In this document: positions 1-64,000 of the stretch, piece after piece
How positions within the stretch are numbered: position 1 is the stretch's first letter
How the letters are laid out: every line of letters starts with the position of its first letter
Assembly: GCA_965649825.1 (NCBI GenBank)
Contig: OZ287706.1
Location: 372,001 to 436,000, forward strand
Source: Penicillus capitatus
Lineage: Eukaryota; Plantae; Chlorophyta
DNA: 64,000 nucleotides
Direction: 5' to 3'
The notes under the pieces: generated by a model
Databases searched by the model: none
The model's input: the letters and a program-made list of their open reading frames with translations, nothing else
Told to the model about the DNA's origin: nothing
Made by a program: the position numbers and the translations under genes

Positions 1-1570
1 CATCAGAAAGCCATTGAACTGTTTCGTCGAGCGGCAGAGCTTAACGACGACAACGGACACTACGGTTTGGGATACATGTATCTGGCCGGATACGGTGTCG
101 AGAAGGATGTCAAGCAAGCCTTCAACCATTTTAACAAGGTGACGCATCGAGACAGCGACCAATAGATGCGAGATGTGTCTAGGCAGCTGCTCAGGAACAC
201 ACAGAAGCGCAGTTCAGTCTCGGCGTTATGTATTTGAAGGGACTGGCCGTGCGCGTGAGTCCTGTGCGTGCTATGGCTTTCTTCACAGCAGCCAGTCACG
301 GAGGACATCTCCTGGCGATGTACAATCTCGCTATGATGCATGTGTCGGGAACAGGAATCGAGCCCAACTGCCAAGCAGCTGTCCATCTACTCAAACAGGT
401 GTCTGTCCGACGTTCCTGTCCACCATCCAACGGCGCTCTCCTTTAGGTCGCTGAGCAAGGACCGTGGTGTACCGTGCTGCAAGAAGGGCACAATGCCTTT
501 CATGACGGTTAGGCATCACACCAAAAGAGTGAGATGAGATTCATGGACGGGTGGTCTGTGGTGTTAGGAGATTATACCTATGCGTTGGTATCGTATCTAA
601 GGGCGTCGCAGATGGGATTGGAATTGGGGCAGTCCAATGCAGCGTGGATGCTGGAACACGGTTTGGGTCCAGGACATCTCTCACAGAACATTCATATGGC
701 ACTGGGCCTGTACAAGTGGTCTGCCGAACAGGAGAATACAAATTCCCTTCTGGCAGTGGGCGATATCTTCTACTATGGCCGCGGCATCGAAAAGGACTGG
801 AATCGATCGTCCGGTGTCTACCAACTCGCCGAGAAACAAAAAAGCTCCAGAGCTGCCTACAACCTCGGCTTCATGTACCAGTTCGGTGCTGGACTGCCAA
901 AAGATCATCATCTCGCCAAACGGTTACTCTCTCACTCTTTTCATGAGGTCACTCTTTTGCGTTTCTTAGGTACTACGATTTGGCGTATGCCCATAATCAT
1001 GACGCGTTCTATGCCGTGAAGCTCGCTTTGGCGTATCTCAGGGTGCATTCCTGGTGGGATCATCGCCGGATGATCTTCCCTTATCTCGTGCGTTCCTGGA
1101 TGGATGCCGCGTTCGTCAGCAAGTATCAGAACGCGACGCACGTTCCTCCTGGATGGTGGTCGAGTCGACAGGCCGATCGTCTCAGGGCGCCAGGCGAGGA
1201 ATCTCTTCTGGAGAAAGTGATGGATGTCATCGATCTCGATACCGCCAGCGACGTCCTACAAGATTTCATGGACGCCTTGACATCTGAAGACCTCGGCGAT
1301 CTCATGGAATCCCTCTTCTTAGCTGGACTGATCATCGTCTTCATCGCCGTCTATCGAAGACGTCGACGCAATCGAAATCCTCGACAAGTCACATCACGAT
1401 CACATCGAATCGAAAGAGAAAAGTGCTATGCTTTCTAGGCAGACCGCAATGCGGCCAATCCACCGGAGCGGCAACCAGAAGCACCAAACGGCGCGCCGCC
1501 GCCACCGGCTGAAGGCGCTCCGGCAGAGCGACCTCCAGATCAGGCCAATCGTGGAGACAATGACGGTTAA
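1..1570 (+). CDS. HRD3: SEL1-repeat ERAD component (SEL1L/HRD3-like), 5' partial, multi-exon
   Basis: Spliced translation gives tandem Sel1 repeats (YGLGYMYLAGYGVEKD; AQFSLGVMYLKG; AAYNLGFMYQFGAGLPKDHHLAKRYYD), then a C-terminal TM helix (LFLAGLIIVFIAVY) followed by RRRRR. GT-AG introns start at about 139, 399, 508, 921 and 1388; TAA at 1568-1570. Confidence 0.85.
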
Positions 1571-1622
1571 TGTAACAACGCATTTCGCTGTACGCTTGCT
1601 TCTCGATGTCGCGACGTCAGAG

Positions 1623-2510
1623 ATGCGCCATGGAGGTGTGACACATGTATGCGTGACCAAAGCGTCAAACACATCCTGACGTTTCTAGCCAACCTCTGCC
1701 TCGCTGGGAGAGAAGCGCATTTCTGGCATCTTTTACGCTGGCGGTGTCTGGAGCGCCGTCACGTTTGAGACGCGGGCGGCGCTCGACACTGCAGCCATCG
1801 GAACGGTTGAAGACCTGACCGTCATTGAGCCACTCCTCCAACACCTTCCTCTCCATCCCGTACCCTGTTCTTTTACCACACGACGCAGCTCCATCGTGGA
1901 GATACAGGAAACGGCGGATGCAACGCATTGTATTCTCTGGAGCTTACCAGAAGCACTTGCCCACTTCGATCAGCTCGATATTTATCATCTCGATCGTGAG
2001 AGCCGCCTACAGAAGCTCAGTCGTTGTGTAGACATGCATTCCATGGCACACGTCGCATCCTATGGCGCTTAGGAGTTTGAACGGTGCTGCGTGGAAACGC
2101 AGCCGCATTTCTGGAATCTCTACTATGCCTATCAGTATCTAAAAGATCAAGTGCGATGACCCCTATCCGTCGTGCCTGTCGGATGTGGGATGTCTGCCAG
2201 GGATGGTATGTTCGTTCAGGAATCATCTACGGTGCCGATTTCGTCGTCTATCGTCGACATCCCTCCTGTGTCCATGCCGAGTACGGCGTCAGTGTCCTGT
2301 CTGCAGGCACGTCCCTGTCGCTGAACGATATACAGGCGACCTATCGTCTCCTCCATCAAGCACGTCACATCATCACAGACATGCATCGTTGATGTGACAT
2401 CTCGGGAGCAGGTGAGCAAGGGATGGCTGCTGGCGATCGTGGCGTCGGACGGCGCAATTGCGTGGCGCGAAGTGACACGTTGGATACCATCTCGACATCG
2501 AATTATTTAA
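1623..2510 (+). CDS. SEN2: tRNA-splicing endonuclease catalytic subunit Sen2-like
   Basis: Exon encodes GWYVRSGIIYGADFVVYRRHPSCVHAEYGV, the Sen2 catalytic Tyr/His region. Introns 1647-1688, ~2028-2072, 2151-2200 and a GC-AG intron 2360-2411 join one open frame. Start codon inferred. Confidence 0.8.
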
Positions 2511-2537
2511 CAGACCCACCCCCCATCTATCTTCCCT

Positions 2538-3185
2538 TCACGAAGGCAGCGAGAGTTTCACATTGTTCTTCCAACTCTGTAAATAAAAGTAGAAGAAATC
2601 TGCATAGAGTGCCGTTTGGATCGATCCAGCCACCCAGACTAACACCTGCTTGTAACGTGGCTCCGTAAAGTAACGATAGATCCAGTTGAGAATGTACAGT
2701 CCACGGTAGAGTCCCAGAAGAAAGATATAATTGCCAGTCAGATTGTCGATGTTCTGCGTCCTTCTCAGCAAAAAGAGCTGCGGCAGGATAGCAATCGCTT
2801 CGAGGTAGATCGAAAACGTCCAGAGAATTTCAAACGGTGTGAAGGCCATATGGACGAGCATTGCCAGAGCGGCTGCCAGAATGACGAGGACATAAGATCG
2901 AAAGGTATCCTGCTCTCTGTCATACGTCAGCCGAATGGTTCGATGAAATCTCATGTAGTACACAATGGTGTACGATGTGAGGAGGAACACAATCTTCATG
3001 ACGCTGTTATAGAGTGAGACAAAGTTGAAGAAGAGGTCCAGATAACGTGTGGAGAAGACAAGGGCGTAGAGCTCCTGTGTCTTGAGGGAGATTCCGCGAC
3101 AGGAACGCGTGGCCTGGATCTTCAGCAGCAGCACGACGACGGAGAGCAGATGCGTCATGTCGCCGGCGAAGCGAAAGATGTTCAT
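2538..3185 (-). CDS. ERD2: ER lumen protein-retaining receptor (KDEL/HDEL receptor), intronless, 215 aa
   Basis: MNIFRFAGDMTHLLSVVVLLLKI...GISLKTQELYALVFSTRYLDLF...WTFSIYLEAIAILPQL...LGLYRGLYILNWIYRY...QTALYADFFY matches the ERD2 family end to end. Confidence 0.97.
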   Translation of the reverse strand: MNIFRFAGDMTHLLSVVVLLLKIQATRSCRGISLKTQELYALVFSTRYLDLFFNFVSLYNSVMKIVFLLTSYTIVYYMRFHRTIRLTYDREQDTFRSYVLVILAAALAMLVHMAFTPFEILWTFSIYLEAIAILPQLFLLRRTQNIDNLTGNYIFLLGLYRGLYILNWIYRYFTEPRYKQVLVWVAGSIQTALYADFFYFYLQSWKNNVKLSLPS

Positions 3186-3254
3186 TGTTGGCGGCAATGA
3201 AAGGAGCTGAGGAAAGAAATGCAGGAAACGGGACACGTCTTGTCGAATGGTACG

Positions 3255-4838
3255 ATGCGTGTTCTCAGCGCCGTCGTTCTTGCGGGAATGCTCCTGCAGA
3301 CATGTCTCGCCGATGTGCAGCGTCATCTATCGACGAAAGTGCGCGTCGGTGCGTGTGCAGAAGGCCTGGAAGGGCAGGTGGGTGCGTAGACGTCGTATGC
3401 GTGGCGACAAAGAGGAAATGGACCGTTGTTGAAAAACGAAGCGCGAGAACCGTCGTTCGTCTATCACCTCGTGCGTCACGGTACGCGTTGGCCGACGTCT
3501 GGATCGATGAAACGCATTCGCAAAATGCACGAAGCCATTCAGGTGTGGGTCACCTGTGTGTCCAGATGCGGTGTGCAAGGCATTTAGGGCATTCCTGCCT
3601 TCGAGCGATTTCTGAAGCCGCTTGAGGATCTCACGGAACAGCAGTTTGCTGGAGAGCTCCACGAGATGGGATACCAAGAGATGTATGATCTTGGAAAGAA
3701 GATGCGCGCCTACTATCCAATACTTTATGGCCGACCTGTCACATCAACAAATTATCATTTCAGATCGACAGCAGTACGTACTAGTCGCTGTCTATGTATG
3801 ACGTGATGTGACGTTTCGTGCAGAAACCCCGCTCGGCTGCCAGTGCCGTTGCCTTTGGCATGGGACTCTTTCCCCGCGAAGCAGCGCCTAGTGAAACATG
3901 TCAATCCACTGCCGTCGCTATTGAACAGCGTCCCGTCCACGACGACCCCGTTCTACGTTTCTTCGACATCGATCCCGAATACGACGCCGAGACCGATCGA
4001 CTCGAAGACCAAATGGTACGACCCATCCCATCTCCCCTATCCTCTGAGATGCGCCTCCAGGATGCTGAACTGGAAGCCGCCGTCTTTCCGTCGATCGCCA
4101 GGAGCTTAGATGCCAGACATGGCGTCCGGCTTTTCTCCCGGGATCCCGTTTTGGTTGGCTCTCTCTGGGAAGCCTGCATCTTTCAATGGGCCACCACTCA
4201 GAAGAACACCTCCCTCTGCGAACTCTTCTCGCCTGACGATCTCCGTATCCTCGAATGGGCGACCGATTTCGAAAGTCTTCTCAAATCAGGACCAAGCTTC
4301 GATATTAACTGCTGCCAAGCCCGACCGCTCATCGACGATCTCCTCGACACTCTTCACGTCCTTCTCGACAGCCTATTTCTTGCGATCACATGTGGCTGTC
4401 TTTCAGGGAGCTGCGTCAGGAACGTTGAAGAAGGGCCGATATGCTCATGTGCTATGTGGCCATGCCGAGACGGTGCTTCCTTTGGCATGTCTGCTCGGTG
4501 TCCACGCGCCGCGGTCGGCTACGCTGTCCCATCTTCTCCAACCCTACCCCGAAGCGACAGCCCGCCTCCGACAGACGGAATTACTCGCATCCTTCGCCAA
4601 ACGGTCTGTCTGGCGCGGCGCTTTACTCTCGCCGATGGCTGGGAACGTCCTCGTTGCCTTGTTCCTCGATACGCTCACGCCAACCGTCCGTCTCTACTGG
4701 AACGAGGAGCTTCTGTCGGGTCCTTGGTGCCAAGGCGCCAGCGAATGTCCTCTCACAACGTTTACAGCGTCCGTACTTCGTGGGATCGAACATTTTCGCG
4801 ACGATCGTTGTCCTGGGCGTTGGTCCGAAGCGACGTGA
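3255..4838 (+). CDS. MINPP1: Multiple inositol-polyphosphate phosphatase / histidine acid phosphatase, with signal peptide
   Basis: Signal peptide MRVLSAVVLAGMLLQTCLA, then HLSTK|TSY, active-site RHGTRWPT (~3475), G-E-L-H-E-M-G-Y-Q-E-M-Y-D-L-G and the C-terminal HAETVLPLACLLG motif. Several ~50-bp introns. Confidence 0.9.
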
Positions 4839-5246
4839 GGTGTCGTGGCGATTGACGGGCACAGTCAGTCCGGTCAGCCCGTCCGTCCGTCCGTCAACGC
4901 ATCCATTCACGAAAGTCAGTGTCAGAAATTGCGTCGAAGCTCAACGAGAACAACAACGTTGTTGATTGTCAATTTCGAGGTGCTTAGTGAAGCAGCAGCA
5001 CACACCCTTTCTGTTTTCCATTTGATTTCGCAAGTGCCATCACCGCCGCGCCAAACACGTCGTTCACTGCAGACTCTACGGACAGGACCGGTACGTGAGT
5101 GAGAAATCGCGGACGTGGGTGGATCGGAACGGACGTGTCGTAGTGGATGGCTGTCGAGCAGTGCCACTCGATGTATCCCTTCGATGCGTCGTGCGATGCG
5201 TTCGGCATGGGATCTGACGGTCGTCTCTGTGTGGCGCTTAGTTTTT

Positions 5247-6310
5247 ATGGAAGCTCAGTCTGATGCGGGGTCTGCCATTGTGATAGAAGTGGATGATTCG
5301 AGTCCACCGCCCGCGACTTCTCCATGGACGGCAAATAAATTACTGACGAACGCACGACGCCAAAGCATAACACGCCGTAAGAGAAAGCCTATGACTTCTC
5401 CACAGGTGCTTCGCCCATTGTCAGCTTGGATCCATGACAATGTCTCCTTCCATGTTAGCCGAGCCACATTGCACGTCGGTGCAATAATTGTGGTGTGACA
5501 AAGACGCCCCAATGGAGGGAGGGACCGGACGGTGCGTGTTCGTCAGATGGATGCACATGTGTGATAAAATGATGTGACAGGTCCGAAGACATTGTGTAAT
5601 GCGTGTGGTGTGAAGTACAGTCGGGAACGTCAAGATAAGTCAAAGTCTCGGAAATCAAGGAAACTGAAGCCAAAGGTAAAAGAGTGATACGGCGCAAGAA
5701 AGTGTGAGATGCTATCGATGGGTGTGTGTGTTTGCAGACAGGGATCAAATCCAAGTTGAGTTATTCTTCTGTAAAAAAGAGGACAAGAAACTCTGACCGT
5801 GATCGACGCAATTATGATTTCACTTTTCTGTTTTCTTCAACGGCCAATCCGTCGTCGTCCGCAAACTATGGGAAGGTTTCTGGCAGCGGAGCCTGTGGAT
5901 TCAGTGGAAAAGAGTATGCTGCGGCCTTGTCCTTAGTCTCCCTGGCCATTCTTGGCACTGCTCCCTCTGATGCGCGTTCCCAGACACACGAAGACGCGTG
6001 CGATCTGGCTCAGCCCAAAACGCGACGCTCCAAAAGAATTGCCCGTCGTTCGCATTACTATGGAGGGTTTGTCGATACGGACGAATGGATCCCGCACTTG
6101 CTGGAGGAGATGGATGATGCTCGACGTCGTCCTCTGCAGAAAAGCGTGGCAATGGGCGTCCCTTGTGTATGGGCTGCAATGGGCTACTCGGAGTATGGAG
6201 ATTCCTGCTGTGCATGCAAGAAACCGGGTCTTCTCAAAAAAGTGACGGATACATCAGATCGAGCCAGCACCGCTTCTGATTCTGCCAAGAGTGATTTCCT
6301 GACAACATGA
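5247..6310 (+). CDS. GATA-type zinc-finger transcription factor (C-X2-C-X18-C-X2-C)
   Basis: Spliced exons give CNNCGVTKTPQWREGPDG|PKTLCNACGVKYSRER followed by a basic tail. Introns 5406-5458, 5531-5580, ~5675-5738. Start codon uncertain. Confidence 0.85.
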
Positions 6311-6589
6311 TGCTGATGGCGAATGACACTTTGATCCTGTTGTCAGGAAATCGCACCGTTCTGTTTTATTGGCTGCGCATTTAATAACCCACCCACTCTG
6401 TTTCTGTACATTACTTGATATCTATCTATCTATGAATAGGAGATCTGTGTTCTGTGTGTGTTTCTGTACTCTGATGGGGAATGTGCTCATTCAACTGGAC
6501 TGTGTGTGGTCTGAAAAACTGTGCACAGACGCTGTGGTCCTCTGCAGTCTGTACTGCCCACCCATACCTCCCTCCCTCCCTATAACATC

Positions 6590-6900
6590 GTCTTCGCCAT
6601 CGCTGCTCTTGCTATTGTTCCTGCAATTGTTGTTGTTGTTGTCGCTGTCGTGGCTGCTGTGTCTTCTCTTCCGTTTTGTTGTTCTCCATGTCTTGTTGTC
6701 CATTGTTGTTGTTGTCGTTGTCGTTCTTGCTGTGTGCACAACATATATTTATCTCTTTATTAACACCGACGAAGATGTTGATGATGATGCAAAGTTCACA
6801 TATGCATACGATATGCTCATCGCTGTTTTGTTGTTGGCTACTGATGATCAGCATCATCGCCGCCGCCGCCGCCGCCATCACTGTCATGTCATAACGATCG
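6590..6900. repeat. Cluster of simple trinucleotide repeats (GTT, GAT, GCC)
   Basis: Runs such as ttgttgttgttgttgtc, gttgttgttgtcgttgtcgtt, gatgatgatg and (gcc)6 are read directly from the sequence. Confidence 0.8.
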
Positions 6901-7135
6901 TTGATGGGCCCTTTCTCAGATTCCTTTTGCTCTCATGCCACACATGCGTCTTGATTTTTGTGGTCGTCATCTGTTGTGGTGGGTTTCTGACAATAGACAA
7001 GCAACCGTGCATGCGTGCATGCAAGGAACAGAAGCACAATCAATCAACAACTGTTTTGAAGGGAGACCTGTAGATCTGCATGACCACATGTGTCGCGGAC
7101 CCAACAGGCTAGACACAAGCATAATATGTGTGCCA

Positions 7136-8825
7136 CTAGAGTTCCTGAATATATTCCTTCTCTTCGTCATAGTATGCGCGTTCCTTGGCGGACTTCTCTT
7201 TGTGTCTGGCCTGAAAGAAGGCATGATTATCCACAATTCTCTTGATCAAGCTCAGGGTCGTCATTTTGCTAGGACTTGGTAATATCCTATAAAAAAGACA
7301 TCACCATATTTAAGATGTGACAGACAGGTGGGTTGACCTGAAGATCCCTTTTGATTTCGGAACAGCATAGCGCGCTTGCGTCTCCTCCGGTTCCGGATTC
7401 GGAAACTCGCTCTCGGAACCGTGCACGACAATGGAGATGTTGAATGTGCGCAAGAGGTCTTCTGTAATGTAAGGAGTGACACCAATGATCACTTCATCCA
7501 CAAACTTGCATGCCAGGACACTCAGACTCCGCTCGTGCAGATTCATGATCGGCAAATGCGGCCCTCTGCGTTTCGAAACATCCTCATCGGTGTGCAAGCC
7601 AACCAGCAAGAAATCACCCAATGCCTTGGCCTCCTACACCGACAGACCATCCATACCAGACAGACCGCACACTAGACGGCAGCTGACCTTGAGAATGGCC
7701 ACGTGGCCGACATGGAAAACATCGAAGGCGCCGTCAATGTAGACCACGTTGGTCCCGACACGCGCCTCACAGACATTGGCGAACTGGACGATGCGTCGAG
7801 AGGTTGGCATAAAGTGTGAGACGACGGTTTGCTGTTCTCGATCCCTTTCTTTGCCGCTACTGAACTCCCTGGACAACTACATCACACATATGACGCCGCC
7901 ATCTCACTCTTTTCTCGTCACTTTTCGCTGCGCCTGTTCCTCGGAGACAAACAGATTCACGCGTGTACATGTCAACATCCGTCCGACGATGTCTGTCGTA
8001 CTGACGCCTTCCGTTCTCTTAATCTACGACATCACACTTTCTAAAAGTGTGATCTCCATCGTAAGCACAGTCCGTGCCATTTTGAATCTCCCCAGTTTCT
8101 TGGCATAGGCATAGGCGTCCGTCCCATCTGGCAGCAGACATGGATCGTCCCCGTGGATGATGTAATCGATGCGGTGCTTCGTAAAAAGCTCGTCCGTAAA
8201 ACTCGGCGTCAATTCATAGGGCACTTCTGTCGGCACCCACACACAGACCCTTCACGATCCGTTGCCGAGTGGCGGCGACTTACCTCTCACGACCTCATCC
8301 ACCCACTTAATACAATCCAGCAATGCACCTCGTTCGCTTTCGTTCATGACTGGAGCGCATCCCTTTGCCTTGAGGACTTCATGGTCTGGGATCAAGCCCA
8401 CCACCAATTCGTCCCCCATTGCCTTGGCCTGACGCAAGGCATTGGCATGGCCATAGTGTAACATGTCAAAACAGCCATCCATATACACGCGCACGGGCTT
8501 GGTTTCTGCAACCAGAGCAAAGGTCTCGTCCATCCCCTCCATAGACTGGGGGCGACCCACTTCGTCTTCGTTTCGCTCGTAGACTGAGCTGACGTGCCAG
8601 CCATCCACTGATCGCCCCAGGACGGTACTGGTACTGAAAGAGGGACTATGGAGAGGAATATACAGAAAGGGGAGCTTCTACTTGATGGGGTACATAGTAA
8701 TGGGTGAGCTGACTAAAGGTAAACCATCCCACGAATGCCGCAGGCACCGCCACTGCCAGAAGTGTCAACCATATTGCGTTCTGTGAGATTTCGCCCCTGA
8801 ACAGGATCCCATAAACAGGCGACAT
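7136..8825 (-). CDS. PECT1: Ethanolamine-phosphate cytidylyltransferase (two HxGH cytidylyltransferase domains, N-terminal TM anchor)
   Basis: VRVYMDGCFDMLHYGHANALRQAK; YIIHGDDPCLLPDGTDAYAYAKKLGRF; VVYIDGAFDVFHVGH; HERSLSVLACKFVDEVIIG; last exon ...LIKRIVDNHAFFQARHKEKSAKERAYY..., TAG at 7138-7136. First exon MSPVYGILF...WLTLLAVAVPAAFVGWF inferred. Confidence 0.92.
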
Positions 8826-8901
8826 ACAGGGGATGTCAACTGAGCGATGTACGTGCGTGCGTTCGTGCGTGTGTCATAGGTCTGCCGTCGCCGAAGGTCG
8901 A

Positions 8902-9992
8902 ATGACGACAGGATGTCGGCTGTCAAATGGCGTCGTCTTGCCAGCGGTGGGACTCGGGACTTACCGAGCACGAGGCAAGAGCCTCGTCCAAGCCATTGAA
9001 TGGGCACTCGAGGCTGGGATCCAACACATCGATACGGCATTGGGCTATCGAGTCGGTTGAAGATGCCGAATCTGTCGTGATGTGACGTTTGTGTGAGATC
9101 CAGAATGCACAGTCCGTGTATGAGGGCCGAGTCGCCACCGGAAAACGCACCGATGAAATTTTCATCACGAGCAAAGTGGGCCCGGCTCATCAAGGACTCG
9201 AAGCAGCACACGAAGGCTGCGAAGAGGCACTCCGTGGACTCAAGACCGATACCTTGGTAGACGCCTGACGTCCCGTCACACAAACGAGGGATGTGTTGGA
9301 GGACTTGATGCTCATTCATTGGCCGGGAGCTCAGAGGCCGCAGTTGCACAGAAACCTGCCGAAGCTCCGACAAGAGACATGGTCTGTTTTGGAAGACTTT
9401 TATCGCGAGGGGAAGTAAGGGAGTGGATGAATGGGGGAGGTCGTAAGAAGAGGTTTGTCTGCAGTTTTCGAGCGATCGGTGTGAGCAACTATGAGATCGC
9501 ACACCTGGAGCAACTTATGAAGCATGCCACGGTCCAGCCGATGGTAAATCAGATCGAAGTGCATCCACGGTTTCCGAACAAAGAGGTTCGTGCTTTCTGC
9601 AAAGAGAACGGTGAGGCATTGAAAAGTGTGAGATTTTGAGTGAGGATCTACGGTTAAGGTATTCAGGTCGTGGCCTATTCAAGTTTTGGTCAGGGAGAGC
9701 TCACCGGTCACCCCACGATCCAGGGCATTGCCGATCGGCTGCGGAAGTCATCAGCACAGGCATGAGCGATATCTTAAGGAAGCTGAAGCGAAGCGGTCGG
9801 CTGTAGGTGTTGCTCAAATGGGCATTGCAGCAGGACATGGCTGTGATTCCGAAGTCTGTACATAGAGAGCGCATCCTGGAATGGACGCCGGAGGAGATGG
9901 AGGGATGGGAACTAACAGAAGACGACATGATGCGTATCGACGAGATGGACGACGGACACAAGTACTGCTGGAATCCTACAGAAGTCGAATGA
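8902..9992 (+). CDS. Aldo-keto reductase family protein
   Basis: LSNGVVLPAVGLGTY; IDTALGY; EIFITSK; DLMLIHWP; RAIGVSNY; NQIEVHP; AYSSFGQG; AQ|VLLKWALQQ..VIPKS. One GC-AG intron at 9760-9806. Confidence 0.92.
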
Positions 9993-10078
9993 GCTGCCTC
10001 GATAGAGCAAAGGCGGCGGCGCGGGATGTTCGTTTGATGTGACAGGTGTATGTACGTTTGTTTCGCTCGCCATGGTGC

Positions 10079-11570
10079 ATGCCGACCGAAACCGCGAACG
10101 CCATCGTGTCGCACGCACACAACGCACGGTACCGTGTCACTTCGGTCTGCATGGGAGGTCAAGGGTGACAGGGATGGCAGGAAGAGGAGCCATGTCCACC
10201 GTCGAATATTATGTTCGATCGCCGAGTGGTGCGAGGAAATACCTATGCCCCACGAATCTGTGCATCCGATGGCGCCTTCCAACGTCGCGGCATCGTCTCG
10301 AAACGCAATCTAGAGTGATCGATGCCGTCGCTGTTCCGTTTGACGCGTTCGGTGCAGAAGGCGTCCGTTATGTGGAGAGAAGTCTCCCAGTGTGCCGTCC
10401 GAGGCATCAACGCCGGCGCCTGTCGACGGTCGTCAGCATGTGGATGTCCAGACCGAAGCGCTGTATGAAGATATCTCAGACGCTTTTCCGGTTGCCGACG
10501 GCGCCACGCAGACGGATGCGTTTTTCGATCGTCCGCCGACGCCGCTCTTCATTCCTCGGAAATCCGGTGTCGATGTCGACACACAGATATATCCAGGTCA
10601 CACTTGATGATGTGACGGCAAGTGTGACCAAACGGCACGCTGTCTGCCCTAGGCGAGCTCTTCGATTTCGATTTCGAAGTCGAGCCCATCGTCGCGTATC
10701 TCGTTGGAAAGACGCTCGAACAGAGTCTGGTCGAAGTGCATGAGGAGCTCGAATTCGAAGCGCTTGAGCGCCGTCGTTATGAGATCGAGCAGACGAAGGC
10801 CTACGCCCTGGCCGATGTTGAAAAAATGGAGGCAGTTGAGAGACGTCGTATCGAAGAGAAGGATCGCCGCCTGGCGGAAGTACGCGACGATGGACGCCAC
10901 GACGTCGCGTCATTGACGATGTTCTGTAGAAACGCGAGAAGAAACGGAAGGAGGAGATCGAGCGCCAACGAGTGGCGACGTCGAGTTTCGCACGACGATG
11001 GCTCAACGATATCGTTCGCGATATTTTTGTCGATCTCGATACGAAGGGTCACTTCCGAGACCCTGTTCGCGACGACATCGAACACGATTTCGTTCCTTGG
11101 CTTCGTGCGAAAACCGATGAAAAACTGAATCGCCGTCAATCGGAGCGACAAGTACTCGAAAGGATCATCCGATCGGCATTGGAGAAGACGCAACGTGATG
11201 AGGAGACACGACGCGCCGATCATCGATCGATCGTAGCCGACGCCCGTCGCCAAGAAGAGGTCGACGCGATAACGTCGCACATCGCCTGCGCCTTGATCCA
11301 TCGTTTCTCTTCTTCCAGGCCAGGCGTCGCGAGGAAGAAGAAAAGCGTCAACATTTCGATCGACTCGTCGATGAACACGCATCTGAGCTTCTTCAGCTGA
11401 CGGATCCCGCCTTGGCAGCGGCGGAGGTTATCGAAGAGACGAAGGAGGCGATGGATGGCGACATAACTGACGCCGATATCGTTCATGCGCTGCTGCGCAA
11501 CGGCATCGTGACGAAAGAACACGTCGTCGATCGAGTCAACGCCATCATCGGCGATCATTCGACATTGTGA
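10079..11570 (+). CDS. RSP3: Radial spoke protein 3 (flagellar)
   Basis: NIMFDRRVVRGNTYA; VDGRQHVDVQT; TQTDAFFDRPPTPLFIPRKSGVDVDTQI; LFDFDFEVEPI; C-terminal ITDADIVHALLRNGIVTK, all as in Chlamydomonas RSP3 as I recall it. TGA at 11568-11570. Start codon inferred. Confidence 0.93.
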
Positions 11571-12356
11571 TGCGCGTTTTGTGTGTAAAACCGCGCTTTA
11601 TCCTTCGACGTCCGGGATATTTACGCCCGCGCTTTTGCGCTTCGGATGCGCCGGACGCTGCGCGTCGCCGTCGTGAGACGAAACGACGTCGCGGACGACC
11701 AGCCTACAAACGGAGTTCATTCGATTCGCCGCTGCGCGATGGAAACCGCGACCGGCTTATCGGCCTCCTGACCCGACGGTCCATTCACCTCAGCACTGAA
11801 GACGACGACACACATGTGCTCTTTAGATCTGCGGTCACACTTTCGTATTACTTAATGGAAACGAACGTCAATGTTCATCACTGGCTGCTTAAGTACATGA
11901 AAGACCATCCAATTCCAACGGTAGCTGCTAAGAATCTTCGACAGCTCCCACGGAGAACGGTATCTGTGTAGAAAGGTTCGTGGGAAGATGTATCGGGGGA
12001 GACTTTTTTGAGAGAGCTGCTCGGCGGCGAAGTTCAATCGACGAAATGGAGTGAGGTACTTTCATTCGTCTCTGAGACATGGCAGCGGCGTCTTGTCAGA
12101 CGAGGGATCCGATCTTTGACTGTGTGGAGCCCAGTGGCGTCGATCCGCGTAGCATTGCCCAACGCATCATGACCGTGCGCATCATCACCCTCCATCAAGA
12201 TGATGATGTGACAGCTCGATGGTGTAGATTCGCGCGGAGCTGGCAAAAGAATTTATCGAGGAGCTGCAGAACATCGCCGAAGAGAACAACGAGTTGTACA
12301 GAGAGACGCTTCAGCAATCGCTCGTCCTCAGCAGCTCAGAGGAAGACGATTCGTGA
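11570..12356 (+). CDS. Plastid-targeted RbcX-like (chaperonin-like RbcX domain) protein
   Basis: Arg/Ser/Ala-rich transit-peptide-like N-terminus, then RDRLIGLLTR|RSAVTLSYYLMETNVNVHHWLLKYM..SWEDVSGETFLRELL..VDPRSIAQRIMT|IRAELAKEFIEELQNIAEENNELYRETL. The pattern resembles algal RbcX-domain proteins from memory. TGA at 12354-12356. Confidence 0.55.
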
Positions 12357-12451
12357 CGTCTCACACTTTAAATGTGTGATCTTAATCATGGCCGTCCATT
12401 GTTTGCCTTGTATATGTCATCATTGGATGACGATGGGTGACATGGAAGACG

Positions 12452-13659
12452 TTAAGTATTGTTATCGAGCAGGCACGTGAGAAAGGCCTGTAGCGTCACG
12501 GATTTTTGCATGCCCAAGAGATCGGAAGCGGCGAAGAAGGTGCCGTCCGTATTGCCAACCATTCGCTGCATCCACCTACATTGCCCAGTGATGGTCACAC
12601 TTGTGTGACATTGCGATGACGCTACTGGTAACAGCGTTTGTCTTTCTTGGGGAAGGAAGCTGGTGGCAAGCCGGGATCACAAGGATCTAGCCGTTCCAGT
12701 CGTTCACGCGTCGCAGATTCTCCTCCCTTGCAGAACTCTTTCACATACAGAAGCGCATCGGCATAGCCGACACACAGTCCAATCCCCTCATCGACGACCG
12801 AAATCTCCACGAAGAAGTCCTTCTACACACATCACACTTATCTCACACACTCAAGACCAACGGCAACGTACGGTCGGCAACTCCAACTGAGACGAGCAAA
12901 GAATCTTCTTCGTCAACAGTCGAACCTGTCATACATACCACACATCTCACTCCTGTCACATCAAATCTCGCATGCTACCTGTCCTCTCCCTGGGGTATCC
13001 ATCTCGGCAAGGACGCGGGTGGTCAGGTCATGAAATCTCAGCAGTGTTGGTGGAATCACGTCTTTGACCTTGTCTCTTTCGACCGCCACGAGGCGTCGTC
13101 GCGGTTTTCGTCCCTCCTGTCCCATCATCTTAGCATCTGGCGATGTGCGGCGCTCCTTCTTCCAGCGAGAAGATGATGTGACATCTGAGTCTCTTCGCCG
13201 CTTAGAGCCCTCCGTTTTTCCTCCTCGGATCTCGCCTCTCAACATTGGCGTCGTCCCTTTTGCACCGCTGCGCCCTTTCAATCGAGCTTCCAGTCCATTT
13301 GGTTGATTTCTCCACGAAAATCGCTTAACATCAGACGTCACATCATCGATCTTTGAAATCACGACGGACGACATTGCCACTTCGCCGGGTAACGTCACAT
13401 CAAACTCGCGGATCTCCTGCAACGTTCTCTTGAGCGAAGGAAACTCGAGACGCAGTTGTGCAGCTCTCCTCTGACGCTCCGTCTTTTCATCCGTCTCTGT
13501 GGCTCGCCGTTTCTCCTTTTCACGCTACACGACAGCCGTCGCCTTGTCCTCCTCCACTTGTGTCATTCTTACGGAACGTGTCGCTTTGCGTTTCTTGCGA
13601 TGTTGCTTTCGCGTCAGAAACGCCTCGAGGAGTGCCGCGACCGAATTTCCGTTTTCCAT
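12452..13659 (-). CDS. Hypothetical multi-exon protein
   Basis: Minus-strand ATG (MENGNSVAALLEAFL...), several GT-AG bounded segments and protein-like exons (RLEFPSLKRTLQEIREFD; DVIPPTLLRFHDLTTRVLAEM; FFVEISVVDEGIGLCVGYADALL). No family recognised and the exon chain is uncertain. Confidence 0.35.
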
Positions 13660-13907
13660 CGTATGAAGCGACGTCCCATCACCGCAAGCCGCACGTCACT
13701 TCGACACACCGTCAGCCGCGTGCGTCACCATCATCCCACCAAGTCCCCCCTCGCAGCACAGCATTGCTTCTGCCAGACCCTCAACCCACACGCTCGCTTC
13801 GCAGACGCTTAAACGCAGATTCTCACACTTTTCAACGCACAAAAAACGACAGGCATGTCACACTTTTCTCCGATAGCACGTCACCATCCGCCTTCATCTC
13901 CACAGCG

Positions 13908-14147
13908 TCATGGCTGTTTGCTATAGCTCTCTGCCTTTTTCATAATGTACTGATGCGTGTCCAAGAATCTCTTAGCGCAATTGCTGAGACATGCGCTCTC
14001 GCGTGAGGAAAATCCACTGCTCGGCGTTCCGGTACATTTACTCCAACACACTTCGGTGATCTTGGAGACGAGTCTCTGGACAATGGCTTTCTGCTGTTCC
14101 AGTTCGAGTTCCTGCGCCAGCTGTGCTGAGACTTGCGGCGTGGACAT
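13908..14147 (-). CDS. TIM8: Mitochondrial small Tim chaperone (twin CX3C), Tim8-type, intronless
   Basis: LELEQQKAIVQRLVSKITEVCWSKC...CLSNCAKRFLDTHQYI; the EQQKA, CW.KC and RF.DT pattern is Tim8-like. In-frame upstream ATGs exist, so the start may lie further 5'. Confidence 0.85.
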   Translation of the reverse strand: MSTPQVSAQLAQELELEQQKAIVQRLVSKITEVCWSKCTGTPSSGFSSRESACLSNCAKRFLDTHQYIMKKAESYSKQP

Positions 14148-14264
14148 CGTACACGCAGCCGTTCTTCTCGTCGTTGTCATGAATGACGTGACGTCGGCCA
14201 ACTTCGTTAAATCGCTGCGCTCGTGAGCGCGCGTCGTAAAATAATACTTCTTGTCAAGTACGTG

Positions 14265-16541
14265 ATGATTTCCTGTTCGCGTTTGCTCGTTCTCGTCGAA
14301 GACACAACGGCATCCCGCGATCTTTGGCCCTTATGGAGCCAGAAAGCTTTGGAGCCCATTCTCGAAAAGATAGAAAGCGCAGCCTTCGGTTATTATGAAT
14401 TGAATCTCGTCGCCTTCGCGTCGGTGGACGGCTTAAGCGACGGATGCGTACGCAGCGGAACCTGGACGCAAAACGTTTGGCGTTTTCGACAGTATTGCGA
14501 GAGTTTGAAATTCGAGGGCACCGGAAATTCCAATGCAATGTGCGAAGCCCTCGTCGAGGCGACGTACTTAACGCGGCAGCCATCGACTCTTGGAAAACTC
14601 GAAAATGTGACTCAGCACGTTCTGTTGTGTACCGCAGGATCGATAGGACGACTGTCGGTTCCTTGGCCTTTCCGAGAGCACGTCTCACACGACGGCGACC
14701 GACGCGTCCATCTTCTGACCATACTGGGACACATGGTGACGACGCGTGGACTGTCCTTCAGTATATTAACGGTGGGCACGCTCAACAACATCTTGCCGAA
14801 GAAATTTGGGACATTGGTCGGCAGCCGCGTTCTCAAAATGTGCGAGAAACTTTCGCCGCAGCAAAACTATCTCATGCTCATTCATCCACGATGGCGTCAT
14901 GGCTATCAAGCGCTGTTCCCGGAGTGCAAAGAGATGGAGGAATGGATCGACGCGGCGGCGGTTTCTGCCAGCGATTCCGATCAGAACTTCCGAACGGCGA
15001 GTCCTTCGCTGCCACTACCGCCGCACATCCGGCCAGAAGCTGCCCTGAAGCCACTGGACATTCACCAATTCCCCCCTCCCATGCCACCTAGTCGCGCTGC
15101 CGTTGAACAAGCGGCTCTATCGATCAAGACGGGACAAGAGTTCCCAGATGCCATCCGTCTATCGTCTTGGTCTAAGGCTCAAGACGCCAAGCTTTCATGG
15201 AATGACAGCACAACGTTGCATCTCTATCATCATTCCGATCACGACCTCTCCAAGATGTCGGTCGATGGGCTGAGCTCGGTCGAATCCGAATTGGCATTGG
15301 AACGGGATTTGCTGCAACTGGAAAGCACGCAGACTTCTTTTCGTGATGTCAGTTCCGAAAAGGAGAGCAAGGTTGAGAGTTCCACGTCTTATGGCGGCGG
15401 TGTCACATCACCTGCGCATTCTTCCACGAAATATTCGGCGCTTTCTGTTGATCCATCATCGGTGGCCATTCGAGATCCTTTTGCCACTAATGCAGCTCAG
15501 ATGGCGACAGTCCTTCCAGAAGACGGAGCATCTTCGACCCAGTCGCAGCGCATCCCGATTGCTGCACAACGAAGCAAGACGATGTCCTCTTCGGCCTCCG
15601 TTTCAATAGAGACGTGCCGTAAGTTGGATGAACTGTCATCTCAAAGACGATCTTTGCCCAGAAACGGCGTCCTGGTGGAGAAAAGGGCACAAACAATTGA
15701 TCATCGACGTTCCTGGCCGAGTCCAACAACACCAACGGAACCGCGAAATCTGCTCGACTCCACTCGGAGTTATCCTACTATCGATGACCCTCTATCAGCG
15801 TACCCATTGTCAAGTGAGATCGCAATTGGACGATGACGATGGTATAAGGCGGGATGCGATAACAGGTCAAGATGGACGTCAAACAAAGCGACTCCGAACG
15901 AATTATCCTACGGGCAATACAAAGCCACCGTTGATTCAGTCTCCTCTTTCGGTCTTTCCATCACGCAAGCGAGATGAACCATCTTCTGATTTGTTCTATT
16001 CTTCCCGGCAGCCATCGTGGAAAGTGGAGCCGGCGACTCAACCAACAGGACCCGCACGTGCGTCTCTTTTCATGCGTTTCTCTTCGTGCTATCTCATGGT
16101 TGAGACATAGGAGTGGATCTCTTAGGTACGCTGATGCCATCCAGTGGCTTCGGATGGAATGTGGAGTGGAGTGGTCCATTGTACCTCACTGGCACTTTTG
16201 TACACCAATCTGCACCGCAGAAGCTCTTTGACATGGAAGTCCTGTGCAAGAGGACGCTCTCAAACGAAGGAATGTGGCCATCCGAACTCCTGGTGCATAA
16301 TGTCGTGCCTAAGACGCAGCAGCGGTGTCCAGCCTCTTGCATGATCAGCCCTAAATGGAGCAGCATGACCGAAATGGGCAGAACCTTTGCCAAGTGGCTA
16401 ACCGAGAATAACATGATAGCTATAGCTGATCTGATAGGCGAGAAATCATCAAGTCGCCTTATCATCTCTGTTCAGGAGAGCAATGGCAACGGACAATGTC
16501 AATTGGTGGCTGGCTTCCAAAGAGAAGGCAGTGAATTATGA
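14265..16541 (+). CDS. MED25: Mediator subunit 25 (vWA domain, low-complexity linker, ACID-like domain)
   Basis: N-terminal LLVLVEDTTA...ELNLVAF...SGTWTQNV..F..GTG..AMCEALVEA...QHVLL resembles the plant MED25 vWA domain. C-terminal WSGPL...WPSELLV...NMIAIADL...LIISV resembles the plant ACID domain. Middle introns approximate. Confidence 0.78.
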
Positions 16542-16611
16542 GGCGTAATCCTGTTTTGAATCCGGCTGCCTAACATTTCATTTAACAAGGGACAGAGACC
16601 GCTCTCTTTCT

Positions 16612-17683
16612 ATGCTCTCTTTGCATCCCGCTCGCATCCTTCGACCATTACGGTCACTCAGCTGTCGTCCACACATCCAACGATATCGCGCAAGGGGCGG
16701 CGGAGAGGACAAAGGAGAAAGAAGCGGGCAGCGACGTGATCGTGCCGTGGTGACGCTAAGCGACGTTGCTGATCGATCTCTCCGTGCGTTGTAGGAACGA
16801 CGACCGTGACAGATCTCACGGTGTTTCGATTGACGCTCGGGATCCCGGGATTCGATGACGCGATGATACCGAGGGTGGTTGGATGTCTCGGTCTCGGCCT
16901 GCTGCTCTGGAACAGGATCGATTCGGGTGCCCTGATCTCGCCATTGCAGGCAACGCCTTACCAAACCCGATCTGCCATCTCTTCTGATGTCGTTCCCTGT
17001 AGATGCGCTCGGAAAGCGTTGGCTTCTTGCTGTGCCTCGCGTGCATCGCTCTGCCGGCGATCGGGGCCCGACTGGACGCAGGAATGACGGAGAGTGGCCG
17101 ACGCAATGTATCGGATCTATCCAGCATCCAACAAGGCTTCGCTCTTGATCCATCCCTCACCGAGTTCTCAAAACGCGTGCGCGATTCTCCGGATGAAAAG
17201 CGAGTGATCGCAAAGGGGCAGCGTTACAGGAGATGGCATGGAGTTCCTACGCCCTGCTCAAGTGCACGAACGTCTGCACCATCTTCATCATGGCAGACAG
17301 ACAGTGCCAAATGGCACGAGGATTCTTCAACGCCGCACTCTTTACGGATACCGACAGCCGCATCTCACTCACTCGTCTCAACCAAGCACGCCAACATATG
17401 TCTCCCAGTCACATCTCACTCTTTTTGTGTATAGGTGATGGAGCAGAGTCCGATTCCGACCGTCGACGACGATCCGCAGATCTATCTTCCAAACAGGGCG
17501 GCGATGCGCCGACGCGGTATTCAACTGGATGTTGTGCAGATGCATGCACGTTCCTGCTGTATCCAGCGCATTGCCCCTGGTATGATGTTGGTTGTCTTAT
17601 CGGATACAGAGAATGCTCTTTCGTCGAGAGAACGATCATGGATCGGCGCCATTGCTGCAAAGCTCGCCGGGACATGTGCATAA
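16612..17683 (+). CDS. CCB2: Cytochrome b6f haem ci assembly factor CCB2 (CCB2/CCB4 family)
   Basis: LTVFRLTLGIPGFDDAMIPRVVG; SPLQ|MRSESVG; EMAWSSYALLKCTN; YLPNRAA; RERSWIGAIAAKL, as in plant CCB2. Transit-peptide-like exon 1; GC-AG intron 16950-17002. Confidence 0.85.
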
Positions 17684-17707
17684 CATCGACGACGTTTCTC
17701 TTGGCAA

Positions 17708-19510
17708 ATGGCGTCGACATTAATTCGATTGACCCGACGCGTCCTCCCGCGTGCCTTCGCCTCAAACGCGCGTCGTCCATTCCTGCCGATCTGTCGCACC
17801 AACGCTCCGCCTCTGCGCATCTCCCGACGACTGGTTTCACGTATGGAGGCGCGTGCCATCTCTTACCTGTAAGAATCTCCGAATAAATCTCTTGCTTTCT
17901 GTGAGAAGACGGCTGCAGGAATCAACCAGATGCAGCGGCACTGGATATGGATCTCATGGGTGATCTGCATTTCAGCATCGATCAGCTGATGGAACTGGCA
18001 GGACTCTCTGTTGCTTCGGCCATCGCCTGTGAGTACTCACCTCGGCGCTTTCCTCGTGTGCTAGTGATCGCGGGTCCCGGGAACAACGGAGGAGATGGCC
18101 TCGTTGCCGCACGACATCTCACACATTTTGGTCACACTGTTCAAGTCCATTCGATCTGTATACTGCATCACCGATGATGAAAATGGGTGTCGTCGTCTAG
18201 CTGCTCTATCCCATTCCCACAAACAAAATGCTCTACGATAATCTACTGGCCCAGTGCGAGACGCTATCCGTCAAGATGTGCACACCAGATGTCCTTGAAG
18301 TAACGCCCATTCTTCACGGGTGAAATCGTCGTGATGATGTGACAGGGACGTGCATTGAGTGAGAGATTTGATTTGGTAGTCGATGCGATTTTCGGCTTCA
18401 GTTTCAGAGGAGAGCCGCGTCCACCCTTTGACGCCGTTCTGGATGTGAGCGTATGCTTCACACGACGAGGTGTCAGGAATGGCCGCAGGCGTTGAAACCG
18501 GAGAGAAACCCGCCGAAGATCGTGAGCGTCGACATTCCTTCCGGATGGCACGTGGAGAAAGGGGACATCCAGGGGAACGGCATCCGGCCAGACATGCTCG
18601 TCTCTCTGTCCGCTCCCAAAGAATGCGCTCGGCGTTTTGAAGTGACAGCCACACGAGGAGCCATTCCCACTCGTATGCTGACTGTGCTGCACAGGGAGCA
18701 CACCATTACTTAGGTGGTCGCTTTCTGCCACCTTCCCTTACGCAGAAATTCCGCATTACCTTGCCCGCCTACGCGGAAGGTCGGCAATGCGTCAGACTGG
18801 GTGGCGCAGCATCGAGCTGTGAGTTGCAAACCATGAGGGAGACATACGAGAACGAAGGCATCGATGAAGCACAGCTGCACGCCGATCCGATCGAGCAGTT
18901 CAGGCTCTGGTTTGAAGAGCACAAGAGTTTTGGCGGCGCCCGGGTGCCAAACGCCATGATCCTGGCCACCTGTGGCGAAGACGCTAAACCATCCGCCCGT
19001 TGCGTTTTGCTCAAAGGACTGGAGCACGGCGGCTTCGTCTTCTACACCAACTACGAGAGCAAGAAGGCAAACCAGATCAAAGAGAACGGACATGCAGCTC
19101 TTTGCTTCAACATGGAGGCTTTGCACCGACAGGTCGGCCGTGCAGAAGTCAAACGTCATTCATGGTGTGTGCAGGTGAGGGTGGAGGGCGTCGTTCGTCG
19201 TCTTTCGGCCACAGAATCCGACGCGTACTTCAGCACGCGGCCTCGGCATTCACAAATAGGCGCATGGGCGAGTCGGCAATCGTCGGTCCTCTCTAGTCGC
19301 CAAGAGATCGACGATAAGGAGCGCGAAATCGCTGAGCGCTTTGCCGATGTCTCTCAGGCCATTCCGCGACCGGATAACTGGGGCGGCTATGTCGTTGTGC
19401 CACTCAGTGTGGAATTTTGGCAAGGACGTGCGGGTCGTTTGCATGATCGCTGTGAGTTCTTTCGCGATACAGTCAACGCGGCTTGGCGCCGACGTCGATT
19501 GAGCCCATAA
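17708..19510 (+). CDS. PPOX1: NAD(P)HX epimerase (YjeF_N) fused to pyridoxine/pyridoxamine 5'-phosphate oxidase
   Basis: [31 protein letters not shown]; [11 protein letters not shown]; SVDIPSGW; HYLGGRF, then PNPO motifs [27 protein letters not shown]; RQVRVEG; SQIGAWAS; WGGY; EFWQG..RLHDR; RLSP-TAA. The fusion is established in the green lineage. Confidence 0.95.
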
Positions 19511-19689
19511 GCCGTTCAATTTAAAACGGTTATTACGTGGCCTTTGTGTACAGATAACCTCAAGTATCGGTCTTCACGGAATAACGCCCGCACGCACTTT
19601 GTCGCCTGACCTGTCGCAGCTGGTGGTTTCGCCCTCTCGACCAAACATCAACGTGCGTCGCCGCGTGTTGTCATCCGATATTTAGTGTC

Positions 19690-20538
19690 ATGCAATTAGG
19701 CGATATATATAGCGAACCACTGCTGGAAGAGCGTTATCGGGTCTCGGTCCTAGAAACGTTTGTGTACACCATGCAGACTGCGCCGCCGGCTGAACGAGCA
19801 TCCCTGTGGATGGATATCCGTGCCGTGCAGTCATGGTTACCGCGAGGCCGCATGGTCGTGGGCATCCTCGGAAGCAGCACATTTCACGATCCCTTCTCGC
19901 CCAGTATCTGCCGCTATCTCGGAGAAGAACTATGGCAAGCGGGCATTGCGATTCTCACGATTCAAAGCGAAGGCATCGGAGAGATGGTGACATGGAGCTA
20001 CGTTATGCGAGGTGGCAGTGAGGCAAAGCAAAGCGCATTTCATTTGACGTCAGACGAAAACAAGAGACCCGGTGACGTCGTTGAGAAGTCATCGATGGGC
20101 TGGGTCGTGGCAGGAGGCGCAACCAACGAAGTGAGCAAGCATCCACATCCATAACATCAAAGGCATGCTCATCGCGTCCATGTGCTGTATGGACATTGCA
20201 GGAAAATCGAAGACTGTTCTCGATGATCACTCCTGTTTATATACTGATCGAAGGCGGTCCTCGTTCGGCATTCATGGCACGCATGGCAATGCAACAGGTG
20301 GGTGACCCATCACCTGTCACATCAGTGGATGATGTGTGTGTAGGGTGCCGTAATAATTCCAGTTTCGCGATGCGGAGGAGCTGCCAAAGGTCTTTTTGGG
20401 GCACCCATTTTTCCCAAACCGTCTGGTGTGCCCCTAAAACAATGGATACTTTTAAGGGATCCATGGGAGGACGTTCGCAACACGGTGGTGTGTGTGGTCC
20501 GAATCATTCAAGCTCTCTACAATACGACTACTCCTTAG
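19690..20538 (+). CDS. SLOG-superfamily-like (LOG/DprA/Smf Rossmann-type) protein, tentative
   Basis: Three exons: MVVGILGSS..YLGEELWQAGIAILT..GIG; ENRRLFSMITPVYILIEGGPRS; GAVIIPVSRCGGAAK. The beta-strand/G-rich pattern and I-EGGPG-like and IPV..GGAA motifs recall SLOG domains. Confidence 0.45.
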
Positions 20539-23027
20539 GACATACGTCACGTCGTCGTTACATCTCTATGAAGTCTAGGAAGCTCGTTTTCTAATTGACT
20601 GCATTTGCTTTTTCTCGTACGCGCTAGTACATCCGGCATTTCATTTCATGGACAGCAGATAGTTTTGACACGACCTCGGTTTTTCATTCTAGTGAGCTGG
20701 GTTGGGCGCATGGAATACAGAACATCGCCAGCTGACATGCACACTGAATGGGACGCTTTGCTCATTTCACTGAACATGGGTACTGGGAATGTTTTGTATG
20801 GTTAAGAACCGCGGATGTAAATAACGGTAGACAACCCGGCCGACCTTCGTCAAAGATGTCAATCCTGAATGCCCTCCGACGGTTATGAACAAAGGGTCAT
20901 CCTAGCCTATACATACTACTAGCCTTGGTAGATGTGCTTCTCGTGCGCAATAAACGCATACATGATATATATGGAGAAGCTAGTACTGCTAAGAATTGTC
21001 AAGTCGCTTTGTTTTCTGTGGAGAAGATACACAGCGTATGGGGTGAGGAATAAGGAAGGGTTGTTTTCTTTGACGAGGGGTGGTGGGTAAAGGGTGTCTC
21101 ACGGAGAAAGAGGACGAAGGTTGTCAACAAACCGACGTTCTCAATTTGTTTCGGGTGTTGTTGTCTACCGACAAGAGCTTTCATGACTGCAAATATTGTG
21201 CACTCGGATGCTGAGTCATGGATTTTTTGTGATGAACAACATCCAGTGTGTTATGTAATTTTGATATTTCGGCACATGTGGCTCAAGAATCGCGCAGATC
21301 CGAAGCAGATCAAAAATATCAGGCAACAGACGATGCACACAAGCTGTCACACTTGTGTGACTATGGGCTGATGCACATGGTATTGGATGTGAAATCGGAC
21401 AACAGGTAAGTGCATAGCAGCGGTACTGTCGAGTGCATCGGGCACCAGACGATCGATCACAGATTCGGGAATCGGAGGCGGGTTAGTCACACATAGCCAT
21501 CATAGGAATCTCCTGTAATAGGGAAATCGATATATCGTCATCACCCCCAATGTGCATGCAATGGCAGCAGCGATCAGAAGAAGACGAATGCACGTCCACT
21601 CCCATCCACACTCTCGCCCATCGGTGTCTTGTCCTCAATGTAGAGGCCGGTTAAGGTAACAGACATAAGAGTGAGAAATAAAAGGTCCATCATCTAACAC
21701 TCCCCTGACGAACATTCCGTCAATGTCACACATTTCTGTCTGCCATCCATCCGAGGTATGTGTCCGCCGCTATGCGCGTCCAAGGTAAGTGTTGCATCAT
21801 AGCTAAGGTATTCATGTGCAATGTGTGATGCGTTCTGTCATCCGACAGTTTCCACTGTGCTCCGGACATGATATGTGTGAGATCCATCTTTAAACTCAGT
21901 CTCTAATCAACGTTATCGGTTACACGACCAAGAGTGAGATATCACCAGACTTTGCAGAACGTGCTTTCTAAGCGGCCCCTGTTAAGAAAGGACACCTGTG
22001 CCTCGTGCTGTATCCGTCGGATACAGTTGTCGAGCAAACAGTAGGTTATGACGTCCTCCTCGCCGAGTTACCTTCCATGTCATGTGCTCGTCGCAAGTTA
22101 TCACCGTCATTCTGCGACGCAACGCGCGTCTGAAATTTGCCGAAGACGAAGTGCCGGACAACGCGAGCTAAAATCCACCGTCCATATACAACGTGCAACG
22201 ACGACGACGGCATTTCGTCAGATATGAAGACGAGGTATAGAGTGGGTTCGTTTCTTTTTCTAATCCCTTCTGCGCAGCAGACGTGGCCTTTTCGTCGATA
22301 TTGAGCGGCTGACAATGCAGGCCGTACGGCAATGCTTCGGGTCATGGCTATGACCTCGAGGCACTACCTCGTTGCTCTCTCATGCATGACTCCCTCTATC
22401 GACGTCTGTCACTCGGTGAGGTCCGTCGACCAGAAACCCACCCCTGCGAAGTCACTTCTCTCTAGGTACAGGATAGCAGTGAGCTTGGGCGCTGAACCGA
22501 ATCTCATAGATAGTGCCAACGCAGGCGCCAAGATGTCCGGACACCTCTCCCCTCCGACGACGAAAACTGCTTGAACAGCAAGAAGGGTGCAACGTCGAGG
22601 AGGTACAGGCTCCTTTCTCAGCAGTTCCCATTGGTTCCTGAGATTTTCGCAAAGGACGCGTGGCTCATCGCTCGGCCACGCGTTTTTAATGGATACGTCA
22701 CATCCGATTCTCGGTCAATTATTGCCAACTGTCCAACAGACGGCTATTCCGGCCTCTGCAGGTACCGCGAAAAACAACAGTTCCCTGTGATTTTCATAGC
22801 CGCGTCTTTTTCCCACACCTATTCGCGAGCATAGTGCAGACGAGGCTCGTTTTCAGCCAGTAAATATATTATAACTACAATGCAAGTGATGACTAAGGTG
22901 CATGCGGACCGCACGTTACCTTAATCACTACACTGTCACCTCGCCCGATGCCAACTGTGGCTATTGCGAACTGCTGACTAGCTTCGAGCAGCTTCGGACC
23001 GCGGCTTCGCCCATGGCATCGGCATCG

Positions 23028-23034
23028 TATAAAT
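23028..23034 (+). promoter_or_regulatory. TATA box of array copy A
   Basis: TATAAAT 132 bp upstream of ATG 23160. Confidence 0.7.
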
Positions 23035-23159
23035 TCAGCACGACCTCGTCTTTTCCACAACGTGTTTTGTTTCTTCGGTCTGCGAACGTCCAACCTACCT
23101 TGCAGATTTTACTTCGCCTTTTGCACACGAGTGCCTGAAATCGAAGAAAGAAAGACACG

Positions 23160-24163
23160 ATGCATTCCAAAGCGCTCCTCGTTCTCTGCCTGTTGTGCTG
23201 CGCCCAAGTCTTCGCTGTATGTGTCTTGCGACCTCAAGACAGTCCCCATGCATGATGCGGTATGACGGTTTAGGTTCGCGACCTGGCCGATTCTTCCAGA
23301 TCTCTGCAGCAGTCAACAGCCAGAAGTGGCACGTCTGCTTCAGCTTCCGGCTCAGGAGATGGCACATCGAGCTCCGCGGTTGCAAGCGGAAGTGCCAGAC
23401 AGGTCGGTCCTGGAACGACGATTGTTGATGCTCGTGCCTTCTCTACCGCACGAGCCCAGAACCAATTCGCCACTGCCATTGCTCGTGCCGTCGCAGTAGC
23501 TAATTCAGATGGCGGCCGCGCTGTTGCCCTTGCCAGAGCCGCAGCTAGAGCATACGCAACGGCCATTGCCGAGGCATTCGCAGCTGCATCCGTTCGGATT
23601 ATCTCCACTTCCAGCGGCGGTCGTGCATGTGGCCGAGCAAGCGCCACAGCAAGGGCATCAGCCACAGCTTCTGCTCGTGCCCTTGTCTCTGTAAGTCCAT
23701 TTGTCCTGACCTTACGGCTCTCTGCATCATGCAGTGGATGTTTAGGTTTTGGCCCGGGCTTCAAACAGAATTAACTTTGCTTCTGCAAGCGCCACTGTTG
23801 AAGCCATTGTCACTGTGACAGCGGATGCCTTTGCAGCTGCACAGGCAAATGCATGCGTTAATGGCCAAGGGCGAGCAACTGCTGCCGCTTCACAACTTTC
23901 TCGGGCAGTTTCAACTGCATATGCCGATGTGGCTGCCATCGCTGTGGCCCTCGTCAATGGAAACGTCGCTCTGGCAAACATCCGAGCGCGTGCTATCGGA
24001 GATCGACTCGATGTGGCCACCGTTGATGGTCGCAGTGTGGCCACCGTCGTAGGACAGGGTACGTCGAAATTTCACTCCATCCACATCTTATCGACCTTCT
24101 GTCTGTGCTGCAGCCTCGGCCAACGCCGGCACTCGTGGAACTGCTACTACTGGCAGTGGATAG
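23160..24163 (+). CDS. Secreted Ala-rich array protein, copy A (Arg-rich)
   Basis: Exon 1 MHSKALLVLCLLCCAQVFA; exon 2 VRDLADSSRSLQQ...ARAYATAIAEAFAAASVRIISTSSGGRACG...RALVS; exon 3 VLARASNRINFA...ANACVNGQG...; short Gly/Ala/Thr tail; TAG at 24161-24163. Confidence 0.9.
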
Positions 24164-25935
24164 ACTTCCACCACGGAAGACGACGATTAGCTCATGACGA
24201 AAGATCGGTCTTTCATTACTGCTTTGCTTGTTTACTTCACCATGTCATTTCTATACAAACAACCTTTTTAAACGTTTATGCTGGACCCTCCTATTAAGGA
24301 ACGGTCCAACTTTAGCAGAAAGATTGCATGAAACTATGTCAGACGCTAAGTTCAACACGTTAGACTCTTCTCTCGGGGCACAGCTCTTTCATGGGCTTGT
24401 CATGAGAGTAGAAACGCGTGCTTTGGCTCTTTTGGTAAATGTTGTGGGTGACAATCTATCCTGTTTAATGCGTTAACTATCACGATTGTGCCGCGTGCCG
24501 AGGGATACCATCGCGGATTCCCGCCCCACAAACACCAACATCCGTGCAGACACTCCATGGACCATTGCCTGATACCAGCCACTCGCGTTCACAAGCTTAC
24601 GATGGACAGACAAATTGAACAGTGAAAACAGCAGACATGCATTCGGGTTCTCCCGTCAACCGTCTGCCATGATGGCATTGCGCCTTGCATGAAGGACATC
24701 CGGCCTTGCAAGGAGATGGACCATCGCATCTTCAAGAGGCACGCGCTCTCTCATTGCCGATGTTATTCTCTCATTCAGCTAGCTCTCTTCGACGGTGACT
24801 CCGCCGATTGTTCTCTTAATTGGACATGGACGGTATCGTGAAAAACTCACGGGAATGGCAGAAGATATCACAGGCGACACACCTCGCTGTTGTTCTCTCT
24901 CAGTATCTCCATTGGTCGTATCATCGAGTCGCGTTGCAGGGCAACCGTGGCAGCCATGTGCCTTGTCGGACGATGAACAAAATGCAAGAGATGATGGAGT
25001 GGGGTACGGTACCGGCACGCTTCCATTAATGGATTCCGACCGGTGGTTGAAATCCAAGCTCTCCAATTCGGTTCCCTGCAGAAATCGAGCTGCACTGTAC
25101 ACCATAGACTTTCCGGAGAGCAGTGGTGTTTGCTTGGCGAACCACGACGAATTGCAATCTCTCTGACTCAAAACGATTGTTCGAGATGAGCCATCCAGTG
25201 GACAAAGTCCCTACTGCCTTCGAGACAGAAACGCGAGACCATACAGATCACTCTCTGCCCGATCGCCGTCTCCTCTGCAGCAAGCCTTCTTGGATCGACG
25301 GTAATGATTGCGCAGGAAACCGTAGCATTCGATGACTAGGTACGAGAACATCCATCCATCCACACAAATCACTTCGGCAGCCATCGATGCAGCAGCACAG
25401 ATTCTTGATCCGATCATCGTCAACACTCCATCCAGCCAGATATCGAGTGCTGGCCGCGACTGGAGTACGTACAGTCCACGCCGAGAGGCTCAGTGACAGA
25501 CGAGAATCGTCCCGTTTCACACGTTCTATTTTGGGAACCTCGACGCCTTTCTCCAACAGCGTCGTTCAATCGCCCGAGAGCGAAGGCTCCTTGCATCGGC
25601 ACGACTCGGAGGTAACGCAGCGAGATGGTCTCGAGCCATTCATCGTGTCTTGGGAGAGGAGGCACTCGTCTGGCTGGTCCCTAGACAGAGCCATCACCGA
25701 TGTCGATAAGAATAGAATGGATGGTGCATGTACCTCCAAGGTACAGCATCATCGCCGCCAACTGCCGCAGAAACCAAGGCAGCCGTGTCTCCCATCGATC
25801 TATTTATAGACTAGGGCTAACACTGCAAAGGTCAGGCATCGCTGTGGCTCCTAGGTAGAATGCACACACCCAGTGGTAGACGATTCAGTTCTACAGCGAA
25901 AAGTGAGAGAGAGACCACCCACCTTTCTAAGCAAG

Positions 25936-26035
25936 CCATGGTAAGCTCCTATGGACAGACACTAGGCAGGCCGTGGTAAGCTCCCATGCACAGACACTAG
26001 GCAGGCCGTGGTAAGCTCCCACAGGCGGACACTAG
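25936..26035. repeat. 35-bp tandem repeat, ~2.9 copies
   Basis: ccatggtaagctcctatggacagacactaggcagg / ccgtggtaagctcccatgcacagacactaggcagg / ccgtggtaagctcccacaggcggacactag. Confidence 0.9.
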
Positions 26036-26918
26036 ATAAGAGGATTGTAATCTCCGCGAATTCTCCGCCGACTTCCTCGACGCTTACAGCGTCGTCGCGT
26101 CGGGCACGGTATAAATGGCCAGTCGGCGACGGTCGAGGCAACGTCTGGCAGAACGCTCTGGCGAACTATCTCGTCGGCGACACGTGCGGCCGACGCAGGA
26201 TGCGTCGCAGGACACATCGAACGCCTTCGACGTCATCCGGACGACCGGGAGCGCATTCGAGTACGCCTCGCGGATTTCGCACGGTTCGTCGAATGACATC
26301 TGTCGGGCGTAAGCACGAACGCGAGATAAACACGCCGAACGCGTGCAACCATTTCTATGCGCGACCGATGCACGGACATCGCGGCATCTGTTTTTTGCGG
26401 TCTATCCACGCAACGCGCGTTCACTCACGACCGGTTCCATCACAAAGCCACGCCTCGTGCCGATTCTTTTCCTCGCGGCCACGCGTTGGCCTGTGCGCCC
26501 ATTGCACCTGTTTAATGCTCGCTTACACTTTCCCACTGTCTGCTTAATCTGATTGGTCAAGGTCCAATGCCTGTGCTTCTTGGTCGCGAGCGTGGCCAAC
26601 GACCTAGTGACACCTGACTCACCAGATGTGACATCTTTCTGGTTTTTCCAGAGGGAAAGTCTGCGTCAGACATTCTGCCTCTTCTTAGATTACATTCCAC
26701 CTCGCTTCCCAGTGCGCGTCAAAAAATCCACGCTCATGTGGTCGCTGGGCTGCCTTGGGCAAGCATCCGAGACAAACGTCATGTCATTGAGGATCGTGTG
26801 GCTTGCTGCTTTACTTCGGAGTCGCCTGGCACCTCCCGATGGCCAAAAAAGTCTCCCTCGTTGCCCAACAGCTTCACACAGGTTCATGACAGGGACAGGA
26901 CTGTGGTAACAGCAAAGG

Positions 26919-26925
26919 TATAAAT
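26919..26925 (+). promoter_or_regulatory. TATA box of array copy B
   Basis: TATAAAT 116 bp upstream of ATG 27035. Confidence 0.7.
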
Positions 26926-27034
26926 ACGGACACGCCTTCTCCTTTTCATCAGCATTCCAACTTTTGCGTCTGGTTTCACTTGTTCCTCTGTCCTAAACGA
27001 TTCTCAGGATCAGTCTTCCTTTGTCCGCAGAACA

Positions 27035-27976
27035 ATGAACTCCGAGTTTCTCGCTGTTCTCTGCCTCGTGCTGTGCGCCGAGGCCTTTGCCGTACGCTGC
27101 CTTGTGTACTGTCTCGTTGGAGACAAGAGTGTGTCTAGGTGCGTGAATTGACTGGGACAGCCTCGAAGGCATTGTTGCAGGACCAACAGGCTGTCGCTCG
27201 TGCTACGGGTTCGGTTACGCAAATCGGCCAAGGCACGACTCAGGGGTCCGCTAGAGCCTTTGCTTCTTCTTTCGCGGAAAGCCAGTTCGACTTCGAATTC
27301 CGACGCGCTGTGTCGATAGCGCGCGCGGGAGACCGCGGCACCGCGGTTGCCGTTGCCAGGGCGGCTGCACGTGCCTTTGCGGTAGCCGTTGCTCGGGCAT
27401 TCGCTTTCGCGGCTGTCAGAATCGTATCAGACAACGCCGGTGGCAGTGGATGCGTCAGAGCGTCGGCGAATGCGAGAGCATCTGCCAGAGCAGCAGCTGT
27501 AGCTGTCGTTAGGGTACATTGGCTCCCCATTTTTCTCGACTGATTTTTTGACGCGTATTTAGGTCTTGGCCCAAGCGTCCAATGATATCAATTTCGCCGA
27601 TGCATCGGCTGCAGCGGCTGCCATCGTGGAAGTGACAGTGAGCGCATTCGCTGCTGCGCGTGCACGCGCCTGCGTCAATGGTGTGGGACAAGCAAGCGCT
27701 GTCGCCTCGCAGCTGTCTCAGGCTATTGGAGTGGTATTTGCTGACGTGGCTGCCTTCGCTCTGGCCCGTGTCGATGCCAATTCTGCCGATGCATTCATTG
27801 TTGTGCGTGCCGAAGCCGGCAAGCTCGTATTCACTATCGACCGTGGATTTGTCGCAGCAAGAGCCTCCGGAGGCGGTAAGCGTCGAATTCCAGTGCCGCA
27901 CCAACTGACATCGTTCTCTCTCGCAGGCTCGGCAGGCGCAGCCCGTGCCGGCGGTGCCGGAGAAACCAGCGGCTAG
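27035..27976 (+). CDS. Secreted Ala-rich array protein, copy B (Arg-rich)
   Basis: MNSEFLAVLCLVLCAEAFA | VRELTGTASKALLQ...ARAFAVAVARAFAFAAVRIVSDNAGGSGCV... | VLAQASNDINFA...ARACVNGVG... | Gly/Ala tail; same intron positions as copy A. Confidence 0.9.
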
Positions 27977-28169
27977 AAGAAACCACAACACCTGTCTATC
28001 ACTCACAACTACTGCCTTCGTTTTATTCTTAGTAGAGTCTCCACCATGCAGACTCTGATTCTTGGTTTTATCTCTAATCTTCGTTCGGTTCATGGCGACG
28101 ACCATGAGAAAAGCGGCTCCGTACCCGGGTGTCAGCTATCAACTTTACGGGAATCCATTGGCTTTTGTT

Positions 28170-28300
28170 TTTTGTTTAACCGAGCAGACAATCCTTAACG
28201 GATAGTCTTGCATGGTGAGATGGGAACCGTGTTTTTTGTTTAACCAAGCAGATACTCGTCGACGGGAAATCGTGCATGGTGATCTATGGAATGGGAACAG
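28170..28300. repeat. Imperfect direct repeat, period ~64 bp, 2 copies
   Basis: ttttgtttaaccgagcagaca...tgcatggtgagatgggaac versus ttttgtttaaccaagcagata...tgcatggtgatctatgggaa. Confidence 0.6.
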
Positions 28301-30289
28301 TGATGAGTTGGGTTATGCGACAATTGGTATTGTGAAATACTAATTACGAAAACAAGTTTCCGCGTTTGCGCGCGACGGTGCGGCGGAGCTGCGTAACGCC
28401 TCGGCTCTTGGTTCGGCTCTTTCCCTTACCGCATTCGGCGGAGGACTTAATCCACTAGGCAGAGGCATCGGCGAATGTGAAAGCGCCGACAAGCGAGGCA
28501 CGGATGATGCCCTCACTGCGACGGGAAGGTGCATCGGCTGGGCGACTTCTGTATTTTCCTCTCTCTCTGGTCACTCCATCTTTCCTCTACATCTGAAGGA
28601 AACGCCAGATGGTCTGTTTGGATGTGGACGCATGCTTTGCCGGTGGCTGGGCATGCGACGGCGACGCGTGGTCCCGCGGTTGGCCGTGACATCGTTTAGA
28701 GGACGTACCCGACGGATGTCAGGGCTGCCTCGTCGTCTGAGATTTTACGTCGCATGAGAAGTGGAAGTGACTAGGCGTTGTCTTACCCAGGAGGCTTCTG
28801 CTGAGGAAAGAGGTGCACAGCATTCGTCGAATGCCTCGTTGCGTTTTCTTATTACTGCTCTACATGCACTCCAACACTTTGAGCTTCTGTACAGCAGGTA
28901 ACGCTAGCTCTAGTATGTATTCTTCGGTCATGCCTCTCTACTCATGCCTCCGAAGCTGCATTTCTCATGAAGTGTCTTTGTTTCCTCTCACTGACTCACC
29001 TTTCAGTGCACAATGGCTTTGGCTTATCTCGGCTACCTTCTACTGTCAGAACCGTTGTCTGATCTGGTTATTGCATGTGGGAGGTAATGCATGTTGTGAT
29101 GCATACTTTGTCGAGACATCACTTTAGTCTATTTTCTGTTGCTGCAATGGAATTGCCCGTACCTTTCACTTAGATCATTCTCCCTGTGGTAAATGTATCT
29201 CCTATTGATCTTGTTGGTGGACGCTGAAGATTTGCCAGACTGTTACGTTTTCCTACATCTCATTGGAGATTCGTACAGCAGGCGAGATATTTCTGAACGC
29301 AGGTGGGAGTGATGATCATTCTAGGATTCACTTATATGAAGTTGCTTCCACCGCTTACCTACATTTCTGTCAGTAATCGGCAACAGATGAACCCCATTTG
29401 AGTTCATTGTCGACCGTACAAAACACAAGAAGTGTGAGAACACGGAATCTCTAAGTCATAGGAAAACAAAGTCACACATTCTTTTACATCGTGCAATGAG
29501 CAACTCAAAAAGAACAGTATCGCGATGGCACCCTGCTTTGAACTAGACCATGACAATCTGGGCAATGCCATAGTACTAGATACCCGATTGTTCGCCAAGG
29601 ATGTCTAGCCTCGTCACGACTCATGAACAGCAGGTGTACGATAGGATCTCGATGAACGAACAGACATTGCTGCCTGCAGATTACCGCCCCTTCCATTTAG
29701 TCTGTGTCACAGTATCTACCTGGAACGCACGCTATACTCGGCTACGATTTTCAGTTATCCTCTGTATCAAAGTCCAACAACACCTGCCATTCGTTTTATG
29801 TTCCCAATCGAATGCCTTCGCCGATTCCTAGCATCGGCACCGATACTGGACAGGATTTCTCTCTCGTATCAGCAATTCCGAGGGCTCCCTTGGTTTCATT
29901 TTCGCGAGCTTAGGTAGCTCCGTTCGAGAGCGTCTGAGAAGAAACACAGTACAATACACGTCATATCAACTTCATAGCAGAAAGCAGCCACCTGTACCGA
30001 ATTGCGAAGTTCCTACGTCCGATGACGCGGACTCGGATATCCGCGTCGAAGTTTTCATCTCCTCTTCGACCCGTCCCACACCTTCGGCTGTTCTCGACCA
30101 ATCATATGCCGACGAAACTATCATCGACGCATTTGCCAGCACTGAATTGGCGCAACGTTCGCCGTATAAGCGACGACTGTGCCGGAAGCCGTGCGACATC
30201 TGCTTTGTCTGACGCCAGCTGGAGACCGAGCAGCGTTGTCCAGCTTCATGTAGCTTCCTTGTGTTGCTCTCAGGCAGCAATTGCCCGAG

Positions 30290-30296
30290 TATAAAT
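30290..30296 (+). promoter_or_regulatory. TATA box of array copy C
   Basis: TATAAAT 108 bp upstream of ATG 30398. Confidence 0.7.
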
Positions 30297-30397
30297 ACGT
30301 GTCCAGCGTGTGCTGTCCACCGTGAAAGTTCAGTTCGACTTTGCCTGTTTATTTGGAGCAGTAACTTGAACGTTCTTTTGCCAAACGAAAAAAAACC

Positions 30398-31336
30398 ATG
30401 CAGTTCAGAGCGCTCACCATTCTCTGTCTGGTTTTCTCCGCGCAAGTCTTTGCGGTAAGCTCCGCGTCGGGGAGAGTTTGTTCGGAGGAATGGCGTCTAG
30501 GTGCGAGAATTGACGGGTTTGACGTCCAAGTCCCTGTTGCAAAATGGACCGAACACGGCTATCGTCGATGTCGACGTCACAGCTGTAGACGGAGAAATTA
30601 TTGTCCAAGCCGAGGCGTTTTCCACTTCCTCTGCTCGAAACGCATTCGCTCAGGCGATTGCGGGAGATATCGACCAAATCGAAAATTCAGGCGGCGATGC
30701 TATCGCTCTGGCAACTGCATCGGCACGTGCTTATGCAGTGGCCATTGCCAGAGCTTTTGCAGCAGCTTCTGTGCAAATTGTATCGACGGCGACGGGCGGT
30801 CGTGCCTGCGGCCAAGCTTCAGCCGATGCTTTTGCTTCGGCTCGGGCTTCCGCACAAGCTTTCGTTGACGTATTCCCCATCTCCTTATTGTCCTGTTTCG
30901 AATGCATGACTGGTTGTTCAGGTTCTGGCCCAGGCTTCCAATGATATTGACTTTGCCAGCGCATCGGCTGCCGTTGATGCTATTTCGACCGTTACGGTCA
31001 CCGCCTTCGCTAGGGCACAAGCAGATGCATGTGTCGACGGAGTCGGCCAAGCAAGCGTGGCCGCTAGTCTGTTGACAGAAACAATCGGAATAGCATATGT
31101 GGAAGTGTGCGCTCTCGCTTTGGCCCTTGTGACGCCCGGCGCCGCCTTTGCCCAAATTGTCGTGACCGCTGAATCCGGCCGCGTTGTTGCGACCACGTTC
31201 GACGGTCGCTTCGCGAGGGACGTTGTCGGAGGAGGTAAACAGACATCTCTTCAGAAGTGACATTGTCTGATATCGTTCGTGTTTTGCAGGATCCGGTGGA
31301 GGTAGTTTGGTGGGCGTTGGAACTGGCGGACCCTAG
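30398..31336 (+). CDS. Secreted Ala-rich array protein, copy C
   Basis: MQFRALTILCLVFSAQVFA | VRELTGLTSKSLLQN...ARAYAVAIARAFAAASVQIVSTATGGRACG...AFVD | VLAQASNDIDFA...ADACVDGVG... | GSGGGSLVGVGTGGP-TAG. Confidence 0.9.
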
Positions 31337-32571
31337 ATCCTTTCCGGCACACCATATATTTCGTCTATTCTATAATGCCAAGAGCTTTTCGTTTTTATTG
31401 GAGCGGTTTCCTCTGGATCTTGATTTAGGCGGTCGTGACCGACAGCTTTACACGTGTGAGTTATTATCACGTTTACGAAGGGCTTGACGTTTATGAGCGA
31501 AAACGCATCATTTCGTCAAGAACATAACGACAGTGCGTTATTCCCTCGAACGTGTGCGTGTTAGCAAGGCACGAGTGGATTTAAGTTTGATATGCAGATG
31601 TGCCTGGAAATGAGCACAGTCTGCAAAAAGACAAACCTTCTCCTGTTTAAGCAGTCAACTAGGTTTGATCATCATGTTTCCCATCATCGCGCTCTCGATC
31701 CTCATCGGATATCGATTCTCTCGATCACAGACTGTCTTCTCGCTTCGTCTCTTTCGCTGCGATGCCGAGCGCATCATCGGTCTCGAGTGAGGTCATGACA
31801 TAAGGCATGGCAGTAAGCAAGCGAAGGTGAACGTTGGATTGCTGTTCTATCGATAGAACAGCACATACAGGATTGCTTCATCACGTGTCGTTTGCCGTTC
31901 GATCCATCGATACGCGAGATGCGATGGTCTCATGCACACACGACCCTTCATTCGACCACTAAAGGAGAGACTGGATTTGTTCTTTGGGCGAACGATAGAG
32001 GCCATGATTCGAAACCTTAGACTTACTTACCGCGACGTGCGTCTATCCCTCGTCGACAGACAACATCCCGCTCCCTTCACTAGTGTAACAAATGGATTGC
32101 GACAATTGGGGAGGGAAAAACCAATCCGTTTCGAATTCGACGTCTTTTCGGATACAGAGCACACGACGAGGTAGGGAAGACAAAGTGCTCCGCCCGTTGT
32201 GGATTTTCGACGCTGCATCGACATGACGTGTTTTGAAGGTGCGTAAGACTATTGCTGACGACGTCGGCGCATGGCCACAACTAGCCGTAACACAAGCAGA
32301 CACGACCCTTGCTTTCTCGCTTCGATGAAACGTGGAATGCTCGACGGACAATTCATGGGGTAGAACCGCGAGGCAGCGCGCGACTGCAAACGCAGAACAA
32401 CGTGGCACTTCTCGACACCTTCCTTCAGAGATACCTGCCACGTGTGGACGGCAGAGATGGGTTATCCAAACGTATGCATTCAACGACCCCGACCTAAACA
32501 AGGCACCGTCGCTGCGTTCTATCAGATATTGACGAGCAGAGATCGACGTCGCTCCGCCTAAGAGTCCAAAG

Positions 32572-33413
32572 ATGGACTGGAGACTCCTAACGTTGGTTTA
32601 TCTACTGTACGGCTGCCTCCCTTGCTCTGCGGTATGTCTTCAGCCGAGACGGCAAACGAAGCGCCCTTCTGTTTTTAGGTTCGAGTTTTGAAACATTCAG
32701 GTCGCCAGGTATCGCTGCCACTCGATGCGTCCTATGGTATTCAATGCACGCTCTTACCTCCATCTTACAACACGAGCTGTCCCATCCGTCAAGCTATGGC
32801 GTCCCATGAGGAGCATCTCAAGGCCGAGTTTGCAAAGGTCATAAGACACTCGGTGGATGATGCCTTGAACGGAACGCGGAAGTCGAACACAGCCATGTAC
32901 GAAGCTACCTCTTACATCGTACAAGTCGCAAGAACGCTGAACACAACAGCGATCAGGGTCGTCTCAAATGAAGGCGATGATGCTGTCTGTTCTTCCGTCT
33001 TTGACGATGCCCTTGCCGTTTCGTACGATTTTGCCGCGATCTTTGTAGAGGTATGCCCCTCACTGAGTGGACTGCTTTGGCTGAGCAGAGCTGTGCAGGT
33101 GTTGGATCGTGCATCGGACAGGATCTCTTTCGCCTGGCCCTGTGATGCGATCGCTGCCATTGCAAGTCGGAGTCTGGGCGTGTTTTCTGATGTGCTCGCT
33201 TTGGTTTGCAACAATCGACGGGTGCAGCTGGAGGTAATAGTCAACTCGTCGATATCTGCACTGGTAGCCTCGCACGCGGAGGTGATCAATGCCGCGTTGG
33301 AACTTGCTGCACCTGGAGGACCCGTGGGTCAGTTGACCGTCAGGAAGACGGACACTCGACTCGAAGCCGCTATCACGACGGACACCATGATCCCGGTGCC
33401 CATGACTGTATAA
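32572..33413 (+). CDS. Highly divergent, Ala-depleted member of the array family (copy I)
   Basis: Signal exon MDWRLLTLVYLLYGCLPCSA, intron 32632-32678, exon starting VRVLK; IRVVSNEGDDAVC...AAIFVE | in-frame 48-nt intron 33051-33098 | VLDRASDRISFA...ALVC...HAEVINAALELAAPG. Both Cys and the exon 2/3 junction motif are kept. Confidence 0.75.
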
Positions 33414-34499
33414 AGCTACCGGGAGACTGGCGTTTCTTGGTTGGGATGACACGGAAGAGCATCGAGAGAAAACGATGAATGTGGGAGATCTAGTTGAGAA
33501 AGATGACGACAGAAAGATAAGCATCAGCAATTCGATGCCTTGAAACGAAGTTTTTGACCTCTGCCCTGTGTGCGACTTCATAACGGTATACGTTATTTGG
33601 GAGCTATAATCCTATCAGGACTATCCTTACAGCTTACTGCACCATCATGAGTGCCATTCTTTTTAATCGACACCACTGAAACCATAACCGTCGTGGATCG
33701 GAACACGATTCGGCATCTGAGTCCTTGTTCACAATAGAGAACACTGATCTCACTGATTTGATGTGACTTTTGTATTTAACCTACGTGCCATCGCATTCTT
33801 GCGAACACGCATTAGATTCAACCAATGCGGCAAAGATACGTGTGATCCGATTGTCTTCGGCAACAGAAAAGACGCTATTCATCGATGGGATGCATCGACG
33901 CACATCTGAGCGCACATTTTGACACGATTGGCGAAAGGACCTTCTGAATGTCCCACCCAGATCACATCTCTCTACAGAAGCCGTTCGGATGGTTCGACAA
34001 GGCGACGCAGACGCGGTTGCGAAGATTGCGCGAACTCGGAGGACAGTCGCTTCATTGTCGGAGACTTTTCGATAACACATCTGCCGCTTCGTCAAACGTT
34101 CGATCATGCCACCGGCTCCGTTCAAGGCAGCGACGGACGGTCCTCTCACGCGCTTCGTCGTAAAGAGAACGGCTACGAGTCCGTCGGCTCTTTCGCCGCT
34201 CGAGTGAACACCAACGCGTGCCTCGTTCGATAACCGATGACATCCGACGGTCGTCAGAAGGCGCGGCGCTCAACAATGCTTAATGCAGCACCGAGCCTCA
34301 CGTTCGGGTGATGCATCTGTCTCCTGTGGATCCCATCTAACTTCCGCCCTGACCCACGAACGCGATTACAAAGGCAGCGAGGCAGCGTTTGCATGAACTC
34401 CGCTTAACTTAGCTCTTCTTCGCGCTATCCTCTGTTCGACTCTTCTACTAGACGTTGAATAAAAACACCATTTGAAACAGAAAGACGACGAAACATACG

Positions 34500-35489
34500 A
34501 TGTCAGCCAAGGCCACCATCGCTCTTTGCTTTGTGCTCTGTGCCCAAGTCTTCGCCGTACGTCTATGCACTCCAAGAGGAGGGAGATCACGGCAGTGATG
34601 ATTTGTTTTGGCAGACAAGAGAATCGAGATTTCTGCTGCAAAATAAAACAGCGTTCAGCAAAAACGGCGTACCGACCAGGACAGACGCGGAGGGGTCGAC
34701 GGCCCACGCCGGCGCCACTTTGCGGCTCACTGGTCCGGGGAAGATATCAGCCGACATTAAGTCGAAAGGCATTGGCGTGACTCTGGTCAAAGACGCCTTT
34801 GCCGGTGCCATGGTCAAGGCAAAGGAGAACGTGGAAAAGGGAGGAGATGCCATGGCCATTGCATTCTTCGAAGCACGTGCGTATGGCACAGCCATCGCTC
34901 AAGCACTTGCCAAAGCCCGCGTCCGGCTATCATCCAATGCTGAAGGAGGCATGGCGTGCGCTTTCGCCGAGGCCGATGCTAATTCGACAGCCACCGCCTA
35001 TGCGACTGCCCTCGTCGAGGCACATCCCCTCCGTCTGCGGAAGCACTCCCATCTGAGCATTGCTGTGCTGAACTAGGTGCTTGCCAAAGCGTCCAACAAG
35101 ATCAAATTTGCCGAGGCAGAAGCAGCGGTCAAATCCATCGTGTCTGTCACGGTCAGTACTTTCGCCACTGCCGAGGCGGAAGCCTGCGGTCGGGGCGTGT
35201 TCGAAGCCAACACCGTTGTCATTGTGATCGCCGAAGCGCTCGGCACTGCCTATGCGGAAGTCGTTGCCATTGCTCTTGCCATGGTGGCTCCCGGAGTATC
35301 TGTGGCCGAGATCGACGTTCAAGCCATAGGCGACATACTTAAGGCCAGCACGGTTACTGGGTTTAGTGCAACTGAAGTCCTCGGCGATGGTAAGTCTTCA
35401 TTCGCTGTCCAGCTTTTCTCCAAAATGCGTCGTGCTGCTCAGCGAGAGCGAAAGCGAGTGCGACTGGCGGGGCAGAGGTCCGCCCCTAG
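34500..35489 (+). CDS. Secreted Ala-rich array protein, copy D (Lys-rich)
   Basis: MSAKATIALCFVLCAQVFA | TRESRFLLQN...ARAYGTAIAQALAKARVRLSSNAEGGMACA...ALVE | GC-AG intron 35020-35076 | VLAKASNKIKFA...AEACGRG... | ARAKASATGGAEVRP-TAG. Confidence 0.88.
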
Positions 35490-36062
35490 GACAGGACAAT
35501 GACGATCAGATGTGTCCTAGAAGCTGTTTTCTTTCGATCTGGATCATCATTTATATTCTTGAACGTGATTGTTTTTTTCTTCTGACAGAATTGGCAAGCA
35601 TCGACGGTTTCTGTGTGACAGAACTAGAAATGCACTCAGAGACTTAGAACGCGTGCTTGACCTTAGGAGACTCTCCTGGAGAGGACTATTTCTTTCGATC
35701 ATCCGGGCTTGATTCCTCATGTGACACATGGTCTGCGACACAAAGATATATCTATCTATCTACCCTGTTTAGGTAAAACTTGTAATCTGTCTGATCCAAA
35801 CAGAGTAACGCCGTTATCGAAACGTATCCCCCGCAACGCATCCTCTTAACTATCGCAAAGGGCGGTCGCTCAAGCCGTCGCCGTTATGGCGGCGTGCATT
35901 CGACAGGTGCGAGGCACAGGGGAGAGGATGGAGGATTCGTGCGACGCCTTGAGCGTGTCTGCGACGGGACCTCCGTCGAACGACGTGGAATCGCCACCAG
36001 GCCATGAGCGTGCTGAACCACTCGTGGCAATGGAGGGGCAGATGCAGTAGTCTATTACGTCA

Positions 36063-36450
36063 TCATGACGCAATTCCCAGAAATCCACTCACAACATGGA
36101 TGGCAGTGTACACAGTTGACCAGGCCTCTAACCCACTGACTGCAAAGGACATCAGGTAGAGCAAGAGATTCAGAAAAGATACAACCAATAGGCCTGTACA
36201 ATCATTCGACTCCTTATCATCTTCTTCATCGAGGCATGGGGAAAAATGTGACGATGAAATTCTCCATGACAACCAAATGTCTGGCCCACCGATTCGTTCT
36301 TGTGTAAGAATGCCTTCGAAGATTCGGTTATCTGTTCCACGCGGCAGCCATAAGGCCAAGTGAATAAGGTAAAGGGTATTATTGTAGGCATCCCTCCTGT
36401 TGCCTTCTCCGTTGCGGAGCGTATGCGTCGAGGAATTGGGTTTTGCACCT
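36063..36450 (-). CDS. Possible exon of a hypothetical membrane protein antisense to the array
   Basis: Open frame of ~128 codons after an AG acceptor, ending in two hydrophobic stretches (LLVVSFLNLLLYLMSFAV; VYTAIHVVSGFLGIAS); a GTAAGT donor lies upstream at ~36505. No homology recognised. Confidence 0.3.
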
Positions 36451-37018
36451 CAGGTGCGATGAATTGAAGACAGTTAGGGAGGGGGCCGCTGCCACAACTT
36501 ACCTTCCGTTCGATTTCCAGTCAACATCACTCCTGACGATGACGTAGGGAAAGTGCACTGGCGGCGCTTTGGCGTCCCCCTGTGCGGCTGAGCAAACCGC
36601 TGAGTGACTCCGCCGCGGACAGCTGTTCGTCGAAGAGCATGTTCAATGGAGACACGTATGATATGGACCAGTCATTCTGAAGACAACAAGCTCGGCCAAT
36701 CGCGTCCCCTTCGGATTAGCTTGTGAACAACGGTATGAACAGCAGCGTCTGGATGGCGGCTGGAAACGACAGCTGTGAAGTTCGCTATACACATGAGGCA
36801 GTTCTCAACAGAGAACGCACCACGTCAGAGACAGGTGCCTCGTTGATTTCAAGGCAGCGTCGCTGTCGATCTGTTTTAGACCCGTCATGTCAAATTCCGT
36901 CCAAAACGTTGGCTAAATGAATGGCCACGCGTCCTTTTCCCACAGCTGACACGCACCCTTGCTACCGACCTCCTTCGCGTCGGTACGCGGCGCTGCGACG
37001 CGGAGTCATCCGTCAGAG

Positions 37019-37025
37019 TATAAAT
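37019..37025 (+). promoter_or_regulatory. TATA box of array copy E
   Basis: TATAAAT 135 bp upstream of ATG 37154. Confidence 0.7.
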
Positions 37026-37153
37026 TCGCTGCGAATCATGCATTTTCACCAACGCACTTTCTCAGCGTAGAAAATTTTGCCTTTCTTTCCTCTCCGAAGA
37101 AATTTAAAGAGCTCGCATACGAACTCAGTTTCTTTCAAAGAAGCTAAGCTACG

Positions 37154-38151
37154 ATGTCGACCAAGGCTATTTCCATTCTCTGCTTGTTGCTCTGCGCTCA
37201 GGCCTTTGCCGTAAGCACTGAACAGTTGACGTTCAGTGTCCCACTTTGTGCACCCTAGGTGCGAAACTTTGCAGGAGTGTCTGTGAGATCGTTGAAGCAA
37301 AGCAGTGCGACGCTTGCGCTCGGTTCGAGCGCAAGTTCCGACTCCCCGGATGGATCCGCTGTGGCTGCTGCTGAGGGAGACATCTCTCTCAGGGGAGCAG
37401 GCACCGTCACTGCCACCATCGAGGCGACAGCCGTTTCCACGGCAGCAGCTCGCAGCGTGCTCATTGAGAGGTTCGCCGCGGCGATCGTTGATGTAGAAGG
37501 CGGTGGACTTGCCCTTGCTATTGCCGAAGTGGAGGCGGCAGCCTATGCTTTCGCCGTTGCCGAGAGTACGGCATCCACTGCCATTACCCTGACATCGACT
37601 GGCCAGGGCGCAATGGCCTGCGCTACCGCTTTCGCAAATGCCACGGCCTCTGCCGATGCTTTTGCTCGAGTTATCGTTGAGGTATGTCGAATCGGCAATG
37701 CTGAGCGACCTGCTCATTTCTGTCGGATATCTAGGTATTCGCTGCAGCATCCAATGATATCAATTTCGCGGATGCCGAAGCCGCGATCGATGCCATTGTC
37801 CAAGTCACGGTTTCTGCTTTCGCTACTGCAGAATCCGAAGCCTGCGGCACGGGTGTCTTCGTCGCCGACACATTCATCGACGTCCTTTCAAGAGCGCTTG
37901 CCGTACCTTACGTCAAAGTCTTCGCTCTGGCGCTCGCCCTCGTTACTCCTGGAGCGGAAATTTCGTTCATCGTTGCCGAGGTCGAAGGCGATGTCTTCCA
38001 AGTGATCACTGTCGACGGACGCACGGCATCCGAAGTATTCGGTCAAGGTAGGCATCACTGCTCATCGACCATTTCTCTAAGTCCTGTTTTCTATATAGCC
38101 CAAGCAGCCTCAGGTGGCGATGCTGGTGCAAATGTCGACACCAGCGGTTAG
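37154..38151 (+). CDS. Secreted Ala-rich array protein, copy E (acidic)
   Basis: MSTKAISILCLLLCAQAFA | VRNFAGVSVRSLKQ...GAMACA...ARVIVE | VFAAASNDINFA...SEACGTG... | AQAASGGDAGANVDTSG-TAG. Confidence 0.9.
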
Positions 38152-40997
38152 AAGATCATCAACACTTGATCTTAGTCTACAACACCGTCCTTCACACTTT
38201 TTTTGAATTTCGCTCACCTGGAAAAGTTGTCTACTTTGCATGAGTTGATGGAGGTGGCGTGGTTAAGACCTAGGATGACACTCGAAGGATATGCGTCTGA
38301 GCAGCAGTAGCTGATAAAACTCATTCGCTGATGAAACGATGACAAGTTCGTTGTTCTCCTTCTCGAGTATTATTGACAGTCGAATGTGTTTCGAGTCATC
38401 GCCTTTTGGCGAGAATGAACTAGTTTTAACAAACGCCTACATACACGCACAAATACGTCTGTCTTTGCGATCACTCGATGCGCGTTCGACGAAAAATGCG
38501 CGGTGGCCAGTTCTCGACGACGAGCCTCGTTGTACGAAACGATGGTATTCGACGACGGATGAAACAAAACGGATACCCGCGCCATCTCTGCCTGACATCG
38601 ACGGCGCGGGAAAAGAAAAGCATCCTGCGACGAGAGAGCTTTTTATGTTCCTCTGGCGACGCCAAAATACGCCAAGTCTGCGAGGCGTTGCATCTCGTCT
38701 CCATTCCTCCCAGATTCGATGCCGGAGGGCTGTTTATTGAGAAGTGTTGGAGATGAGGTGGGTACAATGTCATTCCAGGAGTGAAGTCTGCGCCTCGATT
38801 CAAAGCGACAGGCACCTGTCGACGCTTCCTGATGTGTGTCGGGTCTGGGACTCGTGTCACATGACTAAGGGAAATGAACTGTTTGGACACGTCTATCTGC
38901 AGAACGGGTTCAGAATTCGGACGTTCGATTTACGACTCTCTCTGTAGCGAAGGCAATCCCTTTGGTAATGGACTCTGTGCAGAAAAGAGTTGGTCGGTTT
39001 GGTAGGCGCCTAGGTAATGCATGTCAACAGGAAGATGCGATGGATGTTTAGATGGTCCAGTCATTTCGTTTTTCATGTAACGCTGTGCCTTTCGGTCGTT
39101 GTCTGTCGGATCTGGCAATAGTCTCGTCTCAATGGTGTGACCAGCAATGTCGTGATCTAAACCCGTCTGCTGCGGAGGGTAGAATTTCACCTGTGCCGAA
39201 AACAATGCCGTGCCATTTAACGATCGAATAGCCGGTGCTTGCTCCCTATTGTCCATTTCTCTCTGTCCTTCTAACGATTTCTCTGTGATGTGTACTTTCA
39301 TGTATAGACAACACCTTCATCTAAGACAGGACATCGATGGTTATAGATATTTTGACCTTCTACACGAATTTCGCAGGGTAAGGGTATCTTTCTCAAGAGA
39401 GGCGTCTTTAGAGTTGCCCTCGCCTTCAGCGAGTCGTCGATTCGCAGGTATCCATCAATGTCTGCACAACTGCAACGATTGACGAAACTTCCATTAGCGC
39501 CTTTAAGGTCTGTGAGACCATTCCCTTGTGACGATGAGACGGCGTCAGACCATCGAACGCGACACAGAACTCGACCGCCATCAGTCCTTGCTTCTGGGTC
39601 GTACAACTCATTGCCCCATCTCCTCCAGACAGAGGAAGTAGCAAAACCCTATATCCGCAGATGGGTTACAGCCTATGAGCATCCACATTAAAAAGAGATG
39701 AGTAGTAGCCTTCATGACGCGACGTGTTGATCGTCGTATTCATCGACAGTCAAGGTACGACGAGTTTTCTAACACCTGTAGTCGCCGCTGCCGCTTTCAA
39801 CAGCCAAAGGCAGCCTTCCAACAGAAGCTTGGATCGCCCGAAGAACGTTCTACCCACTCTAACGTACCATCTCAGCAGCTCGCGGCCTTTCTGTCAGACG
39901 TCGCACAAAGGTGGAAGCAACAAGGAAGACGCTGGGGATAACAACTTGTTGCTTGATTGAATACTGAATCTGTCTTGAACCACTCCTCCAATGTTTTAGC
40001 CGAAAATTGATGTAATCCACACCAATTGTATATATTCAGCCTGTGGACATGATAAACGTAAAGAGGAAGGCAGCTGTGGCGAGAAATAACAAACGGTAAG
40101 TATCGCGGATACGAGGGGGTATCGCGTTTTCTTGTCTCTTGTGGCCTCCCCTGAGTTAACAGACCTGTCAAATCGCATGTCTCTTGTAGACGGCGATGAT
40201 GATTTTCACTCGGCACCGTCGCGTTGTCCATGTGCAAAACCACTCCTTCGTTCCGACGCCGAAGCAAGAAAGAATTCTGCTGATGTGAAACTCAGCCAGC
40301 CGTACGTTTGCGCACAGCTTGCAAACGCAACGTTCGCTGCCGAAACCGCAGCGCCGACGGCCTGTCATGCGCCGGGTCGTCATGCGCTCAGAATCACGAG
40401 AACACAACCGTGCCTCGCAGACGGACACGTCGAGACCAGAAAATCCGAATACCTCATATGCATGCACCACCGTGCACTCCGTTTTCCTCGAGCGTGTGCA
40501 GGGAGACGGCGAACTTTGCACGCTGACAGGTAACACTTCTGCGGCACGGTACTCTGCGAGATAGCTTGTCTGAGGCTGCCGCTGAATGCCGTTGTGCTTC
40601 GAAGACGCGTCGACGATAAAAAATCAGCTCCAGAGGCGAACCCGCGGCGCAGTCGGCAATGAAGAAACAGACAGATGCTGACGTTGTTTCCGTGTCGGGT
40701 GGCAACCTTCGCGCCACTGCTCAACAAAGAAGCCGGACAAGTCACCGCGACGAATCGCGTCGCGTCGGTATTCGCTATTCCTTCTCGCCTGCTGACGCAC
40801 TGGACGATTTCCGCTGCGGAGCGTCTCTACTTTTAGCGAAAAGACGTCCGTGCTGAGCGCGGATTGACACAGATGGGGTCTTCTGCTACGAAGACACCGT
40901 CACTGTCGACGCAGACAGATTCCTCTAGGAGGACGCCTGGCTGCCAAAATAAGCAAACGCGAGTTCGGAACAGCGTGGCGGGCAGTACTCGGGCGCA

Positions 40998-41004
40998 TAT
41001 AAAA
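40998..41004 (+). promoter_or_regulatory. TATA box of array copy F
   Basis: TATAAAA 140 bp upstream of ATG 41138. Confidence 0.65.
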
Positions 41005-41137
41005 GCGCATGCCGACCCTGTCTAGACAGTGAACGTATTTACCTGAGTTCGATATTTCTAGTTCTTGTCCGTCCAGTCTGTTCGTCCTTTTTATGCGGTC
41101 AGAGAAGCGCCCGTCAGAACAGCAATTCCAAGTCAAA

Positions 41138-42140
41138 ATGCATTCGAAAGCCGTCGCGGTTCTCTGCTTGTTGTTGTCGATTCAAGCCTACGCGGTACGT
41201 TTCTACGTTTTGGAGTGACCGTTTCGACGTCACGGTTTACAGGCACGGGATTATGCAGTGTTCGCGAGACGGTCCTTGAAACAGAGCGAAGCGAGTGTCA
41301 GCGTCGGTACGGAGGGCTCTAGTCAACAAGGAGGAAGTGCCAACGCCACCGCCAATGCCACAGCGCATCTCGATGGACCCGGCTCCATCAGTGCTTCTGC
41401 ACGCGCGAATGGCAGGGCCGTGATTCGCGTCAGGAGCATGTTTACCAGAGAGACAATCAGAGCCGTCAGCAATGTGATGAACGGCGGAGACGCGCTTGCT
41501 GAGGCCGACATCAGGGCATCCGCTTACGCTGAGGCCGTCGCCGAGGCCTTCTCCGAGACTATCGCCGAAGTTATTTCCACTGGACCGGGTGGCAGTGCCT
41601 GCGCGACGGCCGCAGCTGAGGCCGAGGGATCCGCTTCGACGTTTGCACGTGTTCTGATTGAAGTGCATCGACATGCTCGTTCGTTCTTTTGCTCTGAGTG
41701 TCGTCGTCTGTTTGATAGGTGCTTGCTCGAGCTTCGAATGATATCTCCTTTGCCAATGCCGATGGCGCGATCGAGGCAATGGTTTCTGCGACGGCTAATG
41801 CATTTTCCGAAGCCGATTCCCATGCATGCGGTTCTGGCGATTTTAGCGCGACCACATTCGTCAGCACTCTGTCGACGGCCATCGCGCAGCCGTATGTCGA
41901 CGTTTGCGCTCTGGCCTATGCCATGGTGATGCCAGGAGCCGCAGTGGCAGACATCCTTGTCACGGCAAACGGCGACGTCCTGCAGGTGACCGACAGCGAT
42001 GGGAACTCAGCTACCCAAGTTATAGAAAACGGTAAGCGTATATAGCCTCGATCGCTAATCAATGATTTTTCGTTTTTTCTATAGCGCTTGCCAATTCAGG
42101 AGGTAAAGGTAATTCGACCATCATAGTCACTAGACCTTAG
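41138..42140 (+). CDS. Secreted Ala-rich array protein, copy F
   Basis: MHSKAVAVLCLLLSIQAYA | ARDYAVFARRSLKQ...ASAYAEAVAEAFSETIAEVISTGPGGSACA...ARVLIE | VLARASNDISFA...SHACGSG... | ALANSGGKGNSTIIVTRP-TAG. Confidence 0.9.
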
Positions 42141-44441
42141 AGGCTCATAGTCTATTCTTTAAGCGATCTACGTTTGAACGGGTCTCAGTATTGTCTTTTT
42201 TTGGTTTCAACGTCAGCCTGATAGGACTCTGCGATATGATAGAGTCATTGTGTGGAGAAAACGCTGATGAGGGATCGACATTATTGCAGCAATAGCTGGT
42301 ATTGTCTTCAGTTATACTCACAAGTTCTTCCCTCTGGTATTGTCGTCATTGATTGATCGTCGCTGCCTGTATGAGCAGCAAACGAACGGCCCTTTAACAA
42401 AGCATTTCAGCACTACTGTGCATTTTCACGTCGAGGCGACGATGCCACCGTACGGACTACCGAGACGCAGGCGCCACGCTGACGGGAGACGCTCGGTTTA
42501 CGACGACAAGCATTCTTTACAAAGCAGCCTTGTTCGACATAGCCTTTTGCAGGGAACACTCCATGCAAAGTTCCCTCCCAGTTACTAATCGACGTACGTT
42601 ACCTCGTCATCATGACAACACAGACCGCGTCTTCTTGAAGAGTTCACAGTTCGCCTAGACATCGGGGAGCGCCACGCCGACGGAGTTGCCACCTGTCCGT
42701 GACGTACGCAAACGACGAAGCTGCAGCCGGTTGCCTTAGCCAAGCCGAGCATGGCTCTGGCATGGGACAACGAAAACCGCTTCGTGCAGCTTCGGCGCAT
42801 CCAGACGGCGGGCTTTGCCATACGGAAGCGCCGCGTCGCGGAGGGCGTCTCCATTCGACGTATTGGAAACCCAGGCGGTCGAAGCACCGCGGCGCCGACG
42901 GACTCCATGCTCGGTCTCCGCTATGAACACGCCTGAGCGCAGCGGTCTTCAGGGTGTTCAGGAAAAAGGACATGACATCGTTAGCTGAAAGGAAGGCAGC
43001 TGTCGTCTCGCTTTTCGTCCGAATGCATTCTTCGTTGGGTCGACCCCGTCAAACAGACGACGCGCCGAAGAGGGAGTGAATTACGCGCCGATGGTCCCTT
43101 CCTTCACGACAGGCGCAAAACGAACGCCTTGACGTCGACGTCGGCGGCGGAGAGCTGCGAAGAGATGAAGGTATTTGTTCGTTCGTACAGACAGACCACA
43201 TCTTTCTGGAAAATCGCTCACTTGGTCAACCGAGCCGTAAACGAATGGTTACATCGCATGTTGACAAAACACTGACGTTGGAGCCAGTCTTTAACGACGA
43301 GGGGCTTGCTCGCTGATCTCTCCTCGCGGCAAAACGCATACCATGATGCTGTTTCGTCTGCCCCTGCATGATTGCCTCAACGCCGTCGCTCATGACTAAG
43401 TAACTCAGATGGGGGTTGGTGTAAGGAAGAGTCTTGAAAGCGATTCTTCGCATGCGACAGCGACATGCGCCGATTGGAGAGTCGATTTTCAGCTTCCCAT
43501 CCACTGCTGCATCTGCCCCCCACCAATGCCACTCTAAGCACATCGCTTGCCAAGACATGGACAAAGAGGCACGAGACATCCACAGGGGCTCGGCTGGCGT
43601 CCACTCTCCCATACAGCTGCAAGGATTGGCGACGGCAAGAAAATTGCAGGACCCCGTGTGGCGTCTTTCCTCCGCTGCGATTCGATAGTCGGAGCTGCAG
43701 AACACCCGAACCCGCCGAACACAAGTTTCCGTGCTGGCCTCAGCGTCGCTGTACTGGACGCACGCGTATCGTCTGAGCGGCATTGTACCTTCGACCGATG
43801 TCCCTGTCGCTCGTCGACTGGCTCGTCGAGAAGGCCATTGGTCACTTGCACCTCCGAAGAGCGAATTAGCACGTCTGACGATATCTTCCCCGCAGACGGT
43901 GTTGACCTATATCAGCTTCTCTCCGTTCCAAAAACGAATGGTCTTTGAGGTCATGTCTCCATGACAATCAAATCACTTCGTCGAGAAAGCCAAAGCTCGT
44001 ACGACGCGGCAAAAGGCAGCCGACTAAGGCGCGAACTGAGAAAACGTAGTGAAAAGCGCATGACATAGAACAAACGAACACGCGAATAGCAAGACGCAAA
44101 CCGCGAACAGACAGCTGGCAGCAGCCCGCTACCTGGAAAAACATGGCTGTCATTTGGGCACATGTGAGGAACCTGGAATACGTGTCACCGACTCTGTGAA
44201 ATTCACAGTGCCAGTTGGTATGCTCAGTTCAGACGCGGGACCCATACCGACAGTGGACACGCAGTGCAGTTCCCGACAGTTGTTGAATGCGTGGGCGTTG
44301 TGACAACGGGCCACTCAGAATGCACCTAATGACGTGCTATGCGGCATGATGAGCTGTCATCGTCTTAACACGCGTCACATTGTCTTCCCACCACCTTCCC
44401 GCGGGTTCGGAGCTGCGATGTTGCGGCCGGCGCCGCTCGGG

Positions 44442-44448
44442 TATAAAT
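44442..44448 (+). promoter_or_regulatory. TATA box of array copy G
   Basis: TATAAAT 140 bp upstream of ATG 44582. Confidence 0.7.
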
Positions 44449-44581
44449 TGCGCTCCGACGCAGTCTGTTCAACAACAAGCTTTCCTGAGCGACAAAGTTT
44501 CTTCTATCAGTTAAACGAGCTTACCTGTCCGCTTCGGAGTTTATATCCAAACGCATCTTATCAAGAAAACGTCCAGTTAAG

Positions 44582-45539
44582 ATGGCAACGAAGGCCATTT
44601 CCGTTCTCTGCTTGTTGCTCTGCGCACAAGTCTTCGCCGTATGTTTGTTCGCATGAAGAAGTATGTGTGGTCTAACTGTGTTGCTGAGTGCAGGTGCGCA
44701 ATTTGGAAACGACCGTGTCGAGGTCCTTGAAGCAAACCGAACAGGGAACCAGTGTAAGCATCGATGGGAGTCTAATAATCTCAGAGCCAGGCACAGTCTC
44801 AATTGATGCCACCGCAATTGGAGAAGCCGTAGCCATCGCTCGCAATGCACTTGTTGCCGCATTCGCGACCGCCGTCGCCGACGTCGAAGGCGGCGGAGAC
44901 GCGTTGGCCATCGCCCGCGTGCGAGCAGATGCTTTTGCACTTGCCGTGGCCCAAGCACTGGCCGATACATTCGTCTCTGTCACATCCACTTCTGCCGGAG
45001 CTATCGTCTGTGTGTCGGCCAGTGCCGAGGCTGAGGCGACCGCAACCGCTGTTGCCCGAGTCATCGTCGAGGTAAGCTCCGCACCCCGTTCCAATCTCCA
45101 CCAGCTCATCCATTTCTATCTAGGTCTTCGCGCAAGCATCGAATGACATCAACTTCGCTCAGGCTCAGTTTGCCATTGATGCGATTGCGGTAGCGACGGT
45201 CAGCGCATACGCCGTCTCCGTGACGGAAGTGTGCGGCACTGGAGTGTTCGATGCTGTGGCATACACCAGGATCGTCTCTCAGGCGCTTGCAGTGCCTTTT
45301 GTTGAAGTCTTCGCCATTGCACTCGCACTCGTGACACCAAATGCTGCCATCGCAAATATTCAAGTGGAAGTTGTGTCCGGTGTCCTCAGAGCCACCACTG
45401 TCACTGGTTTCACGGCCGCAGAAGTCGTCGGCAATGGTAAGAGCATCTCCCCTCCCTGTCACATCCACTGACAGTCATTTCGTTTGTTTGTGCAGCCAGA
45501 GCAATCACCGGAGGAGGAGGAGGTGCATCCAACAACTGA
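44582..45539 (+). CDS. Secreted Ala-rich array protein, copy G
   Basis: MATKAISVLCLLLCAQVFA | VRNLETTVSRSLKQ...SAGAIVCV...ARVIVE | VFAQASNDINFA...TEVCGTG... | ARAITGGGGGASNN-TGA. Confidence 0.9.
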
Positions 45540-46737
45540 GCAGGAGGAATGGGCCCAATGCTCTGTGCCTGCTTCGATCCTGACAGCCGTTCTCATACCT
45601 TTTTGACCCTGTTAGTTGATATCTATCTCCAGTTTCCATTATCCAAGCTTATGCTTTTGTTGAACGATGAACGTTAAAGAGGGCTTGATGCCATTCGTCG
45701 AACGATAGTAGACGATTGTCATCATTTGACTCGATGGCTGTCCATCGCTCCCTCTCACAACTACTTCCTAGAGTAACTGAGGCCTCATGCGCCGCCAAAA
45801 CAGTCATGTAATGGCTTAAGCTCTTGGAACATGAATCCCGGTGTTCATTCCTGTGAGCGCAGGAACCCACGCACGCACACTCGTTCGTTCGTCATCACAG
45901 ACCGTTAAGCGTTAGCATTCATCATCCATTTCCATTAAAAACCCAATTCGAAGTGTTCAACACGATCGCGGATACTAATCAGACCTCTGCCAGGGAGACC
46001 AAAACGCATCTCATGTGAACATGTTCAAAGCATGTCACATCAGGACATCGAACAACAGCGAACAACACCGGATGTCATGTAAAGATCTTCTGAATGCTAT
46101 TCGAAATGTCTAAGGCTGTGCGACATCACAAGCACCCAGGCCGAGTCAGGAGTGCAGCAGGTATGCAAGAACAGTGAGCCACAGAGGCATCCTCACATGC
46201 AGCATTCGACATCCAACAGCAGTTCGTGTCCCTTAGCCATACAGCCACCGTCTCATCTTCCCTAGACAATAGAAGGAGGAAAGCGTACACCTACTGATGG
46301 ATTGTGCAGCCCGATGCGCATCCCGCATCGAAATAGATAAAGCTTCAGCCATCCAAAATCTCACCTTCGATGCCGGCAGAACTCTTGCTGGGCTTCTCAG
46401 AGCCTTCGTCCAATTGCCTTGTTTGATGAGCCGCGAGCTGCGGATTTTCTCAGGACACGTTCTCGGCCACTGCTTCGGTTGATGCATTTGGCATGAGGTT
46501 CTGAAGCTGAGCCGCGGCTTCCCGTCCTATCCGTCCCACCGTATTCGCTCAACAGAGGCACTGCATTCAAGATTCCTTCCCCGCAGTGTCTCCATCAGTG
46601 ATGGAACCCATGCCACGTGGTATCCACGATGGTGACGCGCTATTCCATTGGCTGTCTCTTCTCTGCATCGGACGGATCTTCTTGCAGCGTTCTCTTTGTC
46701 ACGTCAGACGAGACAACACCTGTCACAAACCTGTGCG

Positions 46738-46744
46738 TATAAAT
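46738..46744 (+). promoter_or_regulatory. TATA box of array copy H
   Basis: TATAAAT 146 bp upstream of ATG 46884. Confidence 0.7.
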
Positions 46745-46883
46745 TCACGCGAAAGTTCAACACCACGTCAAAGAAATTTTATTACCAGAGTTTACTACCT
46801 TTGTTTGCGCAACTACTAAACTGCTGTTTGGCGAAAGTATTCGCGGAAAGTTTACTCGAAAACTTTTCTCTCTTAGAGCCAAG

Positions 46884-48125
46884 ATGGACCAAAAGATTGC
46901 CGCAGCTTTTTGTCTGCTCTTTCTCGCGCAGGCCTTTGCCGTGAGTCCTCCCCGCCGATGGAAGATTTGTTGGTAGACTCGGACTTTGTGGTGTGTAGAC
47001 TCGAGACATGAGCTATTCTGCCATACGTGCGCTTCTGGACTCCAGAGCCGAATCAAGCACTGGGTTGAATCTTGTGAGCAAAGAGGGAAGCACTGTCAGC
47101 GCTAAAGCAACCGCACAAGCCTTCACAAGGGGAGGAAGGGTGACTGCGCATGCCGAGGCAACGGGAGAAGCTATCACCGAAGTCGCTGATGCATTTGCCA
47201 AAGTCGTTGCCGTCTCAGTCGCCGACGTCAAAGCAGGCGGAGATGTGGTTGCCATTGCCGACGCTACGGCAAAGGCCTACGCAGAGGCGGTGGCTTCGGC
47301 CTATGCCGAGGTCATTGTTGATATCTCGTCCAATTCGAAGACCGGCTCGGCCTGCGCAAGCGGCTTTTCCGACGCCGAAGCTACAGCCACCGCGTTCGCT
47401 CGTGCATTTGTCGAGGTACGCCCTTCCGCATTGATTCGCAGGCCGCGTTTGAAGAATGGTGGATGGTTAGGTCCTCGCTGATGCCTCGGATTCCATAAAT
47501 TTCGCCAACGCGTCTGGCGCAGCGGAGGCAATTTCCGCAGCGACAGCGGAAGCTTACGCAGAGGCTGAAGCAACTGCTTGCGGCGAAGGCGTCTTCCAAG
47601 CGGATGCCATAACGAGCACATTCTCCGAAGCCATTGTTCGCCCCTATGCGTCTGTGTCAGCCAAGGCCTTCGCCGCAGTGGCCAAAGGCTCGGCAACAGC
47701 AACAATTGATATCACTGCTGAATCCTTGGTCGATGAAGAGAACTTTACTGACGGCAATACCGAGGGATCGGCCGGGGGAAAGGGTAAGTTCCAACTGGCA
47801 ACTGTTCCTTACCTTAATGACGGAATATCGCCCTGTAGTGGAAATTGATGCCGGTTCTGGAGGCAGTGCCGAGACAAAAGTGTTGACAGAGTTCTGCGGC
47901 AACGACTTCAACAGCTGCTGCCGACGCCCTCGTTCTAGATGCTCCTGCAGTTCTGGGTAATCATCCTTCCTAGTGCTGTACTCTATGTCATCATTTGGTT
48001 GCTGTAGGTGTTCCGCAGAGCTGGATGAGGAGCTTGGGGCCACCGATAAGTCGTTTGGATACAAGGTCACCCGTAAGGGAAGAAATGCATTCGAAGAAGG
48101 CTATAAATGCATTTGCCCTGTCTAA
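46884..48125 (+). CDS. Secreted Ala-rich array protein, copy H, with 8-Cys C-terminal extension
   Basis: MDQKIAAAFCLLFLAQAFA | TRDMSYSAIRALLDS...KTGSACA...ARAFVE | VLADASDSINFA...ATACGEG... | ...FCGNDFNSCCRRPRSRCSCSS G|CSAELDEELG...GYKCICPV-TAA. The fifth exon is inferred; without it the frame stops at 47960. Confidence 0.85.
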
Positions 48126-49049
48126 GGCTGAAGCTTTTTTTCTGTCCCTTGATAGATATCATTTCATTTGTCAACGGCGTGAATCCTTCCGCTCGTGCAG
48201 AATAACTTGGACAATTGGACTGTGTCGATTATGAGACAAGATATGAGCTAGACTTGACGTTTGGAAGGCCCTTCATTGATTGCCCCAGTTAGATGAGCAT
48301 TGTACGCGAGAACACTCGGTGCAATGACATTCTGTATATCATTCTCGATGCGAAAAACGCAGACGACAGCGAAAGCGCGACACCTTCGGTCGATCGACGT
48401 TTCATAGATACACCAAACAAGCAGATTGCTCTGAGTGACGCAAGAACAGTTCACGTTTGTGAAGCTACAAAGGATCACGGTATTTGTGAACACGGACGAA
48501 TCGTCTATGGTATGAACGCCGACAGATAGAAGACAAGACGGCGTGTGTGAAGGATTATTGTGTATGTATGCATTACAGACAAACGAAGACACCCTTTTTG
48601 ATCTGTACATACCTTCACGTGTTTGCATCTTGCTCATATGACGCAGATGGTTGATTTCTATGTACAGGTTTGAACTTACCGCAGGCATTTGATAAAATCT
48701 TCGAACTCGAAGAAGATTTTACTGTCGGTTTATCTGCATGGCGGCGGGAAGTTGAATTAATGCTCGTACTCTGAATAGATGTCCACTGTCGGTTCATCTG
48801 AATAGCGACGAGAACTTGAATTACAATCGGGGCACAGTGTGTGCTCATGCAGCGTGTCTTCCAGAGGCTCGCCGTATTCGTTTTCCGATCGCGTCGTTCG
48901 TCGAAGTGCCGTGTCGACGTTTGAGATTTCTCACTCAGCGCGAGAGGACACCACAACGGGGTTGATTGATTCATCGCGACGTCCAAATGGGAATCGGAGG
49001 TCGCTGTCATTTAATTCCTTTTGACGCACGAGTCGGAGAACAAAGGAAA

Positions 49050-50696
<1,647 letters not shown>

Positions 50697-51044
50697 AGCG
50701 GCGAAGACGAGACATGTGTTTGGTCCAGAGGATAGACCTGTAATGTCATCCATGATCATTGTTGGGTTCACTGTGCAATTCGCGCGCTGCCCGATCCTCG
50801 ACAAGTCAATCGCGTTGATTCTCACACGGCTGTCGCATCAGATCAAGCCTGAGACGTAGATCGCTGTCTGACATGCATCGCCGTTCTTTCGCCGTTGGAC
50901 GACGATGACAGTGTTCGATCAATCCTGAGTTCATTTAGAAGTGTGCCAGTGCACCTTGTGTTTGGGCCCGAGTCTCGGGGATACACTACACGATACGTTT
51001 CAATGCTCCGCATGTGGAAAACTGAACGCTTCCGACGCGGTGAT

Positions 51045-52230
51045 CTACATCTGTCTCCCTTCTTCCTTTGGCGTCCTGAAGCCGTAGGTCTTGACCAATC
51101 GGATCTGCGCCAACGAGAAGACAGTCTTGATGATGCGTGCGTAATCCGTCCCAATCGACTTCAGCATCACGTCAGTTGCCAGCCACGCCCAGAGCAACGG
51201 ACCCAAGAGACCCAACGTCCCATTCACTGAACTGTAACGCGCCACCGCTCGGGTCACGCCTTTGTGCGTTGCCTACACATTAACCATCGATCAACAGGGA
51301 TGCTTCCTCGTGATGTACAGGCGAATCCAACCTCCACGCTGAGACGCTTCCTCAGGTGATGCAGCCCTCGATGGTATGCAGCTCTCAAGGCTGTCTCGTA
51401 GCGCAGTCGATGTCTCACGACATCGACTCCCAGTCTTTGCAACAGCGCTCGCCGTATGACGGATAGAGTCAGGGCGCCGCCGAGTTTGGACATCATGGAG
51501 ACCAACTCGTCCTTTCCCAGGCGCAGTGGAGCCAGAAGACGACTCCACCAACCTCGGGAGTGCACAGAGGTTCCCATGCCGTCTCCATTCTGGAAGGTGT
51601 TGACCAGGTCGTTCCGCTGAGGCTGATCGGCGATGTACTGCTGGCAGTTGGCGAGAAGATATAGATAGATCTCTGTCTCCAGATCTGCCGTTTCCAGATG
51701 TCTGGGACATCGAATCTCGAACCTTGAAATCTCACACTTCTGTCACATCATCCATCCACTGCACGATCACACCTGGATTGGATGTGCATGAGCGTCTCTC
51801 GATAGGTCGGTCGGTAGCCTCGCAGTGTCTGCATGGATGATGCTGCCAGGAAACGAAAACGCGATTGGATTTTGCGCATCACAGTTGTCCTGCCACGGTA
51901 CTCGACGGCCGCCGGTTCTTTCTCTACCACCAGGCTTTTGACGAAGGGACTGAACAGACTGGGAGCGAAGAGTGTGTCGTAGAGGAGCTCCAATTCCTCG
52001 CGATTACACAATTCCAGCACCTCCCAGAGATCTCGGTCGACATCGCAGGGGGCGGAGGGACGATCCGAATCGACCTCGCGCACTGCTCGGCACCGTGTCG
52101 AAGGCGATAGAGTCACGCGATGAAGCGATTGGCGGGAACGCTCGACGATGCGCTTTCGCGTCGGGCGTCGCTTTGGAGCGGCCGAACGTCGGACAAAGAA
52201 AAACGGCCCAGATCGTACGACCGTCTGCAT
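51045..52230 (-). CDS. Conserved plastid/cyanobacterial uncharacterised protein (YaaW/UPF0174-like)
   Basis: DLWEVLELCNREELELLYDTLF...RFRFLAASSMQTLRG..PTYRETL and C-terminal LGPLLWAWLATD..SIGTDYARIIKTVFSLAQIRL resemble cyanobacterial YaaW-family and plant plastid homologues as remembered. Alternative ATG at 52272. Confidence 0.65.
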
Positions 52231-52297
52231 CGCTGCCGTTCTCGGCAGTGCGGCGATGTCGTGTCGCGTCATGTGCTTTCGGACGCGTGTCGGTCAC

Positions 52298-53579
52298 ATG
52301 GCAAGTTTCGATGTGCTGGGATGGCTCGAACTCTATCGATCCGGCGACACGACGCCCGTCTCTATCGACCAACCGACCGAGACAGGAGCCTGCTGGACGC
52401 GGACGTCGAATCTTCTGGGCGGCGAATACAAATATGGTGACAAGACAGGTCCGCCAACCACAAGAAAGCACGGGCGATATGCGGACGATACTGTACAGGA
52501 CTCCTGTCTTATCGTCCCTGTTCGCCTCCCTGTTCCTTGGCCGAAGGCTTTCCGGAAAAATACATCCCGAAGCCGAAGGAACGCTCGGTGCACGTGGAGA
52601 TCATTCTGAGAGCGCTGAAGAAGGCAGGAGTGTCCTTCGAAGACTTTACGATTATCTCTTTCCGCAATAACATCAACAAGATCTGCAATACGATGACGGA
52701 CAACACAGCGTCTTGGGCATTGGACGCCTGTTGCCTGTCGGATTACCCAAGAACGACCTTTCTGAACATCCATGTCCCATCACGACCCGCATCTCTGACC
52801 AAAGCCGTCACGCATTTGTGGAATGGTGTGTAGCATACGGAAGAGAAAGAGTATCCAGATTCAGAGAGATACTGTTACTTTGGGTACAAGTTCGAGACGC
52901 TGTGTACGGGCGGCGGACGAGAGGCGATGGTCGATGCGACGTCGGAATTTGCGATCGTCTTCGACACGCAGCTGCACGATATGAAATGCGCCATTGCAGC
53001 CGAGATCGATTGCTATAATCCAGAGACCACCTCCAGCAACACGGCCATCTCTCTTATGGAGCTCAAGACTGCTCGGTCACTCCTCGTGCAAAAAGAGTGA
53101 CATCTGAGTTCTGTGCGTCTCAGACTGGTCGAATCTGATCGACAGCAAAAGAGCGCGCAGCGTTTCAAGTATCCAAAGTGGTGGATCCAGTCGCACATTG
53201 TCGGCGTGCCTCAGATCATGATTGGCTACTGGGCCAGAGATGGAACCCTCACATCGATCGCCTCTATCCGCACAGAAGACCTGCCTGCTCGTGCAATGGA
53301 TGGCATTTCGGGCTACAAACGACAACAGGTCTGTTCCGTTGTTATTGATTGGTCTGCCGAGTATGTGGTGGTGTATCCTTTCTTGTGTGTTAGGTCTGGA
53401 GACCACAGCAGCTGTTGGGATTTCTACACAGCGTGTTGACTTGGATACAAGGTCTGCTGCGAGAGAGTCCCGATCGGCACTATCGCTTCGTTTACTGTCC
53501 CGAGCGCAAGCTTATTACGGCGCAACTCTGCGAGGACGGCGAACTGGTCTGTCACATCAGATCGGTTATTGATACCTGA
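52298..53579 (+). CDS. DXO: RAI1/DXO-family decapping exoribonuclease
   Basis: IISFRNNINKI; YFGYKFETLC; AAEIDC; MELKT; KWWIQSHIVGVPQIMIG...GTLTSI are the RAI1/DXO motifs in order. TGA at 53577-53579. Confidence 0.88.
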
Positions 53580-53626
53580 CCTGAACGATCTGGTTCGAAC
53601 GCACGGGTTGTATCATCTTCGGCGAC

Positions 53627-56600
53627 ATGCAACGCGAATTCGGTGTAGCAAGGAATACACCTGTGCCTCCGCCGTTTTATCGTCCGTTTCCAACACGAAC
53701 GACTGATGTCTTTGCTGCCGGTGCCGAGCGTGAGACACGGTTGTACTTTGAAACGCGTATGGAGATCCCCCAGTTGCCACCTCTACCAAACGCCGTCCCG
53801 AGAACGCAGCTCGACATAAGGGAGGCAAGAAGGGATTTCGCAGAGAGACAGCTGATACATCCGACGTCGTCAGCCTTGTGTAACTTACGCGAGGATTTGC
53901 GACCAAACGCACTGCCGAGACAGATCGACATGGAGCCGCAAAGACGACACGCGTTTCCTAGTGTCATCGACGTGAACATGGGACCACCGAGACCGTCCGC
54001 GTTCGAATCGCCGATCGCATGCCGTCTAAGCAATACCGTGCGCCGTCATGCGATCGAACAGAGCGCCCCTCCAAGATACAGAGATGACCGTTCGTGGATG
54101 ACACAGAGGGATCTACTGGATCCCGCTTTCTGTGGGATAGCGAGAGAAACGCAAACGATCCGTTCTCAACCGAATCTCTGGATGGATGGTCAGAAGATGG
54201 TGAATCTGGACACCGTGACAGGAGAAGGGATGCATATGGAGATGCCTCGGACCTTGGGAACGATATCTCTCGTGGATCCAGCCATCTCCCGTCGACAGCA
54301 TGCAGAATTCATTGCTTATCAGCAGCGCAGGCCTGATTTGCCGAATCTGGAAGCGGTGTCCGTTTCTGAGGGTCCTTGGGTGTGGACCCCGGAGAAAACC
54401 TCTACCCGTACGGCGTGTCCGTCCACAAACCCTCAGTTTTATCCGTTTTCTCAGTTGGATCCCTGCAAGATGGGCACAGGCAATGATGCCCATAATAATG
54501 ACGATCTTCCATCTTTGCATTCCATGAGAGCAGCGATTTTGAATCCTTCGTTGGCCGCTGCCCCATCCGTTTTACAAAAAATACTGAAGAATGCCCCTGA
54601 AGCAGAGATCTCTGCTCCGCGATCGTGTTTTAGCAATGATGCAAAAAGTACTGCTTCCTTTGCTCGGGTGATGTCCGAATATGGCGACCAAAAGGTGGAC
54701 ATCCAAAGATTGCCGCCAGCTGCATGGCCTTCTGACAATCCTGCTGTTCCTGACGGAGTTCCGATGCCTCGAATGAACGATGCATCACATCCCGTTGCGC
54801 ATCTGGATCTCTATCTGCCTTGGAATCTCCACAAACAAGATCCGTGCCGTCCGCACACCGTACCACCATCTTTCGTACCAGAGATGGAGGCGAGAAGGCC
54901 GATTCCTGAGTCCAAAAATTCGCGAGGCTGGACAGATCTTTTCTACAATACGGATCTGCCTGCAGAGTCCTTAATCTACAAGCCACTGTCCCGTCACCTC
55001 ACAGAAGCAGCACCCGTTTACCCTCGCAATACGTCTCCGGTGACAAGAAGCCAAAATGATGTCGAAGTGCAAGAGCCCGTTGCATCGGATGTACAGTATC
55101 TGCTCAAGCTCAGAGAGAAATATCAGCAAGGCGGAATGGTGGATGCAGCTGTTGGTGGCCTGCCAGTGCAATCAGCATCAAGACCCACGGTTCAGCCGCC
55201 GTCTTCTTCAGAATGTCGTCCCTGGCGAAGACTGCAACACTTGACCGTGGAAATGACGCCGACGATTGAGGAATTGCTAAACAAGATGCAACAAGGTCAT
55301 GCGACGCTTATGGCTGCATTGTCACCTGAAATGCATCGAGAACTGGGTGCAGATCTCTTCGATCTCTGCTCTTATCGAGATTGTGTCCCCGGGGATAGAA
55401 AGGAAACAGCATCTGGCGCTGCTTGCATGGAAATCCGTGTCCTTAGGGAAACGAGCTGGTGTCTTCTGCACCTTGGCATTTTGTCAGCATACCACCACTT
55501 GGAAAAGGTCTGCTTCCTAATGCGCAGCAGCGTCTTCACACACAAGCGTTAACTTTTGCAGGAATTGCAGAGTCTGGCACAATCCAGAGAAATCTGCGCC
55601 TACTGCCTGAGAGAGCTCGGAAGAAGCTACCACAGTGTCTTGAACGGAGACACAATGGATCATCCGAAGGACATCAAACTAAGGGAGCTTCTGTCGAACG
55701 CATGTGGGGGAGCGGTCTCCGAGGTGACCCCTCTCCTGCCAGACTGTCTGTCACGCACGTCTCTTTGATGTGACAGGGAAGGCGCAGGATCTGTATGCTA
55801 TCCGACGCATCTGGACACACTTCCCTTCTGAGAAAGTTCCCCGTTGCGCAAGCACTCATCCACGCAGAAGCACGCGGAGAGACAGATCCGACGGAACGTC
55901 AGCCGTGTGATATCTTCCTGGCACCGCAACAAGACTTTTGCCGCGTTGCGTCTAATCGAGTGCCTTTCCGATTAAGCGACTTCGATGTCGTGATCGAAGT
56001 GGCTCCATCCATTCATGGACCGACGCTCGAGACGCTTCTTCAGCAAGAGGCGATTTGCCAAGATGGCATCGATACGGGACAGCCGACATCCATTGTATAT
56101 CTCTGTTCGCAGAAACCACATTTCAAGACAGGGACGCAGCCGAATGGGATCAGCAGTGGAATGCCACAGACACAGACAGTCGTGGAGCAGCAACCGACAG
56201 CAGCAGCATGTCGACAATGGACACCGAGTTTGATACAACCTGACCGGTCTCGACGATGTGAACAAGGCGACTCTATGGACGAGCATTTGCAGACAACTCA
56301 GAGAACTGAAACGGATGGCTCTCGGTCTACGGGTCTGAGCTTCGACCTGGCTGCTCCCTTTCGAACTGGCTCAAGTGCTCCCATCTCACAAGCATCAGCA
56401 TCTGACGAGTGTGGTTGGCATGTTAGGAACGAAGAGGATGGATCTTGGAGACACGCGTCCTGAAACGGAAGTCTCTGCCTGGAAAGGATGGCCCGACGCA
56501 TTGTGTTCCTCTTCAGAACGGGAGCAATTGGAGACTCAGGACTGGAATGCCTACAAGTTTAGAAAGAAAAACGGAGATAGCTCCGATCAGCAAAGCACTG

Positions 56601-57089
56601 GACACAGCCAACACGATGATCGAGCGGACGAAAGCCATGGGGCGCAATGCGATGAACGGATGAGGCCGCTCGAGTCTTCGTGGGACAGAATGTCGGAGAC
56701 GGATTGGAACTGGAATGTCGATCCTCTCTTGGACGATGGCGATGCCATATTCGATTCAACTTTTTCGACCGGGTTGGATTCGATGACTGAAATCTCTGGC
56801 CTAGAAGAATCTACAACACGTGTCAGAATTGCTGGATTTGATCGCGACACCCTCTCTTCCTTACCGGAGCTTGGATACAACGCATCTCGCATGGAGATGG
56901 CGCATCGAAACGACACATCTCATTCGCGGACTTCGTCGTGCCATCAGACAAAAAAGACGAACCGTGCAAAGCAACCAAGTGCGAAAAATAACAAGCGGGC
57001 GTCGGCTCCGACGCGAAATGGTCTCTTTCCTGATTACAAACGCCTCAAGAGAACAAGTACGTATCGCATTTTTCGCTGTACAGGAATGA
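53627..57089 (+). CDS. Large mostly low-complexity protein; central segment weakly SHOC1/Zip2-like (tentative); 3' end uncertain
   Basis: 641-codon first exon plus downstream exons. LRETSWCLLHLGILSAYHHLEK | ...HPKDIKLRELL | ...PFRLSDFDVVIEV recall the central region of plant SHOC1 from memory. No clear XPF-like domain seen. Confidence 0.4.
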
Positions 57090-57759
57090 TCACGATCCGT
57101 TTCTTGCAGAAACAACAAAGAAGAGTCGGCAGTCTCGTTGGATTTACGAATCCTCTTAGAAGATTCTTTCTCCTTCATCTTTCTGGCCGTGTTGCGTTGC
57201 ATCTGCAACAGATGTTTTTCCAGAGCCAAAGTAGGAGGTTTCCCCTGCTTATTAAACCTAGTTTTTTGAGAACGCTGGCCTCGAGCTCGCAAAGTGTAAT
57301 AAATTCTTTCTTTTTGTCTCCGTTGGTTTGTGCCTTATTTGGCGTCGCCGCCCAGTTCAAATGCCATTGAATGTTTTATGAAGAGGTGCTGGTCAAAGAT
57401 GTGTCTCTGTGCAGCAGTTTCTCGACTTTCTCCACTTCAGGGAAAGCAGTCTAGCGCATCTTGGCTTCATCCCAGGAGAACGCGGACATGGGACACAAAG
57501 AAAAAGAGTGTCCGGGAATGTCAGAGATACAGAATCGAGAATCTCACTCGTCCAACCGAGAATCCCGTGGTGTTTTCCCACGAAATCGCACCACCAACAA
57601 CCCGACCTCATACTCGTTCGACGTATCTGCCGCCGCTTTATGTCCGACGGTAGTGTCATGCGAGAGATAATTGGTTACAAAGAAAACTATCAAATGATCA
57701 CGTGCATGATACAGGTTCAATGTTTAAGTGTATAAGATGACGCCTCAGGTTAAACGTAT

Positions 57760-60220
57760 GATCACTCATTTATTCGCGACACCAAAGGTAACACACAAGG
57801 GCGATGTAAAAGCTTTCTTCACCGTCACTGAGTATGGGCGATGGAAAGAGGAGCTCGGTATAAAATCGCGTCTCAGGCCCATGACGAAGGACACGCTTCG
57901 ACGCCCAGACAAACGCTCACTTACAAAAATGGTCAACGTTCGACAAAGGTAAACGATGGAAATTCGATACGACTATTCGGCTTTCTCCTTTATTCTCTTG
58001 CCGCCAATCGTCTCTCTCATTCCCCCTTTATTCGTCCTGATCACGGGTCGGGTTTCACACTCGGTCGAGGCAAGACGAAGTGGAACGTCAAATACTTCTG
58101 TTGGTGTTTGCTCCGTGATGTGAACGGATGTGACAGTCCTCGGGCGATAGTGAAATACATTGTGAACTGAGGTTATGTGATCTTTTGATATATCCCTGTA
58201 AGAGTCTGGACGATGCTTCGGCAACACTATAGAGAACTCTGGGCGTTCTCACGGAGAGAAACACTAGAGCGCTTCAAGACGATTTCGTTCCATAGAAAGG
58301 AGTTCACATACGAGGGTTCAGAAGATCTATACCTTTTCCACCCCAGTTTCAATAACAGTAAAAGCATATTCAAAACGAGAAAATCAAGTTCAATATGCGT
58401 ATTATCAATTTGAAAAACTGAATTTCAGCTCCGAATCCAATGAATTCATTTTCAAATACTCCATGTCCGAATTCAAATCGAATGATTTCATTTTAGAAGA
58501 ACGTCATCTTTTTTCAAGAGCGAACCGTTCATTTTGAAAATCTGTCGACAAATTACATCAACTGTTACTTCAATTTAATTTTCTGTCAACCATTTTTCAA
58601 TTACTGCCAAAGCGATTTGAAATCGGTCTCAAGATGTCAAGAGTGACATCACACCTATGAGACTGACTCCAAAAAAAGTAAAAACAATTCAAAACAACTC
58701 TTTGCCACCCATCCTCTTGCAGTTGAATATGGAATGCCATTCTTGGAAGCAATGTCCTTCCAGTCCCTACGTTGCCCCGCTTCTTCTACCACCCTGAGGC
58801 GAGCTGAACGTCGAGTTTTTTTTGTAAACTCCACGTTTTGATCCTGGCTTAGTCCCTCTTCTTCGAGGCTATGGATTTGTTTCTTCATTCATACCTAAAA
58901 CAAAGTAAAGAAACACCAAGGGACAAACGCCACTCACTTGTTGCCGAAGTACTCGTGTCGAGAACGCTCCAAAGGGGGCGAAGAATCCCTTGTCCAATTG
59001 GAACGTTGAAGATGTAACAGATTGGAACGTCTGCAAGCTCCATTGACGGGACACAGAATTGAGATTATTTTTATAATTGCTTTAATCTTTTTTGAAGATG
59101 AGATAATGTTCGTTGAAAATGAATGGTACCTTTTGTAAACCAATGACATATTTTTTAAATGAAATGACTTGTTTTGAAATGAGAAATTATTGTTTCAATT
59201 TGATGTCACCGGATGGGAAATCGTTGTCATGGAGATTGAAAATGGAGTCGTCGTCATTTGTGAAAGTAAAATATTGGGTTTCAAAATGATTCTGTACTTT
59301 TTGAAAACCATTTTTCTGTTTTGAATACGTTCTTACTTTTATTGAAATTGGGGTGGAAAAGGTATAGTTCTACAAAACCTCACTCTACATTGTGTATATC
59401 CTTCTAGGCGGAGAAGCAGATGAAGCCATCGATATAGCAATCTCGAAGAAACGCGTGGAAGACAGAAAGAAGTGGATCGCTCCAATGACGGAAGAGACGT
59501 TTATAGATTATGGCGTATCGAAGATAACGTACACCGATTTCGTCAACAAGGAGCTCGTCTCGTTCAACAAATCAGACATCCGGAGATCGATTTCTGCTTT
59601 GATGGATGGACTGAAGGTCGGACAAAGAAAGATCATATACAGCATCCCGAAGAAGTGTCTTGTGGGAATAAAGGTTTTGCTCACTTCGACTACCAAGACG
59701 CATGTGTTCATTAGTCCACTTAGATACTCGAACTCAATGGATACATCAGTCACCATGCAGCATAGCACCACGGAGATGCCAGCCTGAGTGCCACGATCAT
59801 CGGTCTCGCCCAGAATCTCGTAGGCTTCAACAATATCAACCTTCTGAAACTTAATGGACAATTTGGAACACGGCTGCAAGTGAGTAACGCGATGGCAAAA
59901 ACACAAACATTGTCCTGTGTTTGTTTCATTAAGGAGGAAAGGATGCCGCCAATGCGCGATACTCTCACACTTCGCAAGGTCCTTTGACCCGTTCCATCTC
60001 TCAGACCCGATGACGACATTCTGCAATATCTGAAAGACGATGGCAAGTCAATTCAACTGATGTGTTATTTGCCGATCATCCCCATGGTCCTGGTAAACGG
60101 TGCCGAAGGCATTGGCACTAGATCAGCATTCTTAACTACAATCCTCTCAATACCATCGACAATCTGCTGCGAATGCTGGATGATGAAAACCCTCAGTTGA
60201 TGAAGTCGTGGTATATTCCT
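57760..60220 (+). pseudogene. TOP2: DNA topoisomerase II fragment (end of TOPRIM to winged-helix region), pseudogenised
   Basis: KAFFTVTEYGRWKE; HRKEFTYEG|GEADEAIDIAISKKRVEDRKKW; YTDFVNKEL; DGLKVGQRK; AA*HHGDASL (TAG at 59763-59765 replaces the Tyr of the YHHG motif); NINLL..NGQFGTR; GGKDAANARY; PIIPMVLVNGAEGIGT. Frameshifts near 60000 and 60125; no N- or C-terminal parts nearby. Confidence 0.9.
58330..59364 (-). mobile_element. Non-autonomous Tc1/mariner (IS630-like) DNA transposon, ~1.03 kb
   Basis: TIRs TACCTTTTCCACCCCagtttcaataa... and ...ttattgaaattGGGGTGGAAAAGGTA, with imperfect similarity extending ~50 bp or more; TA on both sides (58328-9, 59365-6); AT-rich body; minus-strand HTH remnant RVVEEAGQRRDWKDIASKNGIPYSTARGWV; no DDE/D domain. 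Confidence 0.85.
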
Positions 60221-60593
60221 ATATCGACCAACAAGCGCATCCAGGAGAAGCTTGCAGCGGTGCTTCAAGCGACCCAAGATCTGTCAAATCGTGACTCTGA
60301 CTGACCTCATCTGCCCTGTTTGAAGTGCTCCTTCGCCACGCGTGTATCGCGGTAACGTGGCACTGCGCATGTCAAACAGACGCCGCCATTGGCTGCTGCC
60401 GTGTAACGCAGAGTGACGGTCGTCGTGGAAAACGCGCCGTCCACGAACGCTCTTCGCCAAGCGTTTTTCTGTACGTCGCTGTAATGAAGTCGTCATGTAT
60501 TTGATGGCCATCTCATCGTCTTGCTGTCTCAATCAGCCACGTCGTCGTGAGAACTGACTCCATTTCTGCCTTTTGGTCTTCTGCGTTTTCTAA

Positions 60594-61302
<709 letters not shown>

Positions 61303-61875
61303 AGCGACCATCCGCTGTATGTGCTCTATTGTGAAGACGGATATGGCCGCGGTAATGATGGCGACCATCGACGTTCTTGGTTTTGTTGACCGTGCGCCTT
61401 TAGCTTCTAATATCTGACCTCATTGTGGACAGATGATATTTCGATTGCTGTACACTGATTGAGAGATGTTCGAGAGGCTGATCCAAAACAACGTGTAAGC
61501 GGTATAAGGAGGAGAGTGATTTTAGGAAAACTCACTGAGGAAGCGCGCCGTCTGACGGAGTCATTGCAGTTTAACGCAGCCACACGAGGCAAACAGTTCC
61601 ACTATCCTAGTCGAACGACGTTCATCGCGGCATTTTGGATTGTTGTCTTCATATGGATGTCCATCTGCCGACAGAGAAACTTCAGTAGAATACTTGTGTC
61701 GTAAAGATGACAGAGTTTCGTTCCGAGTGTGGATGTGAAGAATCTGTTCATTTTGCTAGAAGATGCAGCGCATGACGGTTTGTTAGTATCACCAAGCTGT
61801 TGACCCAAACACAATGACATGTTTTACCTGTGTCAGCTTCTTGAACTTACCGTCCGTTTTGTTCTCTGGGCTTAG

Positions 61876-62634
61876 ATGAAACACTTCCACTTTCACATTG
61901 CAGCTTTCTGCTTGGTTTGTGTGGTGTGTGCAAGATACACTCGAAGTGAACTGGTACCGTCCGTGCTCGATCGTCTTTCTCGGTGGAACATTGAAGAACT
62001 CCAGTTTTGCTGTTTGATGTCGATATTCTCAACGCCGTTCCTTGAGGGAAGCGAGTGCATCTATGTCTGCAAAGCACATGAGTGGAAAGATGATATCGCG
62101 CGGAAACCGTGTCAAGCTGTGGAGCGTATTGATGGATGTCCGAAGAAACAGTAGACGCAAATGTGGACGGATCCAATCTGAACGCACAATTAACTCCCAG
62201 TCGCCTCCGTTGCGATACAACTTAATCCACTTCGCACGCATCAAGACCGCAGTTCTACGAAGAAGTCTTACCATCACCCCTGAAAGAATTCTCGCTTTGA
62301 GGGACGGAAGTACCAGAGGAGGGGCGTTCGCTAGAGACAATCAGGTCCACTTCAAGGAAAGCAACTTAAAAGGATAGAGCATCATCTCGACCGTTCTGGA
62401 CGAGAGATTCGGACATTTACGAAGTCCTTGTTCAACGTTTTTGGTGTACAGCCAGTTCGGCAAAAAATCATTAACAGAGTTCAAGAATGGTCAGTCGGTT
62501 TAGAGAAGGTTTGTCCGCTTTCACTGCTCTGCGTCGGAGAGCTCGTTGCGACAAACAGAAAAAAAGAATGTGACGATAAACTTTGCGTCGTCAGGAGCAA
62601 TAGTAATCTGTCTTCCGCCATCCGCCACATATAG
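61876..62634 (+). CDS. Hypothetical coding segments
   Basis: Cys-rich 92-aa ORF with a hydrophobic N-terminus (61876-62154) and a protein-like AG/GT-bounded frame (~62336-62509). Exon chain unresolved. Confidence 0.25.
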
Positions 62635-62739
62635 AGAGCTGTTCCTAGACAACAACTGCACGAGAGGATCAAGTTTGTCTCGCAAAAACGTGTCGCGTTT
62701 GGCGACACAGTCCTTGTTCGACGTACCTGCGTAGACGCG

Positions 62740-64000
62740 TTATGTCTTGATTGGTGTCGTCGCTGTAGTCTTGGCCTTGTAGCACCATGTATCCTTCTTG
62801 TCTTCTGAAGTCTTCCACCAACAGCAGCCGTGCTCTTCGCACGAGTTTTGGTTGGCGAAATATCCTACAGTGCAAGACAGATAGCGTCTTCAGTCAACGA
62901 CGAACTGAAGCGGAGTGGCAGATGCTGACCGCATGGTTCACGGGCGGCCAGGGGAAAGACTTTGCAGGTCTCTGGGTCGAGCTCTGTATTCGGATAGAAG
63001 CAGACCACATCCGAGAATTCGGATCTGTTGTAACAGCAGCCCCTTCTCTGGCATTCTTCTTCCGTTAGACGGCTCGTGCCTGTCCAGATCAGAGTCGAAA
63101 CGTCACATCTTCGGAATACAGACGACCTCATACTCACCGCAGTTACTTCTATGAAGATGATTCGCGCAGTACTTGTAGTGCTTACTAATCACGTAAAAAC
63201 AGGCAACTCCGTTTGATGTATCCAGATCTCTGCTCCAGCAGCAGCCTTTTGCCGCGCACATTTCCGGCGTCTTCTCCTTTCCTAGGTGTTCGAACAACGA
63301 TCGATGAGTGACACTGAGTGGATCGTTTACCGCATTCGTTAATGTAAGAACCTGTCGGTGGAGAACAGCCAAACGAAGTACCCGACGGATGGAGTGTCTC
63401 TGGTAAGACAAATGGACTGGGCTGCGGCGGTGGCTTTGGTGAAGTAACCGGACTAGGCCGCGATGATGACTTAAACCTTCTTGCAAGCTCCGCCATCAAC
63501 GCATCCTGGCCCTCAGCCGTTTGCGGCGACCCAACTTGTTCCGGAAGCTTTGCCGTCAAGCCTTTCTCGCTCGCTGGCGTTTGCCGCGACTTGACCTTTT
63601 CCGCAAGCTTCGCCATCAACGCATCCTGGACTTCAGTCGTTTGTGGCGACCCAATCTTCTTCGCCAGATCCTTCGACGCTTTCTTGCGCTCAGGCGTTTG
63701 CGCCAACCCGGTTTTCTTCGCAGGCTCTGTCTTCGACGCCCTCTTGCGCTCAGGCGTTTGCGGTGGCTGGTACTTGGCCGGTGGCTCCTTTTTCAACACC
63801 ACCTTGATCTTGGGTGTTTTCTCTGGCTTTGCCTTGCACACCTGCGAATACCGTGCGGATGTGAGACATCAAGTGTTGCTCTCGACACAGAATATTCATC
63901 AAGAGCAAATGAATGAAACCAGTTTGCAGATACAACAGCAAGCACTGCATGCGTCGAGAGTACCTCGAGAAATTTTTTGCAGACGGACAGGTCGGGCGGA
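62740..64000 (-). CDS. Protein with Lys/Pro-rich repeat linker and three C-terminal trefoil (P-type) domains, 5' partial
   Basis: Three 6-Cys units: CSPPTGSYINECG|KEKTPEMCAAKGCCWSRDLDTSNGVACFY; CANHLHRSNCG|TSRLTEEECQRRGCCYNRSEFSDVVCFY; CKVFPLAAREPCG|YFANQNSCEEHGCCWWKTSEDKKDTWCY. TAA at 62742-62740; the frame appears open to the window edge. Confidence 0.85.
63480..63770 (-). repeat. Coding tandem repeats (~60-bp / 20-aa units) in the trefoil-protein linker
   Basis: QTPERKRASK.. / QTPERKKASK.. and GSPQTTEVQDALMAKLA / GSPQTAEGQDALMAELA; the DNA duplications are directly visible. Confidence 0.85.

Follow-up and report, generated by a model that had tools for sequence, protein, structure and literature searches.

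An RSP3 gene and an RbcX-like gene meet at a one-base stop/start overlap in a compact green-algal nuclear genome

The stretch of DNA analyzed here (the window, 64,000 nucleotides) is intron-rich, compact eukaryotic sequence with a GC content of ~53%, and it belongs to a very compact green-algal nuclear genome. At the locus described below, a gene for radial spoke protein 3 (RSP3) is followed on the same strand by an RbcX-like gene, and the two meet at a TGATG pentamer in which the last base of the RSP3 stop codon is also the first base of the RbcX-like start codon (Table 1). The gene preceding RSP3, which we take by eye to be aldo-keto-reductase-like (AKR), ends 218 nt before the RSP3 ATG. The gene that follows converges from the opposite strand, with 95 nt separating its stop codon from that of the RbcX-like gene. 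The spacers at the locus thus read 218 nt, -1 nt and 95 nt, which is too short for UTRs and a promoter; with spacing of this kind, transcripts must overlap neighboring genes in any case. A related metagenome contig, L001, holds at least 13 distinct genes in 20.5 kb. An Rfam search of the window returned zero RNA families, and a codon-usage exon finder, run with the aim of placing all genes and intergenic distances of the window, discriminated too weakly to be of use.

Table 1. Positions of genes and local features around the junction, numbered from the first base of the window.
Feature	Position	Strand	Details
RSP3 (radial spoke protein 3)	10211-11570	+	5 exons: 10211-10314, 10358-10596, 10653-10879, 10930-11259, 11319-11570
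TGATG junction	11568-11572	+	RSP3 stop TGA 11568-11570 and RbcX-like ATG 11570-11572, A common to both
RbcX-like gene	11570-12356	+	exons 11570-11778, 11827-11920, 11972-12055, 12100-12174, 12228-12356; stop TGA 12354-12356
N-terminal presequence MRVLCVKPRFILRRPGYLRPRFCASDAPDAARRRRET	11570-11680	+	basic, fast-evolving
GT-AG intron	11779-11826	+	48 nt, in-frame, stop-free; would read as a 16-aa insertion missing from homologues
Local RNA hairpin around UGAUG	11567-11601	+	inner stem GCGCGUUUU/AAAACCGCGC at 11572-11596
TGTAA pentamer	11584-11588	+	earlier proposed as a poly(A) signal
Convergent downstream gene, 3' part	12452-12928	-	stop 12452-12454; exon blocks 12928-12869, 12816-12607, 12577-12458; placed by tblastn with the minus-strand ORF of L003 and the ORF list

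The RSP3 model splices to an open frame of 1152 nt (383 codons) interrupted by introns of 43-59 nt, its start codon and first intron being the least certain parts. The product matches the Pfam family Radial_spoke_3 (PF06098) with 249.4 bits against a cut-off of 26.4 (E=3.8e-74), over profile positions 2-226 of 229, and the exons are 85-91% identical to L001, compared with 75-84% for the introns. Searches for close RSP3 relatives with the whole protein gave a best identity of at most 48%, and those with its C-terminal half gave zero matches. The preliminary description of this locus had raised the possibility that RSP3 is spliced to a different last exon. This is not the case, as the conserved C-terminal motif ITDADIVHALLRNGIVTKE sits in the junction exon itself, 20-30 codons upstream of the stop, where it aligns with VTDxDVLxxLLxxGxxTK of the Haematococcus, Chlamydomonas leiostraca (P0085) and Bryopsis RSP3s (alignment A4). 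There are 20 ATGs in the RSP3 coding sequence including the start, leaving 19 that are internal.

The downstream gene yields a spliced product of 196 aa, for which 66 homologues were found; all of the named ones are from green algae (Trebouxiophyceae, Chlorophyceae, Ulvophyceae and Pedinophyceae). The protein itself scores 21.9 bits against Pfam RbcX (PF02341), under the 27-bit gathering score, its homologues bear precomputed PF02341 matches, and a profile built from the family reaches AtRbcX2 (PDB 4gr6) at E=8e-6. On these scores, RbcX-like is the best label for the protein, rather than RbcX. The likeness to the RbcX chaperone (PF02341; AtRbcX2) is distant, covers the two halves of the fold and includes the presence of an N-terminal presequence, whereas canonical RbcX is without the family-specific N-terminal motif RRRGRPA..DSPLRDGNRDRLIGLLT. 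The identities first proposed for the two genes, RSP3 and a remotely RbcX-like protein that opens with a basic presequence, are thus supported. That presequence is 82% identical to L001, between the intron and exon levels, with many replacements in the first ~37 codons, and its composition suggests that it may serve as a plastid transit peptide, a class of sequence that typically evolves fast.

Two details of the RbcX-like gene model had to be revised. The first exon had been described as uninterrupted coding sequence, and this reading took in a 48-nt intron at 11779-11826. The 16 residues that the intron would add appear only in the window and in L001, its close relative (alignment A1); the segment is 75% identical to L001, like the other introns, compared with 88-95% for the exons, and it is missing in two more distant contigs, L002 and L003, that are without introns. 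Conservation had also been placed at a later helical domain. Alignment A1 puts its start at RRRGRPAY..DSPLRDGNRDRLIGLLT (also read as RRRGRPAY-x-RSSFDSPLRDGNRDRLIGLLT), ~38 codons past the ATG.

The junction reads ...TCG ACA TTG TGA TGC GCG..., and the one-base overlap was confirmed both by direct reading of the sequence and by the same junction in L001. The pentamer TGATG as such is common, occurring 220 times in the window with 201 expected; the non-random element lies in its two flanking ORFs being real, conserved genes and in the related genome L001 carrying the same junction. Read backward from the ATG, the RbcX-like frame stays open for 34 codons until an in-frame stop, with no ATG in between, and the first further in-frame ATG encodes Met80 of the spliced protein, already inside the conserved domain. 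As first proposed, the ATG at 11570 is thus the only usable start of this gene. In 4 of 4 taxa (the window, L001, L002 and L003), Met1 and the open frame into the conserved motif are kept with only in-frame indels, of 6 and 36 nt (alignments A2 and A3), and therefore the RbcX-like start is real. A start from a distant exon, which would have made the junction irrelevant, is contradicted by L002 and L003, in which the bases ahead of the ATG align collinearly with the end of RSP3 and in-frame stops lie 7-8 codons before the ATG.

Comparison with these relatives separates what is conserved at the junction from what is not. L001, an ENA metagenome contig of 914 kb, has ~90% exon nucleotide identity, the same genes and introns, and an identical TGATG at its positions 9999-10003. 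L002 and L003, from JGI samples 3300008031 and 3300008030, respectively, show 73-75% amino-acid identity and keep the order of RSP3 and the RbcX-like gene, with spacers of 21 nt and 20 nt in place of the overlap. Counted from ORF to ORF, the distance is accordingly -1 nt both for the window and for L001, and 21 nt and 20 nt for L002 and L003, respectively; the frame relation of the RbcX-like gene to RSP3 varies as well, being -1 in the window, in frame in L002 and shifted in L003. The RSP3 C-terminal motif is also found in L002, as VSDFDIVLALLSRGVVE, within 40 codons that end in TGA, with the ATG 21 nt later. Measured from the RSP3 "D-I-V" motif, the RbcX-like ATG lies 95 nt away in the window and 99 nt away in L002, and because this length is constant (95-99 nt), only the position of the RSP3 stop has moved. 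The conserved feature is near-zero spacing rather than the stop/start overlap. The overlap is a lineage-specific result of a shift of the RSP3 stop within a segment of constant length.

Beyond these contigs the pairing was sought and not found in Pedinophyceae YPF-701, Bryopsis and Dunaliella, so that the synteny looked for in relatives extends to L001, L002 and L003 and stops short of those three. Scanning metagenomes with the RbcX-like alignment recovered 11 loci and zero new junction-bearing relatives; one of the loci, L007, duplicates L003, and the scan did not pick up L002. The RbcX-like ORF is without any intron in both L002 and L003, and 2 introns are missing from the convergent gene of L003 as well. 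Contigs from the JGI samples all gave unbroken matches, and genomic records were split with one exception (L010). Because contigs of the same or similar samples are all intron-less and nearly all genomic records are split, L002 and L003 are probably RNA- or cDNA-derived; the identifiers of the JGI samples and contigs were looked for in the literature, with zero matches. L002 begins 120 nt and L003 19 nt upstream of the RSP3 stop, and neither runs through RSP3. These 5' ends bear on transcription only if the contigs are RNA-derived, and are uninformative if the contigs are genomic.

Two features near the junction were considered as possible signals. A TGTAA at 11584-11588 had been offered as a poly(A) signal supporting overlapping monocistronic units. 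The pentamer is present and is weak evidence at best for that role: TGTAA is found 66 times in the window with 67.4 expected, the copy at the junction reads TGTTTAA in L001, the L002 spacer has a TGTAA (130-134) and the L003 spacer has none, and no TGTAA follows the AKR or the RbcX-like stop, the two other stop codons that could be placed. At this chance frequency, TGTAA is not supported as a general poly(A) signal. The second feature is a 35-nt hairpin around UGAUG, with a predicted dG of -11.1 (z -2.9) in the window and -15.4 (z -4.5) in L001, which is absent from L002 and L003. Over a wider 151-nt region, the junction shows no unusual structure (z -0.09). The hairpin is a lead rather than a finding, and its significance is uncertain, given how common short inverted repeats are across the window.

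The reading we prefer, which we hold at roughly even confidence, is that the two genes are independently transcribed as physically overlapping units. The promoter and transcription start of the RbcX-like gene would fall within the 3' part of RSP3, either in the last exon or in the intron before it, and polyadenylation of the RSP3 mRNA would take place in the 5' portion of the RbcX-like gene. Ordinary cap-dependent scanning of a separate, shorter mRNA would then yield the RbcX-like protein; no upstream ATG lies between any start site past 11487 and the ATG at 11570. Under this model, the one-base overlap would be a by-product of where the RSP3 stop falls. Conservation across taxa of the spacing, and not of the overlap, favors separate units, as judged from the aligned sequences. 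In function and in expected regulation the two genes are unrelated, one belonging with flagellar assembly and the other presumably with Rubisco and plastid biogenesis. With moderate confidence, we take the starts of L002 and L003 inside RSP3 to fit either an internal start site or uncoupled RNA abundance. The preliminary description had named overlapping monocistronic units as its alternative reading, and on spacing and compactness that reading is now favored overall, with TGTAA withdrawn from its support. No promoter motif was identified inside RSP3. A candidate word, AACGCCATC, common to the AKR-RSP3 spacer and the RSP3 3' end, was discarded because it is not enriched (20 occurrences with at most 1 mismatch, 18.8 expected). 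Two observations pull the other way: of the four taxa, the two with the overlap, and no others, have the UGAUG hairpin, which could hint at a translational role, and, by analogy, genuine polycistronic mRNAs and some stop/start overlaps in green algae may speak for a shared transcript.

Arrangements of this kind have precedents. In microsporidia (Encephalitozoon) and in the nucleomorphs of cryptophytes and chlorarachniophytes, the spacers between genes are short enough for transcripts to start or end inside neighboring genes. Overlapping gene expression in compacted eukaryotic genomes was reportedly described by Williams and co-workers in 2005. The present locus resembles those systems in having same-strand neighbors without a usable spacer and, under the preferred reading, each protein would be translated from the 5'-most ORF of its own mRNA. 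It differs in that those systems are reduced parasites or endosymbiont nuclei, whereas the genome studied here is that of a green alga, free-living and photosynthetic, whose many introns are short (43-59 nt) and whose transcript overlap is predicted from sequence. By comparison with known systems, the arrangement would belong to known kinds and not to a new one, working in the manner of microsporidian and nucleomorph overlapping expression. It resembles green-algal polycistronic loci in spacing and departs from them in its first ORF, and it resembles viral reinitiation only in the UGAUG.

The principal alternative is a true bicistron, in which both genes are co-transcribed from the RSP3 promoter and ribosomes that have terminated at the RSP3 UGA start again at the AUG that overlaps it, or in relatives at an AUG 20-21 nt further on, with the hairpin possibly helping; we regard this as a tentative second choice. 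Bicistronic mRNAs in green algae, invoked when the junction was first noticed, are indeed published for Chlamydomonas, Chromochloris and Auxenochlorella (PMC7896298, PMC11291117). The present locus shares with them its place in the Chlorophyta, two unrelated same-strand ORFs, very short spacing and collinearity kept among relatives. Inter-ORF medians are 183 nt in Chlamydomonas and 40 nt in Auxenochlorella, and stop/start codon overlap is reported at some Auxenochlorella loci (PMC11291117). Further points in favor of a bicistron are the spacing of zero or 20-21 nt in four taxa, which leaves no room for a conventional terminator and promoter, the presence on one contig, L002, of the 3' coding end of RSP3 together with an RbcX-like ORF in spliced form, and the hairpin in the window and L001.

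The same comparison exposes what a bicistron would have to overcome. The known green-algal cases work by leaky scanning past a short, ATG-poor first ORF (PMC11291117, PMC7896298), with a median first-ORF length of ~291 nt in Auxenochlorella (PMC11291117), and their first ORFs have weak Kozak contexts. RSP3, in contrast, is 1152 nt long, and its 383 codons with 19 internal ATGs exclude leaky scanning. Reinitiation after a long ORF is inefficient unless dedicated elements are present (PMC11291117). Polycistronic loci have both ORFs exclusively on one mature, capped and polyadenylated transcript, which here would be a prediction; the putatively RNA-derived L002 and L003 link the RSP3 3' end to a spliced RbcX-like ORF, and they begin 120 and 19 nt before the RSP3 stop. 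Against a shared transcript there are also the intron-less contigs, which end within the last 120 nt of RSP3, the failure of overlap and hairpin to be conserved in L002 and L003, and the missing pairing in Pedinophyceae, Bryopsis and Dunaliella.

Termination-reinitiation as known from calicivirus VP1/VP2, influenza B M1/BM2 and bacterial translational coupling offers a similar UGAUG-type junction after a long upstream ORF. Unlike those systems, this is a cellular nuclear gene pair in which the overlap is not conserved, and the UGGGA core of TURBS motif 1, which is complementary to 18S rRNA and would be expected within ~100 nt of the junction, does not occur in the 150 nt upstream of it, although a lineage-specific equivalent would escape this search. 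The idea that TGATG acts as a coupling device is thus countered by the 21- and 20-nt spacers of L002 and L003, their differing frames, the long, ATG-rich RSP3 ORF and the want of a TURBS-like motif. We consider it rather unlikely that a dicistronic mRNA with a 383-codon, ATG-rich first ORF delivers a plastid chaperone-like protein by efficient reinitiation at UGAUG, assisted by the hairpin and not by TURBS.

A third explanation, which we rate as improbable, is that both kinds of RNA exist: read-through transcripts from RSP3 into the RbcX-like gene, of the sort made in microsporidia and nucleomorphs, on which only the first ORF is translated, and a shorter mRNA from which the RbcX-like protein is made. 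The same compactness data that speak for separate units would accommodate it, and L003 joins convergent genes in one contig, as expected where the transcripts of neighbors overlap; as a variant of the preferred reading, it makes the same sequence predictions. Least probable is a mis-modeled start (another exon, a non-ATG codon, or fusion to RSP3 by read-through or frameshifting, leaving TGATG irrelevant), which could draw on the fast-evolving first ~37 codons, with their lower identity to L001, and on the in-frame intron already missed in the same exon, and is opposed by the Met1, open frame and in-frame indels kept in four taxa, by the stops and RSP3-collinear sequence ahead of the ATG in L002 and L003, by the position of the next Met within the conserved domain and, for a fusion, by a frame relation that differs among taxa.

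If the two genes are transcribed separately, the locus would be a clean, conserved case of promoter and poly(A) functions placed inside a neighbor's coding exons in a free-living alga, and it would inform the limits of nuclear genome compaction. It would also be useful for gene models, since automatic annotators can be expected to fuse such pairs or to cut them short. Support from transcript data would make the bicistronic reading notable: green algae would then be able to translate a second ORF even where a long one precedes it, against the current leaky-scanning model and by a mode distinct from the leaky scanning so far described in them, and the junction would provide a naturally occurring UGAUG cassette with which to express two genes in algae. 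On either reading, the locus defines an uncharacterized, green-alga-wide RbcX-like family with a distinctive N-terminal motif.

The RbcX-like gene and its convergent minus-strand neighbour are closely packed, with only 95 nt (12357-12451) separating their stop codons. Comparison with L001, a metagenome contig from a close relative, gave 87% identity over this segment, a value above that of the introns. The 3' UTRs of the two genes must either overlap or be extremely short.

The presequence of the RbcX-like protein is 36 nt shorter in the window than in L001 and in L002 and L003, two intron-less contigs from more distant relatives; this in-frame indel removes 12 codons (PGRARPYDxPK). Within the same gene, the 48-nt intron at 11779-11826 is itself in-frame and stop-free, and reading through it would add 16 residues to the product. 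ORF-based annotation of this genome will be misled by introns of this kind. A gene model may also merge neighbours: P0067 (EukProt g7168.t1, 585 aa), the best full-length match to RSP3, carries a homeodomain-like tail after the RSP3 C-terminal motif, and may be another model in which RSP3 is fused with an abutting downstream gene.

Alignment of the RbcX-like family revealed an almost invariant N-terminal motif, RRxGRPA-x3-[ST]-x-D[ST]P-x-RDGNRD, which canonical RbcX lacks. The named matches of the family are green algae throughout, and the family seems to be uncharacterised. One green-algal member contig, L009 (Ga0099817_1622911), is AT-rich (33% GC) and has an in-frame TAA at 472-474, within the conserved domain. 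This is consistent with an ulvophyte lineage in which TAA is read as an amino acid, or with a sequencing error.

The table below lists short sequence elements of the window, together with the presequence indel. RSP3 intron 2 (10597-10652) holds an inverted pair, GTCACACTTG...CAAGTGTGAC, that is similar to the palindrome of the convergent gene. The octamer GATGTGAC occurs 30 times in the window against 3.7 expected, with an extended consensus of T-GATGTGAC-[A/G]-[G/T] found on both strands.

Coordinates of the palindrome, the presequence indel and example octamer sites
Feature	Window position	Position in L001	Remarks
Perfect 16-nt palindrome GTCACACTTGTGTGAC	12590-12605		Inside convergent-gene intron; kept in L001
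36-nt presequence indel	11681 (deletion point)	10118-10153	
Octamer GATGTGAC	9079-9086, 10036-10043, 10609-10616, 12205-12212, 13175-13182		Examples, 5 of the 30 window sites

Octamer copies lie within those short introns and spacers whose position could be established, often with an AG 11-25 nt downstream. A possible role for the octamer in this genome is that of an intronic (branch-region-like) or regulatory element.
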